Positions 1-42,807 of a stretch of 42,807 nt of DNA are shown here, piece after piece; position 1 is the first letter of the stretch, and each line of letters begins with the position of its first letter. This stretch comes from an uncultured Spirochaetia bacterium (GTDB lineage Bacteria > Spirochaetota > CALGPD01): contig CAYUYT010000002.1 in assembly GCA_964449345.1 (NCBI GenBank), positions 1 through 42,807 of the forward strand, in the 5' to 3' direction. The notes beneath the pieces were generated by a model that searched no databases, was not told where the DNA came from, and saw only the letters and a list, made by a program, of their open reading frames with translations. The position numbers were made by a program, and so were the translations under genes.

Positions 1-1
1 A

Positions 2-52
2 GAGACTTTTAAAAAAATGATATTAGAGTTTTATGATTTAGAAAATAATTAA
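2..52 (+). CDS. 3' end of an unidentified ORF truncated by the window edge (…ETFKKMILEFYDLENN*)
   Basis: Frame 2 is open from the edge to TAA at 50-52; the attC-like repeat follows ~50 bp later. Confidence 0.35.
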   Translation, partial: ETFKKMILEFYDLENN

Positions 53-96
53 AGAATTTAATAGGTAAATAAATAAGGACGATATGCTTGAAAACG

Positions 97-239
97 ATTC
101 GACAACAGCCGATATGAGGTTCCGGCGGGACAAGCCCGCCTCCACCCAAATTGCACTTTGTCACGATTTTTGCAAAAGCAAAAATGCGTGTCAATCGGCT
201 GGCTTCGGCAAGCTCCGCCCGACTCTCCGCACGTTAGTT
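97..239 (+). repeat. attC-like structured repeat, copy 1 (apparently complete)
   Basis: Begins GACAAC just after a stop codon and ends GTTAGTT (233-239). CAGCCGAT (106-113) pairs with ATCGGCTG (194-201). Two internal hairpins. 102-188 is homologous to 2221-2307. Confidence 0.6.
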
Positions 240-327
240 TCAATTTTTGAGAATGCCTAAAAGTTAGAGTTAAGACAAAGAAATAGGAAATAACCTTTTT
301 TCTCCCACCCAATAGGAGAGACGCGCG

Positions 328-430
328 TAGTTTTCTTTTCAAGAAAACTAGATAGCAAAAACTTCGTTTTTGGATTTATATGGGGATTTCCTTAGTCCTT
401 CGAACAGATAGTTTTGCTTCGCAAAATTAT
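328..430. repeat. Three short hairpins with TTC/GAA triloops
   Basis: TAGTTTTCTT-TTC-AAGAAAACTA (328-350), CAAAAAC-TTC-GTTTTTG (356-372), ATAGTTTTGC-TTC-GCAAAATTAT (408-430). Confidence 0.6.
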
Positions 431-1686
431 TTAAGAGACAGCCTTTTTACCAATTCAGTACTTTTTTGCTTTGCTTCTGGTAACCGTTCTGAGAAGAAAG
501 CTCTTGTTTTATCAAACTTTTGTTTGTACCCTTCCATGTCCTTATTTTCTACTATTGAAGCCCACTCCCTTACGGCAGAATGAAATTCTAAATCATCCCC
601 TCTGATTCCTTTATCATAAATTGCTGTATCTAAACTTTCTTCCAATAATTTTGAATTCCTAAATAAATATTCTGCAATTCCTAATCTTAATTTGAAAGGA
701 GGAGTTTGGCAAATCATATTATCGTATGGATTAATCCCCATTTGGTGCCATGCATCAACCATTGACAATAAACTTAAATGAGAATTTGGTTTTCTTTGTT
801 CAGATGGAATTCCTAAACTGAATTCTCCCATCACATCATCATTTAATAGTATTGGAGCATCTCCATTTCCAAACACAAATTCTCCAGCTCTTTTTATTCT
901 CTCCCTAAATGTTCCCTCGTCTTCTTGAATCATCATCTTAAACAATTCTGATTCAGATTGAGCATATTGTTTAACTTGTTCTCTTGCAAAAGGATTTAAC
1001 AAAGCTAAACCTCCATAGATATGAGATTTTCCACAATAAATCCGAAGCGTCATCAATATTTTAACATTATCAATTCCTCCAACATAAGATGCATTTTCCC
1101 ACGGAAAAAATCCTGCATTTTTCCATGCCGTTCCCATACTTTCAAAACCAACATGAGTAACTGCCTGGGTATCAGCAGTTATTTTGTCATGTTCTTGATA
1201 TGTTGGTATTTCAACAACATTTGAACCTAAAACTCTAAGAGTATCTAAAGCCCTTTGATATGCTTCATCAGAACTTCTATGTCTTATAACTGCAAGGCTT
1301 TGTCCAACAGGACTAACTGTTGGACTATGCAAAGAATGGCAGGTAACAATATTTGCATCTTCTGGCAAATATCTTTCAAATGCTTTAATTTCAGGAGTTT
1401 TAACAGAAGTTTGACCTGCCACTATTGCTCCTGTTTTAGTTGATGGACCAAATTGCCTTACCACTCTATCAATACCTTCTGCTTCCACAGAATAGAAGAT
1501 TAAATCGCTTCTTCTTGAAACTGCAATACCATCACCTAAAATATAAACTCCTGTTCCTTGTAATTCTTGTTCTAATTGAGTTCTCTTTTCAGGCAAATCA
1601 CAACCATTTACCCTATATCCTGCTTTAGCAAACTCTTTTGCATACAATTTGCCCATATCACCTAATCCTATAAGTCCTATTTCCAT
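427..1686 (-). CDS. tyrA: Prephenate dehydrogenase, fungal Tyr1-like subtype
   Basis: GLIGLGDMG Rossmann motif; YSVEA, GQTSVK, HSLH, EHDKITADTQAVTH and LRIY closely match yeast Tyr1 as recalled; GGAGGT RBS. Confidence 0.9.
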   Translation of the reverse strand: MEIGLIGLGDMGKLYAKEFAKAGYRVNGCDLPEKRTQLEQELQGTGVYILGDGIAVSRRSDLIFYSVEAEGIDRVVRQFGPSTKTGAIVAGQTSVKTPEIKAFERYLPEDANIVTCHSLHSPTVSPVGQSLAVIRHRSSDEAYQRALDTLRVLGSNVVEIPTYQEHDKITADTQAVTHVGFESMGTAWKNAGFFPWENASYVGGIDNVKILMTLRIYCGKSHIYGGLALLNPFAREQVKQYAQSESELFKMMIQEDEGTFRERIKRAGEFVFGNGDAPILLNDDVMGEFSLGIPSEQRKPNSHLSLLSMVDAWHQMGINPYDNMICQTPPFKLRLGIAEYLFRNSKLLEESLDTAIYDKGIRGDDLEFHSAVREWASIVENKDMEGYKQKFDKTRAFFSERLPEAKQKSTELVKRLSLK

Positions 1687-2011
1687 TTATTTACCTCCAA
1701 ATAATCTTATAGATGATTTTAATAAAGTACAATTATTTTTCTCGGAAAAATCTATCACTTCGTTGATTTTTCTCGCAACAATTTTTGATTTCTCCCTTGC
1801 TTCTTCTATACTTCCGCTTTCTCTCTCAACAAGGGCTTGTAAGAAGCCGGCAGAATTCAGAACAAATTCAGGAATAAATATAATGCCTTTCTCCAATAAT
1901 CTCATTTATTAAAGTATTATTTGCTCCACCTGCAACAACCTTACAATTTAAATTTGAGATTGTCTGTTCATTCAGAGTACCTCCAAAAGCACATGGAGAA
2001 AAAATATACAC
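1687..2011 (-). pseudogene. 5'-truncated, frameshifted Glu/Leu/Phe/Val dehydrogenase C-terminal remnant
   Basis: Reads IFSPCAFGGTLNEQTISNLNCKVVAGGANNTL, then continues in another frame as LLEKGIIFIPEFVLNSAG. These match the LeuDH-type PCA..AG.ANN.L and GI.Y.PD..N.GG motifs. Confidence 0.8.
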
Positions 2012-2200
2012 TTCGAAATTGAATCGGTGATACATAAAAACATTTTATGTGAAAATATTACTATAACTAAAAACATAACTGGCATCTTATTGATAGGTGG
2101 TTACTTAGGAATTGCGAAGGACTACCTCAAAGAATTAAATAAAATTAAAAGTAAAGAATACTCGATCGAGCAGTTTGAAAATATTATTGGTAAAAAATAA
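2012..2200 (+). pseudogene. 3' fragment of an unidentified gene, possibly a cassette ORF, lacking a start
   Basis: 63 codons (FEIESVIHKN…ENIIGKK*) ending 20 bp before repeat copy 2; abuts the dehydrogenase remnant. Confidence 0.4.
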
Positions 2201-2220
2201 TGTATGCCTGCAACTATCAC

Positions 2221-2307
2221 ACAACAGCCGATATGAGGTTCCGGGCAGTCAAGCTGCCCTATACCCAAATTGCACTTTGTCACGGTTTTTGCAAAAGCAA
2301 AAACACG
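2221..2307 (+). repeat. attC-like structured repeat, copy 2 (right arm missing)
   Basis: 87 bp colinear with 102-188; first 24 bp identical; stems show compensatory changes. Confidence 0.65.
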
Positions 2308-2511
2308 GGGCAGACTTTTTGGTTGAAAATATGATATGTTTGATAAAACAATTTCTTAATCCCCGCGCCCCAAGAAGCGCGGACAATGTATAACAGGGGA
2401 ATAATATGCAGAATTTACTTGAAGACTTAAACTAAAGGTTTGCATTTAAGAATAAAATTTAAACTTATTTTAACAGATTTTCAAACTAATACTCTTTATT
2501 AATTTATAATC

Positions 2512-2540
2512 TTGACAAAAAATAAATAACGAATTATTAT
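2512..2540 (+). promoter_or_regulatory. sigma70-type promoter for metH
   Basis: TTGACA-17 bp-TATTAT; AGGAGA RBS before ATG 2582. Confidence 0.65.
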
Positions 2541-2581
2541 ATCAATATATCATGATGAAGTGATTAATTTTAGGAGAAAAA

Positions 2582-5029
2582 ATGTCCAAATTAGATAACT
2601 TGCTCAAAAAACGTATGGTATTTCTTGACGGCGCTTTTGGTACGGAGCTGCAAAAAAACGGATTAGGCCCGGGTGATATTCCTGAATTGTGGAATGTTAC
2701 TCATAGTGAAATTATTAAAAATATTCATAAAGATTACGTTGATGCTGGTGCGGATATTATCAATACTAACACTTTCGGCGGAAACAGGTTTAAATTAAAA
2801 GAGTTAGGCATTGAGAACCGAATTCAAGAATTAAACGAAACTGCCGTACATCTTGCAAAAGCCGTTGCCGGAGAAAAAGCTCTTGTAGCCGGGTCTATCG
2901 GACCTACGGGAGTATTTTTAGAACCACACGGAAAAGTTACTTTTGATGAAATGTATAATGTTTATAAAGAGCAGGTTAAAATTATCGCTGATGCGGGAGC
3001 TGATATTATAAATTTTGAAACAATGGTGGATATAGGAGAATTACGCGCGGCCGTATTAGCTACTTTTGATGTTTGTGATTTACCCGTTTTTGCAAGTTTA
3101 ACTTTTGATGAAAAAGGCAGGACTTTAACAGGCAGTAATGTTATAACGGGTTTTAACATACTAGAAGGCCTAGGCGTTGATTTTATCGGAACGAACTGCG
3201 GGATGGGACCCGAGCAAATGTATGAAATTTTAAAACACGTTCGAAAACACATTAGCGCTAAACTCGTTGTACAGGCAAACGCAGGGCTTCCCGTTATTAA
3301 AAACGGAGAAACGCATTTTTCAATGAAAAAAGAAGAATATTCAAAACACGTAAAAAATATCGTTGATTTGGGCGTTAGCGTTTTAGGCGGGTGCTGTGGC
3401 ACTACACCGGAATTTATAAAAGTTATCAAACGGGAATTTGATAATACAAAAGTAAAGGAATTTAAACCTGATAATGTGATTCGTTTAAGTTCTCAAAGTA
3501 AAACGGTTTTAGCAGGACAGGGGCAAAGGTTTTTGAAAATCGGTGAAAAAATAAATCCTTCTGCAAGCAAAAAACTGCGTCTTGAAGTTAAGCAGGGAAA
3601 TTTATCTTTTGCGAAGGAGCTTGCAAAAAGACAGGAGCAGGCAGGCGCTGATATTATTGATGTCAATATGGGGACATCGGGAATTGACGAAACGGAAATG
3701 ATTTTAAAAGCGGTTAAATCTCTTTGCGCGATTGTAAACGTGCCCGTGTGTATAGATTCAACGCGCAACCAAGCAATTGAACTCGCTGTTAAACACTATC
3801 CGGGAAGGGTTTTGATAAACTCTATCTCCGGCGAAAAAGAAAAAATGGATGCAATTTTACCCGTTATGAAAAGATACGGCAGTTATGCAATTTTATTGCC
3901 ACTTGATGAAAACGGTATTCCCGAAACCTTAGAAGAACGCGCAAAAATAATTGAACGCATTATAACAGAAGCGCAAAAATACGGTATAGATAAACGGCGG
4001 TTTCTCGTTGACGGGCTTGTAATGACTGTTAGCGCGGCGCAGCCCCTTGTAATGTTAGCCATTGAAACGGTAAAAATGGTAAAAGAAAAATTCGGAATGA
4101 ACACTACTGCGGGATTATCAAACGTAAGTTTCGGACTCCCGCAGCGCGGTTTAATTAATGCGAGTTTTCTATCAATGCTCATTGCCGCTGGCCTTGATTC
4201 TGCGATTGTAAACGTAGAGAGCGATTTTATTATGAGTGCAGTCAGAGCAGGCGAAGCAATAACGGGCAAAGATCACAGCTCACTTGATTTTATTAATGCT
4301 TATAAAGATGCCGGGCCTTTAATTATCGCGGAAAAAAACATGGTAGGAGATAAAAAGGCTGACGAAAAGCATGAAACAACGAAGGCAACGGTTAAAAACG
4401 AAAAGTTTAAAGGCAACGCGTTATTTAATGCAATATTAACGGGAGATTCTGATAATGTAGTTTCGTTAATAGAAAAAAGTCTTGAAGCAAAAGAACAAGC
4501 TCTTGACATTGTTAATAAAACCATGATTCCTGCAATAATGGAAGTTGGTGAAAAATACGATACAGGCGAATATTTTTTGCCTCAACTTATGATGAGTGCT
4601 GAAACAATGAAAAAAGGTTTTGTTTTCCTTGCACCGTTATTAAAAAAAGGCGCAGCAAAATCAATCGGCAAAATTATTCTAGCAACGGTTAAGGGCGATG
4701 TTCACGATATTGGGAAAAACATTGTGAGCATAATGTTTGCGAATCACGGTTTTGAGGTTATTGATTTGGGTAAGGACGTTGCTTCGGAATACATAATCGA
4801 ACAGGCCGTTGCAAACAAAGCTTCGGTAATCGGTTTGAGCGCTTTAATGACAACGACAATGGAAGAGATGTCCCGATTCATGAAATTAAAACATGAACGC
4901 AATCTTGAAATTCCCGTTTTAGTGGGCGGCGCGGTTGTTAATGATGAATATGCAAAGAGTATCGGTGCGCACTATGCTAAAGACGCTGTTCGCGCGGTTG
5001 AAAAAGCAAAGCAACTTATTAAAAACTAA
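2582..5029 (+). CDS. metH: Cobalamin-dependent methionine synthase, short form without the AdoMet reactivation domain
   Basis: Homocysteine domain (DGAFGTEL, GTNCG, GGCCGT), pterin domain (IGEKINP), B12 cap and GDVHDIGKNIV motif; ends after the B12 domain. Confidence 0.93.
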   Translation: MSKLDNLLKKRMVFLDGAFGTELQKNGLGPGDIPELWNVTHSEIIKNIHKDYVDAGADIINTNTFGGNRFKLKELGIENRIQELNETAVHLAKAVAGEKALVAGSIGPTGVFLEPHGKVTFDEMYNVYKEQVKIIADAGADIINFETMVDIGELRAAVLATFDVCDLPVFASLTFDEKGRTLTGSNVITGFNILEGLGVDFIGTNCGMGPEQMYEILKHVRKHISAKLVVQANAGLPVIKNGETHFSMKKEEYSKHVKNIVDLGVSVLGGCCGTTPEFIKVIKREFDNTKVKEFKPDNVIRLSSQSKTVLAGQGQRFLKIGEKINPSASKKLRLEVKQGNLSFAKELAKRQEQAGADIIDVNMGTSGIDETEMILKAVKSLCAIVNVPVCIDSTRNQAIELAVKHYPGRVLINSISGEKEKMDAILPVMKRYGSYAILLPLDENGIPETLEERAKIIERIITEAQKYGIDKRRFLVDGLVMTVSAAQPLVMLAIETVKMVKEKFGMNTTAGLSNVSFGLPQRGLINASFLSMLIAAGLDSAIVNVESDFIMSAVRAGEAITGKDHSSLDFINAYKDAGPLIIAEKNMVGDKKADEKHETTKATVKNEKFKGNALFNAILTGDSDNVVSLIEKSLEAKEQALDIVNKTMIPAIMEVGEKYDTGEYFLPQLMMSAETMKKGFVFLAPLLKKGAAKSIGKIILATVKGDVHDIGKNIVSIMFANHGFEVIDLGKDVASEYIIEQAVANKASVIGLSALMTTTMEEMSRFMKLKHERNLEIPVLVGGAVVNDEYAKSIGAHYAKDAVRAVEKAKQLIKN

Positions 5030-5337
5030 TATTTTGTGTAAACTCTTGGGCGGCTTTTATAAATCATTTTTTTTAAAATTCAATTATCAAAAATACCTGA
5101 GTGTATTTAAAAAGTCATACTTAAAACGCAAAAATTAATTAAACTCATTTAAAATTTTATTTTATTGTTTTACCAGTGTTATATGTAAACAATAAAATCC
5201 ACATTGTATTGAATTTTGACGTTATACATTTGTTCAATATAATATTTTTAAATTTTATAAATAAATTTGAAAATATAACCAAAATATACTTGATTTACGC
5301 ATAATAAAACTGTATTTTTCTTAGACATTAAATACGA

Positions 5338-5411
5338 GGGCCCATAGCTCAGTCGGTTAGAGCAGCTGGCTCATAACCAGCGTGTCCCAAGTTCGAGTCT
5401 TGGTGGGCCCA
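5338..5411 (+). tRNA. tRNA with CAT anticodon, probably Ile2 (lysidine), otherwise elongator Met
   Basis: GGGCCCA/TGGGCCC acceptor stem, TAGCTCAGTCGGTTAGAGCA D-arm, GCTGG-CTCATAA-CCAGC anticodon arm, GTTCGAGTC T-arm; CCA not encoded. Confidence 0.95.
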
Positions 5412-5488
5412 AAATGAAAATATTATGGAAAAAGGATTTTTAATTATAAAACGGCATAAAAATTTTTTCTTTAATTTTATAAAAAATA

Positions 5489-5523
5489 AAAAGCATAAGG
5501 CAAGTTAACCTTATGCTTTTTTT
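5489..5523 (+). terminator. Intrinsic terminator downstream of the tRNA
   Basis: AAAGCATAAGG-loop-CCTTATGCTTT followed by a T run. Confidence 0.65.
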
Positions 5524-5539
5524 ATATAAAGGGGATACT

Positions 5540-6259
5540 ATGATGGTAAAAAATGAAATTAGCCAAGACATTGACAACCTTATCGAACTTCAACAAGTTT
5601 ATAAGGACGTTTTTCGGTTAGAAAAACGAAAAAAACAACTAACTCTTGACCCTGAAGAAATTGAAAAAATACTTTCTGGAATCGAAGAAGAAATTGACAC
5701 ACTTAAAGAAGATATTGAAGCAATTGATGCTGAAGTTAAAAGTAATAACGTGGATATTGACACTTTAAAGGACGATATTTCTAAAATCAGGGAAAAACAA
5801 AAAATTGTTCAGTCTCCTAAAGAATTTGCATATCTCGATAAACAGGAAAAGCAGAAGAAAGAGGAGATAAGCGAAATCCAAGCAGCGAATAAAAATATTC
5901 TGAAGGAAAAAGAAGAATTAAACAAAGAACTTGAAGAAAAAAAACAAGAGTACGAATTTAAAGAAAACGAAATTAAAGAACAGCAAGAAAATGCACAGGA
6001 AGAAATTAGCGAAATTGACAAAAAACTGGAAACAATGTCAGGGCTTCAAAAAAAACTTGCATCGATTATTTCTCTGCCCGTTTTAAGAGATTTTGAACGC
6101 ATTGCTAAGGGAATGGACGGCATTGGTATTGTACCCATAGAAAATAATTTCTGCTCTGGATGTAATATTTCTTTGCCGCCGAGAATAGTTAGCAGAGTTA
6201 GAAGAAAAAATGAAATTATACACTGTATGAATTGCGCAAGAATATTATACTGGCAGTAA
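5540..6259 (+). CDS. Coiled-coil protein with C-terminal C4 zinc ribbon (CT398/HP0958-like)
   Basis: Long coiled coil then CSGC…CMNCARIL. Start moved to 5540 (GGGGA RBS) because ATG 5513 lies inside the terminator. Confidence 0.85.
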   Translation: MMVKNEISQDIDNLIELQQVYKDVFRLEKRKKQLTLDPEEIEKILSGIEEEIDTLKEDIEAIDAEVKSNNVDIDTLKDDISKIREKQKIVQSPKEFAYLDKQEKQKKEEISEIQAANKNILKEKEELNKELEEKKQEYEFKENEIKEQQENAQEEISEIDKKLETMSGLQKKLASIISLPVLRDFERIAKGMDGIGIVPIENNFCSGCNISLPPRIVSRVRRKNEIIHCMNCARILYWQ

Positions 6260-6392
6260 AATTTTCAATTAGCTCAAAATATTATATTCGGATTTTTGGA
6301 AAACAAGAGACTTTTTATTTTTAAATTAAAATAAAAAATTGCTTGATTTACTTTTCAGGCATATTATTATAGTTTAATACTAATCACAATTC

Positions 6393-6740
6393 TTGGATTA
6401 TAATATGTTTATTGATGTTAACTATGAGCAGGGAGTTCCTGTTATCAAAATATCAGGTGAACTCGATATGTATGACAGCACAAAAATGGAAGAAGTTTTT
6501 AATTCTATTGATACGGAATCTCATGTAGGAATTGATTGCAGCGAAATATCATTTGTGGATTCAACCATAATCGGTATTTTTGTTAGATATTCTTTATCCA
6601 AAAACACAAATAATAAAACAGTAGCATTAATTAACGTAAAACAGTTTTTTATACAACTACTAGAGCTTGCAAAATTAAAAAAGCTTTTCGAAATCTACTC
6701 CTCGGTTGAAGATTTTATAAATCAATATAAAGACAAATAA
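6393..6740 (+). CDS. STAS-domain anti-sigma factor antagonist
   Basis: ISGELDMY, IDCSEISFVDSTIIG; true start may be ATG 6405. Confidence 0.85.
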   Translation: MDYNMFIDVNYEQGVPVIKISGELDMYDSTKMEEVFNSIDTESHVGIDCSEISFVDSTIIGIFVRYSLSKNTNNKTVALINVKQFFIQLLELAKLKKLFEIYSSVEDFINQYKDK

Positions 6741-6741
6741 T

Positions 6742-7017
6742 TATACTAAATCCCTTTATTATGTCATCCACCGCTTGTATTAATTCTATATTTTTATAGG
6801 TAACGCGAAATTCTATTTATTTCAATAATACTAACCTTTTTTACTTTATTAAAAGGGGTATTGGCCATTATCGCCTCTACAATGTGGGCTTTTTCTTCTC
6901 TTTTCTTAAAGTCCACCTTTATTCGATGGGGAATTTGCCTTTCTTCAAGCCCTCTTTTATTAAAATCAAAGGGATTAAAATAGAATAAATTTCCATATTT
7001 TAACGCAAATTAGTATA
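6742..7017. mobile_element. Possible MITE-like element with TATACTAA…TTAGTATA ends; contains a dispersed-repeat copy at 6801-6877
   Basis: Same 8-bp termini as the 103-bp elements at 36190 and 37770; begins right after the STAS stop codon. Confidence 0.4.
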
Positions 7018-7181
7018 AATTCACGTGGGTATATTAAAATCAAATATACTCTCAAAGTTTTTGGAACAATTTAAAATCAATCGTGTTAGAATAAGTAAAT
7101 GAAGCAAAGACAGTAAGGTTTTTGTTATCTGCCATAGGAGAAGTTCCCCTAAAGTTCTCGACAACAAACCTAAATATAGAT

Positions 7182-7213
7182 TAAACCGGGAAATACCCCC
7201 TTCCCGGTTTTTT
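7182..7213. terminator. Hairpin/terminator between convergent units
   Basis: AAACCGGGAA-loop-TTCCCGGTTT plus T run. Confidence 0.55.
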
Positions 7214-8125
7214 TTATTTAATGATTTTTTTAAGCTTTTCAATTCTGCTGTTAATCTTGTTTCTTAATCCGGCAAGATTTTTTCGAAGTTTAGGTTGTTT
7301 AAACGTTTTTTTGCATAAATCAAGGTAACGCATTATTTGCAGGCGCAATTTCGAAATACCGAGTTTAAACATAACGTGTTTTTCAAGGGACAAATCAAGG
7401 GATGAAAGTTTATCGTCCTGCGCATCTAAAGTATTAATAATCTCACGCGTAACCCATGTATCAAAACGAGAAAAGGGCTCACCATTCATAACGGGTTTTT
7501 TAAAATAATCAGGATATTTTTTTACTATTTGTTTAAACGCATAATCATACCCTTTTAAAATGCCGAAAAGCTCTTTATCAAGCTCTATTTTCGTTGGCTT
7601 TTGTTTTTTAGCCGCAGGTTTCCCCGGTTTTGCTTTCTGTTCCTTGTTTATTTCGCCGGATGAGAAAATTGCTTTGCGGTGAATATTAAAGTAATCCACC
7701 GCCTTATAAGTTAGGGCTAAAATTAATAAAAAGACAAAAGTGTAAACGTAATATTTCCAAGTTGATAATTGTATTGTCATGTAATCCGCGAGTTTTATAA
7801 AGCGTTTTGCGTTTTTTTTGTTAAGTTTATATTTTTTGCGATAAAGTTTTAATTTATCAAAAAAAAGACCTCTGACTAAAAGAGTGTTTTTAAGTTCGTT
7901 ATAACCGAACGATTCGGAATGTTCAAATTTTTCACCTTTGGCAAGAATAATTAAGCGTAAATTTGTTGCAACGAATTTATAATAAACGTATTCCCCGCGT
8001 ATTTCAAGTTCAGGGCTAGGCGTTTTAGTGTTTATAACGGAAACAGTGTTTTCTCCCTGCCTTAAAAGGTGTTTAATTTTATTTACAAAAATGTAATCGA
8101 TACTTTTATTAATTTTTTCAGCCAT
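7214..8125 (-). CDS. Hypothetical single-pass membrane protein
   Basis: 303-aa ORF with a central TM (YVYTFVFLLILALTY); N-terminus possibly PH-like. Confidence 0.65.
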   Translation of the reverse strand: MAEKINKSIDYIFVNKIKHLLRQGENTVSVINTKTPSPELEIRGEYVYYKFVATNLRLIILAKGEKFEHSESFGYNELKNTLLVRGLFFDKLKLYRKKYKLNKKNAKRFIKLADYMTIQLSTWKYYVYTFVFLLILALTYKAVDYFNIHRKAIFSSGEINKEQKAKPGKPAAKKQKPTKIELDKELFGILKGYDYAFKQIVKKYPDYFKKPVMNGEPFSRFDTWVTREIINTLDAQDDKLSSLDLSLEKHVMFKLGISKLRLQIMRYLDLCKKTFKQPKLRKNLAGLRNKINSRIEKLKKIIK

Positions 8126-8192
8126 ATTTATTTAAAGATATAAAAAAAAATTGCGTTGTGTTAGCGAATATTTAATAAAATATTTTTTACGG

Positions 8193-8639
8193 TTATAATT
8201 GATATACACTTGCAAAAAAGAGTACAAAAGAATCGGCAAAGGCAATAAAGCCGAGAATTGTTTGCGTAGGGTATAATTTTTTATCAAGCGCGTGAATTTT
8301 TTCAATGGGTGTGTTTTTATCCGTTCTTAAATAATTCATTGATAAAACAACGCCTAAAGCAATACTAACAAACGTCGATATTAGGGATGCAATTGTTGTA
8401 ATGGGTATTTTTTCAAAAGACGCAGGGATAAAACGCAAAATTCTTAAAAAACCGATTAAGGAAATTATACCCCACAACAAAAGCGCAACACCTACCCACG
8501 TTTTATAAGGAACTAGCCGGTCTATTATTTCAATACTGTTTTCTTTATTGCGTATAAAAAAACGGATAACAGCAAAACAGCCCCCTAAAAATAGAATTAA
8601 AATTGGAATTATGCCGATTAAATAAAACACTTTTATCAC
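8193..8639 (-). CDS. Hypothetical 4-TM membrane protein
   Basis: 148 aa with four hydrophobic segments; AGAAG upstream of GTG start. Confidence 0.7.
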   Translation of the reverse strand: MIKVFYLIGIIPILILFLGGCFAVIRFFIRNKENSIEIIDRLVPYKTWVGVALLLWGIISLIGFLRILRFIPASFEKIPITTIASLISTFVSIALGVVLSMNYLRTDKNTPIEKIHALDKKLYPTQTILGFIAFADSFVLFFASVYQL

Positions 8640-8726
8640 CTTCTGCTATATAATAAAAACAACGAATTAGTTTAATTACATTTTCCCGTTATTTTTAGTT
8701 TTGTCAAGCAAAAACACTTTTCAAAT

Positions 8727-8755
8727 AAAAAAGCCGCGCAAATATTTACGCGGCT
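8727..8755 (-). terminator. Intrinsic terminator after the 949-aa gene
   Basis: AGCCGCG/CGCGGCT stem with a T run on the minus strand. Confidence 0.65.
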
Positions 8756-8780
8756 GATTTTATAATTCATTTGCAAATTT

Positions 8781-11630
8781 TTATAGTTTCATTTTTAAAA
8801 CAAACTTATCTTTTTTAAGTTCCAATTTACCGGGGAAAATTACAAAAGCAATTATATAAATTATTATTGAAATCACCCAAACGCCTTTGAATCCCATTCC
8901 TATTGATAATATCGTTGCAAGAGGCGTTGAAGCAACACTCGTTGCGGCGTTAATACCCCATGCCCAAGGAAGGAAATCTTCCCGTTTGTCCCCGACTTCA
9001 CGCAAGCCAAGTGGAAAAGGCATTCCTAAGAAAAACGCTATGGGAGCTATAAAAATTATTGATATTAATAATTTTACTATCATGGGTAAAAACATTAAGT
9101 TTCTAATAATAGGGTCTAATACAAAAATGTATAAAACAACCATTACCCCGATAACGCTAACAGCAAGCATGAGAACTTTAGTCCTGCTTCCTAATCTTTC
9201 GGTTAATTTACTGCTGAAATAACTGCCTATACCGGAAAAAGCAAGTATGCTTGCTAAAACCAAAGACGTGGAATAAATCGGGTTAGTTAGAAACAAGGTT
9301 AATTTTTGTATCAATATTATTTCAACAAATAAGAACCCGAAACCGAGACAAACGAAATATCCGATTAAAACGAGTTTTCCACCGTACCATTGTTTACGTT
9401 GTTTAGGATAAAAAAGCGTTTTTAAAAGCGGGATACATATAATCAAAACGCCAAAGAAAATTGCAAGAGCAAAATTAAGCCATAACACAAGGTAATTCGA
9501 TTCTTCATATGGCACTTTTGAAAATTCGCCTGTAAATAAAACGTTTAAAGTTTTGCTCATACGAAGGCGGTATGAAAAATAAGGATTGTTGTCAGTAACA
9601 TAATCTATTTTAAAAGGATAATTCTCAATAAACTCATTATAAGTATTTTTTACAAACTTTGCAATTGTTATCTTATAAAGAGAGTACCTTAAAATATTAT
9701 TTTCATCTTGCTCCCTTTTTTCATTTACATCTTTTGCCGTTGGCATTTGTCCCGGAGGACCTACGTTTGTTTCAGCAACGTTAAAATTATCGCCCTGTTC
9801 CTGATTAAAAATCTCACGGTTGCCGTCAGGATTGATTCCGTAATAATAACTTGCGTCAAAACTATTGTTCTCGCAATATTTAATAAGGCGTTTAATTTCT
9901 TCTGAAGTAAACTCTCCTTTTTTAACGAGAAACGTTGCCGTTGTCATGGTACGGAAAATGAAAAAGCGTTTGTTTAAATTTTTTTCATTCTCAATCGCTT
10001 TTACTGTGGTTGTAAATAACCTTAAAGCATCGCGTAAGTTTTCCTTTGCATTAACAGTCATTGAAAGGATACCGTCTTTTTTAAGAACCGAGTATGCGTC
10101 TTTTATAGAATGCGTTGTGTATAAGTAATTTTCATGGCTAGGAAGGTTGCCCGATGTAGACATTCCTCCGCCTAAAGACAGGCTCATTTCAACGATGTCG
10201 TATTTTCTTCCGCTTCGCCTTAAAAACCCACGGACATCGGATTGATGTGCTTTTATTCCGCCTTTACTTAAAATGCCTCCGCTAAAACGTGAAAACTTAT
10301 TTTTTAAAAGCTCAATTAACTGGCCGTTTAATTCAACAGCGTCAATGTATTCGGGAGTAAGATTTTCGTATTTTCTCACCGTAATTTGATAGGCTTTATT
10401 TAAGTAAGGTTTCAATTTTCCCATTCGGTTAATTTCATCTTTTATTAACTTATCCCATTCCGCATTAACGTCTCTTTCAATTAAAGGTTTATTAGTTTTT
10501 AGAATATGTTTTTTGAATAATTCATCGTTAAGGTGTTTATATTTTTTTCTAAGTTCGGTAATTTTTTCCTTTATTGTTTCTTCTATCCAAATTTGTTTTA
10601 ATGTTTCACGAAATTTTATTGAACGGATAGCATGATACGCGGTTGATAAAGACCTGGCGCCACCCATGCCAAGAATTAGAACGCCCGGCTTTTCTTTTAT
10701 TAAATAAGGCGCTACTTGAGGAAGGTATTTTACTGCCTCAATCGTAAAACCGTTAAGTCTTGCCATAATGCTTGAAGACTGATTACCGTCCATATAAACA
10801 CCGAGAAAATCAGGCATTTGTCCTATCATCTGATAAGACATCCCGGATAAACCCGGAGCGCTTCTTTCTTTTGTGCTTTTCACGATTTGCAAAAGCCCCA
10901 TAGGAGAATAACGCGTTGCTAATATGTCAGAGTCAATACTTGACATTGTGTGCCTTATATCTTTTTGCGGGGCATATTCTATTTTTGCATTGAAAGACAT
11001 TGTTACTATTGATGCCGCAAAAACAAAAGCACTAATTCCCATTTTAATATATATTGCTTTTTTCTTTTCCCTATAATCAACGGATAAAATGTGCCCTGTG
11101 AAAAAGAACATGATAATGGGCAAAACGAGATATGACGGGGGTATAATAAACATTAATACCAATACTGAAAGCGTTCCCGTAGCTGCTCCGATTAAATCGA
11201 AAAAGTAAATTTTTGAGATCTGTTTTTTATGCGCTATAAAAGCAAGTCCGATATACATCCCTCCGAAAAAGAATGGAAAAAATAAAATTATAAAATAAAG
11301 CGCAAGGTTAGTTAACTGCGCAAAAGTATAACTCGGATTGATAATTTGTAATGCGTTAAAGGGCACTTTCTTCATTAAAATGTACGCAATCACGGTTAAT
11401 GGCACGGCTGATAATGAAACTATATACATCCATAAACTAATGCGTTTTTCAAACCATTTCTTAGCTAGGGTTAACAAAGTACCCGAAACTCCGAAACCGA
11501 ATAATGCGATACTGATTACCATATAGCCGTAATTTGACCAAAGCGCTATACTAAAATAACGTATTACAGCAACTTCAAGCGCTAAGTTTGACATAGCGAT
11601 AAAAAATATTCCACCAAAGTATTTCTTCAC
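8781..11630 (-). CDS. Polytopic membrane protein with a spermidine-synthase-like class I SAM-binding domain
   Basis: ~7 TM, then VLILGMGG…IDAVELN…DVRGFLR…YDIV…ENYLYT…TDNNPYF, then ~7 TM with GFGFLFVEI, GMPFPLG and PWAWGIN. Confidence 0.85.
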   Translation of the reverse strand: MKKYFGGIFFIAMSNLALEVAVIRYFSIALWSNYGYMVISIALFGFGVSGTLLTLAKKWFEKRISLWMYIVSLSAVPLTVIAYILMKKVPFNALQIINPSYTFAQLTNLALYFIILFFPFFFGGMYIGLAFIAHKKQISKIYFFDLIGAATGTLSVLVLMFIIPPSYLVLPIIMFFFTGHILSVDYREKKKAIYIKMGISAFVFAASIVTMSFNAKIEYAPQKDIRHTMSSIDSDILATRYSPMGLLQIVKSTKERSAPGLSGMSYQMIGQMPDFLGVYMDGNQSSSIMARLNGFTIEAVKYLPQVAPYLIKEKPGVLILGMGGARSLSTAYHAIRSIKFRETLKQIWIEETIKEKITELRKKYKHLNDELFKKHILKTNKPLIERDVNAEWDKLIKDEINRMGKLKPYLNKAYQITVRKYENLTPEYIDAVELNGQLIELLKNKFSRFSGGILSKGGIKAHQSDVRGFLRRSGRKYDIVEMSLSLGGGMSTSGNLPSHENYLYTTHSIKDAYSVLKKDGILSMTVNAKENLRDALRLFTTTVKAIENEKNLNKRFFIFRTMTTATFLVKKGEFTSEEIKRLIKYCENNSFDASYYYGINPDGNREIFNQEQGDNFNVAETNVGPPGQMPTAKDVNEKREQDENNILRYSLYKITIAKFVKNTYNEFIENYPFKIDYVTDNNPYFSYRLRMSKTLNVLFTGEFSKVPYEESNYLVLWLNFALAIFFGVLIICIPLLKTLFYPKQRKQWYGGKLVLIGYFVCLGFGFLFVEIILIQKLTLFLTNPIYSTSLVLASILAFSGIGSYFSSKLTERLGSRTKVLMLAVSVIGVMVVLYIFVLDPIIRNLMFLPMIVKLLISIIFIAPIAFFLGMPFPLGLREVGDKREDFLPWAWGINAATSVASTPLATILSIGMGFKGVWVISIIIYIIAFVIFPGKLELKKDKFVLKMKL

Positions 11631-11660
11631 TTTAATATCCCTGAATTAATTATTATTTAT

Positions 11661-11702
11661 AAAAAATGTGCTTTCCAACAAAGGTTAAAAAGCACATTTT
11701 CT
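11661..11702 (-). terminator. Hairpin between pcm and the membrane methyltransferase gene
   Basis: AAAATGTGCTTT…AAAGCACATTTT inverted repeat. Confidence 0.45.
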
Positions 11703-11755
11703 TTAAGTTTATAATATACTAAAAAAAATTTAATTTACAAGTCTATCCGCATTTA

Positions 11756-12505
11756 TCATTTGCGGCGGGAACGTTTGTATTTTTGCAGAGCTTTACCCGT
11801 CATTGGAACAAAGTGGTCTGCAAAATATGCCCGGGTCTTGATTCTCCCTTGTTTATCTTTCTTTAGAACAATCATGCGTTGTTTTCCGTAAGGGTTGCCT
11901 ACGGGAATTATCATGGTTCCTCCGCGCGCAAGTTGACGGACTAATGCAGGCGGGATGTGGTTTGTTCCGCAAGTAACGAGTATTTTATCAAACGGAGCGT
12001 GTTCTTTCCAGCCGAAATAACCGTCTGCAACTTTAGTCGTTATTTTATCGGAAAAACCGTGCTTAGCGTGAACGCGTTTTGCATCTAGGCCTAAGGGCTT
12101 TACTATTTCAATTGTATAAACCTTGCTGCCGAAGTTAGCCAAAATCGCGCTTTGAAAACCCGAACCCGTGCCGATTTCAAGTATTTTATCGTTTGGTTGA
12201 GGGTTTGACATATAAGTCATCCACGCCACCATTCTAGTACCTGAAATGGTTTGCCCGTAGCCGATTGACAGCGGACTCGGGCTATATGCTGCTCTTTTTG
12301 AGGGCCATCTTCCCGTTTCCCTGTTTTGAACAAACAATTCGCGTTTAACTTTCCAGAATGCGTTTGTTATCCTATCCGGTATATTCCATTTTTTCATGTG
12401 ACGGACTATTCGCCCTATTGCCTTTTTCCTATCCTGTTCGGAAAAAGAAAACCCGATTGCCGAGATTAGAATTATTGTACTAAAAATAATTATTTTCCGT
12501 TTCAT
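11756..12505 (-). CDS. pcm: Protein-L-isoaspartate O-methyltransferase with N-terminal signal peptide (paralog A)
   Basis: IGYGQTIS, ILEIGTGSGFQ, APFDKILVT, QLARGG..IPVG and FVPMTG motifs; MKRKIIIFSTIILISAIGFS leader. Confidence 0.9.
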   Translation of the reverse strand: MKRKIIIFSTIILISAIGFSFSEQDRKKAIGRIVRHMKKWNIPDRITNAFWKVKRELFVQNRETGRWPSKRAAYSPSPLSIGYGQTISGTRMVAWMTYMSNPQPNDKILEIGTGSGFQSAILANFGSKVYTIEIVKPLGLDAKRVHAKHGFSDKITTKVADGYFGWKEHAPFDKILVTCGTNHIPPALVRQLARGGTMIIPVGNPYGKQRMIVLKKDKQGRIKTRAYFADHFVPMTGKALQKYKRSRRK

Positions 12506-12522
12506 TAATTACCTCTCCTATT

Positions 12523-13356
12523 TTAATTGTTACGGTTTTGCTTGAATTTGTTTAAGGCTTTGCCTGTCATTGGCACAAACCTTACATGCATAAGTTTTTT
12601 CGTTTTAACTCTGCCGTTTTCATCCTTTCGCAACTCAATTAACTTTTGAATTCCGTATGGATGACCCACAGGCACGAGCATAATACCCCCGCGTTTTAAC
12701 TGCCTAATTAACGCCGGTGGAATGTGATTAGTTGCACAAGTAACGAGTATTTTGTCAAAAGGCGCGTGTTCTTTCCAGCCGAAATAACCGTCTGCGATTT
12801 TCGTTTTAATATTTGAATACCCGAATTTTTTATAAATTTGCTTTGTACTTTCACCGAGTTTTTCAACAATCTCGATAGAATAAACTTTACTGCAAAGTTT
12901 TGACAATAGCGCGCTTTGATAACCCGAACCCGTGCCGATTTCAAGTACTTTGTCGTTTTTGTCAGGCAAAGCAAGTTTAGTCATAATCGCGACCATGTTC
13001 GGGCTTGAAATAGTTTGGCCGTACCCGATTGGCAGCGGTGTTTCTTCATACGCCATTCTAACATTTGTGAATGCCCTTTTCATGTTCGTCCTGTGCCAGC
13101 CGAACCGCTCGCGTTTTACGCTCTTTAGCGCGGCTTTTACACGTGGCTGTAAGTTAAAACGCCTCATGCGGATAAACATTAGCTTTTTAGCGCCTTTTAA
13201 ATATCCGCTTTGGGATTTAATGTAAGAATCAATTTTTGTGATTTTTGCGTTGGTTCTGCGGATAAAAAGCGTTTTTGCGTGATTATTCATTTTCGCGGAA
13301 AAAGCAATTATTGCGGTTACGCATAATAACGTTAAGATTAAAAGGATTTTTTTCAT
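12523..13356 (-). CDS. pcm: Protein-L-isoaspartate O-methyltransferase with N-terminal signal peptide (paralog B)
   Basis: AYEETPLPIGYGQTIS, VLEIGTGSGYQ, APFDKI and VRFVPMTG motifs; GGAG RBS before ATG 13356; MKKILLILTLLCVTAIIAFSA leader. Confidence 0.9.
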   Translation of the reverse strand: MKKILLILTLLCVTAIIAFSAKMNNHAKTLFIRRTNAKITKIDSYIKSQSGYLKGAKKLMFIRMRRFNLQPRVKAALKSVKRERFGWHRTNMKRAFTNVRMAYEETPLPIGYGQTISSPNMVAIMTKLALPDKNDKVLEIGTGSGYQSALLSKLCSKVYSIEIVEKLGESTKQIYKKFGYSNIKTKIADGYFGWKEHAPFDKILVTCATNHIPPALIRQLKRGGIMLVPVGHPYGIQKLIELRKDENGRVKTKKLMHVRFVPMTGKALNKFKQNRNN

Positions 13357-13649
13357 TCTTAGCTCCATTAAACCCTGCTTAGCCAAATATAAAAAAAATA
13401 ACTAAAAAAAAACAGAGTTTTTTATATAATTTTGAAGATAAGTTAGATAATTATACCATTATTCTTTAAACAACAAAAATTTTCCTTTAAAACAAAATAG
13501 GAAAAACCAACCGCAAAATTATTGATATTAACATTAATAGTGTCATTGATGGGAAAACTATTAATTTAAATTTTTTTTCTATTTATTAAAATCTTGACAA
13601 GTTTTTTATTATGAATAGATTTATATTAATAATTGAATACGGGGATAAT

Positions 13650-14630
13650 TTGACTTACTTAAACATTGCCTTTTTTATAGTCAGTTTCGCTTTGCTTTAT
13701 TTCGGAGCAGATTTTCTCGTCAAAGGTTCAGTAAGTATTGCAGAAAAATTAAACGTTTCGCGTATTGTCATTGGTTTAACCGTTGTAGCCCTAGGCACTT
13801 CTATGCCTGAGTTTGTAATATCTTTTTTTGCCCGACTTCGCGGTGTTTTAAACCCTAGTTTACAAAATACAAGTGATATTTCGATAGGTAACGTTGTGGG
13901 GTCAAATATTATTAACATTGCACTTGTTTTAGGTTTAAGCGCAATGATACGTCCGATGGCATCTGACAGCACTTTAAATAAACGCGATATGCCGTTTTTA
14001 ATCGGGATAACGCTTTTATTCGCAATTGCTACTTTAGACGGCAAATTTAGCCGACTTGATGGAATTATCATAATAATTATTTTTTCCGTTTATATGTTTT
14101 ACGTTATCCGTATAGCGAAAAAAGACAAAAAAAGCGCTAAAATTGCATTTGAAGAATTACCCGATACAAAGCAAATGAAAACCGGCATTGCAATTTTAAT
14201 CGCGCTTTTAGGATTAGGGCTTTTAGTCGGCGGGGCACAATTGCTGGTTCATTCCGGCACTTTTCTTGCCCGTAAAATGGGTGTTAGTGAAATGATAATC
14301 AGCATAACGATGATTGCCCTTGGAACGTCATTGCCCGAACTTTTTACAAGCGTTGTTGCAGCAGTTAAGGGAGAGTCAGGTATTTCTATGGGAAATATCA
14401 TGGGTTCAAATATTTTCAACCTTTGCTTTGTAATCGGATTAACTTCAATTGTAGGACCTTTAGACGTAAATGCCCGCGTTATTAAATTTGATAACTGGGT
14501 TATGCTAGGAATTGCTATATTACTTTTACCCTTTCTTATTAGCAGTAAAAAATTAATCCGTTTTGAAGGCGCTATTTTATTTTCCGTTTACGTTTTATAT
14601 ACAGCGAATATGTTTTTAAAAATTATTTGA
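13650..14630 (+). CDS. yrbG: Ca2+/Na+ antiporter (YrbG family)
   Basis: Two alpha repeats, GTSMPE…GSNIIN and GTSLPE…GSNIFN; TTG start after GGGGA; TTGACA at 13594. Confidence 0.9.
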   Translation: MTYLNIAFFIVSFALLYFGADFLVKGSVSIAEKLNVSRIVIGLTVVALGTSMPEFVISFFARLRGVLNPSLQNTSDISIGNVVGSNIINIALVLGLSAMIRPMASDSTLNKRDMPFLIGITLLFAIATLDGKFSRLDGIIIIIIFSVYMFYVIRIAKKDKKSAKIAFEELPDTKQMKTGIAILIALLGLGLLVGGAQLLVHSGTFLARKMGVSEMIISITMIALGTSLPELFTSVVAAVKGESGISMGNIMGSNIFNLCFVIGLTSIVGPLDVNARVIKFDNWVMLGIAILLLPFLISSKKLIRFEGAILFSVYVLYTANMFLKII

Positions 14631-15279
14631 GGTTTGCTTTTCAAGCCTCAAAACTATTTAAAAATAAATTACTAACGCGTTATTTTTTAACGGATTTACT
14701 TTCGTTTAAACTTATATGAATTCGAATTAATAATCGGCAAAAATATTATACTTAGGAACGCATTATTGCTTTCCAACAAGGTTTTATATTTTTTATTCTA
14801 TTAAATGATTACACGGGTATTGCACCCCTTGATTGAATTTTGATATTACATCCGTATCCTGTGGTGAATTCCACCCTATACAAATTTCAGTATTATTTAA
14901 AATTTTATAAAGTTTTACAATTTAAATTCCTGGCACATAGATTAAAAAAAGAAAAACGAGACAGAATATATACTGGATGAGACAACGGCGGTTTTTTCTA
15001 TAAATTAAATTGCGGCAATGACATTGTATTAAACGGGTTTAAATCAAATGAATTTCTTAATTAACTGTGCTAAGTTCATATCTTCCCTGTGCTATTGAAA
15101 AATTTCTCTAAATTATTACAGTGATGAAGCAAAATATAATTTTAAAAAAATAAAAGACTTGAAAAATATTCCTTAACTTTAATCTAATTATATATTATTT
15201 TTTTGCACAAAAGAATTTGGCTTTTTATGCACGAAAAACTAAATTAATCGTGCTTATGCATATTAACGGAGGTCAGGTT

Positions 15280-15441
15280 ATGTATAAAATTTCAAGCGAT
15301 TGTGTAGAATGCGGCGCATGTATTTCAGAGTGCCCTGTTGATGCTATTAAAGAAGGTTCTCCATATACAATTACCGATGCTTGCATTGATTGCGGAAATT
15401 GTGCAGAAGTATGTCCTGTAGAAGCAATTTCCCCCGAATAA
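15280..15441 (+). CDS. 2[4Fe-4S] ferredoxin
   Basis: CVECGACISECP and CIDCGNCAEVCP; GGAGG RBS. Confidence 0.93.
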   Translation: MYKISSDCVECGACISECPVDAIKEGSPYTITDACIDCGNCAEVCPVEAISPE

Positions 15442-15468
15442 CAAAAAATCAAATAAAACATAGATTTT

Positions 15469-15508
15469 GAGAAAAAGCTCCTGTAACTTACATGGGCTTT
15501 TTCTTTTT
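15469..15508 (+). terminator. Intrinsic terminator after ferredoxin
   Basis: GAAAAAGCTC…GGGCTTTTTC plus T run. Confidence 0.55.
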
Positions 15509-15910
15509 ACAATAAACATTTTTCGTGCAGGAACGCTTTAACCTTAATTTTTTTTGTTGAAACATATTTCAGCTTTTTAACGATAATATTATTTCTCTTT
15601 AAACTATAAAATCTATCTTGAAAAAATGATCAAGATAAATACAGGTAAGGAAAGCATATCTGCGTTGTTTACGAAAAATATTTTTACTAAGAATCAAAGG
15701 ACAGCCACATTATTTATAACGTAAATTCCGATATATTAACAGCATTTATTAAACACACTACCGCAATGACTCAATTCAAAATTTTTATTTTTTAAAAATC
15801 ATTTGTATTAATAATTATAAATAAAGGCCATAAAAAGTCTCAACAGTATGCGCGTTTTATATACTTATAATTATTCTTCAAATTGAATTGTTCTGCACAA
15901 ATAAATTAAA

Positions 15911-16624
15911 TTAATTTATGCTTCCTTTTGAGATTATCCTATCCATTATTATTGTGGAAATAATATCTTGGATGGTTTTAAAAGCGTTGTCGCTAATTTC
16001 GTTAAATTCCACTCCCATAACAATTCCGTCCGGTGAATCGTTTCCGCTATAAACGGTTTTTACTTTGTTAAGCGTGATTTTTACATCATCAAAAGATATT
16101 TCAAGATTGTCTTCATTAAAGTTTCGGGTAAAATCTTGAAGCTTTATTTTCATCCCCCCGATACTTAAATTTTCCAGATTGGCAGTATATTCTTCGCTTG
16201 TTGAATTATTTTTTACGTAAAGCGTTTTCCCCATATTAACGCGTGGAAATTGGCGACGTTCTTTCTGTTCTTTTGGTATGATTGTTTCGATAATTTGTAA
16301 AATTGCTTCAATATCGCCGTGCTTGGGCATATATAACGTATTTTTAATAATTTCAGCTTCTTTTTTTAACTCGGTATCATCGGATAAAATAATAAAAGGC
16401 GTTGTATAATGGTTTTTTCTTATGGTTTTTAAAAAACCTAATCCGTCAGTTTTGGGCGGTGTATCATTATAAATTATGAGTTTAACATTATCCATGCTTT
16501 CGAGTTTATGTAAAGCATCACTATTCGAAGGAGAATAAGTAAGGTAATAATTATTTTCAAGGTAAATTCTTAGTATATCAGATAAATCCGGTTCATTTTC
16601 TATAAAAAGAATTCTATTTTTCAT
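15911..16624 (-). CDS. Receiver-like domain plus PilZ (c-di-GMP binding) domain protein
   Basis: N-terminal REC-like fold; ERRQFPR and NLSIGG PilZ motifs. Confidence 0.8.
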   Translation of the reverse strand: MKNRILFIENEPDLSDILRIYLENNYYLTYSPSNSDALHKLESMDNVKLIIYNDTPPKTDGLGFLKTIRKNHYTTPFIILSDDTELKKEAEIIKNTLYMPKHGDIEAILQIIETIIPKEQKERRQFPRVNMGKTLYVKNNSTSEEYTANLENLSIGGMKIKLQDFTRNFNEDNLEISFDDVKITLNKVKTVYSGNDSPDGIVMGVEFNEISDNAFKTIQDIISTIIMDRIISKGSIN

Positions 16625-16701
16625 ATAACTATTTTACTTAATAAAGCGTTTATGTCAATAAAAAAGAATTTAAATTTAAAATTTGGTGTAAGTAAAGATT
16701 A

Positions 16702-17892
16702 CTAAACAGTAATAACTCCTGTTTCAATTCCACTTAACGGTTCACAACCTCCTCCTGTTATCAAAAAAGTATCCTCAAGGCCTATTGCGCCCTCACCGCT
16801 AAAAAACATTTTCGGTTCAAAAGCAATAGTCATGTTTTCTTGAATTTCCATGTCAAAACCTTTGGATATTACGGGGAATTCGTCAATCTCAAGCCCTATG
16901 CCGTGGCCTATAAAACTAACGCGTTCATTTGCTAATCCCATAAAATTATCTTTCAATTCAAGTTTTTCCACAAAATCAAGAATTTCCGTATAAATTCCTG
17001 AACACATTGCCCCGGGTTTTAAAATCTCAATAATTTTGTTATAAACTTTTTCAAGCGCAGAATACTGTTTCATTAAAAAACTGCTAAGCTTGCCGATTAC
17101 AAACGTGCGAGTTGTATCTGCATGATAACCGTAGTAATTGCTTACATAATCAATGGCAACGGGCTCATTTTTATTAATTTTTTTATCCGAGGGTCCCGAG
17201 CTAAATGCCGGTCCTGCTCCCCGGCCTCCGAAAGGCGTTGCAAACGATGCGGGAATAAGACCGGTCTCACCGCTTAAAACGTGGCCGAAAAACAATTCGT
17301 GGTTAAAATTTCGCATTCTCGTTGGGCCTAAGTGAGAATTTTGTCTGAACAAATACTCCATTTCAATAGCAACGTCTATTTCACGCATACCCGGTTTCAT
17401 TATATTTTTAATATTAGTAAATACTGTATCCGCGATTTGCGCGCTTTTTTTCATTAATGCTATTTCGTAAGGGCTTTTAATCATTCTCGCGCTTTTAATT
17501 ATTTGTGAAGCATCAACAGAGGTTATACTTTTTTCCTGATTAAAGTTTTTTAATATTTTGTTATAAAGAGCAACGGGCAGAACGTCAAATTCAAAACCAA
17601 TTGTTTCCGGAATATTACCCGTGATTTCTTTTATTAATCCGGGTAATTGCTTTGTTGATTTTGCCTGTATCAACTCAAGTGGACAATCTTGCTTGACCTT
17701 TTCCAAAGCGGATTTATAAAAGGTTAAAATCTTGCCCTGTGCAGGAATATACGCGGCTGTTACCTGCATTGAGTTTGTATAATATAAAAGATCAATATCT
17801 TGCATAACAATAATTGCATGTATGTTAGCTTCTTGCAATAATTTTTGTGTATTAGCAACGCGTAGGTTCAATTCATCGAAAATTTCAGTCAT
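16702..17892 (-). CDS. Xaa-Pro peptidase family (M24B)
   Basis: RMIKSPYEI, GYHADTTRT, GHGIGLEIDE, FEPK and GLEDT motifs. Confidence 0.9.
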   Translation of the reverse strand: MTEIFDELNLRVANTQKLLQEANIHAIIVMQDIDLLYYTNSMQVTAAYIPAQGKILTFYKSALEKVKQDCPLELIQAKSTKQLPGLIKEITGNIPETIGFEFDVLPVALYNKILKNFNQEKSITSVDASQIIKSARMIKSPYEIALMKKSAQIADTVFTNIKNIMKPGMREIDVAIEMEYLFRQNSHLGPTRMRNFNHELFFGHVLSGETGLIPASFATPFGGRGAGPAFSSGPSDKKINKNEPVAIDYVSNYYGYHADTTRTFVIGKLSSFLMKQYSALEKVYNKIIEILKPGAMCSGIYTEILDFVEKLELKDNFMGLANERVSFIGHGIGLEIDEFPVISKGFDMEIQENMTIAFEPKMFFSGEGAIGLEDTFLITGGGCEPLSGIETGVITV

Positions 17893-17901
17893 TTTATGTT
17901 C

Positions 17902-18165
17902 CTATTCTTTTGCGGCAGGGCATACTTTGTTTTCACAAGCCGGCGCAGAATTGCAAACCGGAGCAGTTTTTTGTTCTTCTTTTCTTTTATAATCCGTTGT
18001 ATAAAAACCGCTGCCTTTTAAAATAAAACCCGTGCCTCCTGAAATAAGCTTGGACACTGAATTACTGCCGCAGGAATTACACGTTATTTGAGGTTTTTCG
18101 TTCATACCATGTGAAATTTCTAAAACGTTTTGGCAATTAGAACATTTATAGCTGTAATTGGGCAT
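17902..18165 (-). CDS. FmdB-family zinc ribbon protein
   Basis: MPNYSYKCSNC…CNSCG…GFILKGSGFYTTDY. Confidence 0.9.
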   Translation of the reverse strand: MPNYSYKCSNCQNVLEISHGMNEKPQITCNSCGSNSVSKLISGGTGFILKGSGFYTTDYKRKEEQKTAPVCNSAPACENKVCPAAKE

Positions 18166-18441
18166 ATTTTTCTCCTAAAGTAAAAACATAAACTTAAATT
18201 TATTCAACCCCTTGCTTTCAGTCAAGACAATTTTCGTAGAAGTAATAACAAACCGGGGTATGCACTTAAATCAAAACCAAAAAATGTTTTATTAAAATTA
18301 TCAGCGTTATTTTTTTATCAAAATTCCATACGAAAAAACTCAACGATTTAATGGAGGGTACAATTTCGCGAAACATAGGATAACAGCATTTAAAGTTTTC
18401 GCTACGCTATAGAATGTTAGCTTTGAATTTTTAGAAAGTAG

Positions 18442-20151
18442 TTAAATAATGCATTTTAATTCTGGGTCTTCTCTGAAAGTCGTTGCATCGTTAACTTTTT
18501 CTATTTTCTTTTTAGAGTTTCTAATTTGTATAAAAACTTCGGGATAAACTTTGCCGTGTATAACAATTGTAGGAGGTTTTGGAAAGTATATCTTTTCTTT
18601 TAATTCTTCTCGCTCTGCAGTAACTTTATTAATGGTTGAATTAAATTCTTTTAATTGTTTAAGCATTTCAACGAATTTAACTTTTCGTGCTCCGATTAAG
18701 CCCTTAACAAAATTGCCCAAATCACGAAGAAAATTTTCTCCGAATTGCATTTTCATATCTTCGATATGCTCTTTATATTGTAAAGATAAATCCTTAATTT
18801 TTTTATTTAGTATATTAACTTTTTCTTCGATTTCAGGGTCTTTGCCTGCAATTAGAACGGTTTTTTGGAATGATGTTGAACCGGCCACTCCAACGTCAAG
18901 CCCGTTTTTCCCGATAATAGTTCCTCCTATTACGTTAGCATCAACGTGTACGGTTTCTTTGGAAAAAACTTCGCTTTGTACGATTGATTCTTTTACGTTA
19001 ATTCGCCCGCCAGCTTTAATGTTTGCGTGCTGAATAAACTTTGTTTGTATATTACCTTTTGCAACGACCCTGCAAGTTCCCTTATCCTTGCCTAAAATAC
19101 CGTGGGCAACGATAATGTCTCCTCCTGCTTCAACGTATGCGTCTTCAATTGACTGATTAACTATTATATTGCCCGTTGCTTTTACTTCAAAACCGGGCTT
19201 TATTGTTCCTTTTATTTCAATACTACCGTTAACGTTTAAATTACCTGTATTAAGGTCAACGTCACTTCTTATTTCAATTTTATTTTCAACGGATATTTTA
19301 CCGGAAGTATCAATTTCTAAAGCACCTTCATATTCTGCAACGTAAATATTCGGGTTATCTTTTTGCGTAACCAAACCGTGTCCGATTTTATACTTTTTTT
19401 CTCCTAGCATTTTTCCGGGAATTGGCTCGCCGTAAATAGTATAACCGTTTTCAGCAGGAATATAGGGTTTGAATTCACATATATGTTCTCCGGATTCTAC
19501 TTTGGTTACAAAGTGCCTTTCTTTGAAATCCATGCTACCGTCTGAACGCAATGTGCCAACCTTCTCTTCTTTTTGCTTTATCAAAACAACGTGTTCAATC
19601 TGGCCGTTTTTAGGTTTAGTGCCTTTTGCCACGGCTATACGCGTTCCAAGTAATGCTTTGTTTTCTTCAATTTTATCTAACTGGGCTTTTATTTTATCAT
19701 CTTCAAGAGGATATACAACACCGGCCATTTCTAAGGTTTCTTTTATATCAGCAAGTTCGGGCATATCATAACCTTTGGTTTCATAAATGAACATATATCC
19801 TGCTAGCTTATTCTTTGAAGTAAAAATAAGTGGCTGAACCGCTATTTTTCTTGTATCAGTAACCTTAGCAAAACCGTAACAAAGAGCAACGTATTCCTGT
19901 TTGTGAGCATCAAATTGAACATTATCGCCTTCACCTAATTGAATGAATGGTTGTATATCATAAGACCCGCTATATTTGGAAACATCGCTTGCTAAAATTG
20001 CCGTTGCAATAACTTCTCCCTTTTTAACCACGTTCTCATGGGAAGTTAAAACCATGGGTTTATTTTCCGGGTCTATGGGCGTGGAAAATGGTTGTCTTAC
20101 TATGTTATCAATGAAAAATACTAGCCGTCTGTCTTCAATTTGTTCTGACAT
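18442..20151 (-). CDS. FapA/DUF342 family protein
   Basis: DGSMDFKE, DVDLNTGNL, beta-helix repeats, coiled coil and GKVYPEV. Confidence 0.85.
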   Translation of the reverse strand: MSEQIEDRRLVFFIDNIVRQPFSTPIDPENKPMVLTSHENVVKKGEVIATAILASDVSKYSGSYDIQPFIQLGEGDNVQFDAHKQEYVALCYGFAKVTDTRKIAVQPLIFTSKNKLAGYMFIYETKGYDMPELADIKETLEMAGVVYPLEDDKIKAQLDKIEENKALLGTRIAVAKGTKPKNGQIEHVVLIKQKEEKVGTLRSDGSMDFKERHFVTKVESGEHICEFKPYIPAENGYTIYGEPIPGKMLGEKKYKIGHGLVTQKDNPNIYVAEYEGALEIDTSGKISVENKIEIRSDVDLNTGNLNVNGSIEIKGTIKPGFEVKATGNIIVNQSIEDAYVEAGGDIIVAHGILGKDKGTCRVVAKGNIQTKFIQHANIKAGGRINVKESIVQSEVFSKETVHVDANVIGGTIIGKNGLDVGVAGSTSFQKTVLIAGKDPEIEEKVNILNKKIKDLSLQYKEHIEDMKMQFGENFLRDLGNFVKGLIGARKVKFVEMLKQLKEFNSTINKVTAEREELKEKIYFPKPPTIVIHGKVYPEVFIQIRNSKKKIEKVNDATTFREDPELKCII

Positions 20152-20449
20152 TTTTTATCCAAACTTTTTTTTTATTATCGCTATAATTTCAATTTACTTT
20201 ATCATCTTTTTTATAAATATATTTTTACAATAATATTAAAAAAAATTCAAATTTTTTTTTCTTTTTTATTGAATGTTCAACAGGTAAATAAATTATTTCA
20301 AATAGTAAAACCAATTAGTGTTAAAATCTGGAATTATTTTAATATTTTAAAAAAAATTTAAAAAACTTGTCCTAAAAAAATTTTATAATTTGTATTAGAG
20401 TTTAAGAAACACTACGTTTATGGAAAATTAAAACTGCGGATATAATTAT

Positions 20450-20600
20450 TAACGCGAAATTCGAATTATTTTTTATTTCAATAAAACTGATTTTCTCTAC
20501 TTTTATTAAGAAGTGAAATTGTCCAATGTCGCCTCAGTAATTGATAATATTATTTATAACCAAATTTATCAATAATCTACTATTTCGAAATTTGAGTTTT
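20450..20600. repeat. Dispersed degenerate palindromic repeat, copy B
   Basis: 20450-20535 aligns with 6801-6877; ~20555-20600 resembles 37907-37950. Confidence 0.6.
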
Positions 20601-20704
20601 TACTAAAAATATTATTTTAAAATCAAAGTGAAGGAAATTATTACTTTAAACCAACGGTTCAAATCCTTGGTTGTCTACGGATTTATAATTTTAGTAGTAT
20701 ACCG

Positions 20705-22216
20705 TCATTTGTAACCCCGTTTTTTAAAATTTTTATAAGGGTCATAAGGATATTTATAAATCCCTTGACTGAAATAGTGAGCATTTTTTTCTCTGTCCTC
20801 TTTAGTAAGGCCTTCAACAGGGAGTTTAAAAGAATGGGGAACAACGTAATATTTCAAATTGTGCAAAAAAAAGATGTACAAAAAAGCGAAAAGCAAAAAA
20901 TAAAAGGCAATATGGCTTAACTTGCCCGTAATTATTTTCAATTTATCGGCGGCGGTGTTTAATAACAACGTAAAAATAACAATTACTAGCACTGCCGGAA
21001 TAAGCCAAAACTCAAAATAGTATGGCTCCCAATAAACACCGAGAAGCGAGAATAAAATAAAATTTAAAACAAACGCCCCAAAAATGTATTTATACTTTTT
21101 TAAAGCTGGAATAAAAAATAAAATAAATATAACGAAAAAAAGAGCTAAAAAAACGGCTAACGCGTTATGCGCAATTTGTGCCCGATTGCCAATATTTTTT
21201 AAATCGTAATTAAAACGCTTGATTTTATTATACTTTAAAGTGTGCTTTTGCGATAAAAACGCATCAGTAACTCCGCGTAAAACGAGTTTTGGATGAAACT
21301 TTGAAAAACCGTCTCCCCAAGTTTCTGAAGAACGCCTTTTTGTTCTGTATGCAAAAAGCCATTTCTGAAAAGTTAATTTTTTCCATAAACTGTCAACTTT
21401 AGCCTTGTGGTCTTTTTTAAACGGCAAACCGTAATAAACAGCTCCCGACCAAAAATACGCTCCGGTTGTTAATATAGATGTTACTAGAACAATAATTGTA
21501 AAAGACTTTGCTCTTTGTTTGAAAGATTTTTTAAAAATAGATTCGCTTTTATTTTGTTTTATTGTTACAAAATCAGGGCTTTTTATTTTTAAAAAGAAAA
21601 TTTTATCGGGAATAAAAAACATTACCGTAATAGAAACGCTTACCAAAACAAAATATTGATGAAACATTATCCCTATAAAAAAACAAACACCGAGTATTAA
21701 AGAATTGATGTAAAATATAATAACATTTTTTTTCGTTGTTAATTCATAAAACATCCAAAAAACAACTCCAATCCATGCTAACGGGAAAATTGCCGTGTCA
21801 ATTTTTGCGGCATTATATAAATATCCGTGTGTAAAACAGGCAAGCAAAGCGCCTAAAACTCCGTATCCAAGACTGTTCGTTAATTTCGTTAATAATATTA
21901 TAAGAGCGAATATACCTAAACAGGCAATTAATAAAGAACGCATACGCAGGTTAAACATCAAGTATTTAAATTTGTGCACCGTTTTGTCTTTATTCATATA
22001 TTTATGAAAATATATCCCGGATATTTCGAAATGCAAATGATGGGGGTTGAAAAAATTTTTATTAACAATCATCATCCAGCGCACATTGTTTGTATAAACA
22101 ACGCTGTCGTGATCAAGGGAGCGTTGAAGAAAAAATAGGTTGAATAAAAAATAAACAAAAGTTATAAGACCTGCAACGAAATATTTAATGTAGTTTTTGC
22201 CGGATTTGATTTCCAA
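20705..22216 (-). CDS. Polytopic membrane protein, possibly a GT-C-fold glycosyltransferase
   Basis: ~11 TM; DHDSVVY and NPHHL motifs in the first loop. Confidence 0.55.
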   Translation of the reverse strand: MEIKSGKNYIKYFVAGLITFVYFLFNLFFLQRSLDHDSVVYTNNVRWMMIVNKNFFNPHHLHFEISGIYFHKYMNKDKTVHKFKYLMFNLRMRSLLIACLGIFALIILLTKLTNSLGYGVLGALLACFTHGYLYNAAKIDTAIFPLAWIGVVFWMFYELTTKKNVIIFYINSLILGVCFFIGIMFHQYFVLVSVSITVMFFIPDKIFFLKIKSPDFVTIKQNKSESIFKKSFKQRAKSFTIIVLVTSILTTGAYFWSGAVYYGLPFKKDHKAKVDSLWKKLTFQKWLFAYRTKRRSSETWGDGFSKFHPKLVLRGVTDAFLSQKHTLKYNKIKRFNYDLKNIGNRAQIAHNALAVFLALFFVIFILFFIPALKKYKYIFGAFVLNFILFSLLGVYWEPYYFEFWLIPAVLVIVIFTLLLNTAADKLKIITGKLSHIAFYFLLFAFLYIFFLHNLKYYVVPHSFKLPVEGLTKEDREKNAHYFSQGIYKYPYDPYKNFKKRGYK

Positions 22217-22219
22217 TTT

Positions 22220-22852
22220 TTAATCCTGATTAGCCACTTCATGTTTAATTGCATTAATTTTAGAAACTATTTCCCCTGATTTATATATATGCTTTATGAC
22301 GGTTTTATCCCCTGTTCTATGCCTTAACTCTATGGTGCCAATTTTTAAATATCTAAATAACGCGTTTTCTTTATAAACAACTTCCTGAATTTCATTAAGG
22401 TTGAAAAAATAAATCTTTTTAAAAATAAGTGTGTTTTTAAAATAAACGACTTTTATCTGCACATCATCAATAAACAAATAAGAAAATAAAGAAGCTAATT
22501 TGTTATATAGGAAAATTGAAAAATGATATGCAATGATGATTAAAAATAAATACCTGCTTAGCTTAACGAATAACTCACGTTTAGGCATCTTAAACGAAAA
22601 AATTTCGGAAAGTTTGAAAAAATTGAAAATTTTAATAAGTATAAATCCTAAATTTTTATGATAAGGATAAATAACGGAAATAATTATTATGCCTAAAAAT
22701 ATTTTTAAAAAAATTAATGAAAACGGCTGACGATAAAAGTCAAAATCAACGCTTTTTTTATAAATATTTTTGGATAAATAATTCTTAGTCAAAGATAAAG
22801 GAAAGTTTATAATTTTAATGTAATACTTTTTTACGTTGTCAAAATTCATCAA
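22220..22852 (-). CDS. Membrane protein with C-terminal bacterial PH-like domain
   Basis: TM segments, then IQEVVYKENALFRYLKIGTIEL. Confidence 0.6.
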   Translation of the reverse strand: MMNFDNVKKYYIKIINFPLSLTKNYLSKNIYKKSVDFDFYRQPFSLIFLKIFLGIIIISVIYPYHKNLGFILIKIFNFFKLSEIFSFKMPKRELFVKLSRYLFLIIIAYHFSIFLYNKLASLFSYLFIDDVQIKVVYFKNTLIFKKIYFFNLNEIQEVVYKENALFRYLKIGTIELRHRTGDKTVIKHIYKSGEIVSKINAIKHEVANQD

Positions 22853-22967
22853 TGAACAATAAATTATAATATTTTAAATGTCAAATAAAAAATCCACAGG
22901 GAGTACAAATTTAAAATTAGATAAAAATTCGATTTATTAAAAATCGAAACAAAAATATACTTTCACA

Positions 22968-23050
22968 GAGGGGACAATGGCCATTGCCGCCTCTATTTAA
23001 TAACTATTTTTATAAATTAAAAAAACATTTTTATTTAGAAATTCGCGTAA
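22968..23050 (-). repeat. Dispersed degenerate palindromic repeat, copy C
   Basis: GAGGGGACAATGGCCATTGCCGCCTC quasi-palindrome plus GAAATTCGCGTAA end. Confidence 0.6.
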
Positions 23051-23193
23051 ATAGACTGCAAACGCCTTGTTTTATTTAAACCATTTTTCGATTTTACAGA
23101 AAAATAAGGACAGAATCGTTTTTAATCCAAATTAAAAACCAAGAACAGACAAGAATGAACTCAAGCGTTTAAGTAAATCAAATTATAAGCAAT

Positions 23194-23225
23194 AAAAAAA
23201 CTGCGCAAATTAATCTGCGCAGTTT
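23194..23225 (-). terminator. Intrinsic terminator after secF
   Basis: AAACTGCGCA/TGCGCAGTTT stem with a T run on the minus strand. Confidence 0.65.
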
Positions 23226-23244
23226 AATTAATAATTTATATAAA

Positions 23245-24585
23245 TTAAGCGTTAACTTTTTTTCGCTTTTTCTTTTTTTTCTTTTCTCTTGCTTCAATAA
23301 ACCTATCCCAAATAACTAATGTCGGGCTTGCTACGAAAATAGAGGAATAAGTTCCGAAGAAAATACCAACGAGAAGCAACAGATAAAAATTAAACAATGC
23401 ATCCCCGCCCCACATTAACAAAACAAATACAACGATAAAAGTTGTAAATGACGTTATTAATGTACGGGATAATGACTCCCAAATACTACGGTTTACTATC
23501 ATAATATATTCGTCTTTGTTGGTTGAGATTTTCTCGGTGTTTTCCCTTATACGGTCGAATACTACGATAGTGTCGTTAATAGAGTAACCTAGTATTGTCA
23601 AGATTGCAGCGATTATAGTAATATCCATTTCGATTTCAAAAAGGCTTACGAAACCAATCATTATAATAGTATCGTGAAGCAAAGCCACTACTGATGCAAG
23701 TCCGAATTTGAATTGAAACCTAATTGCAACGTATATTAATATAATTATTGAAACTAAAATAATTACCTCAATACTAACGCGTATGAAGTACGCCCCGATT
23801 TTAGGTCCTATAAATTGCCTGCCTTCAATTTTAATTTTAAGTTCGTTTAACTTCAATAAACGTTCAAACAAGAAGCTTCTAAAACGTTTATATGCGTTTT
23901 GTTTATCAAAATTTTTCGGTAATTTTATTTGTATTTTAAAACCTTTTTTGTTTTCTAGTTTGTAAACTTTTCCACTAAAAAATTTCGATGTAAAATTCTG
24001 CACAGAGTCTTTAATAACACCGGCAATCTCCGGCAATTTAAGTTCTTCAACTTGTTTATTTTTCCCTTTTTCATTGCTTTCTTTCATCTGGTCTTCTAAA
24101 TTCTTTTTTTCCTGGGCAGTTAGTGCTAAAATTTTTACAAGCTTATCAATATTTATTGCGTTATTTTTAACGTGTAAAACAATAGACTGTTCTTTATCGT
24201 TAAAGGTTAAATCAGCAGAAATATTATCGTATTTTTTATACATCTCATGTAAAAACATATCAGATATTTTAACATCTTTACCGTTAACTTTCACGTTGTG
24301 TTCTCGCAACGTAATGTAAAAACTTCTCTTTCCGCCTTCGCCTATTGTACGGCTCGTTGTTACCTCACCGGAGGCGTTTATTTTTTTAATAATATCTTTG
24401 ATTTTTTCCGCATCCATATTCATTTTTTTAGGGAAATACATATTGAAAGCAGTACCCCCGGCAAAATCGATGCCTAATTTGAAACCGCCTTTAAGTATAA
24501 CGGATAATATAGAGGCAACGATTAATAATGCGGATACAATTAAAGTTATTTTTGATGTTCTTACAAAATCTATTCTATTTTTCAT
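23245..24585 (-). CDS. secF: Protein translocase subunit SecF (enlarged periplasmic region)
   Basis: LGIDFAGG, ALLHD, GYSINDTIVVFDRIRE and SRTLITS motifs. Confidence 0.95.
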   Translation of the reverse strand: MKNRIDFVRTSKITLIVSALLIVASILSVILKGGFKLGIDFAGGTAFNMYFPKKMNMDAEKIKDIIKKINASGEVTTSRTIGEGGKRSFYITLREHNVKVNGKDVKISDMFLHEMYKKYDNISADLTFNDKEQSIVLHVKNNAINIDKLVKILALTAQEKKNLEDQMKESNEKGKNKQVEELKLPEIAGVIKDSVQNFTSKFFSGKVYKLENKKGFKIQIKLPKNFDKQNAYKRFRSFLFERLLKLNELKIKIEGRQFIGPKIGAYFIRVSIEVIILVSIIILIYVAIRFQFKFGLASVVALLHDTIIMIGFVSLFEIEMDITIIAAILTILGYSINDTIVVFDRIRENTEKISTNKDEYIMIVNRSIWESLSRTLITSFTTFIVVFVLLMWGGDALFNFYLLLLVGIFFGTYSSIFVASPTLVIWDRFIEAREKKKKKKRKKVNA

Positions 24586-24587
24586 AA

Positions 24588-26603
24588 TTAAGACCTACCC
24601 GGATATTTTTTAAATATGGGAAAAATGGATATTTGCTTTATCTTCAACCAAGAAACGATCATCATCATAATTGTTTTAGTAAAGAAAAGCGCTGTAAACA
24701 TACTCGCTGCTATACCGACTAACAATGTCCATCCGAAACCTCTAATAGGGCCTGTACCTACCTGTGAGATAACTAAAGCCGCCATAATCGTGGTTATACT
24801 GGCATCGAGAATAGTTCTAAACGCTTTACCGTATCCGGCTTCGATTGAAGCTTCTACGCTACGGCCGGCACGAATTTCTTCTTTAATACGTTCGTTTATA
24901 ATTACGTTTGCGTCAACTGACATACCTATTGTCAGGATAATCCCCGCGATACCCGGTAAAGTTAGAGTTAAACCTAAGCCTGCCAAAATTGCAGTTAAAA
25001 TCAAGAGGTTTAATAAAACCGCAATATTTGCAATTAATCCTGAAACACGGTAATACAAAATCATAAAAATTATAACTGCAATTACTGCGATAATCATTGC
25101 CATGATACCCGTTTGAATCTGTTCCCGGCCTAAACTTGGTCCCACAACGCGTAACTGTTCGATTTTTAAAGGCACTTTTAGCGCGCCCGCTTTTAAAATA
25201 CCGGCAAGGAACGAAGCTTCACGCGGGGTAAAATTACCCGATATTTGCCCCCTGCCTGAAGGTATTTCTTCTCTAATATAGGGTGCGCTCTTCATTTTTC
25301 CGTCAAGCAAGATTGCCAAAAGTTTGCCTTTGTTATTTTTCGTTATTTTTGCAAATTGCTCAGCACCGTCTGCATTTAATTCAAAATCAACAACGGGATT
25401 ATTGGACATTCCGCTTGATTGATAGTTTACTCTTGCGTCTTTTATTAAATTTCCTTCAAGTAATATTTTTCGCTTTAAAACAACTGCGCCGATAGTTTTC
25501 GGTAAACCGAATTGGTCGCGCTTCTGTACATCGTAAATATTGGATCCGGTCGGGATTGTAATAACCTTTGGCTGTTCTGTATAAATATCACGAAGAGATA
25601 TTGAATACGTTTCTTCGGGATTACGCGCCGCTTTTTTAAATAATACTTTCAATTTTCGGATTACAGAAAGGTCTGTAATATATCTATCATCAATATTTGC
25701 TTGCTTTCCTTTATAAGTATATGGAATAGACCGCATAAAGTTTTCATCAACGATCTGCATGGTTAAATTACCCGTTCTGGTTAAAATTTCTTCTGCAGCA
25801 GCAACGTCGTTTGCACCGGGTAGCTGTATAATAAGCGTATTATTAGGGCCTTTTCTTATGCTGACCTCAGAAACACCGAATTGGTCTACCCTATTTTGAA
25901 TAACCTGCCGTGCCCTTTCAGGAGCGTCCTTTATTTCAACTTCAATTCTATTATCGATAAATTCTTTTTGTAAGCGTTTTGCTTCGGCTAACCTTTCTTC
26001 AGCAGTTTTATCTTTCCATTCAGGGTCTTTTTCAAGCTGCTTTTGATACATTTTATATCTGTCAATAAATTTTTGTCTTAGTTGCTGTTTTAATTTATCA
26101 AGGTCTACTCCAAGCACAATGTGTATTCCGCCAGCAAGGTCTAAACCCAATTTAACAATCTCTTTTTTTAAGTTTTTAATTTTTTGTATTTCGTTTAATC
26201 TTTCAATTTCCTTTTTTGCCTTTATTTGAATGCTGATAAATTTTTCAGCAAATTCGTTAACTTTTTCATCTTTTAAAGCCGAGCGGGATTTCTTTAAAAG
26301 CTTAACAATGCGTGCTTTAGTCATTTTCAATACAAGTTCATCCGTATCGTTTCTAATATCCAGATAAACTTTATCCTGTGATTTTTGAAAATATTGTTTA
26401 TGGTCGTTTATAATCCTGCGCAAATCCTCGACTTTTGAAAAAATTGCATCCCTCATCAATTCAAGTTTCCGGGGCGCAACGTTTGCTAGATCTTTTTGCC
26501 CAATCGGAGTTTCGTAATACCAATAATAAGTTTCTTTTAAAGACCAAAAACTCACAATCAATACAATTAAAATCAACATAATACGTGCAAACTTACTTTT
26601 CAT
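24588..26603 (-). CDS. secD: Protein translocase subunit SecD
   Basis: LGLDLAGG, RVDQFGVSE, VGPSLG and TLTLPGIAG…VDANVIINERIKEE motifs. Confidence 0.95.
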   Translation of the reverse strand: MKSKFARIMLILIVLIVSFWSLKETYYWYYETPIGQKDLANVAPRKLELMRDAIFSKVEDLRRIINDHKQYFQKSQDKVYLDIRNDTDELVLKMTKARIVKLLKKSRSALKDEKVNEFAEKFISIQIKAKKEIERLNEIQKIKNLKKEIVKLGLDLAGGIHIVLGVDLDKLKQQLRQKFIDRYKMYQKQLEKDPEWKDKTAEERLAEAKRLQKEFIDNRIEVEIKDAPERARQVIQNRVDQFGVSEVSIRKGPNNTLIIQLPGANDVAAAEEILTRTGNLTMQIVDENFMRSIPYTYKGKQANIDDRYITDLSVIRKLKVLFKKAARNPEETYSISLRDIYTEQPKVITIPTGSNIYDVQKRDQFGLPKTIGAVVLKRKILLEGNLIKDARVNYQSSGMSNNPVVDFELNADGAEQFAKITKNNKGKLLAILLDGKMKSAPYIREEIPSGRGQISGNFTPREASFLAGILKAGALKVPLKIEQLRVVGPSLGREQIQTGIMAMIIAVIAVIIFMILYYRVSGLIANIAVLLNLLILTAILAGLGLTLTLPGIAGIILTIGMSVDANVIINERIKEEIRAGRSVEASIEAGYGKAFRTILDASITTIMAALVISQVGTGPIRGFGWTLLVGIAASMFTALFFTKTIMMMIVSWLKIKQISIFPIFKKYPGRS

Positions 26604-26633
26604 TTATCCTCCAAAATATTTAGCTGGCCGGGT

Positions 26634-27194
26634 TTATTTTAAATATCTATTTGAATTACTGCTACTATGGCTGCTTCTCCCGCGGCCTCTCTTTTTCATA
26701 CCGAATATCAAATATAAGAACAAAATAAGTGCCGAAATAATAACAAAATAAATTTTCGTATAATCGACCTTATCTTTTTTCAGGGTATTTTTTTTTTCCT
26801 GATTTTTACTTTTTATTTGTTTATCGGGTTTTATTTTCTCTGCTTCACTAACACGCTTGTTTTTATTTTTTGCGTTTTCCTGCTGAATAACTTTATTGCC
26901 GTGCCTGTCAAAAATAATTGTTCCCCGTTTTACCCCCGAGGTATCTTTTTCATCGGGACCAACGGGCAATTTAGAATCCGGTTCTTTTTTTTCCCTAACA
27001 GACTGATTTTTTTTATCTTTTTGTTCATTGTTACCGGAAGCATTATTTTCATTTCCGTTCTGTTCAATTACGAAACCGCCTCTAACCACACCGCTTTTTT
27101 CTGCGGAATTTAAGAAACGGCCACTTAAAAAAATAAATATTGTTCCTATAAAAAAAGTTAATAAAAACTTAACTTTTTTTTTATTAAAAATCAT
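26634..27194 (-). CDS. Hypothetical membrane-anchored protein between yajC and secD
   Basis: N-terminal hydrophobic segment, low-complexity linker, C-terminal TM plus basic tail; tightly coupled to neighbours. Confidence 0.7.
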   Translation of the reverse strand: MIFNKKKVKFLLTFFIGTIFIFLSGRFLNSAEKSGVVRGGFVIEQNGNENNASGNNEQKDKKNQSVREKKEPDSKLPVGPDEKDTSGVKRGTIIFDRHGNKVIQQENAKNKNKRVSEAEKIKPDKQIKSKNQEKKNTLKKDKVDYTKIYFVIISALILFLYLIFGMKKRGRGRSSHSSSNSNRYLK

Positions 27195-27195
27195 T

Positions 27196-27507
27196 TTATT
27201 TTGACATTACCTGTTGAACAGAATTTTTCATAACTTCAATTTTTACCTCGTTGCCTATTTTAGCAATAACAACGTCATCCTTTACATCTGAAACAATTGC
27301 AACTAATCCGCCCATAGTAACGATTTTGTCGCCTTTAGTCATGGCAGCTATTTGCTTCTGCCTCATTTTTTCCTTTTTCTGTTGCGGCCTGATTAGCAAA
27401 AAGTAAAAAATTACAAAAACCAAAACCATAAACCCAATTGATACTAAGCCCGGCATTCCGCTTTTAGAACCAGCTGCGCTTACAATTAACGAACTCAATG
27501 TTAACAT
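27196..27507 (-). CDS. yajC: Preprotein translocase subunit YajC
   Basis: FYFLLIRPQQKK…KGDKIVTMGGL. Confidence 0.95.
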   Translation of the reverse strand: MLTLSSLIVSAAGSKSGMPGLVSIGFMVLVFVIFYFLLIRPQQKKEKMRQKQIAAMTKGDKIVTMGGLVAIVSDVKDDVVIAKIGNEVKIEVMKNSVQQVMSK

Positions 27508-27690
27508 TTTATTCCTCTTTATTTAAAAAAATTTTTTATGTGCTTAAATCAAGCACAAAAATAATTGAAATTTTACTTTCAGTCAAGTAATTGATATAAT
27601 AATTTACCGAATATTATTAATTATGGAAAAAGAATTATTCTCTTATCAAAACTTTATGTTTATAATTTAATATAGCATTATTTAATATGT

Positions 27691-28644
27691 TTGAAAATAG
27701 AACAAAAATTAAAACCGCACGAGAGTAATATTTTGAGCAACATTTTAGTTTCTGTAACAATTAAAAAAGAATTTGAAGATATTATCAAAAGTTTTTTTAT
27801 TACAAAATGTCTTAATTCCGTTGTAATTAAAGACCCTTTAAAATTACCCGGAGAAATAAAGCACGCTTTATATGACGAGCAAGATAAAAAAGAAGGTTTC
27901 GTTAAAATTACATCAACCTTCCCTTTTAGAAAAAAGTATTTAAAAAATAATATTACCTTGTTTTTAGAACGCCTTACTCCTGAATATAAAATTAATTTTA
28001 CAATAATACCTAAAGAAAACAATGAATGGAAATCTTTCTATAAAGGCGTTGAAATTGAAGGAATTATAAAAATTATACCACCGTGGCTGGTTAATGAAAG
28101 CAAAGAAAAACGTATAATACAAATAGATCCGGGCGCCGGTTTCGGTACGGGAGACCATGCAACGTCAAGGTTATGTTTAAATCAACTAAAAAACATTCAA
28201 ATTCAAAACCGGAATGTTGCAGATTTGGGATGTGGTAGCGGTATTTTAGGAATAACGTGTAAAAAGTTTGGGGCAAACCGAATTCTTATGCTAGAACACG
28301 ATATTAACTCGGTAAATAACGCAAAGCATAACGCAAAACTCAATGGGGTTGAAAATGACGTTGATATAAGACATTTTGATCTGATGAAAAAAAAAATACC
28401 CGGCTTAAATAAATTTGATGTTATTTTTTGTAATATATGGCCTCATGTAAATAAACACGTTGCTTTGCTTAACGCGCAAAATTTTAAAAAAAATACACAA
28501 ATTTTGTTTACAGGTGTTTTTAAAAAGGACCATGAAAATTTTAATTCTTTTCTCTTAAAGAACGGTTATAAAATTTTGGATATAAAAACGTTAAAAGATT
28601 GGTATTTATATATCGCGACTTTTAAGAAAAATATCCTTACTTAG
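27691..28644 (+). CDS. prmA: Ribosomal protein L11 methyltransferase
   Basis: IIPPW, IDPGAGFGTGDHATSRLCL and DLGCGSGIL motifs; start uncertain. Confidence 0.88.
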   Translation: MKIEQKLKPHESNILSNILVSVTIKKEFEDIIKSFFITKCLNSVVIKDPLKLPGEIKHALYDEQDKKEGFVKITSTFPFRKKYLKNNITLFLERLTPEYKINFTIIPKENNEWKSFYKGVEIEGIIKIIPPWLVNESKEKRIIQIDPGAGFGTGDHATSRLCLNQLKNIQIQNRNVADLGCGSGILGITCKKFGANRILMLEHDINSVNNAKHNAKLNGVENDVDIRHFDLMKKKIPGLNKFDVIFCNIWPHVNKHVALLNAQNFKKNTQILFTGVFKKDHENFNSFLLKNGYKILDIKTLKDWYLYIATFKKNILT

Positions 28645-28662
28645 AAGCAAAGGCAGGTAGTT

Positions 28663-30033
28663 ATGTTAAAAAAAAACCTATGTTCGGCTTTAATAATTTT
28701 ATCCTTAATATTATTCATTTCATGTAAAAAAGAAAAAAAAATCAAAGAACAGAAAATTGCGAAAGCGTTAATAATGCAAATTAAAGGAAAGGTTTTAATA
28801 TCAAAAGAATTTAAAGCCCCTTTGGAAAAATGGACTCCGGTTAAAACCAAGCAAGTTATTACAAGGGGAACTTATTTACGCACAAGGTCACAGTCTTCAT
28901 GCGATTTGCTTCTTAATAACGGCACTAAAATAAAAATCATTCAAAAATCCATAGTACTTATTCAAAATATATCCGTTTCTGAAAAAGGAGAACAAAAATC
29001 CAAATTCAAATTATATATCGGGTCTATTTTATCCAAATCATCTAAACTTGTAGGAAATTCTTATTATTCTATTAGCACACCTACGGCAATAGCCGGAGTA
29101 CGCGGAACCGAATTCGTTGTAAATGCAACGGAAGACAAAACGAGTGTTTCCGTTAATGAAGGCAAAGTCTGGGTAAAAAGAAACATTGCCCTTGATGCAA
29201 AACAGCAAAACCAGCAGGCAAAAGTTATTGCTAAAACTGCTACACAGGAAATTGAACTTGCTCCGGGGCAGGCATCGGATATAAAAAAGCAGGATAACGA
29301 AAAAATCAAAACCGCGGTTGAAAAAGCAAAAAAAGGCGAAAAAATAAACATTGAAGAAATCAAAAAAACAGCAACGGTAAAACCGCGAACCGTAACACCA
29401 AATGAGAAAAAACAGTTTGTTATTTTTGAAGACATTAGAAAAATGCCGACCGCGGAAAAAGAAAATTACGGTGTGTTACTAATATTAGCAGGACCGGACA
29501 CGGAAATTTTTATTAACGGAAAACTTGAGGGAAAAGAAATGTTAATGAAAATTGCTAAAACAGGAATTTATGATATAAAAATAACGAGAAACGGGCAAAC
29601 AATAAAAAACGTAAAAGCTGAAATTAAAAGTAAACAAAAAACTGAAGTCAAAGTTGCCGACCCGGTATTCTTTGCACCGGAAACAGAAGCTGAGAAAAAG
29701 GCGTTACAAAAAGCCAGGGAAAAAGTTTTCGGAGATGATAAACCCAATACTAACATAGACCTTGATTCACCGGGTAAACCTTTTAGCAACGACAAACCAA
29801 ACACCGGCGTAAATTTTGAAAATCGTGATGTTAAAAAAGAAGCAAACCGTGAGTTAGATGAACGAAGTAGCAAACTCAGGAACAACGAAACCACCCGCCG
29901 TCAAAGAGAAGCGGTTAAAAAAGCTACTCAAGATCCCGGAAAATCCGATTACGGCAGCGGCGACGATGTAATGAAGGCATTGAAAAATCGGAGGAAAAAA
30001 GATAAAAAGCCGGCGGATAAAATATTCGACTAA
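28663..30033 (+). CDS. FecR-domain lipoprotein (LipL45-like) with PEGA-like domain
   Basis: LFISC lipobox; ISTPTAIAGVRGTEF…VNEGKV; EIFING…GIYDIKI. Confidence 0.8.
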   Translation: MLKKNLCSALIILSLILFISCKKEKKIKEQKIAKALIMQIKGKVLISKEFKAPLEKWTPVKTKQVITRGTYLRTRSQSSCDLLLNNGTKIKIIQKSIVLIQNISVSEKGEQKSKFKLYIGSILSKSSKLVGNSYYSISTPTAIAGVRGTEFVVNATEDKTSVSVNEGKVWVKRNIALDAKQQNQQAKVIAKTATQEIELAPGQASDIKKQDNEKIKTAVEKAKKGEKINIEEIKKTATVKPRTVTPNEKKQFVIFEDIRKMPTAEKENYGVLLILAGPDTEIFINGKLEGKEMLMKIAKTGIYDIKITRNGQTIKNVKAEIKSKQKTEVKVADPVFFAPETEAEKKALQKAREKVFGDDKPNTNIDLDSPGKPFSNDKPNTGVNFENRDVKKEANRELDERSSKLRNNETTRRQREAVKKATQDPGKSDYGSGDDVMKALKNRRKKDKKPADKIFD

Positions 30034-30102
30034 AAATTAAGATAATTTTGGATTTTATAAAATTAATGCTAGATTTAAAATAAAAACTAAAAAGAGAGAA
30101 TT

Positions 30103-30336
30103 ATGGCAAAAGTTAAAGTAGAAGTAAACTTGAAACAAAACGTTATGGACCCACAAGGACTTGCAGTTTCAAAAGCGCTAAAAAAAATGGGTCTGGAAAA
30201 TATAAGTGACGTTCGAATAGGTAAAGTTTTTTACCTTAATTTCAATGGAGAAAAACCGGATGATAACGAAATTAAGAAATACTGTGATAAACTCCTTGCT
30301 AATCCGGTTATTGAAAATTTCGACATTATACATTAA
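30103..30336 (+). CDS. purS: Phosphoribosylformylglycinamidine synthase subunit PurS
   Basis: VMDPQG, VRIGK and CDKLLANPVIE motifs. Confidence 0.95.
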   Translation: MAKVKVEVNLKQNVMDPQGLAVSKALKKMGLENISDVRIGKVFYLNFNGEKPDDNEIKKYCDKLLANPVIENFDIIH

Positions 30337-30355
30337 CAATGTTAGGGGTGTTTAA

Positions 30356-31297
30356 ATGAAAAAAATTATAAGTGTTTTTGTAGTAATTTTAATTTTGATG
30401 TCTTTATTTTTTTGTAAACAAGGAGATATAGCGCCTGCTTCAGGCATAAAAAAGGAAAAAGCTTTATCAGATAGAAGCCGTATAAGACGGACTAAGACCT
30501 TTTTTCGAAAAGAAAAATTTTCAAGAGAACAAAGTAAAGACAAACAGACATATGGAGGCGCTTCAAACGTTAACACACCTTCCGGGCAAACGGGTAAAAC
30601 CGCTTTACAAAAGCAAACGCGTAAGATTTCAAGAACGGCAAATTTAAGCATTAGTGTTGAAAATTTCGATAAAGCATATAAAAAAATACTAAGTATGACC
30701 GAGGGCGTTGCTTATGCATATATCGCTTCCTCAAATACCTATGTAAAATCAAACAACGATAAATACGGTAACATTAAAATCCGCGTTCCTTCGGATAATT
30801 TTAGAGATATATACGTTAATTTAAAATCAATTGGCAAAGTAAAAACAGAGAAAGTTAAAACCAAGGATTTCACAAAGCAATATTTCGACCTTGAAGCACA
30901 ACTTAGAACTGAACAGGGTTATAAAGCGAGACTTGAAGCTATTATGAAAACCAGGGCAAAAACGTATGATGAAGTTCAGGACGCTTATGAACGCATTAGA
31001 AAGGTTCAAAAGAAAATTGACAGGATAAAAGGATTTATGCGTTATATTAATTCAATGACGGATTATTCGACCATATACATTTCCTTATATGAAGGCGATG
31101 CCCCCGTAGCAACGAGAAGTTTCGGCAAAGTTATATCCCGCATTTGGACAGGCATTAAAACGGGTATTTATAACATGATTCTCGTTTTTTCATATTTACT
31201 TGAATACGCTCTAACGTTAAGCATTTTACTAGCCCTTTTTGTATTGGGATATTTTAGTGTCCGTAAATATTTAAAGAATAAAAAAACGGATAAGTGA
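30356..31297 (+). CDS. DUF4349 family lipoprotein
   Basis: Lipobox-like FFC; RKISRTANL…IRVPS…DFTKQYFDL…YSTIYI; C-terminal TM. Confidence 0.8.
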   Translation: MKKIISVFVVILILMSLFFCKQGDIAPASGIKKEKALSDRSRIRRTKTFFRKEKFSREQSKDKQTYGGASNVNTPSGQTGKTALQKQTRKISRTANLSISVENFDKAYKKILSMTEGVAYAYIASSNTYVKSNNDKYGNIKIRVPSDNFRDIYVNLKSIGKVKTEKVKTKDFTKQYFDLEAQLRTEQGYKARLEAIMKTRAKTYDEVQDAYERIRKVQKKIDRIKGFMRYINSMTDYSTIYISLYEGDAPVATRSFGKVISRIWTGIKTGIYNMILVFSYLLEYALTLSILLALFVLGYFSVRKYLKNKKTDK

Positions 31298-31572
31298 ATA
31301 TAGATTAAATATTTTTGAAAATATATAAAACAATTTAGGATAAGCATCTATGCGTACCCTAAAAATAAATTTTACAGAAAATCAATACGAATTGGTATAA
31401 AAACATGAATAAATACTTGACGGTAACAAAAAGGACATAGTGAAAAAGAAATATTGAAATTTATTAAGCTAAACTACAGTTACTTAAAATAGAAAACAAA
31501 ATCATATAAGTTATTATAAATACGTTTTTTAAAAATGTGTTGCACATTTAATAAACTACAAAATAATCAGAG

Positions 31573-32013
31573 CTACGTTATTTTATATTTTAAACGAAAT
31601 TTTTTAATTTTACCTTTGTTACTCGTAACGAATAAATACGTTTTATTATATGGTTTTATATCAGTAGGATAAAAAACATTTATAGTAAAAACGCCTAAGT
31701 TATGGGGCAAAAATTTCTCGTGTTTAATAATATTAGGCGTTTCTCTGATTAAACCTAAATTGTCCCTACCCTCACCTTTACCTGAAAAAAAGTTTGTTTT
31801 ATATAAATTTCCTTTGGATTTAATATAAATCATAGGATTTATATATGAAACAGGCATACCCCTAAATGATATTGTTAAGGATAAAATTGGGAAAGCGTGT
31901 TTTGTCTTAATCAAATGCGCATTTAAAACGTAAAATCCGGATTTTCTAAAAAATATTACCAGCCAAACACCTAAGGCGGCTATTATAGTAAAAATCATAG
32001 TAATTATGTGCAA
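31573..32013 (-). CDS. Hypothetical protein with N-terminal TM
   Basis: 146-aa ORF; AAGGAG upstream. Confidence 0.6.
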   Translation of the reverse strand: MHIITMIFTIIAALGVWLVIFFRKSGFYVLNAHLIKTKHAFPILSLTISFRGMPVSYINPMIYIKSKGNLYKTNFFSGKGEGRDNLGLIRETPNIIKHEKFLPHNLGVFTINVFYPTDIKPYNKTYLFVTSNKGKIKKFRLKYKIT

Positions 32014-32046
32014 AATTTTAATTCTCCTTTCTTAAGTTTACAAATT

Positions 32047-34464
32047 TTAGTCAAGGGCTTTAATCATATCGGATTCAACTCCGTCTTTCCTTCCGATTAA
32101 CTCATAAATTCTTACGGGTTTATGCTTACCTTTTACGCGGATAAGGTCTAATTCACGAACAACGAACCATTCTTTTACAAGCTCGTAAGTAAATTCGCTT
32201 ATGATTATATTCGTTGTATAAACTTTATTTACGCCTTCTAAACGGGCTCCTAAGTTTACGCTATCTCCCATTATTGTATAGTTTTTACGTACTTCCGACC
32301 CCATATTTCCAACCGTCATTACACCGGAATTAAGGCCGATACCTATATCAATTTTTAAGTTTTTCTCTTTAAACACTGCATATTCAGGATTGTTTTGCAA
32401 TTCTTCGTTTAATTCATGTACTTTTTCCATCATGCGCAAACACGAATCAGCCGCTAAAGCAGCGTGATTTTTAATCGGTACTGGCGCGCCCCAGAAAGCC
32501 ATAACAGCGTCCCCTATGTATTTATCAAGAGTACCACGGTATTCAAACAATAGGTTTGTCATATCGCTTAAATATGCGTTTAATAACGTAACGAGTTCTT
32601 GTGGTTTTAAGTTTTCAGAAATCGTAGTAAATCCGCGAATATCAGAAAACATTACAGTAAGTTCTCTGTCTTCACCACCGAGTTGTAATTTATCAGGGTC
32701 GTCCATAAGTTCCGTTACAACTTCCGGGTTTACATATTGCGAGAACATTCCTTTGATTTGGCGTTTTTCTTTTTCTTCTGTTAATACGCGGTAAACAATA
32801 ATTGCAAGGAATAGAATCATTGAAAACGCCATTAACAATACCATATTAATTAAAACGTAAAAATGATTAAAAATTATCATTCCGGCAAAGAATATAGCGA
32901 ATTCAGTTACTATGAACATCAAAAAAGCTTTCCAAATTTTAACACGGGGCAGTACAATTACAAAAGCAACGAGTAAGAAAAAATATATCAGCGCGTTAAC
33001 TCCTGTATTTATCGGATAAATAAACTCTTCGTTAAAAATTGTGTAAAGCGCGTTTGCGTGGATTTCAATTCCGTAAAGTATTTTATACGGTGTTGTAAAA
33101 TAGTCACGACCTTCACCTAAACCCGCAGATGAATAAAAACCGTTTAAAATTATTCTGTTTTTATAATTAATCCTGTTATCATAGTTTTTCATTCTTTGCA
33201 TTTGAACGCCTTCAAAATATGGCTGGTTGTCAAATGACTGATGTTGCCCCTGAAAATTTATTCTCATTTGGCCGGTATAATCTATGGGAACAGTAACGTC
33301 TTTGGTAGTGTATTTTTTTACTTTCCATCCCTTAGGTATAGGGTCAAAACCTTCAATTTTTTGAACGTCTTGTTCAAAAATAGGCACACGGGCATTTTTA
33401 AACTTAATGTGTTTGCCGAAAACAACTTCAACGTCTTTTGCTTTAACGTTATAATATTTCATTGCAATTATCATATCGATTGTAGCAACAAAGCGTGGTT
33501 TTGCCATAATGGGTTTTTTACTTCCGTCATTAGCTTTATACATTCTTTTATCATAAAATTTAACAATAAGGGGCATTTTACGAACAACGCCGTCAGAATC
33601 TAGGTAAATCATTGCGCTGCCCGAGCCGGCAGAATATTTCATTATTTCCGGAACTGGAAATTTTAAGTCTCTATGTATTTTAATTTTAAAATCTTCCGGA
33701 TTTTTTACGTTTAAATAGTAATCCTTCATGTATTTAATACGCTCGGCAACAATTTCCGGTGCAAACAGTCCCGTTACCTTTGTTGAAGCTAAAAAGTCGA
33801 AAACGAGAAAACCGCCTCTATTCTTTTCAACCTGATTAACCTTTTCGTTATATTCCTTAATTTCTTTTAATTTATTAAAGAATATAGGGTCGTCAATAGT
33901 ATTTTTAAGAAGCTGTTTAATATCAACAATCAAATTTTTAGGGTTGATTTTTTTAAGTTCGTTTTTTTTAATATGCACTTCGGGTTTTAAATTTCCGATT
34001 TTATCCTGATTAATATTGGTATCGATAAATTGCTTCATCGCACTAACGTTTTGCTTTTTTAAAAGCAAAGAACCGTATTTATCAAAGAAAATATCGTAAA
34101 AAACTATATATGGCCTGTATTTAAAATCCGGCGGAGCAAAAAAGAAATCTAAAAATTTTTTGTGAACGCTTCTAGGCCAGGGCCATCTGCCTAATTCGTT
34201 TAAACTACCCTCGTCAATACCGAAAATCATTATAGGGCTTTGAACTTTTTTTCCAACTTTAATAGCAGTTCCCTGCTGGACAGATTCCTGTGATATTAAA
34301 TGGTCTCGAGACAAATGCGCTTTCCATTGAAAACGCGCATCGATTAAAAAATTCTCAAAGTTGTTAATAAATGTAACGCTTGACAATATATATACAACGA
34401 AAATGCAAACCAGTCCGATTATAACCGGTATTATGTTCTTTCTAAGTAGTTCTTTATTTATCAT
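32047..34464 (-). CDS. CHASE2-domain class III adenylate/guanylate cyclase
   Basis: GRWPWPR, DSDGVVR and GIEIHAN (CHASE2); FSDIRGFT, DKYIGDAVMAFWGAP and GDSVNLGARLEG. Confidence 0.92.
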   Translation of the reverse strand: MINKELLRKNIIPVIIGLVCIFVVYILSSVTFINNFENFLIDARFQWKAHLSRDHLISQESVQQGTAIKVGKKVQSPIMIFGIDEGSLNELGRWPWPRSVHKKFLDFFFAPPDFKYRPYIVFYDIFFDKYGSLLLKKQNVSAMKQFIDTNINQDKIGNLKPEVHIKKNELKKINPKNLIVDIKQLLKNTIDDPIFFNKLKEIKEYNEKVNQVEKNRGGFLVFDFLASTKVTGLFAPEIVAERIKYMKDYYLNVKNPEDFKIKIHRDLKFPVPEIMKYSAGSGSAMIYLDSDGVVRKMPLIVKFYDKRMYKANDGSKKPIMAKPRFVATIDMIIAMKYYNVKAKDVEVVFGKHIKFKNARVPIFEQDVQKIEGFDPIPKGWKVKKYTTKDVTVPIDYTGQMRINFQGQHQSFDNQPYFEGVQMQRMKNYDNRINYKNRIILNGFYSSAGLGEGRDYFTTPYKILYGIEIHANALYTIFNEEFIYPINTGVNALIYFFLLVAFVIVLPRVKIWKAFLMFIVTEFAIFFAGMIIFNHFYVLINMVLLMAFSMILFLAIIVYRVLTEEKEKRQIKGMFSQYVNPEVVTELMDDPDKLQLGGEDRELTVMFSDIRGFTTISENLKPQELVTLLNAYLSDMTNLLFEYRGTLDKYIGDAVMAFWGAPVPIKNHAALAADSCLRMMEKVHELNEELQNNPEYAVFKEKNLKIDIGIGLNSGVMTVGNMGSEVRKNYTIMGDSVNLGARLEGVNKVYTTNIIISEFTYELVKEWFVVRELDLIRVKGKHKPVRIYELIGRKDGVESDMIKALD

Positions 34465-34641
34465 AAAAGCCCCCGAAAATTATATATTTTTATAATACAC
34501 GCTGAAAAAATTATGTCAAGAACGCCTTTAATATATTTTAGAAAATTTATGTCATTAAGTAAAAATATTTACAAAATTATTAATTTAAAAAAATTATTGC
34601 ATAAATTTGATTTATTGCGCCTGTGTATTTAAATATTTAGC

Positions 34642-34962
34642 ATGATTTTTTTTAAAAATAGAAAAACGGAAAAAAAAGATACATACTTCGGCGATGATTT
34701 AACAGCTGATGATAAATTATTCTATATCCTTAATATCGGAAATCACGAATACAGAAAAAACCGTAAATACATCCTCGATGAAATTGTTTTCCGCCTTGAA
34801 TGCGGACACCCTATTAAAAACATTGCTTCATTTATCCATGATTTTGTTTATAAAACGTGGGAAAACAAAATTAGTAAACGTAAATTAACACGATGGATAA
34901 AAGAAACGTATAAATACAAAATCGAAGCTATAATTGCCAGAGGCGGATTTAGAAAAAAATAA
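34642..34962 (+). CDS. Hypothetical protein
   Basis: 106-aa ORF convergent with the next gene. Confidence 0.6.
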   Translation: MIFFKNRKTEKKDTYFGDDLTADDKLFYILNIGNHEYRKNRKYILDEIVFRLECGHPIKNIASFIHDFVYKTWENKISKRKLTRWIKETYKYKIEAIIARGGFRKK

Positions 34963-34968
34963 TTAGAA

Positions 34969-36090
34969 TTATCCCCGGTCCAATTCAATTTTCAATTTAC
35001 AATTATTTTTATTAACAAAAAAATCTATGCGGATTTTCAATGTTTTTAATCTTTTTAGAAAAAAATCTTTGTTCTCATTAAATAGCTTAAAAACGCATTT
35101 TCGGGCAAGGTAAAATTCGTCAATTATTAATTTTTCGCAACGCTTTAAGTTATTCTCATAAACGAAAGCTATGCCGGAACTTTTTTTCATAGTAAATGTA
35201 TATTGCAAATCTTGCTTTTTGCCATTAGATGAAAGCGTAACCCTATTAAGCCCTCTTTGCTGTCTTAAAATATTTATTCTCTGCAAAATTGCTTTTTTTA
35301 CGTTGATTTTATTTTTATAAAACGACAAATAATAACGCAAAACCGGTTCGTAAATTTTATCTTTAAATAATTGCGCGGCCACAGTATTGCCTTTAATTGC
35401 CGGTAAAAGAACTTGCCCTGCTTTTATTATTTTATCTACACTTGATTTTTTTATCCCGTATAGCAAATAAGCAACGGTAATTTTTTTTGCGTTGTTTTTA
35501 TTTAAAACGAGTACTTTTTCCATATATGGTTTTGAGCGTTTTAAACTATGACCTGTAACTGTTTTATTTAAAATTTGCATAACCTCCGAATAATTCCGCA
35601 CACTGATTTCTTTTATCCGTTTTTGAATTATTTTTAATAGGAACGTTTTCTTTTTCTCCGTTATGTTTTCATATCCGTTTTCAAATTTAAACACGACAAA
35701 AAAATAGTTATTAGTTGAAAAAGCCGTCTTATTTTTCCACAATGGCGGTTTACGATTTTGCATTATAATGCTTTTGGGATTTGTTGAAATCTCGCTTGTG
35801 TTCGAAACGCCTTTTTGCGTTTTGACTCTGTAAGTATAAATTTTATTTTTCTGCGTTGAATTATCTATAAAGCGTTTTTCCATTATCCTTGCAATATTTT
35901 CGTATCCTCCTTGGCCGTTTTTTCTTTGCACAACGAAGGGCCCGTTTAATTTTGAATGTATAACTAATTCAATTTTAGCCCATCCTTTAACATTGGCGCT
36001 GATTAGAGTCATTGTAGATGCATTAGCTGTAAATAAAGTAAGGTAAATAAAAAGAGAGAAAATAACAATTTTATATTTTTTCATAGCCAT
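34969..36090 (-). CDS. Hypothetical exported protein, possibly with an N-terminal Fn3-like domain
   Basis: Signal peptide ending TANA; FIDNS…YTYRV…SN. Confidence 0.65.
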   Translation of the reverse strand: MAMKKYKIVIFSLFIYLTLFTANASTMTLISANVKGWAKIELVIHSKLNGPFVVQRKNGQGGYENIARIMEKRFIDNSTQKNKIYTYRVKTQKGVSNTSEISTNPKSIIMQNRKPPLWKNKTAFSTNNYFFVVFKFENGYENITEKKKTFLLKIIQKRIKEISVRNYSEVMQILNKTVTGHSLKRSKPYMEKVLVLNKNNAKKITVAYLLYGIKKSSVDKIIKAGQVLLPAIKGNTVAAQLFKDKIYEPVLRYYLSFYKNKINVKKAILQRINILRQQRGLNRVTLSSNGKKQDLQYTFTMKKSSGIAFVYENNLKRCEKLIIDEFYLARKCVFKLFNENKDFFLKRLKTLKIRIDFFVNKNNCKLKIELDRG

Positions 36091-36189
36091 TCCATAACCT
36101 ACGCTTTAAATCTTTCATTATTTCTTTTTTCGGGACTAATACGATTTAAATAAAGCGTTTTTTCCTGCATTATGTTAACTGAACCGAAT

Positions 36190-36292
36190 TATACTAATAA
36201 TACTTTAAATTTTATGCAACCGACACTTTAAAGTGTCGGTTGAAAAGCAATTACAATATACAATACTTTGATTTTAAAATCACTTTAGTATA
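36190..36292 (+). mobile_element. 103-bp MITE-like element, left copy
   Basis: TATACTAA…TTAGTATA ends; perfect 26-bp palindrome at 36217-36242; exact reverse complement of 37770-37872. Confidence 0.8.
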
Positions 36293-36573
36293 CTAATAAA
36301 ATTTTAAATTTAAAGACAAAGTGCGATTAAAATCCGCGGCTGCAAGTAAATTGCAAAAGCGTTATTTTTTTAGATTTACCTAATTTCAAACTTGTACCTA
36401 TAAAATCCATTAATTTGATTCCAGAATTATTTTAGTATACGGTTTTTTTTGTAAATCTGTTTCCCTTATTTCAAATATTGATAATTTATTCCTAAATTGG
36501 TTTTGATAATAAAGATTTTAGAGTTTTACGTTGTTAATAAAACAAAGCAAATAAAAATCAATGAGGCAAAGTA

Positions 36574-37362
36574 TTGAAACGCAAAATTTTTATTCTAGAA
36601 AATGAAGAAGATAACATTTTAGTTTATAAATATGTATTACGGGATTTTATTCTCTTGATAAAGGATAATTTGGAAGATGCAATTGATTATGTAAAATCAG
36701 ATGATTTTAATACTGTGGATATTGCAATTTTAGATATTAATTTGGGAGACAGTTTAAAAATCGGCGGGTTTAACGTTGCTTATCAGATAATAAAAAAAAG
36801 CACGTTAATTCCTATAATAATTTGCTCTGCTTATGCTGATGAAAACCGGGTAAGGCAAAACGCCCGGCGAATAAATGCCCTGCTTGTAAAAAAACCCGTT
36901 GAAGAAAGTATTGTTGAGGAGATTTATGAAATGATCCAAACGAATTCCTGTTTGCGCATAAGCGATATTGAACAGGCAACAAAGGAATTTATCACGGGAG
37001 CGGCATATTTAAAATATATAATGGAAAACGATTTTACTTTTTCTCCAACGATGCTTGATAAAATGGATTTTGTTCAAAAAATTGAAACAAAAATTATTAA
37101 TGATTTCAATTTAATAAGAGAGGCTAAAACAAAAAATATTGCAATCTCGCAGGATAGTAAAGGCGATAGTGATTTTATTGATGTTTTCAAAGAAGAGTTG
37201 ACTTTATATATTGAAACGCTTTTATACGTTGTTGATTCAACAATGTATAATCAATTAAACATAAGTAAAAACGAAATCGAATTTATTGAAGAAATAACAT
37301 CAACGGGTAATTTTATATTAAATAATATTGGAAACTATATTTACGAACAAAAGGCAGGATGA
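36574..37362 (+). CDS. Response regulator: receiver plus unrecognised C-terminal domain
   Basis: ILENEED, AILDINL, CSAY and KKP motifs. Confidence 0.8.
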   Translation: MKRKIFILENEEDNILVYKYVLRDFILLIKDNLEDAIDYVKSDDFNTVDIAILDINLGDSLKIGGFNVAYQIIKKSTLIPIIICSAYADENRVRQNARRINALLVKKPVEESIVEEIYEMIQTNSCLRISDIEQATKEFITGAAYLKYIMENDFTFSPTMLDKMDFVQKIETKIINDFNLIREAKTKNIAISQDSKGDSDFIDVFKEELTLYIETLLYVVDSTMYNQLNISKNEIEFIEEITSTGNFILNNIGNYIYEQKAG

Positions 37363-37769
37363 AGCAAATGCATAAAATTTTCGTTATAGACGACGAAGAG
37401 GATAATCTCCGCGTTTTTTCTATTTTATTTAAAACGCTTAAACTTGAATACGGGTTTGAATGCGATTTGTATTTAATCAAGCCGGAGGACACAGAGGATT
37501 TAGAAAATAAAATCATGGAAATCAATCCTGATATTATATTCCTCGATATCAAGCTTCCGTCAAAATCAGGTATTGAAATTTTCGACTCACTTCGAATGTT
37601 AGGGTATAACAATCCTATTATTGCTCAAACTGCATCGGTAACGCGTAACGAAGTGGAAGTGTATTCGGAAATTTTTTCTGACGGGTTGCTGGAAAAACCC
37701 ATTAGCCATGAAAAAATTATAAATGCCCTTGAAAATCACGGTTTATGGATAGAAAAAACAATTAAGTAA
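37359..37769 (+). CDS. Single-domain response regulator
   Basis: VIDDEED, IFLDIKLP, QTAS and EKP motifs; ATGA overlap with the upstream gene. Confidence 0.88.
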   Translation: MKQMHKIFVIDDEEDNLRVFSILFKTLKLEYGFECDLYLIKPEDTEDLENKIMEINPDIIFLDIKLPSKSGIEIFDSLRMLGYNNPIIAQTASVTRNEVEVYSEIFSDGLLEKPISHEKIINALENHGLWIEKTIK

Positions 37770-37872
37770 TATACTAAAGTGATTTTAAAATCAAAGTATT
37801 GTATATTGTAATTGCTTTTCAACCGACACTTTAAAGTGTCGGTTGCATAAAATTTAAAGTATTATTAGTATA
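37770..37872 (-). mobile_element. 103-bp MITE-like element, right (inverted) copy
   Basis: Exact reverse complement of 36190-36292; starts immediately after the TAA at 37767-37769. Confidence 0.8.
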
Positions 37873-37876
37873 TTAA

Positions 37877-37950
37877 GAGGCTATATTGGCCAATTATATT
37901 GTTTACATAGAACCAAATTAATCAACAATCTATTTCGAATTTTACGTTAA
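37877..37950 (-). repeat. Dispersed degenerate palindromic repeat, copy D
   Basis: GAGGCTATATTGGCCAAT…TTCGAATTTTACGTTAA. Confidence 0.55.
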
Positions 37951-38163
37951 TATTAATTTTAATCAACGGGAAAACTTGAATACAATACTTTGAAACTTTG
38001 TTGCAATGTAATCAGTTTAATTCCAAAACGCAAACAAATTTGATTTTTTAAAACAAGACAGACTGAAACCAAATATAAAAACACGGTTTTCAACATTTCT
38101 CAAAACAATTCTGCTTAAAAATCTGTGTCTAAAATCCAATAATCCCGGCTGAAATTTTGTTTT

Positions 38164-39477
38164 CTATTTTCCATGTTTTTTCCTCAAACTTTCAATCCAC
38201 TCGAGATACTTTTTTACGTTGATTTCCTTGCCGTTTTCAGTAGGCGTATAAAAATCAAGCTGTGTTTCAAGATAATTTTGCTCTACCCAATGACCGGGAT
38301 AATCATGAGGGTATTTATACCCTAAACCGTGACCTAATTTTTTTGCACCTTTGTAATGCGAATCCTTTAAATGAGAAGGCACTTGTAGCATCTCGTTAGT
38401 ATTAACGTACTCAATTGCTTTGCCGATTGCAATTGTTGTGGAATTGGATTTAGGCGAACCGGCTAAAAAAGTAACAAGTTGGGCTAAAATTAAACGTGAT
38501 TCGGGCATACCTATTTTTTCAACCAGAGAATAAGCAGATTCTGCAAAAGTTAACGCAAAGGGCTCGGCAAGGCCAACGTCTTCTGCGGCAAATATTGCGC
38601 ATCTCCTAGCAATAAAACTAATTTCTTCGCCGGCTTCAAGCATTCTTGCAAGGTAATAAAGCGAAGCGTTCACATCACTGCCCCGCATACTTTTGATAAA
38701 CGCGCTAATAATATCATAGTGAAAATCTCCGTCACGGTCATATAAAACCCCGCGCCTTTGAATACTTTGCTCTGCATCTTCCCGAGTAATAACAATCTCG
38801 CCCTTATCGTTTTCCGGCGTTGTTAATACGGCAATTTCAAGCGCGTTTAAAAGCCGTCTTGAATCACCGCCGGATTGTAAAATTAAAAAATCCAGAACCC
38901 TATCTTCCATTTTTACCTTTTTGTTTCCTAGTCCGCGTTTTTTATCATTCAAAGCGTTTTGGGCAATTTGCTTAAGAGATTTTTCATCGAGAGGTTTTAA
39001 TTCAATAAGCGTCGTTCTTGAAGCGAGTGCCGGAACTAAATAAAAAAACGGGTTGAAAGTCGTTGCCCCGATTAAAATAATATGCCCTTTTTCCACCGCT
39101 GGCAAAAGTCCGTCCTGTTGCGTTTTGTTAAACCTATGTATTTCGTCAATAAAAACAATTGTGCGTTTTGAATACATTTCTGCGTTGTCTTTTGCCTGAT
39201 TTATAACCTGCCTTAATTCTTTTAAACCATGAGTTACAGCGTTAAGAACCACAAACCCTGCTTTTGTGATATTTGAAATTACGTTTGCAATACTCGTTTT
39301 GCCGCACCCCGGCGGACCGTATAAAATAATCGAGGTAAGGCGGTCTGCTTCAATTAATCTGCGCAAAGCTTTTCCCTGTCCTGTAACGTGTTCCTGACCG
39401 ACAAACTCATCAAAACTAACGGGTTTCATGCGCTCTGCAAGTGGTTTTAGGGAATCATCCATTTTGAATAAGGTCAT
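38164..39477 (-). CDS. rarA: Replication-associated recombination protein A (MgsA/RarA)
   Basis: PLAERM, GPPGCGKT, FIDEIHRFNK, ISAFIKSMRGSD and YKYPHD motifs; start moved to 39477. Confidence 0.95.
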   Translation of the reverse strand: MTLFKMDDSLKPLAERMKPVSFDEFVGQEHVTGQGKALRRLIEADRLTSIILYGPPGCGKTSIANVISNITKAGFVVLNAVTHGLKELRQVINQAKDNAEMYSKRTIVFIDEIHRFNKTQQDGLLPAVEKGHIILIGATTFNPFFYLVPALASRTTLIELKPLDEKSLKQIAQNALNDKKRGLGNKKVKMEDRVLDFLILQSGGDSRRLLNALEIAVLTTPENDKGEIVITREDAEQSIQRRGVLYDRDGDFHYDIISAFIKSMRGSDVNASLYYLARMLEAGEEISFIARRCAIFAAEDVGLAEPFALTFAESAYSLVEKIGMPESRLILAQLVTFLAGSPKSNSTTIAIGKAIEYVNTNEMLQVPSHLKDSHYKGAKKLGHGLGYKYPHDYPGHWVEQNYLETQLDFYTPTENGKEINVKKYLEWIESLRKKHGK

Positions 39478-39630
39478 AGTGAAATAATATACTAAACAAA
39501 CCATAAATACAAAAACAATTGACGATTTGAGCTTAAATTTCAAATTAACTAAAAGTTCCATTTTATCTTAATCTTAAAATTACTTACTAAAAGCATAAGT
39601 TTTTTTCCCGTTTTCCCGTAAAAACTTATA

Positions 39631-39720
39631 AAAAGTCAAAAGTCACGAAAAGTCACAATGTTAACGAAAAAGTCACAATGTTAACAGAAAGGTAACTTTG
39701 GGTAACAAAGGTAACTTTTG
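39631..39720. repeat. Phased short direct-repeat array in a divergent promoter region
   Basis: AAAAGTCA x4, AAAAGTCACAATGTTAAC x2, GGTAAC x3. Confidence 0.7.
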
Positions 39721-39783
39721 ATGTTTTTTTTTAAAAAAATGCTTTAAAATTTATAATACAATTTTTTTAAATTAAGGCGTTTT

Positions 39784-41985
39784 ATGGGGTTATTCTATCA
39801 TCCGTGTGATGTAATTTTTAAATCAAAATTTAAACATAAATTTATAATATATTACATAAAAATATTTGTTCTCGTCATCTTATTTCTATTATTTGCCACT
39901 AGTATTTTTCCGGCAAAAAAAATAAAAAAAGAAAAAGTTAGCTCTCCTAAAATTTCACATTCTTCGGGAACCTATTACAAAGAATTAAAAATTGAAATAA
40001 AATCAAAAACTAAAAACGCAAAAATATACTATACAATAGACGGAAAGCCGCCGCTTAACAAAGGTGGGCAGCCGCACAGAAAAGCAAAGTTATATAAAAA
40101 TCCCGTGTTAATTAATAAATCCTGTAAATTAAAGTGCGTTGCTTTTAAAAAAGGAAGCAAAGCCAGCAAAACAGTAACAGCAGAATACACGTTGAAAATG
40201 CCTTCACTTGCGTTTTCCTTAGATAAAACCGAGTATTACAACGAACAAAAACTGGAAATTAAGTTAAAGCACGTTGAAAAAAATAAAATTTCCCGCTATT
40301 CCATTTTTTATACAACAGACGGTAGCGAACCCGCACACAAAAACGGGAAATCCCTTGAAAACACAAAATTATACAAGGATAAAATTGAAATTGACAAAAC
40401 AACTACGGTTAAAGCCGTTGCTTATAAAAAGGCCTGGGAACAAAGCCAAATCATATCAAAAGAGTTTGTAATTAAAATAAGCCCTGTTGATTTTTCTCAT
40501 AAAGCCGGGGAACATTTCAAGGGTATAGATTTAGAGTTAACGGGTAAAACTAAAAACGCAAAAATATTTTATACAACAAACGGGAGTGAACCGGAACACC
40601 ACAACGGAAAACCAAAGGGTAATACAAAAATATACAACGAAAAAATAAAAGTATATGAAACGAAAACCATTAAAGCGTTTTCATGGAAAAAAGGGTTAGG
40701 AGCATCCGAAACAACGGAAAAAAAATTCGTTATTAATAAAATAGCGGGTAAAAAAATATTTATTTTACAATTTATTAAGAAAAAAAACTCCGAAGATTAT
40801 GCTTTTGGCAAATCCGTTCCAAGAAGTATTAGAAGCGTACTTCGAAAAAATAATAAAGTTAAATATTCTTCTAAATCCATGTCAAATCAAAAACTATTGA
40901 AAAGAAAATTTCAATTCATTATTAAAGGCAAATATATAGTCCGTAAAGGAAAAATGCGTGTTCAATTTTCCGTTGTTCACTTAAAAAAAGATAAACCCGT
41001 TTTAATCGCAATTGCTAACGGCTACCCGGACTACCGTATGTTTAGATTAATAGATTCCATTGCCGGACTTGTAAATAAACAATTAAATAAAAAAATAAAA
41101 ATACTTTTATCCAGAGTTTTAATCCTCACAATTGATCCTAAAGGAAAAATAAAGCGAAGCAATAGAAATAGTTTAGACGGTTTTGACCTATCCGATTTAA
41201 ACTTAAAAGGCATAAAGTTAACGAGAAGAAATTTAAGCAATATTAATTTTCATAACAGTGATTTAACTGATGCGAATTTAAGCCATTCAAATGTCAGGGG
41301 CGTTAATTTCAGCGGGATAAAATATGACGGAATGAAAAGCATGAAAAGCTGTTTAAATTTCACCGAAGCAAAGGGAATAAGCATGGGAATGCTTAATCAG
41401 GTTTACGTTCACGATTTCTTTATAACAGCCGGGCTTGGATTCGGTGCGTCTGAAATTTATTCAAGTTCTGCATACAACGTAGAACTTAGCCAGCTCGGGT
41501 TGACCACCGAAGCAAATCACGGTTTTTCCTTTAAAGTTAAAGCCGGAGTATGGTGGTTTATGCACGAGTATTTCGGCTTGTTCGCTTATGCTTCTTTTGA
41601 ACATAACATATTAATCGAAAAAATACCGGCTTATCAAAGCGTTTCAGCGCACGATGAATATTACAAAATTAATTATTTAATAATAAACGCAGCAGGGGCA
41701 CTTAGGTTAAGTAATTTCACTTTTTTTGTTGGGTTTTTTATGGGTTTTCCCTTAGGTTTTAATAAAGACGAAGATGAATTTTACAGCATTAGGACAACGC
41801 TCGGCTTAGGCGCAGGTTTAGGGTATAAATTCCGTTTAAGCATGAAAACGTATATTTACGTGGGCTTTGAATACAAACTTCATTTCTTAAAATGGGGTTC
41901 ATCAGACAAATTCGAAGACGGAACCGGGGGAAGCAAGTTCATGACATTTTATCTCGATGTATCTTTTTTACTAGGGTTATTTTAG
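39784..41985 (+). CDS. Mosaic surface protein: 3 chitobiase-C/Fn3-like repeats, pentapeptide repeats, C-terminal beta-barrel
   Basis: IYYTIDG, IFYTTDGSEP and IFYTTNGSEP repeats; LSNINFHNSDLTDANLS; alternating aromatic strands ending in Phe; start uncertain. Confidence 0.78.
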   Translation: MGLFYHPCDVIFKSKFKHKFIIYYIKIFVLVILFLLFATSIFPAKKIKKEKVSSPKISHSSGTYYKELKIEIKSKTKNAKIYYTIDGKPPLNKGGQPHRKAKLYKNPVLINKSCKLKCVAFKKGSKASKTVTAEYTLKMPSLAFSLDKTEYYNEQKLEIKLKHVEKNKISRYSIFYTTDGSEPAHKNGKSLENTKLYKDKIEIDKTTTVKAVAYKKAWEQSQIISKEFVIKISPVDFSHKAGEHFKGIDLELTGKTKNAKIFYTTNGSEPEHHNGKPKGNTKIYNEKIKVYETKTIKAFSWKKGLGASETTEKKFVINKIAGKKIFILQFIKKKNSEDYAFGKSVPRSIRSVLRKNNKVKYSSKSMSNQKLLKRKFQFIIKGKYIVRKGKMRVQFSVVHLKKDKPVLIAIANGYPDYRMFRLIDSIAGLVNKQLNKKIKILLSRVLILTIDPKGKIKRSNRNSLDGFDLSDLNLKGIKLTRRNLSNINFHNSDLTDANLSHSNVRGVNFSGIKYDGMKSMKSCLNFTEAKGISMGMLNQVYVHDFFITAGLGFGASEIYSSSAYNVELSQLGLTTEANHGFSFKVKAGVWWFMHEYFGLFAYASFEHNILIEKIPAYQSVSAHDEYYKINYLIINAAGALRLSNFTFFVGFFMGFPLGFNKDEDEFYSIRTTLGLGAGLGYKFRLSMKTYIYVGFEYKLHFLKWGSSDKFEDGTGGSKFMTFYLDVSFLLGLF

Positions 41986-42002
41986 TTATTAAGGAAACAA
42001 AT

Positions 42003-42807
42003 ATGAAATATCTAAAATTAAAGCTAATTGTTTTAATAATTTTAATTCTAAATCCTCTTATAAATGCAGAAAAGAAAAAAATTCCCGGACCTAAAGACGG
42101 ACGCTTAATTCAAGGCGTTGTTATTAATAAAAAAACAGGCAAGCCCGCAGAAGGAGAAGTTTTAGCAATACCAGCAGATGACCAAGACGGAAAAATGTAT
42201 ACATTTGCAACGGGAAAAGACGGCAAATTTGCTTTCCGCATTCCAAAAAAGGGTAAATACATAATCCGCGTTAATGTGCCTGAATGCAAAGTTTTTCTAA
42301 AAAAAATAAAGAAAAAAGAAAACTGGAAACAAAAAACCGTTGCCGTTACTCCTAAACCAAAACCTAAAAAGCCAAAACCAAAACCGGAAGAACTTAAAAA
42401 AATCGGTGTAATCGCCTATAAAGAAACAACGAACTTCGCTAAGGGGCTTAGTAAAAAAACCTTAGTTATGTTAAACGTTTTTAAAAACGTAAAAGCGCCG
42501 GAGAAAAAACCGGATAAACCAAAACCAGTACGGCGGAACGTTATTTCAAAAGAAGAAATCGCGTTTATAGAAAACGTAAAAATAAGGTTTAAATTCAAAA
42601 CCCTTCTTATACCCAAAAAGCACTATGAAACACTATTTAGAATCGCGGCAATACTTAGAAAATATCCCGATGTTAATATACAAGTTCAAGGCCATACTGA
42701 TATTATGCACAGCGTTTATAGAAAACTAAATTACCGTATAGCGTATAACCGCGCGTTAATTGTGCAGAAGTTTTTCGTTTTCGCGGGGAGAATACCTTCA
42801 TCACGCA
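42003..42807 (+). CDS. OmpA-family peptidoglycan-binding exported protein (runs off the window; absent from the ORF track)
   Basis: MKYLKLKLIVLIILILNPLINA leader, carboxypeptidase-regulatory-like domain, Pro/Lys linker, QVQGHTD…NYRIAYNRA; AAGGA RBS. Confidence 0.85.
   Translation, partial: MKYLKLKLIVLIILILNPLINAEKKKIPGPKDGRLIQGVVINKKTGKPAEGEVLAIPADDQDGKMYTFATGKDGKFAFRIPKKGKYIIRVNVPECKVFLKKIKKKENWKQKTVAVTPKPKPKKPKPKPEELKKIGVIAYKETTNFAKGLSKKTLVMLNVFKNVKAPEKKPDKPKPVRRNVISKEEIAFIENVKIRFKFKTLLIPKKHYETLFRIAAILRKYPDVNIQVQGHTDIMHSVYRKLNYRIAYNRALIVQKFFVFAGRIPSSR

Follow-up and report, generated by a model that had tools for sequence, protein, structure and literature searches.

A pair of attC-type repeats as the probable decayed end of a cassette array beside metH in an uncultured Spirochaetia bacterium

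The window, i.e., the whole stretch of 42,807 nt analysed here (contig C2 of the genome of an uncultured Spirochaetia bacterium, positions 1 to 42,807, window position 1 being the contig start), opens with two direct repeats, which are very probably attC sites at the far, decayed end of a cassette array (CALIN) bordering on metH. This reading, proposed in essence by the initial annotation as an attC-like tail of an integron- or CALIN-type array, is supported on five counts: further copies stand between single ORFs on one strand, in the same genome as well as in other genomes and metagenomes; the arrays carry a cassette-junction signature; homologous sites lie close to a canonical IntI in a complete chromosome; the sister species lacks the leftmost part of the window; and no Rfam family matches. 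Seen by itself, the feature is a commonplace relic in which a cassette array of an uncultured, mat-dwelling bacterium comes to a dead end; it would account for break points of the assembly and mark window positions 1-2533 as horizontally acquired. The family of sites to which it belongs is the more notable part, being widespread, carrying a G|TT footprint without extra-helical bases, and tracking an IntI-sister recombinase.

In the mechanism that we propose, one strand of each attC site would fold into a hairpin, presumably also in vivo, in which the R box pairs AAC with GTT and the L box forms an 11-bp stem. A tyrosine recombinase would exchange strands at G|TT, so that cassettes could be excised or inserted singly. 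Copy 1 would be a relic that has kept R'', R' and the inner hairpins and lost most of its L-stem pairing, and copy 2 a relic that has lost its entire 3' third, crossover point included. The remainder of the array is probably dispersed among further contigs, since assembly stopped at the repeats.

The repeat pair and its surroundings

The direct, colinear repeats occupy window positions 93-193 and 2212-2312, with 82% identity in a gapless alignment (BLAST E=1.1e-23 in a self-comparison of the genome), and identity falls to 27% and 23% immediately beyond their edges. The 87-bp copies delimited by the initial annotation (102-188 and 2221-2307) are placed correctly; they differ at 12 of 87 positions, and 8 of these differences fall inside two hairpin stems. 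The pairing-preserving swaps reported for the stems hold as well: four pairs are fully compensatory (126:138, 127:137, 128:136 and 166:185), and none of the differences within the stems breaks a pair. Folding of the two copies as plus-strand RNA gave z scores of -4.2 and -4.7 against shuffles.

Each copy closely follows a plus-strand stop codon, as had been noticed. The 3' end of an upstream cassette ORF (2..52, plus strand, frame 2 open from base 2) stops at TAA 50-52, and an ORF of 57 aa (2027-2200, plus strand) stops 18 nt before copy 2. Copy 1 (100..239, plus strand) is full-length and decayed, and matches the covariance model of the family, R1, with 129.9 bits over 98-240. It comprises R'' (CGACAAC, 100-106), L'' (108-118), hairpin 1 (124-129/135-140), a conserved core (143-164), hairpin 2 (162-173/178-190), a degenerate L' arm (~215-228) and R' (GTTAGTT, 233-239); the AAC start and GTTAG end described earlier were located at 104-106 and 233-237. 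Relative to R1, both the L stem and the long-range helix contain non-pairs. Six of the 11 L-stem positions are non-pairs (alignment A4); with copy 2 lacking L', the paired L stem of the family is missing from the window. The heptamers of copy 1 fit RYYYAAC/GTTRRRY in part, their degenerate positions deviating.

Copy 2 (2219..~2313, plus strand, R1 68.6 bits) retains no more than the first two-thirds, counted from the 5' end: R'' (ACACAAC, 2219-2225), L'' (2227-2237), hairpin 1 (2243-2248/2254-2259), the core, and hairpin 2 (2285-2292/2297-2304). It lacks hairpin 3 as well as L' and R', and with the latter two the crossover point; in the R1 alignment its 3' part is forced and non-pairing. Both copies are thus real repeats, as claimed, but the second is incomplete, its similarity to copy 1 stopping near 2313.

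The segment between the sites (240..2218) carries accessory cargo. Its main gene, encoding a 419-aa NAD-binding, prephenate-dehydrogenase-like protein according to Pfam (427-1686, minus strand), lies on the strand opposite to the two sites and was absent from 40 of 40 relatives searched at E<=1e-20. It is accompanied by a broken gene in two fragments (1687-2035, minus strand), which terminates at the last ~29 nt of another intergenic repeat family of ~85 nt (2002..2030, plus strand), and by the 57-aa ORF. A single contig of run X1, one of the microbial-mat metagenomes, spans 245-2292 unbroken. To the right of copy 2 follows unique junction DNA between array remnant and conserved chromosome (2314..2533); neither 2313-2540 nor 240-430 is repeated elsewhere in the genome. 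The first conserved chromosomal gene beside the array tail is a metH-type methionine synthase (2582..5029, plus strand; Pfam S-methyl_trans, Pterin_bind and B12-binding domains). Homology to the sister species, G001, begins at 2534, with 76% DNA identity over 2534-5010, and window sequence to the left of 2534 has no counterpart there.

One might regard the pair as a live unit, in which two working attC sites bound one mobile 2-kb cassette. Both sites lie on the plus strand, 2119 nt apart and hence under the 4-kb clustering rule that parts of the IntegronFinder paper give (PMC4889954), and their cargo is accessory. We grant this reading a small chance. The non-pairs of copy 1 run throughout its L stem; its R' (GTTAGTT) is not complementary to the R'' of copy 2 (ACACAAC), so that the window junction scores 0/1; the segment contains a truncated, frame-broken gene and the remnant of another repeat; and the joined form was unseen in contigs of four runs. 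The segment is not one intact cassette, and both copies are probably inactive.

The decayed array end resembles CALINs, clusters of attC sites lacking an integron-integrase (Cury et al. 2016; PMC4889954), in several respects: it has at least two same-strand sites of attC type separated by less than 4 kb, no IntI was found close by or elsewhere in the assembly, and its cargo is of unknown or accessory function. The spacing in the window agrees with this even with copy 2 truncated, and no integrase was found inside the window, as the initial annotation had stated. The window differs from a CALIN in that one site is truncated and the other decayed; it is therefore a remnant and not a cluster that could be mobilised, and our call comes from our own models, not from IntegronFinder.

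The site family and its cassette arrays

The repeats belong to a family of elements of ~85-215 nt with attC architecture, extending from RYYYAAC to GTTRRRY and containing an 11-bp L stem. Intact members match these limits exactly, e.g., GCCTAAC/GTTAGGC on contig C56 of the same genome and CACATAAC/GTTATGTG in the metagenome locus L042. Twelve members were aligned with R1, the alignment being fitted to the model, and 90% of its cells pair. Covariation, the test that had been suggested for the repeats, was found: in 18 of the 42 pairs both partners change, compared with 10.3+/-1.7 in shuffles (0/500 reach 18) and 2-9 in slid controls. Within the L stem this holds for 7 of the 11 pairs, with 88.6% of cells paired. 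The terminal structure ranges from a single short hairpin (the simple sites of contig L084, ~85 nt) to a branched three-hairpin form, and the hairpin-2 loop from 4 to ~76 nt. The inner module (22-nt core, hairpin 2 and hairpin 3) is conserved across genomes, and the R-L spacer is mostly paired. No single-base bulge (extra-helical base) was seen on the R''-L'' arm of the family sequences examined; the L'-R' arm has 3-5 additional nt, placed between L' and R'.

R1 matches were obtained in 25 of the 151 genomes sampled from the phylum, own genome and sister species included, and MAGs carrying the labels Bacteroidales, Marinimicrobia and Bdellovibrionales contain the family as well. When 60 relatives were searched with the element by BLASTN, nothing matched, and divergent members were later found by covariance model; a shorter model was built from simple sites. 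Scanning genome contigs with an 18-base core returned 15 loci, 9 of them true relatives and 6 chance or coding matches, at ~17 chance matches estimated from database size. A naive AAC-stem...stem-GTT scan of the AT-rich own genome gave 1754 matches and was uninformative.

Further copies spaced one gene apart, for which the initial annotation had advised a search, are present in the own genome. Contig C56 carries three sites and one partial site within 3.8 kb, arranged on one strand as an end-of-contig partial site, an FmdE-domain gene, the full copy 3 (R1 179.7 bits), a DNA methylase with a CfrBI-type endonuclease, a site, and a short ORF. Read by eye, the C56 array ends at a tRNA-like sequence. 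Sites on C4 and C282 have the same arms and different centres, and lie at or near contig ends. Partner sites for the R' of copy 1 or the R'' of copy 2 in attC context were absent from the own genome, with the exception of C4, whose site has an R' (GTTGTCG) complementary to the R'' of copy 1; a link between C4 and the window contig is therefore possible, judging from this heptamer. Longer arrays occur in metagenomes. On contig L084, seven sites share one strand within 8.7 kb; in every interval the longest ORF lies on the site strand, as do 11 of the 17 ORFs of at least 70 aa. L042 has three sites and L046 two.

In these arrays the R'' heptamer of a site is exactly complementary to the R' of its upstream neighbour in 14 of 15 junctions from six arrays (C56 2/2, L084 5/6, L042 2/2, L104 2/2, L108 1/1, L065 2/2). 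The site's own downstream R' differs in 10 of the 14 matching junctions. At L049, a locus discussed below, 0/4 junctions were perfect and two reached 6/7. Such complementarity is what recombination at G|TT leaves behind. Furthermore, in Logan contigs from four microbial-mat runs, bins of the attC core have ~10x the depth of their flanks (X1: 68 and 60 vs ~6), and many different sequences abut the core on both sides. Neither an excision junction nor a joined form was present in the Logan contigs of these four runs.

Among known systems, the attC sites (59-base elements) of sedentary chromosomal integrons, among them the large VCR-type sites, are similar in their RYYYAAC...GTTRRRY limits, their pairing R and L boxes, a variable and possibly branched terminal structure, high similarity within one array, one site per promoterless ORF, and a G|TT crossover visible as complementarity of R'' and upstream R'. 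On the other hand, the family lacks their single-base R''-L'' bulge and instead carries the 3-5 added nt between L' and R', its R-L spacer is mostly paired, and its inner module recurs across genomes. The initial annotation had called the sites branched and non-canonical. The first term stands, but the second does not follow from it, since sections of PMC2727003 describe branched terminal structures for large attC sites such as VCR.

A dispersed repeat outside integrons, MITE- or REP-like and spread by a transposase or replication slippage, would also account for copies on several contigs and in the genomes of several phyla; it would suit the missing IntI in most host genomes, as well as the 'mini' forms of ~25 nt and the inverted composites found on C4, C14 and C85. 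We give it a very small chance: no terminal inverted repeats or target-site duplications were seen, array copies are all direct and one per gene, the junction signature is compatible with strand exchange at G|TT, and the tyrosine recombinase closest to IntI adjoins several arrays. That the element is instead an RNA conserved for its fold, either a small RNA or a cis element of 3'-UTR or terminator type, has scarcely any chance; the initial annotation had kept a structured RNA as an alternative. In its favour, covariation does not discriminate RNA from single-stranded DNA, the plus strand folds well, and strong conservation extends to unpaired stretches, the 22-nt core for instance. Against it, Rfam gave only a tRNA and chance matches at gathering threshold and E<=10, the AAC/GTT limits and the junction signature are a DNA-recombination footprint that RNA does not explain, sites follow every gene in same-strand arrays, and relatives occur in an integron adjoining IntI.

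Canonical IntI and an insert-less recombinase clade

An intI gene, which the initial annotation had recommended looking for, was not found in its canonical form: the own assembly (93% complete, 429 contigs) has 0 TIGR02249 matches above cut-off, and tblastn with the IntI of G061, a complete Spirochaetia chromosome, reached a best identity of 36%. The best TIGR02249 match of the genome, on contig C94, lacks model positions 180-234. A complete integron, i.e., an intI with the IntI-specific domain plus attI, is absent from the own genome and present in G061, whose IntI scores 399.6 bits against a cut-off of 265. An attI-like GTTATATACC lies ~160 nt upstream of this gene on the divergent strand, with the array next to it, and the array sites match the R1 core with 31.9-37.1 bits. 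These sites have in common with the window family the core ...TTG.CTTTTGTCA-hairpin-ACG.GCCAA...CAAAC and the same junction signature; they differ in lacking hairpin 1, in having a one-base R''-L'' bulge (6/6) and symmetric spacers, and in the canonical IntI adjoining them. In the phylum sample, canonical IntI was detected in 2 of 38 family-carrying genomes (R1 or R2) versus 13 of 112 without the family. In 30 loci searched by tblastn, it stood beside none of the long-type sites.

The C94-like clade consists of tyrosine recombinases of ~270-300 aa, and of all sequences in the comparison these stand nearest to IntI. In the PDB the clade is best matched by VchIntIA; the match falls into two stretches, between which chain residues 180-240 are passed over. 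TIGR02249 aligns with clade members only before and after the IntI-specific region, and a ~40-aa insert is missing. The clade was found in 35 of 150 genomes of the phylum; it occurs in 21 of 38 family-carrying genomes vs 14 of 112 without the family, counts that ignore kinship, one family (f9) supplying 12 of the 35 integrase-positive genomes. A clade gene and a family site lie within 10 kb on the same contig in 6 of the 35 genomes (chance estimate ~0.3), and for 18 of 38 clade genes the nearest contig end is no more than 2.5 kb away. The single clade gene of the own genome is located at a contig end, on C94. L049 has five attC-like sites, the first of them 205 nt away from a divergent clade integrase. 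The first seven C94-like loci inspected were a biased pick; over 31 further loci, R1 with default filters gave one strong and one weak match, and physical association of integrase and site is only partial, given these 2 of 31.

The ~40-aa IntI-specific domain contacts extra-helical bases, which are held to direct strand choice, and an 'additional domain' is said to have been reported by Messier and Roy in 2001 as necessary for IntI activity. With no R''-L'' bulge, and with its extra bases placed on the other arm, the family may choose its strand in an altered or mirrored manner; in excerpts from PMC2727003, extra-helical bases are defined as single unpaired bases on the R''-L'' arm. It is conceivable, if on balance doubtful, that the attC family belongs to an integron-like system run by the insert-less integrase clade, and which recombinase acts on the family sites is something we infer from co-occurrence and proximity. 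Extracts of Cury et al. (2016; PMC4889954) describe 50 tyrosine recombinases near attC without intI_Cterm, judged 'not IntI', 4 of which were 'intermediate between IntI and Xer'. C94-like integrases resemble these in lacking the IntI-specific region, and differ from what those extracts present in that they recur (35/150 genomes), are enriched in family-carrying genomes and adjoin the L049 array. Should the clade move these cassettes, integron finders that require intI_Cterm would undercount integrons, many 'orphan' CALINs would have an unrecognised integrase partner, and a natural contrast would be available for testing what the IntI-specific domain contributes to attC recognition.

Other repeats in the genome

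A string search with CCGCCCGTT gave 37 matches, 7 of which are element ends (C4, C14, three on C56, C85 and C282); the other 30 were judged by eye to be coding or unrelated sequence. The second repeat of ~85 nt, whose last part lies between the window sites, does not match Rfam. Its interpretation as an IS end was rejected, four full copies following four different ORFs. Nineteen core copies of it are present in the own genome, many of them at contig ends (alignment A7).

The attC-like repeat pair and its structure

The start of the window carries two colinear direct repeats at 93-193 and 2212-2312, which are 82% identical without gaps (E=1.1e-23 by BLAST within the source genome) and beyond whose limits identity is only 27% and 23%. 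The initial annotation had described 87-bp colinear copies with stem-preserving differences, and this was confirmed. The 87-mers differ at 12 of 87 positions. Two hairpin stems account for 8 of these differences, which combine into four fully compensatory pairs, and none of the stem differences breaks a pair. Each copy is preceded by a plus-strand stop. Both copies are present on the plus strand, but only copy 1 (100-239, with AAC at 104-106 and GTTAG at 233-237) spans the element; copy 2 (2219 to about 2313) holds its 5' two-thirds and is without hairpin 3, L' and R'.

The full element opens with RYYYAAC, which a single base separates from an 11-nt L'' arm. Hairpin 1, a conserved 22-nt core, hairpin 2 and a short hairpin 3 follow. 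A long-range helix, in which TTGNNC pairs with GNNCAA, then contributes its 3' strand, after which the L' arm leads over 4-5 bases to the closing GTTRRRY. The hairpin-2 loop ranges from 4 to about 76 nt across members, and in simple members of about 85-100 nt the long-range helix alone forms the terminal hairpin. A covariance model of the full-length family (R1) was built from three copies with the proposed structure. Among 12 members from six sources, in an alignment that was fitted to R1 and hence favours the structure, 90% of cells pair and both-side changes occur in 18 of 42 pairs, against 10.3±1.7 in shuffles (0/500 reach 18) and 2-9 with slid partners. An Rfam search with the element gave no family match.

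Comparison with a complete Spirochaetia chromosome (G061) relates the family to known attC sites. G061 encodes an IntI scoring 399.6 bits (TIGR02249 cut-off 265); an attI-like sequence, GTTATATACC, occupies the divergent strand some 160 nt upstream of it, and after this come a first site with R'' GTATATAAC and then more sites. Judged from the match of four G061 sites to the R1 core (31.9-37.1 bits), the window family is homologous to the sites of a bona fide integron. Extra-helical bases are described, in PMC2727003, as single partnerless bases of the R''-L'' arm, and the G061 sites have one such base on that arm in 6/6 cases. In contrast, the members of the window family that were read have none there; instead, the stretch separating L' from R' on the L'-R' arm has 3-5 surplus bases. 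Nearly all members read have a C immediately before GTT, corresponding to a conserved G after AAC on the bottom strand. Earlier papers place Treponema as the only spirochaete clade then known with integrons (2013; PMC3607928), and describe attC sites as conserved within taxa and clustered by environment, with a Spirochaetes-type model included (Ghaly et al., 2021; PMC8352920).

Cassette arrays and the recombination footprint

The source assembly comprises 429 contigs (93% complete, 33% G+C), with the window forming the first 42.8 kb of contig C2, and a third full copy lies on contig C56. Along the minus strand of C56, a partial site truncated where the contig ends is followed by an FmdE-domain gene and then by the full copy. 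Next come a DNA methylase paired with a CfrBI-type endonuclease, a site with the same arms and a different centre, and a short ORF; a tRNA-like sequence, read by eye, follows on the opposite strand. The beginning of C4 and the terminal part of C282 also hold sites in which the same arms enclose yet other centres. An attC array assembled from short reads gives just this picture of variable centres, conserved arms and contigs that break inside repeats.

Related sites extend well beyond this genome. Exact-core scans identified true relatives in 9/15 genome loci, from MAGs titled Spirochaetia, Spirochaetota, Bacteroidales, Bdellovibrionales and Marinimicrobia, a taxonomy that short-contig binning may blur. 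R1 matches 11/15 metagenome loci and 25/151 sampled phylum genomes, the source genome included, with four matches in the sister species. Locus L084 holds seven sites in 8.7 kb, all on one strand, on which the longest ORF of every interval and 11/17 ORFs of at least 70 aa also lie; L042 and L046 hold three and two sites, likewise each on one strand. Further copies separating single ORFs on one strand were found on C56 and L084.

Integron crossover takes place between G and TT, so that the last six bases of R' end up in the next cassette. A site is thus expected to have an R'' complementary to the R' of its upstream neighbour rather than to its own. Comparing heptamers at consecutive sites of six arrays, we found this in 14/15 junctions (C56, 2/2; L084, 5/6; L042, 2/2; L104, 2/2; L108, 1/1; L065, 2/2), and in 10 of the 14 fitting junctions the site's own downstream R' differs. 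Junctions at L049 are looser, with 0/4 perfect and two matching 6/7. If the element were a structured RNA or a transposon end, this pattern would not be produced.

Two side observations concern these contigs. The C56 methylase and endonuclease (about 3000-5500) apparently have their own inverted repeats of about 70 nt on both sides, seen by eye, and may represent a mobile restriction-modification unit that entered the cassette array. In addition, 'mini' sites with a length of roughly 25 nt (AAC, 5-bp stem, 3-4-nt loop, 5-nt bulge, GTT) occur at C4:313-362, C14:3414-3438 and C85:8124-8190, each adjoining a conserved spacer of about 22 nt; those on C4 and C85 lie head-to-head with the 5' arm of a normal site.

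A candidate integrase

No canonical IntI was found in the 93% complete source assembly. The highest-ranking TIGR02249 match, a 284-aa integrase encoded where contig C94 ends (12205-13056, minus strand), covers model positions 1-179 and 235-313 only. Homologues with 35-47% identity (38 genes, E<=1e-45) occur in 35 of the 150 other phylum genomes. When family presence was scored with R1 and a second model for simple sites (R2) combined, the 38 genomes with the family included 21 with a C94-like integrase and 2 with canonical IntI, compared with 14 and 13 among the 112 without it; these counts ignore kinship. In 6 of the 35 genomes (G028, G096, G147, G125, G123 and G043), integrase and site lie within 10 kb on one contig, against about 0.3 by a rough estimate of chance; of the 38 genes, 18 are no more than 2.5 kb away from a contig end. 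At L049, a 284-aa integrase points away from five attC-like sites, the nearest 205 nt from its start, and the longest cassette ORFs (7/8 array ORFs of at least 80 aa) lie on the sites' strand. On the other hand, default-filter R1 searches of 31 further integrase loci gave only one strong and one weak match, and in several loci the sites are downstream, on the same strand and non-divergent.

By alignment, the C94-like clade of tyrosine recombinases, apparently sister to IntI, is without the IntI insert of about 40 aa that is present in all six canonical IntI compared. In a quick FastTree, the canonical IntI form a single group that falls among or beside the C94-like clade, with Xer-like proteins outside. 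Against PDB, the C94 protein matches VchIntIA best (E=3e-43); the match falls into two stretches and leaves out chain residues 180-240. XerA scores nearly equally. In Cury et al. (2016; PMC4889954), source of the CALIN definition and 4-kb rule, 50 tyrosine recombinases near attC sites lacked intI_Cterm; four of them, 'intermediate between IntI and Xer' and with fewer than three sites, were judged not to be IntI. In our full-text literature search, no paper was found that links attC arrays to an IntI-like clade lacking the insert. The window's attC family appears to be partnered with an integrase without the IntI-specific domain, and it merits a specialist's look because of this apparent partner and its mirrored asymmetry.

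State of the window sites and neighbouring repeats

Copy 1 scores 129.9 bits with R1, with 6/11 L-stem pairs broken along with the long-range helix and hairpin 3, and its R' is non-complementary to the R'' of copy 2. Between the copies lie a 419-aa NAD-binding gene, weakly prephenate-dehydrogenase-like, on the strand opposite to the sites and found in none of 40 relatives searched, as well as a 57-aa ORF and a broken gene in two fragments without Pfam match, possibly a Glu/Leu/Phe/Val dehydrogenase C-terminus. Synteny with the sister species (locus L067, on its contig C507) breaks exactly at 2534, in the metH promoter, and homology runs only from there onward; 1-2533 is therefore accessory. 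Together with the family's arrays and junctions, this flank supports the initial proposal of an attC-like pair at the tail of an integron/CALIN-type cassette array. As the decayed distal end of such an array, the feature is a known kind of relic. The R'' of copy 1 complements the R' of the C4 site, by which the start of C4 may join that of the window. Upstream of metH, L067 carries a radical-SAM activase gene, whose homologue in the source genome is on C31, and further upstream a GC-rich, structured-looking stretch.

The runs carrying this stretch are microbial-mat metagenomes, with no RNA runs among those listed. Across four runs, Logan contigs cover the two attC core bins about 10x as deeply as their flanks, and many different sequences join before 102 and behind 200; one contig covers 245-2292, and no joined (excised) form was seen in these contigs. 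In run X3, bins over 262-435 reach about 36-39x against 2-4x for the neighbouring gene, largely because 261-380 is covered by a 120-nt contig at 27.5x. The intergenic stretch 261-435, single-copy in the source genome, may in part be multi-copy in that community.

A repeat of about 85 nt, unrelated to the attC pair, leaves its last 29 nt at 2002-2030, where the broken gene ends. It is oriented and intergenic, with an internal CATACAC...GTGTATG hairpin and no Rfam match. Its core has 19 copies in the source genome (at C94:13064-13111, C66 at about 14956, C366 at about 1386, C132 at about 2811, C12 at about 6815, and others), many of them exactly at contig ends; the C94 integrase starts 34 nt downstream of one copy, and four full copies each follow a different ORF. 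A MITE, a regulatory element and an array repeat are candidate identities. Elsewhere in the window, 139-nt inverted repeats (36190-36328 and 37734-37872, 88% complementary), each with a perfect palindrome that is present on C66 too, enclose a 1.4-kb module of receiver-domain-like ORFs (36574-37362 and 37359-37769). A repeat finder also reported direct pairs at 12102-12274 and 12866-13038 (173 nt, 74%) and at 40303-40430 and 40564-40691 (128 nt, 70%).
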